Of a stretch of DNA of 10,225 bases, positions 1-10,225 are shown piece after piece; positions within the stretch are counted from its first letter, which is position 1; the number at the start of each line of letters is the position of its first letter. A program made the position numbers and the translations under genes. Source of the stretch: a bacterium (GTDB lineage Bacteria > Zhuqueibacterota > Zhuqueibacteria > Oceanimicrobiales > Oceanimicrobiaceae); assembly GCA_046757165.1 (NCBI GenBank), contig JBHHXT010000178.1, positions 1-10,225 of the forward strand. The letters run 5' to 3'. The notes beneath the pieces were generated by a model. That model ran no database searches, was not told where the DNA came from, and saw only the letters and a list, made by a program, of their open reading frames with translations.

Positions 1-65
1 AAGTTCGAACACTAAATGCCGATGTTCAAAACAGGACGAATTGACACCTGCACCGAACCAGCGCC

Positions 66-70
66 GGGAG
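66..70 (+). promoter_or_regulatory. Shine-Dalgarno site of the barrel gene
   Basis: GGGAG, 4 nt upstream of ATG 75. Spacing is short but similar to that at gene 2. Confidence 0.5.
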
Positions 71-74
71 AGCC

Positions 75-134
75 ATGAAACATCGATTGACTGTAGTGCT
101 GCTTCTTTCCATTCTTGCCATCAACCTGCACGCA
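75..134 (+). other. Sec/SPI signal peptide of the barrel (20 aa), mature N-terminus Gln
   Basis: Basic N-region MKHR, hydrophobic core LTVVLLLSILAI, cleavage site L-H-A followed by Q (CAG 135-137). No lipobox Cys. Confidence 0.8.
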
Positions 135-1532
135 CAGGGCGACAGCGAGCTGCGATATTTCCGGGGGGGGAAATACGAATCAACGGTTTCATTTTCAAAT
201 GCGCTTTTTTATGGGATTGGTTCGCGCGTCGGCGGCATGGGGGGCGACTACGGCGGGCTGGTCCGCGGCAGCGAAAGTCTGCTGTGGAACCCGGCCAACC
301 TGGCCTCTATTCGGCGCTCAGAGCTCACGCTCGATTTCAAACCCCGCGTGCTGCTGGATGCGGCAAGTTTCGTCGATATCGATGCCGAAGTGCGGTCCGC
401 GGTGGATGATGGCATCGAAGATTCCAAGGGGCCAAACTTTACGATGAGCGACGGAGATTATCCGGATGTGGGCGTGCGGTTCGGGGAGAAAGGTTCGTTC
501 GGAACGGGTAGCTTCGCGTTTCGCGGCAGCGGATTTACCGTGGCGGGCGCCCTGCATCAGCCGTTCAGCCTTTCGTTTGATTTGCTGGGCTCGGGTTTTG
601 AAGTGCAGATGGTAACCATCGACGAAGAAGATCCCACCAAAGAAGTTACCTTCTTCAGCAGCGTCGACATGAATGTCCACGCGCGGTTGCGGATTCAGGG
701 CGCCAGCGTCGGCGTCGGCAAAATGCTCACACCAAAGTGGAGCGTCGGGCTGGCGGTGGACCGGCTTTCTGGCGTGGCGGAGACGCGTGCCCGGTTCCAG
801 GTGGAGGGTATCATGGTTGTGGCCGGCAACGAGCGCGCCTTCAACGATCCGAATGATCCGTGGCAGAACAATTTGCACTCGAGCATTTTCGGTAAGTACA
901 AAGGCAACAGCACGGCCCTGCGGCTGGGCACGACCTACCAACTCGGTCGAAATTGGGGAGTTGGCGCGGCCCTGGTCTACTATCAACCATTGAAACTGTC
1001 CGGCAACCTGGACGAACGAAAGTACTCGCTGGAGGGGCTCAACCTCGACGCGGAAGCCGATGAAGACCTCCTGGACATCACCGAAATCGACCTCGATGAG
1101 CCCACCCGCACCGTCATGGAAGAGCCGGCAACCGCGGAGCTCCTGGAGATCAAATTCCCAAACTCCCTGGGTGTTGGAATCAGCGGCAAGGCCGGCTTCC
1201 TGGGACTGGCCCTGAACTACACGCACTACTTGGGAGAATGGTCCTACCGCTTCGATGTGCTGGATGATGGCAAGCTCGAAGTCAACACCAAAGGCCTGAG
1301 CATGGAATACGCCATCCGCCTCGGGTTTGACTTCAACATTCTGCAACTGGGCGCCGGGTTTGCCACCGGAACCATCATCGACGAAGGCGGAGACTCACAC
1401 GGCAAGGCGGCCTTTGTGCCCATGCTGTCGCTGGGCACAGGATTCAGAGTCAACAAATCAATTAGCGCTGACGTGCTTATTCTTGGCATCCCTTCAGGAG
1501 TTGGCAAGGTTACGCTGCACTACAATTTGTAG
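75..1532 (+). CDS. Outer-membrane beta-barrel protein, FadL/Toluene_X superfamily, PorV-like (putative T9SS cargo shuttle/anchor)
   Basis: 485-aa ORF with ATG preceded by GGGAG (66-70). Sec signal peptide MKHRLTVVLLLSILAINLHA|Q. N-terminal 'GSRVGGMGG...SLLWNPANLA' matches the FadL/PorV hatch pattern (GxRxxxMGG...WNPA; WNPA at 285-296). Many amphipathic Gly/aromatic beta-strands (KWSVGLAVD, LRLGTTYQLGRNWGVGAALVY, LSLGTGFRV). C-terminal strand KVTLHYNL has Tyr at -3, like a beta-signal. Barrel/FadL-like call is strong; PorV-specific function is inferred from the neighbouring T9SS-type cargo. Confidence 0.78.
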   Translation: MKHRLTVVLLLSILAINLHAQGDSELRYFRGGKYESTVSFSNALFYGIGSRVGGMGGDYGGLVRGSESLLWNPANLASIRRSELTLDFKPRVLLDAASFVDIDAEVRSAVDDGIEDSKGPNFTMSDGDYPDVGVRFGEKGSFGTGSFAFRGSGFTVAGALHQPFSLSFDLLGSGFEVQMVTIDEEDPTKEVTFFSSVDMNVHARLRIQGASVGVGKMLTPKWSVGLAVDRLSGVAETRARFQVEGIMVVAGNERAFNDPNDPWQNNLHSSIFGKYKGNSTALRLGTTYQLGRNWGVGAALVYYQPLKLSGNLDERKYSLEGLNLDAEADEDLLDITEIDLDEPTRTVMEEPATAELLEIKFPNSLGVGISGKAGFLGLALNYTHYLGEWSYRFDVLDDGKLEVNTKGLSMEYAIRLGFDFNILQLGAGFATGTIIDEGGDSHGKAAFVPMLSLGTGFRVNKSISADVLILGIPSGVGKVTLHYNL

Positions 1533-1588
1533 CGGAGATGCCGGGCGCCAGCCTTGTGGCCCGACACGTCCGAATGGAACCGCAACAC

Positions 1589-1625
1589 GGTTGTACACCA
1601 CAGCCCAGTCGCGGGGTGTACAACC
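1589..1625. repeat. Perfect 11-bp inverted repeat (hairpin A)
   Basis: GGTTGTACACC (1589-1599) and its reverse complement GGTGTACAACC (1615-1625), with a 15-nt spacer. Confidence 0.9.
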
Positions 1626-1653
1626 CCTACAGGGTTGTTTTCATACACCTTTT
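1615..1653 (+). terminator. Possible weak or conditional intrinsic terminator (hairpin B) downstream of the barrel gene
   Basis: ACAACCC (1620-1626) / CTACA loop / GGGTTGT (1632-1638) followed by TTT. It can extend by pairing GGTGTA (1615-1620) with TACACC (1644-1649) across a bulge, followed by TTTT (1650-1653). The U-tracts are short, so terminator function is uncertain. Confidence 0.35.
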
Positions 1654-1801
1654 CCCTAGACCCGGGGTTTCGCATTCGCTCAACCCTGGGCTGTGCTGTT
1701 GGACGCTTTCAGCGTCACCTGTTTCCGATTGCCCACTTTTTACATTTACCCAATATCCCTCGGTAACTCAATAAAATCTGCCGATCTCTCAAAACAACCC
1801 T
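1631..1801. repeat. Long-range perfect 11-bp inverted repeat bracketing a 171-bp segment
   Basis: AGGGTTGTTTT (1631-1641) and AAAACAACCCT (1791-1801) are exact reverse complements. Confidence 0.85.
1661..1690 (+). repeat. 9-bp stem-loop (hairpin C) with one G-U pair
   Basis: CCCGGGGTT (1661-1669) pairs with AACCCTGGG (1682-1690), with a G1664-U1687 wobble and a 12-nt loop. Confidence 0.7.
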
Positions 1802-1839
1802 TGATTAAGCGGTATTTGCTCACAAATCTAACGAAACAC

Positions 1840-1845
1840 GGAGGT
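1840..1845 (+). promoter_or_regulatory. Shine-Dalgarno site of the giant surface protein gene
   Basis: GGAGGT directly upstream of ATG 1849, preceded by A-rich sequence (acaaatctaacgaaacac). Confidence 0.75.
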
Positions 1846-1848
1846 TTC

Positions 1849-1920
1849 ATGTCGGTGTTAAGGCATGGATGGAGACTCATCAGTCTTCTGCTCTGCATTG
1901 CCGCGGGCAGCGTGCAGGCC
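1849..1920 (+). other. Sec/SPI signal peptide of the giant protein (24 aa), mature N-terminus Gln
   Basis: MSVLRHGWR-LISLLLCIAAGS-VQA|Q: basic N-region, hydrophobic core, V-X-A cleavage site, then CAG at 1921. Confidence 0.8.
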
Positions 1921-4900
1921 CAGGTCGTAGCGGTCAACAAGGGGCTTCTCAAAAGTCCAGCAAACCTGAGCGCGGATTTGGTGCTCACCGAAGTGCCCCT
2001 CGGTCTCGTCGGCATCCAGGATGTTGCGATAGTCAAATGGACGCCGGCCTCGTCCGGAGCGCTGCGCTACACGGCTGTTCCCGGAGGCGGCAATCCGGCC
2101 AATTATCCGCTGGAGCTGGAGGGCTCGGCGCTGAGCGTCAACACTGGCGGCGAAATTCAGTTTCTTGGCGAGAAGCTGCCGGCCGGAATCCATTACTGCA
2201 TCATTGTCAGCGGCAGCGACAATTCCACGGAATTCGTCGTGGTCCGGGAAGCCGAGGTTTCTCCACGCATGATCAGTCCGCGCAGCGCACGTGGAGAGCC
2301 CGGCATCAACACCAACAGTCCGACTTTCACCTGGGAGGAAGTCAACGGCGTTCCGTTCTACCATGTTTTGCTTTCGGACCAGCCGTTTACGGTCACCGAG
2401 GATGAGGAGGGCAACACGCAAACAGAGGGCGCCAACATCATCTGGCAAGCGATCACGCCGGCAACATCTATCCCGTATGGCACGCCGGACCCGTCCGGAT
2501 TCTTCACCATTACGGACCCGCCGCCCCTGGTCAAGGGCGTTCGCTACAACTGGATCGTCGTCAACAACTACGGCAACAATCCTGCGCTGACCTCGAGCGT
2601 TTCCAGCGGACCGAGCGGATTCGAGGTCGATGTGGCGCCGCCGTTCGAGGCGCCCACGCCAATTCACCCAGCGCACGGATCAACCATCACCGATGATCTG
2701 ATCACCTTTCAATGGAGCGCCGTCGAAGGCGCTTCGCTTTACCACATCTATCTGTCGCGGCTGGAAGAGCTGAGTGGCAGCGAGGCCCTGCTGCCCATCT
2801 GGGACGGCGTCACCTCCAACACGCTCTATGATGTCTCCTCCGGCGTGCTGCAGCAAGAGGGGTTCTACTACTGGAAAGTCCTGGCACAAAACGAAAGCGG
2901 CAACGGCGCCATGACCGACACGACCCGATTTTTCTTCGCAACACGTTCGGCCCGTGTTAACTTTTACACGGTAGATCTACAAGGCGCGACCGTCCCGCGC
3001 TCAACGCTAACCCTGGAATCGGTCAGCCGCGGAACCACACCCACGGTCCTGCCAACTGATTCTGACGGCTGGATCGACCGGCTGCTGCCGCTGGGCTCTT
3101 ATCAGATAACCGCTGCCAAAGAAGGCTTCGAGGACACGACCATCGTTTTTGACCTGCAGATCGAAAACGAGATTCGCAATCTCAGCATCCCCATGCGCCA
3201 GAGTCCGTCGAGCATCTATGGCAGCACGAAAGACGCCAGCCAGAACGCTCTCGGATTCGTGACCATCCGGGCTGTCTCGCAAACCAGCGGAGAAACCAAA
3301 GAGACAACCTCAGACATCAACGGCAATTTTTCACTTGGACTCTCCAGCGACAACTGGCAGTTCAGCGCCGCGAAGAGCGGCTACCAGTCCGCCGCCACGC
3401 GCTCATTGTTTCTCAGCCCCGGAGTCGATCTCAATCTGGATGAGAGCGGCAACGGCGGTCCGTTTGTTCTGACCAGAAATACCTTCACGCTCAGCGGTTC
3501 CGTGGTGACGCCTTCCGGAGAGGCCATCTGGGGGGCGAGCGTTTTGGTGACGCAAAGCAGTGAGCAAGAGCAAGCGGTGTCCAACGCTCAGGGACAATAC
3601 TCGGTGACGCTGGCGACTGGCGACTGGACAGTCACCGTCAGCAAAGATGGCTATGTCAGCCCCCAGCCGCAAACGCTCACCATCATCGACCACAATGTGA
3701 CAGAGAATTTGACCCTGACTGCGCAGGCGAATATTATTTCGGGCACGATTACGAGTGAGGGTGTGGCTCTGGAAAATGCCGAGGTGCGTGCCAGCCCGAA
3801 CTCAGGGCAGACGGTGACCGCCATCACCGACGCGCTGGGACAATACACACTCAGTTTGGGGCGCGGCAGCTACCAGATTGCCCCGCAAAAAACCGGCTAC
3901 ATCTCGCCAGACCCAAGCCAGTTTGCCCTCGATGTCGGTCAGACGCTATCGGGTGTGGATTTTGCCATGCAGCCCGAAAACAGTTTTGTCACCGGAGAAG
4001 TCACAAGCGACGGCGTTACCCCGTTGGCAGGAGTCACCGTAAGCAACGGCTCGGAGAGTGCCAGCACGGGTTCAAACGGGCGCTACACCCTGGGTGTCTT
4101 GCACGGGACATATACGCTTTCAGCTGCCAAACAGGGCTACCTTGCCAGCCAGGAGCAAACCGTGACCCTCACTCCGGGACAAACCCTCGGGGGCATCGAT
4201 TTCCTGCTGACGCCAAACGCCAGCGTCCTGACCGGGAATGTCACGAGCGGCAGCTTGCCGGTGAGCGGGACGCGTGTCACGGCACGCAATTTGAGTACCG
4301 GGGTTCAAAATCAGGTGGAGACAGACCCGCAGGGCGGGTTCTCGTTGAGCGTGACTTCCGGAACGTACAGCTTGATAGCCAGCAAGACGGGCTTCCTGTC
4401 AAATCCGGATTCCATTGTCGTGGCCGTCAACCCGGGTCAGACCATGCCCAACAACGACTTCAGCTTTGTCGAGAATGTGAGTCATGTCTCCGGCCTGGTG
4501 AAGAGTGGCTCGGCGCCCCTGCGCAATGCGACGGTGGTGGTCACCGCGGTTGGCGCATCCGAAAATGTTTTCTCGACTGTCACCGGGGTGGACGGAAGCT
4601 TCAACTTGTCGGTGTTGCCGGATTTTTCATACAGCGTGACCGCCTCCCGGTCCGGGTATTTCGAGCAGAGAGAAACCACAGCCACGCTGGCCGCCGGGCA
4701 GACGGAAAATGTGGTGCTGGCGCTTGCGCCACACCAGAGTATCATTTCCGGAACGGTGACTGCCCAGGGCGGCGGTGTGCTTGCCGGCGTAACCGTGCAG
4801 GCGTCTGACGGTTCAACCGCCTTCTCGGCAATCTCCGGCGCGACGGGCGCCTACACCCTGGGCATCGACGCGGGAACCTTCGAGGTGACCGCACAGAAGT

Positions 4901-7900
4901 CCGGCTATCTGCCCGCAACCCGGTCGTTGACCGTCGGCGTTGGAGACACGACTTCAAACGCGAATTTCTCGCTCGCTGCCAATTTCGCAGCGTTGGATGG
5001 CGTTATCACGGATGCGGCCACGGGAGTGCCGGTTGCGGCTGCTTTGGTAGTCGCTACCGAAACGAGTACACAGAATGGCGGCTCGAATAACACGGGTTCT
5101 CAGGGGCACTATCTGATTCAGAATCTGCCGGCCGGCGTTTACAGCTTGACCGTCACGCATGCATCCTACCTGACGGCCAGAGTGGAGAACCAGGTCTTTG
5201 CCGGCGGGTCCGCGAATCGAATCGATCTGGCGCTCACACCGAAGAACGGCCGAATTGCAGGCCAGGTGACCTCCGGAGGCGCCGGAATTGGCGGGGTCAC
5301 CGTGACCTGCTCAATCGCCGGGGTCACGAATTCAACGGTGACGGCCTCGGATGGCAGCTACGCCCTCAACAATCTCTCGCCCGCCGAGTATACGGTGCAG
5401 GCCAGCCTGTCCGGGCACACCAGCAGCGCCTCCGCTACAACCGAAGTGCAGGCGAACGCTACTGCCACCGCCGACTTTACGGTGACGCCGAACGAGGGCA
5501 CAATCTCCGGATCGGTGCGTGAAAACCAGACCGGCATTGGTGGTGCACAGGTGGTTGCGGCTGGTGATGCCGGCAACTCAGGATTCACCACCACCGCCGC
5601 TGACGGCAGCTACTCGATCTCCAATCTGGCTGCCGACCTCTACCGTGTGCATGTCAACCTTGACCGTTACGCCAGCACGCCCGACACGGCAACCGTGCAA
5701 CTCGATCCCGGGACGACGGTGAGCCAGGATTTCACCGTGGTCAGGAGCGAGGTGCAAGTTTCTGGTAACGTCAGGAACCAGGCAGGGACCGCCATGGCCG
5801 GCATCGTCGTCGTGGGCGAGTCGTCAAAGGGACGTTCTCAAACGACAACCGATGCGAACGGCGCTTTTACGCTGACCAACCTTCCCGGCAATGCGCAGTA
5901 CCAGATCAGGACCGACATTTTTGAGGAGGGATTCGAAAATGGCGAAACCGTGCTCGAGGTGCAGAGCGCCGATCTCTCCGGAGTGACGCTGACCGTAGGC
6001 ATGCGAACGGCCAAGATACGCGGGCAGGTCGGCGTCGGCCAGGCGACGCTCACCGCACACCATCCCGTGCGCGGCCTGACATTCTCCGCAACTTCGCAAC
6101 CGGACGGCAGTTACTTGTTCAAGAATCTGTTTGACGGCGACTATCAGCTCTCCATCTCCAAAGTCGGCTACAAGGCCACGCCTGCTGAAAGATCCGTCGC
6201 CAGTCTCGGTATCGGAGAGGAACGCACCGGCGTCAATTTCGTGCTGGAGGAAATCAAAGTCAATCTTTCAGGGGTTGTTCGGGATGGGAACGGCAATGCT
6301 CTGGCAAATGTCGAGGTGCTGGCGTGGTCCGCGGAGGCGCAAGCAACGGCCACCACCGGCAGCGACGGGCGCTACGCCATAATGGGTTTGCCGCCCAACT
6401 TGACATACATTGTTGAAACAAAACTCTCTGATCTGGATTACGAAAACGCCTCGACCGCCGCCAGCGTGGGAGAAACAGATCTTGCCGGGCAGGATCTCAC
6501 GGTGGCAGTGCATAGCAGCGCGATTCAGGGCACGGCGACCCGGGATAGTGGCGAGCCTGTGGCCAACGCGCTGGTGACGATTGTGGAGCTCGATTCCACC
6601 ACCTACACAGACAGCAACGGAAGCTACGCCTTTTACCACCTGTACAGCGGAACCTACACGCTGACTATCAGCAAGGAGGGGTTCGTCGATATTCCGCCCG
6701 CCACCGTGGTGGTGGCGCAGTCCGGGACCGCGACGCAGGATTTCCGGGGACTTACCCCCTTGACCAGCGCCATCTTCGGTATTGTCAGCGACGATGACGG
6801 GCGATTGCAGGATGTGATTGTCACGGTGACCGACGAGAACACCGGTCAGGTCGCGCGCCTCGACACCACGGACTCCGGCGGAATCTACAGCTTCCAGAAC
6901 CTCGAGGCCGGCGAACTTTACACCGTGGAAACAAACCGAAAAGGCTACGCCACGGAATCCAGTTCCAACCTCAGTCTGGCTGGCGGTTCCGTCACGGCTG
7001 ATTTTCTCTTGAGGCCGGTTGCAAATTCCATATTTGGCCTGGTGCGCAACAAAGAAACGAATGAGATTGTCAGGGACGCAGGGGTTACCGTCAACGGCCT
7101 GGCGGGCGGCGTCTGGAGTGACAGCACCGACGCGTTTGGGATTTTCTCCGTCGCCGGCCTTCTGGCCGGCACCTATTCGGTGGTTGCGGAACGCGACGAC
7201 CTCATCAGTTCATCGCAAACGGTCGAGCTGGCAGCCGGCGGTGCAAGGAAGCTGGCCATGGTGCTGGAGAACCCGGGGTCAATTGAAGGGACGGTGACCT
7301 ACCTCGGCAGTGGCCGGGCCGGAGCAAACATTACGGCCTCGAATCCGCTTTCCGGAGCTGTTGTCACCACAACTAGCGGCGTGGATGGCGGTTACCGTAT
7401 TCGTGGCTTGCTCAATGGTGAATACACGGTATCTTGCGTGGTTCCGGGTTTCTCGGCCGAACCCTCGCCACAAACCGTTATGGTCACCTCCGGGGCTGCT
7501 TCCAGCGCCGATTTCACTTTGACGGCGGAGAACAATGCCATCATCGGCACGGTGACCGACGCGAAATCTGGTCTGGTTTCCGGCGCCAAAATTCTTGTCA
7601 CCGGCACCGCGGTTCGGGACAGCAGCAGCTCTGACCTGAATGGCCAATTTCAGGTCACGGACCTGCCGGACGGCAGTTATCAGGTCGAGGCCAGCCTGCC
7701 GGGCTACACCGCACCCCCAGCAGAGACCGTGCAGCTTGTCGGCGGCCAGCCGGCCATTGTCGATATCCAGCTCACCGCCATTCAAAACAGCATCTCCGGA
7801 TTTGTCAAAAACGATGTCACCAGCGCAGGCGTACCCGGTGCGACGGTTACGGCCACGCTTGCAGGGGGCGCTGCGTTCACCGACACCAGCGCTGCTGACG

Positions 7901-10170
7901 GCAGCTACCTTTTCGAACTCGACACGCCGGGAATTTACCAATTGAGCGCAGCCAAATCCGGCTTCGAAAGCGGCGCGAGTGTCGAGGTCGTGCTGCAGAC
8001 GAACAGCTCGGTGACGCAAAATCTGATTCTGACGCCAATCATTTCCCTGAGCACGATTTCAGGCTCCGTGACGCGGCGCGGAGAGCCCGTGGCCGAGGCG
8101 GAAGTGCGCTGCCTTTCGTTATCTGATGTTGCCATCCGTGACACCGTCTCGTCAAGCGCCACCGGAAGTTTCAGCTTCCCGAACCTGCCGGCGCCGGCAG
8201 AGTATCTGCTCGAAGTGGCCAGGGAGGGACTGCCAACTCTGGTTTCATCCGTGCTCGAGCTGACGGACGCCGGATTGAGCTATGACTTCATCTTTCCAAG
8301 CGGCCAGATTCGCTGGCGCATCACCCGCGATGGCGTGATTCCGCTGCCGGGTGTCACGGTGCGTATCAACAACGACACGCGCGACATTGAATTGATCACC
8401 GACGACGAAGGCACCAGCGCAACCGAGGCCAACCTCACCAGCGGCGACTACTTCGTGACGCTTGCAAACGCCGGAAACAGCCTGCTGCCCGGCAGGCACG
8501 CTGTGACCCTGCCGGAGGACTCGACGACCGCGGTCGAAGAAATATGGTTGCCGTTTATTCACGTGACGCCAGACAGCGTGCCGGCGCAGGAGTCATTGGT
8601 GGTCGAAGTGCTGTCGTTGAGCACGCCGGAGGACACCCTCTGGCTCAACACCCGCGGCGTTGATGAAATGACCTTTTCGAAGATGCTGCTCGAGCCAGAA
8701 CCCGGCTCGACGGGCGGCGACACGCTCGCCTACACCGCAGTTATTCCGCCTCAGCACAAGACCGGGCTAATCAGCTATTTCATTGAGACGGAGTTCAGGG
8801 GCCGCACTTACTCCAACGCTGCCCATCCATTCACGGCCATTGCAACCAATGAAGGTATCTTCTCACGGTTGGACCTGACTCCTGCTCTCAAGAGCGTCCC
8901 TCCCGGCGTCCCGGTCGTGCTCAACGCCCGGGCTTATGACGGCGTCAACAAGTCTATGACTGCGCAAGAGGTTTCCTGGCAGATCTCGGAGGGCGAAGGC
9001 GCATTCGAGAAATTCTCCGATGATTCCACCAAAGCCTGGTTTGTCTGCGACGTCGACACGACGACAAAGATCTCCGTGCTGGTCACCATTGACGACGTCG
9101 TTCTGGCCGGCAGCGCGACCGTCGTGACAGAAAACCGCGTGCTCGCGACACTCGAGGTAAACGGTTCTGCCGTCGAAGCCTCCAACCGGGCAGAGGTCAC
9201 CTTCTCTTATTCCGCCATCGACACCGGCGGCGTGCTCATGTCCATCTATCCGATCTGGACATTTGAACCGGCTGGCAGCGGCCAGCTTGTTGCCGGCGAT
9301 GATTTGGAAAGCGCAGTGTTTCGGCCCGATTCCAGCTTTATCGGCCAGGTGCAGGTCACGTTGCGCGACAGTCTCACCGGGGCGCTGGCTGCTTTTAACG
9401 CCGCCCGGGGCCTCAATTCCGGCGATGTTGGACTGAAGATATTTCAGGTCATCACAGAATCTTCAGACGAGACGCAAGTCAGCGACGGCGAGGGCTTCAC
9501 CCTGACCATTCCGGCAGGTGCGGTTGAAGCCGGCGCCAGCCTGAAGTTCAAACTGAGAAAACCACAGGTGCCGGATGTCAAACGGTTCACCGGCAAGCAC
9601 ACTGTGGCCGGTCAGATTTACGATATTCTGGTTTCGGGCGCAATTCGCGCCGGCAAGCAGTTTGGACTGCGCTTCCCAATACCAGAGGGCCTGGACCGGG
9701 ACAGGCTGGTGGTCGGCTACTGGGACCTCAACTCCCTGAGCTGGAAATTCATTGCGAGCGCTCTCGACGGCGACGTCATTGCCGCATCGACCGCACACTT
9801 TTCAGAATTTGCCGTACTGCTTGCTGCCGAGCCGCTGGCTATCAGCAATGTCGAACTGAAACCCAACCCCTTTTCGCCGCACGACCGGTACGGTCTGCAG
9901 GTCGGCTTCAACCTGACCTCGGATGATATCCGCAAGCCCTGGGTCACGGTTCAGATTTACAACATGCGCGGCGACCTGGTCAGGACTTTGGCGGATAATC
10001 TGCCGATGTCTCCGATAGAATATGTGCCGGGGGATGAAAACACCTTGATGTGGGACGGTCTGACGGACAGCGGAACATTTGCTCAAAACGGGCGCTACAT
10101 CGTGCGCCTCAAAGTACGTGACGGCAGTGGCGAGAAGGAAATTGTCAAGACGGTGGTGCTGATAAAATAG
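1849..10170 (+). CDS. Giant (2773 aa) repetitive cell-surface protein / putative adhesin with 22 carboxypeptidase-regulatory-like repeats, an HFS-motif ZU5/GAIN-like domain and a T9SS-type (FlgD-Ig) C-terminal sorting domain
   Basis: Uninterrupted frame from ATG 1849 to TAG 10168-10170. The start is supported by GGAGGT and by a signal peptide that begins there. The product is Thr/Ser/Gly/Ala/Val-rich and looks all-beta. Domains recognised by motif are listed separately. Adhesin function is inferred from architecture; no catalytic domain was recognised. Confidence 0.9.
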   Translation: MSVLRHGWRLISLLLCIAAGSVQAQVVAVNKGLLKSPANLSADLVLTEVPLGLVGIQDVAIVKWTPASSGALRYTAVPGGGNPANYPLELEGSALSVNTGGEIQFLGEKLPAGIHYCIIVSGSDNSTEFVVVREAEVSPRMISPRSARGEPGINTNSPTFTWEEVNGVPFYHVLLSDQPFTVTEDEEGNTQTEGANIIWQAITPATSIPYGTPDPSGFFTITDPPPLVKGVRYNWIVVNNYGNNPALTSSVSSGPSGFEVDVAPPFEAPTPIHPAHGSTITDDLITFQWSAVEGASLYHIYLSRLEELSGSEALLPIWDGVTSNTLYDVSSGVLQQEGFYYWKVLAQNESGNGAMTDTTRFFFATRSARVNFYTVDLQGATVPRSTLTLESVSRGTTPTVLPTDSDGWIDRLLPLGSYQITAAKEGFEDTTIVFDLQIENEIRNLSIPMRQSPSSIYGSTKDASQNALGFVTIRAVSQTSGETKETTSDINGNFSLGLSSDNWQFSAAKSGYQSAATRSLFLSPGVDLNLDESGNGGPFVLTRNTFTLSGSVVTPSGEAIWGASVLVTQSSEQEQAVSNAQGQYSVTLATGDWTVTVSKDGYVSPQPQTLTIIDHNVTENLTLTAQANIISGTITSEGVALENAEVRASPNSGQTVTAITDALGQYTLSLGRGSYQIAPQKTGYISPDPSQFALDVGQTLSGVDFAMQPENSFVTGEVTSDGVTPLAGVTVSNGSESASTGSNGRYTLGVLHGTYTLSAAKQGYLASQEQTVTLTPGQTLGGIDFLLTPNASVLTGNVTSGSLPVSGTRVTARNLSTGVQNQVETDPQGGFSLSVTSGTYSLIASKTGFLSNPDSIVVAVNPGQTMPNNDFSFVENVSHVSGLVKSGSAPLRNATVVVTAVGASENVFSTVTGVDGSFNLSVLPDFSYSVTASRSGYFEQRETTATLAAGQTENVVLALAPHQSIISGTVTAQGGGVLAGVTVQASDGSTAFSAISGATGAYTLGIDAGTFEVTAQKSGYLPATRSLTVGVGDTTSNANFSLAANFAALDGVITDAATGVPVAAALVVATETSTQNGGSNNTGSQGHYLIQNLPAGVYSLTVTHASYLTARVENQVFAGGSANRIDLALTPKNGRIAGQVTSGGAGIGGVTVTCSIAGVTNSTVTASDGSYALNNLSPAEYTVQASLSGHTSSASATTEVQANATATADFTVTPNEGTISGSVRENQTGIGGAQVVAAGDAGNSGFTTTAADGSYSISNLAADLYRVHVNLDRYASTPDTATVQLDPGTTVSQDFTVVRSEVQVSGNVRNQAGTAMAGIVVVGESSKGRSQTTTDANGAFTLTNLPGNAQYQIRTDIFEEGFENGETVLEVQSADLSGVTLTVGMRTAKIRGQVGVGQATLTAHHPVRGLTFSATSQPDGSYLFKNLFDGDYQLSISKVGYKATPAERSVASLGIGEERTGVNFVLEEIKVNLSGVVRDGNGNALANVEVLAWSAEAQATATTGSDGRYAIMGLPPNLTYIVETKLSDLDYENASTAASVGETDLAGQDLTVAVHSSAIQGTATRDSGEPVANALVTIVELDSTTYTDSNGSYAFYHLYSGTYTLTISKEGFVDIPPATVVVAQSGTATQDFRGLTPLTSAIFGIVSDDDGRLQDVIVTVTDENTGQVARLDTTDSGGIYSFQNLEAGELYTVETNRKGYATESSSNLSLAGGSVTADFLLRPVANSIFGLVRNKETNEIVRDAGVTVNGLAGGVWSDSTDAFGIFSVAGLLAGTYSVVAERDDLISSSQTVELAAGGARKLAMVLENPGSIEGTVTYLGSGRAGANITASNPLSGAVVTTTSGVDGGYRIRGLLNGEYTVSCVVPGFSAEPSPQTVMVTSGAASSADFTLTAENNAIIGTVTDAKSGLVSGAKILVTGTAVRDSSSSDLNGQFQVTDLPDGSYQVEASLPGYTAPPAETVQLVGGQPAIVDIQLTAIQNSISGFVKNDVTSAGVPGATVTATLAGGAAFTDTSAADGSYLFELDTPGIYQLSAAKSGFESGASVEVVLQTNSSVTQNLILTPIISLSTISGSVTRRGEPVAEAEVRCLSLSDVAIRDTVSSSATGSFSFPNLPAPAEYLLEVAREGLPTLVSSVLELTDAGLSYDFIFPSGQIRWRITRDGVIPLPGVTVRINNDTRDIELITDDEGTSATEANLTSGDYFVTLANAGNSLLPGRHAVTLPEDSTTAVEEIWLPFIHVTPDSVPAQESLVVEVLSLSTPEDTLWLNTRGVDEMTFSKMLLEPEPGSTGGDTLAYTAVIPPQHKTGLISYFIETEFRGRTYSNAAHPFTAIATNEGIFSRLDLTPALKSVPPGVPVVLNARAYDGVNKSMTAQEVSWQISEGEGAFEKFSDDSTKAWFVCDVDTTTKISVLVTIDDVVLAGSATVVTENRVLATLEVNGSAVEASNRAEVTFSYSAIDTGGVLMSIYPIWTFEPAGSGQLVAGDDLESAVFRPDSSFIGQVQVTLRDSLTGALAAFNAARGLNSGDVGLKIFQVITESSDETQVSDGEGFTLTIPAGAVEAGASLKFKLRKPQVPDVKRFTGKHTVAGQIYDILVSGAIRAGKQFGLRFPIPEGLDRDRLVVGYWDLNSLSWKFIASALDGDVIAASTAHFSEFAVLLAAEPLAISNVELKPNPFSPHDRYGLQVGFNLTSDDIRKPWVTVQIYNMRGDLVRTLADNLPMSPIEYVPGDENTLMWDGLTDSGTFAQNGRYIVRLKVRDGSGEKEIVKTVVLIK
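2263..2937 (+). other. Two tandem fibronectin type III-like domains
   Basis: Both follow the pattern PxxIxP...TFxW..V.G...YH..LS...Y.W.V: 'PRMISP...SPTFTWEEVNGVPFYHVLLS...YNWIVV' and 'PTPIHP...ITFQWSAVEGASLYHIYLS...YYWKVLAQN'. Confidence 0.7.
2944..8553 (+). repeat. Array of 22 diverged carboxypeptidase-regulatory-like (CarboxypepD_reg / CnaB-like) beta-sandwich repeats, about 85 aa each
   Basis: The consensus 'ISGxV....G.P..GA.V.......T..dG.Y.l..L..G.Y.v.a.k.GY......V.v..G.....dF.L.P' recurs 22 times by manual count over 5610 nt (mean 255 nt). The repeats are visible at protein level and are strongly diverged in DNA. Confidence 0.88.
8554..9400 (+). other. About three further Ig-like domains (one 'IH.P...Y.AVIP...SYFI' type and two Big_2/invasin-like); boundaries approximate
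   Basis: 'FIHVTP...YTAVIPPQ...ISYFIE'; 'RLDLTP...VVLNARAYDG......VSWQI..G.G'; 'TLEVNG...VTFSYSAIDTGG.....PIWTFEP...G.L'. The latter two resemble the intimin/invasin Big_2 pattern. Confidence 0.5.
9475..9819 (+). other. ZU5-like / GAIN-like domain ending in an HFS putative autoproteolysis motif
   Basis: Starts 'GFTLTIPAGAV' (typical ZU5 opening), continues 'GQIYDI...FGLRFPI......LVVGYWD.....W' and ends 'IAASTAHFSEFAVL'. H-F-S codons are at 9796-9804. Confidence 0.7.
9835..10167 (+). other. T9SS-type C-terminal sorting domain (FlgD-Ig-like)
   Basis: 'KPNPFSP...VGFNL......VTVQIYNMRGDLVRTL......LMWDGLTDSG....NGRYIVRLKV.......KTVVLIK-stop' shows the PNPF, IYNxxGxLV, WDG, GxYxVxL and terminal KxxxxK hallmarks. 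Confidence 0.82.
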
Positions 10171-10188
10171 GCGTTTGCTGAGAAAACC

Positions 10189-10225
10189 GTCATTTTGAGC
10201 TTCGCTCGTCATTTGCTGTCATTTG
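10189..10225. repeat. Short direct repeats GTCATTT(T)G x3, truncated at the window edge
   Basis: GTCATTTTG 10189-10197, GTCATTTG 10208-10215, GTCATTTG 10218-10225, with a mini-hairpin GAGC-TTC-GCTC at 10197-10207. Confidence 0.75.

Follow-up and report, generated by a model that had tools for sequence, protein, structure and literature searches.

The locus and its gene products

The window, i.e. the whole stretch of 10,225 nucleotides analysed here, comes from an uncultured bacterium, and encodes a giant type IX secretion system (T9SS) cargo protein preceded by a beta-barrel protein of the outer membrane. Its features are as follows:

75..1532, forward strand: gene for a large PorV/FadL-like outer-membrane beta-barrel (485 aa), a partner gene conserved in the cassette described below
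1849..10170, forward strand: giant T9SS cargo gene, 2773 aa counted from the ATG at 1849
1849..1920, forward strand: residues 1-24, probably a Sec signal peptide, with the mature protein starting at Q25 (sequence inspected by eye)
1921..2970, forward strand: N-terminal head, putative Fn3/Ig-like domains (Atlas feature match, a lead only)
2971..8200, limits approximate, forward strand: stalk built from some 21 repeats of the transthyretin-like CarboxypepD_reg type (PF13620)
8201..9453, forward strand: beta-rich spacer domains (best Pfam E 0.035; no NCBIfam match)
9454..9825, forward strand: predicted GAIN/ZU5-fold (MAIN-type; Microbial Autoproteolysis INducing) domain, residues ~2536-2659 (model, Foldseek, VIA)
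9796..9804, forward strand: H2650-F2651|S2652, predicted autoproteolysis site (alignment to solved chains)
9805..9825, forward strand: last beta-strand of the GAIN/ZU5-fold domain, E2653-A2659 (DSSP of models), which would stay with the C-terminal domain if cut
9829..10167, forward strand: T9SS C-terminal domain (CTD), 113 aa, type A fold, PorU/PorZ-like (VIA, NF033707), with no flexible linker before it
10171..10225, no strand assigned: short genome-wide repeat at the contig break (blastn finds numerous copies, frequently where contigs end)

The stalk matched PF13620 in 21 stretches with an E-value of 1.5e-214, and a Pfam search of the 2773-aa protein returned nothing before residue 375. The head had an Atlas feature match of 0.92 to Ig_Rha78A_N/fn3 clusters, whose recognition falls below the 2300 mark. 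The spacer domains may be Ig-like. Contigs carrying the terminal repeat have a depth of about 800, versus 21.

The HFS triplet sits just ahead of the final strand in a GAIN/ZU5-fold domain

The first-pass annotation had placed an HFS triplet about 10 residues before the C-terminal sorting domain, and the codons, the model and the residue numbering agree with it: His is encoded at 9796-9798, Phe at 9799-9801 and Ser at 9802-9804 (H2650-F2651-S2652), and the part from S2652 to the C-terminus comprises 122 aa (13.6 kDa). No other letters were seen at these codons in the contigs of four public runs, three of which may be where this DNA comes from. AlphaFold models the C-terminal 252 aa with a pLDDT of 94; there, strand I2643-T2648 is followed by the HFS turn, the last strand E2653-A2659, four residues and the first CTD strand A2664-K2671.

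The model of the domain itself (pLDDT 93.8) was matched by Foldseek to the GAIN domain of CD97 (TM 0.70, E 3.8e-4), and its best VIA match had a Z-score of 10.2 (rmsd 2.9, 119 residues aligned). The GAIN domains of CD97 and BAI3 and the ankyrin ZU5 domain are tied (Z 10.2, 10.1 and 10.0, respectively), unrelated rows reach at most 6.4, and sequence identity to GAIN and ZU5/FIIND chains is 10-19%; the earlier label of ZU5-like is thus borne out, with GAIN fitting equally well. Nup98 matched weakly (2q5x, VIA Z 4.6). Furthermore, the alignment of eight solved chains to the model runs precisely to F2651, one of them being the NLRP1 chain 6x6c_E, which ends at 1212; NLRP1 is known to be cleaved at F1212|S1213. 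The structural check that had been suggested had a positive outcome: in the model, HFS occupies the turn that leads into the final strand, at the same register as in GAIN and NLRP1 chains that are cleaved.

It is this place in the fold that goes beyond chance, and the triplet by itself is within chance. His-hydrophobic-Ser/Thr triplets occur three times in the 2773-aa protein, and a looser motif was found in 27 of the 28,531 six-frame open reading frames of the genome, mostly other than such domains. The ZU5 profile PF00791 did not match this protein and matched 12 of 46 relatives weakly (best E 0.0024), and searching solved structures with the sequence of the C-terminal 252 aa gave a single chance match (E 0.86). 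The domain profile matched ankyrin ZU5 among solved structures (E 0.008), and neither GAIN nor NLRP1. In a profile search for longer proteins, crowded by the domain's own family (19 matches among 8000 scored candidates), no link to MAIN proteins of Bacillota was seen; the first Atlas match of the domain, a lead only, is a cluster whose commonest phylum is Bacillota (0.94). A plasmid search with the domain returned no match, and a search for RNA holders found none.

MAIN domains are described in a recent preprint as being cut at HF|S, with the pieces staying associated, and as preceding a surface anchor (bioRxiv 10.64898/2026.05.12.724683). The GAIN_B-like sandwich, the H-X-(S/T) motif at the turn position and the order of signal peptide, ectodomain, domain and anchor are all found in the protein studied here. 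Given the fold, the register and the cut published for MAIN domains, the self-cleavage between Phe and Ser that had been proposed is plausible, and by this analogy we regard it as quite likely to take place in this protein. The semi-tryptic peptide suggested for its detection has to be amended: it ends in a K followed by P, a bond that trypsin normally leaves uncut, and for this reason the peptide is expected to extend to ...KPNPFSPHDR.

Catalytic residues are kept by a minority of the family

A lack of HFS conservation in homologues had been named as a ground for refuting the prediction, and at family level this is largely what is seen. Across the family, H-x-S/T is kept in only 35 of 216 members and the motif is not among the best conserved positions; among the five closest relatives it is kept in four, so that conservation holds within a subclade. 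Relatives at 46-59% identity carry EFS, EFA, SFS or ELA instead, with HFS, EFS and EFA all occurring within one clade of close orthologues, and a paralogue in the same genome has ETG at the site. No Ser, Thr or Cys is present at the site in 151 members (70%), close orthologues included. From these absences, the variant close relatives and the ETG paralogue it follows that the family functions without cleavage.

These observations lend weight to a different reading, in which the domain is a structural adaptor, acting as a stiff spacer or offering a surface for docking (of the large barrel, for example), HFS is a remnant from an ancestor, and any cleavage is inconsequential. The 151 members unable to cleave by this chemistry still have the domain at this position, conservation within it is highest at two Trp rather than at the triad, and the motif has been lost repeatedly among close orthologues. 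Ankyrin ZU5 domains, an equally good structural match, are binding modules that are not known to cleave. The behaviour of the His speaks against such an adaptor. Ser or Thr accompanies it in 35 of the 38 members that bear it, and the nearest neighbour has the same His in 32 of the 35 motif-bearing rows, as compared with 58 of the 181 other rows in which the residue at that column is shared; His is thus held over long branches only alongside Ser/Thr, in a column that otherwise varies freely. The motif-bearing rows do not form one clade, as 13 changes were counted on the tree and, for a selection of 41 from the 216 rows, a one-clade topology had an AU p of 2.7e-56. On independent pairs the coupling of His and Ser was not significant (median p 0.125; 8 pairs, 0 opposite).

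A second, distal His position also tells against the adaptor, since a nucleophile is present in 12 of the 14 rows that have this His. In eight more members a distal His resembling that of NLRP1 precedes the Ser by 28-31 residues, and in seven of them an acid follows nine residues after the His, which is the spacing of H1186/E1195/S1213 in NLRP1. The match to H1186 is one of spacing alone, because a sequence search of a distal-His member against solved structures gave nothing. Taken together, we consider the adaptor rather unlikely. As judged from the alignments, the fold is kept family-wide and the catalytic residues in about one fifth of the members, and cleavage appears to be an optional, lineage-specific property.

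The C-terminal domain is probably retained

The assignment of the C-terminus to the T9SS CTDs stands as regards the fold, which is of type A, and not as regards the profile: TIGR04183 (type A) scored 16.8 bits, below its curated cut-off of 23, and the nearest relative is the CTD of PorU. Among relatives, 21 of 46 match TIGR04183 at E <= 0.1, and the type B profile TIGR04131 matches one of 46, weakly. The C-terminus of NF033707 matched the CTD with E 2.6e-9, and VIA aligned the CTD to that of PorU (6za2) with Z 12.2 (rmsd 2.2, 98 residues aligned, 24% identity), to PorZ with Z 10.1 and to the substrate CTD in 8glk with Z 8.9. Type A traits are seen in the Ig-like sandwich at the extreme C-terminus, the Lys-bearing final strand (a terminal K in 129 of 134) and the T9SS of the genome, where SprA and a full PorU score above cut-off.

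PorU is known to cut within a disordered linker, and shortening of the linker hampered PorU cleavage of RgpB. In the model, the gap between the last strand of the domain and the first of the CTD consists of four ordered residues in a block with pLDDT 94-98, i.e. there is no disordered linker. The linker measure has a median of 3 for the CTD proteins of this genome versus 5 for the family, in groups that overlap (17 of 139 CTD proteins have at least 5). With 113 aa, the CTD is also closer in length to retained CTDs (96 and 108 aa) than to cleaved ones (67-88 aa). What determines whether a CTD is cleaved or retained has been stated to be undetermined, the extra hairpin of PorU and PorZ having been shown not to be decisive. 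A CTD that cannot be cleaved blocks the common PorV, which would account for a need for a dedicated barrel. From the gene linkage described below and the missing linker we think it probable that the CTD is kept on a cognate barrel.

Two other fates of the CTD have to be weighed. It had been suggested that self-cleavage, about 10 residues ahead of the CTD, replaces PorU, strips the CTD and frees the mature protein. The position of the cut agrees with this; the last strand, however, would stay inside the sandwich, the published MAIN products stay associated and co-purify, and most members, which have no motif, would be left without a means of CTD removal. Nor is PorU missing, since it was found in all 105 good-quality genomes of the phylum and in 161 of 167 genomes overall, the six without it being 70-85% complete. 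We regard this suggestion as very improbable. The same presence of PorU, together with the type A fold and the covalent sortase anchors of published MAIN proteins, favours a sortase-type arrangement, in which PorU severs the CTD from the final strand of the domain and joins the short strand to anionic LPS, the barrels being mere shuttles. If true, the protein would be an exact diderm counterpart of the MAIN-LPXTG proteins. This arrangement would have to do without a disordered linker, whose shortening hampers PorU, and would render dedicated barrels superfluous; it appears improbable to us, if less so than the replacement of PorU.

The cargo gene and two barrel genes form a cassette

In a pattern scan of 80 loci, seven of which were dropped as unrelated frames (records labelled Solirubrobacterales), a small barrel gene of the PorV family lay directly downstream of the cargo gene in 69 of the 69 loci with room for it. 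Such a barrel follows only one of the 129 ordinary CTD genes of this genome. NF033709 (PorV/PorQ) matched 46 of 46 small barrels, and the PorP family four of 46, weakly. In 60 of 85 cargo matches a large barrel gene lies no more than 13 kb away, on the contig and strand of the cargo. The large barrel of this locus (485 aa) matched NF033709 at its N-terminus only, below cut-off (E 1.5e-4); its profile matches the N-termini of TodX/TbuX, and hhalign relates it to the small barrel family at 97%. The cargo gene is part of a cassette whose other genes encode two PorV-like barrels and which is spread across the FCB group, with records labelled Balneolaceae, Rhodothermales and Melioribacteraceae among its carriers. 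The small barrel orthologue of this locus was not found in the assembly, which does not amount to absence because the contig ends at the repeat. Our literature searches found no paper joining KSB1, type IX secretion and PorV, and nothing on this cassette in work on T9SS in Ignavibacteria, Calditrichota or Fibrobacter with PorV paralogues.

Proposed mechanism

These cognate barrels, absent from the first-pass annotation, change the mechanism to one in which the CTD would be kept instead of removed. We propose, at about even chances, that the domain is of the MAIN type and that the T9SS uses the protein's own barrel(s) to display the long stalk, cut, whole and held by its CTD, with an optional release point. 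The protein would be exported by Sec and fold in the periplasm. His2650 would activate Ser2652, and an N-O acyl shift and hydrolysis would cut F2651|S2652; because the last strand remains in the beta-sandwich, the pieces of 273 kDa and 13.6 kDa should stay one particle, as shown for other MAIN domains. PorU would leave the CTD on, and the PorV-like barrel encoded downstream would take the CTD from SprA and keep it bound, a step modelled on the PorU-PorV, PorZ-PorQ and type B CTD-PorP pairs. The CTD would probably stay clipped in this dedicated outer-membrane partner, and the long outer part could be shed: the cut would make a non-covalent link just above the anchor, through which the stalk might be lost under load, as is likewise hypothesized for the published MAIN domains. 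The earlier reading of the site as a release point coincides with that published model; that force-triggered shedding matters in vivo is possible, if doubtful. As a point against the proposal, a cut made before export would presumably have to survive energised translocation.

A bolder version would see a hitherto undescribed three-gene surface-display cassette of the FCB superphylum (stalk, small and large PorV-like barrels) with an uncut CTD and a GAIN-fold mechanical fuse, turned on in some lineages and off in others during evolution, using two interchangeable catalytic arrangements in one family, i.e. an adjacent His (GAIN/PIDD type) and a distal His-Glu (NLRP1/CARD8 FIIND type). We consider it rather unlikely in its entirety; if true, it would give diderms an equivalent of the sortase-anchored MAIN proteins and would connect GAIN with FIIND chemistry within bacteria.

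Significance and comparison with known systems

The protein adds T9SS-based outer-membrane display to the settings of GAIN-type junctions of the self-cleaving kind, and hints at a class of T9SS cargo in which the CTD is retained and the barrel is the cargo's own, beyond the models from Bacteroidia and Flavobacteria. Close orthologues that differ in whether they have the catalytic residues form natural pairs for testing the purpose of cleavage, also for MAIN domains at large. This is tempered by the fact that the chemistry, like the model of release, is already in the literature and that most of the family manages without them.

The core idea of a self-cut HF|S domain before an anchor, with release, is indeed already in the preprint. 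Brogan and Rudner reported the HF|S cut with stable association in YfkN of B. subtilis and most other MAIN domains tested, cleavage being seen in 'nearly all', not every, domain; release under shear is a proposal of theirs, and MAIN is regarded as the Gram-positive counterpart of autotransporters (bioRxiv 10.64898/2026.05.12.724683). The terms T9SS, type IX, FlgD, sorting and ZU5 do not occur in its main text; its Tables S1-S4 (350 Pfam domains) may include T9SS-type domains. Our literature searches found nothing on ZU5, T9SS and autoproteolysis together or, from 2025 on, on MAIN domain autoproteolysis and type IX. What we did not find in print is this domain with a PorU/PorZ-like CTD, no PorU linker and a two-barrel cassette.

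With the MAIN proteins and YfkN, the protein shares the GAIN_B-like fold, HF|S before the last strand, and the succession of signal peptide, large repeat ectodomain, domain and anchor. It differs in that the preprint's main text names as anchors sortase motifs and domains of the SLH and wall-binding kinds, whereas here a T9SS CTD and cognate barrels are found in a diderm, and in that the motif is lost from most orthologues. The GAIN domains (CD97, BAI3, CELSR1) and the ZU5/FIIND domains (ankyrin, NLRP1, CARD8, UNC5) are alike in fold (Z 8-10) and scissile position; here, however, there are no GAIN-A helices and no receptor or death-fold module after the cut, and the adjacent His is of the GAIN type, as opposed to the distal His with NLRP1 spacing in eight relatives. 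Finally, PorU-PorV, PorZ-PorQ and the pairs of type B CTD cargo with PorP/SprF (PG1035-PorP, SprB-SprF) likewise have a FadL-family barrel gene directly downstream, and the CTD is nearest to those of PorU and PorZ. In contrast to these retained-CTD pairs, the CTD here is not of type B, the barrels are PorV/PorQ-like rather than PorP-like, and the cassette includes a second, larger barrel and a GAIN-fold domain ahead of the CTD.

Location of the HFS site in the predicted fold

The features of the window on which the analysis bears are the following:

75-1532, + strand: 485-aa gene for a large PorV/FadL-like barrel
1849-10170, + strand: 2773-aa cargo gene
9796-9804, + strand: codons of H2650, F2651 and S2652
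10171-10225: short repeat, present in tens of genomic copies, which are often located at the ends of contigs

The cargo protein has a probable signal peptide (last residue A24, read by eye), an Fn3/Ig-like head (a weak Atlas lead) and about 21 CarboxypepD_reg repeats, and no enzyme domain was recognised in its 2773 residues. Stalk length and head type differ among the 16 family members scanned, in which cohesin, metallophosphoesterase and other heads were also found. The HFS codons show a single letter throughout the contigs from four public metagenome runs, all of hydrothermal vents and from one study; the window DNA may itself stem from three of these runs. As HFS-type triplets are frequent per se, the informative part is the location of this one.

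The last 252 aa were modelled with AlphaFold from 48 sequences (the cargo and 47 picked for shortness from 150 listed matches); the model comprises two domains, with a pLDDT of 94. Modelled alone, the first domain matches the GAIN domain of CD97 (Foldseek TM 0.70; Z 10.2, rmsd 2.9, 119 aligned), with tied scores for the GAIN domain of BAI3 (Z 10.1) and the ZU5 domain of ankyrin (Z 10.0), while unrelated rows begin at Z 6.4. Eight chains in the structure-match list cover model residues 1-116, residue 116 being F2651, and then end; seven of these we take to be N-terminal cleavage fragments or to end at the equivalent place, and the other is human NLRP1, with 1212 as its last residue. The cleavage point of NLRP1 is F1212|S1213 (PMC9700037). 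Because these chains, including NLRP1, stop exactly at F2651, the HF|S of the cargo lies in the correct turn of the model, ahead of the last strand. The structure prediction agrees with the first-pass annotation, which had seen HFS towards the end of a ZU5-like domain and compared it with the GPS motif of GAIN domains.

Conservation of the motif

The family, defined by the last 252 aa, has 1251 representatives at E <= 0.001, the best 150 of which were examined. Sixteen of these were left out because their similarity runs through repeated CTD-like stretches only; they (P0007, P0009, P0010, P0015, P0017 and 11 more) are 1200-2500 aa long and match the CTD-like domain in 4-15 stretches arranged in tandem. 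H-x-S occurs in 24 of the remaining 134. These were pooled with loci of the window's phylum and with loci from a GTDB pattern scan, the latter admitted only with a domain profile match; removal of 34 near-duplicates and 6 short rows from 256 left 216 rows, cargo included. H-x-S/T is found in 35 of the 216, Ser, Thr or Cys without the adjacent His in 30, and no nucleophile in 151. The nearest relatives read HFS (85%), HFS (75%), EFS (59%), HFS and HFS (56%) at the site, the next ones EFA (50%), SFS, SFS and ELA (46%), and a paralogue in the cargo's own genome reads ETG. Since most rows, the EFA and ELA relatives and the ETG paralogue lack the nucleophile, cleavage is not needed by the family; of all the results, this one weighs most against the first reading, which had named a lack of HFS conservation among homologues as a refuting outcome.

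The scarcity of the motif makes a structural role for the domain, with the motif dispensable, the chief rival explanation. On the other side, Ser/Thr is present in 35 of the 38 rows bearing the His, and this His is shared with the nearest neighbour in 32 of 35 motif rows, as against 58 of 181 other rows sharing that column's residue. The motif rows are dispersed, requiring 13 changes on an unrooted FastTree tree with the motif columns removed, and their grouping as one clade was rejected (AU test on 41 rows chosen after viewing the tree). Tested on independent pairs, the coupling of His with Ser was not significant (median p 0.125), with no pair running in the opposite direction. The pattern in these sequences does not look like noise, and we infer an ancestral motif that was repeatedly lost, on an unrooted tree in which gain and loss are indistinguishable. 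We regard the purely structural role as rather unlikely.

A second histidine

At the alignment column of Y2624 (window 9718-9720), right before the first conserved Trp, 14 rows carry a His, and 12 of these have the nucleophile. Eight of the 12 lack the adjacent His (L035, L088, P0029, P0074, P0088, P0098, P0101 and P0142), and in them the distal His precedes the Ser by 28-31 residues. Asp or Glu stands 9 residues past the distal His in 7 of the 8, versus 51 of the 151 rows without nucleophile. Residues H1186, E1195 and S1213 of NLRP1 are spaced by 9 and 27 (PMC9700037), so that the eight members resemble the FIIND triad, the match being by spacing alone. Three close relatives of the cargo have both His and one the distal only, while the cargo itself has the adjacent only; when either His is counted, the independent-pair test gives a median p of 0.06. 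The spacing suggests that there may be two interchangeable catalytic arrangements in the family.

Fate of the sorting domain

The second domain of the model best matches the CTD of PorU (Z 12.2, rmsd 2.2, 98 aligned, 24% identity), and also that of PorZ (Z 10.1). PorU cleaves in a disordered linker ahead of the CTD; PorU and PorZ keep their own CTDs and are seated on PorV and PorQ; and the common PorV becomes blocked by a CTD that cannot be cleaved (PMC5562754). Retained CTDs of 96 and 108 aa are longer than processed ones (67-88), the deciding feature being stated there to be unknown (PMC11285876).

A motif scan of the window's genome (G000) gave 139 CTD proteins, 129 of which have the ordinary form, mostly with a low-complexity linker, and a PorV-family barrel gene follows 1 of these 129. 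Strand runs straight into strand in the cargo and its paralogue, in PorU and in a few others, by a crude linker measure on which the groups overlap. By eye, most PorV-family barrel genes in the genome sit directly behind a large gene with an atypical CTD-like tail; at least 16 such barrels are above cut-off, suggesting many dedicated cargo-barrel pairs from sequence. Barrels were seen on contigs C114, C47, C283, C119, C49, C10, C72, C340, C48, C17, C51, C153 and C70.

SprA and PorU are above cut-off in this genome. Across the phylum, 161 of 167 genomes have PorU (tallies that count two unpublished genomes, G158 and G162), as do all 105 of good quality. Two to four PorU-like matches occur in many of the phylum's genomes; in G000, a second PorU-like C25 protein of ~1960 aa lies below the PorU cut-off (G000:C146:121-6012; L002, L003). 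With the linker missing, PorU-linked anchoring of the cargo to LPS seems improbable. Rather, the cargo CTD is probably retained on a dedicated barrel, to which, judging from gene order and homology, it would bind.

The cassette and its genomic setting

The large-barrel family (~490 aa, with a conserved motif around F-N-D-P) is almost confined to this cassette, and no curated model matched it above cut-off. In the phylum, the cargo is found in 66 genomes (strong matches), the large barrel in 67 and both in 64. Within 13 kb on the same contig and strand, the large barrel accompanies 60 of 85 cargo matches (39 upstream, 21 downstream; one second gene piece excluded, three weak matches retained), and for most of the others it is on a different contig.

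A smaller PorV-family barrel gene lies directly 3' of the cargo gene. Among the matches listed in the GTDB scan, 73 of 80 loci with flanks hold true members, and the small barrel follows the cargo in every one of the 69 that have a downstream flank of at least 800 bases. When 46 copies were aligned, 46 of 46 matched NF033709 and 4 of 46 the PorP model. The labels of records with the cassette, again among the matches listed, include KSB1, Calditrichota, Balneolales, Rhodothermales, Ignavibacteria, Cloacimonadota, Fibrobacterota, Latescibacterota, Eisenbacteria, Krumholzibacteriota and Marinimicrobia. Outside the phylum, 4 of 5 genomes tested have the large barrel, which adjoins the cargo in 3. 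The window contig stops 55 bases past the cargo stop codon, inside the genome-wide repeat, and the small-barrel orthologue of this locus was not found in the assembly.

Several further elements were observed in G000. A complete paralogous cassette (G000:C104:56-7759; L056) encodes a large barrel, a 1665-aa cargo without catalytic residues (ETG) and a small barrel. An intergenic element of ~120 bases (window 1611-1731) recurs on several other contigs, in copies that are 80-87% identical. The domain of the cargo also occurs in two small, stand-alone, lipoprotein-like proteins (G000:C37:18654-19238 and G000:C159:5376-6092; L054, L055), in which it ends seven residues after HFS, the domain of the former matching that of the cargo at hhalign 97%; both genes are flanked, by eye, by a sigma-54-activator-like and a TPR-like gene.

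Proposed mechanism and comparison with known systems

Taken as a whole, the most likely reading is that the protein would be exported, cut itself at F2651|S2652, be held together by the last strand, which stays inserted, and be displayed at the surface by a CTD seated on the cognate barrel. This cut would be the point where the 273-kDa stalk can be shed, leaving the 122-residue piece from S2652 to the C-terminus (13.6 kDa) on the barrel. The first-pass annotation had offered, besides such a force-sensitive release point, removal of the CTD through self-cleavage without PorU; the cut would fall ahead of the CTD in that case as well, with the inserted strand holding the pieces together, and we consider such removal highly improbable.

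Neither the self-cleaving module nor the model of release is new. MAIN domains are GAIN-like domains of bacteria and archaea (10.64898/2026.05.12.724683, preprint, May 2026); according to this source, Edman degradation showed HFS to be cut between F and S, and cleavage occurred in nearly all but not all domains tested and leaves products that remain together. They are placed with a large ectodomain on one side and a surface anchor on the other (sortase motifs, wall-binding domains and SLH domains are named), and shear release is the authors' proposal (10.64898/2026.05.12.724683). The terms T9SS, type IX, FlgD, sorting and ZU5 are absent from the preprint's main text, and its supplementary tables may hold T9SS-type architectures. 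The open-access literature searched yielded no description of such a module coupled to a T9SS CTD with two cognate barrels, of the on-off pattern or of the possible second His.

In type B cargo, the cognate barrel is encoded directly downstream and stays bound (PMC12618676; PMC9143113), and the present cassette likewise has a barrel gene directly downstream. By predicted fold, register and architecture, the cargo domain may be assigned to MAIN; it has the same HF|S and the same order of ectodomain, domain and anchor, the anchor here being a T9SS CTD.
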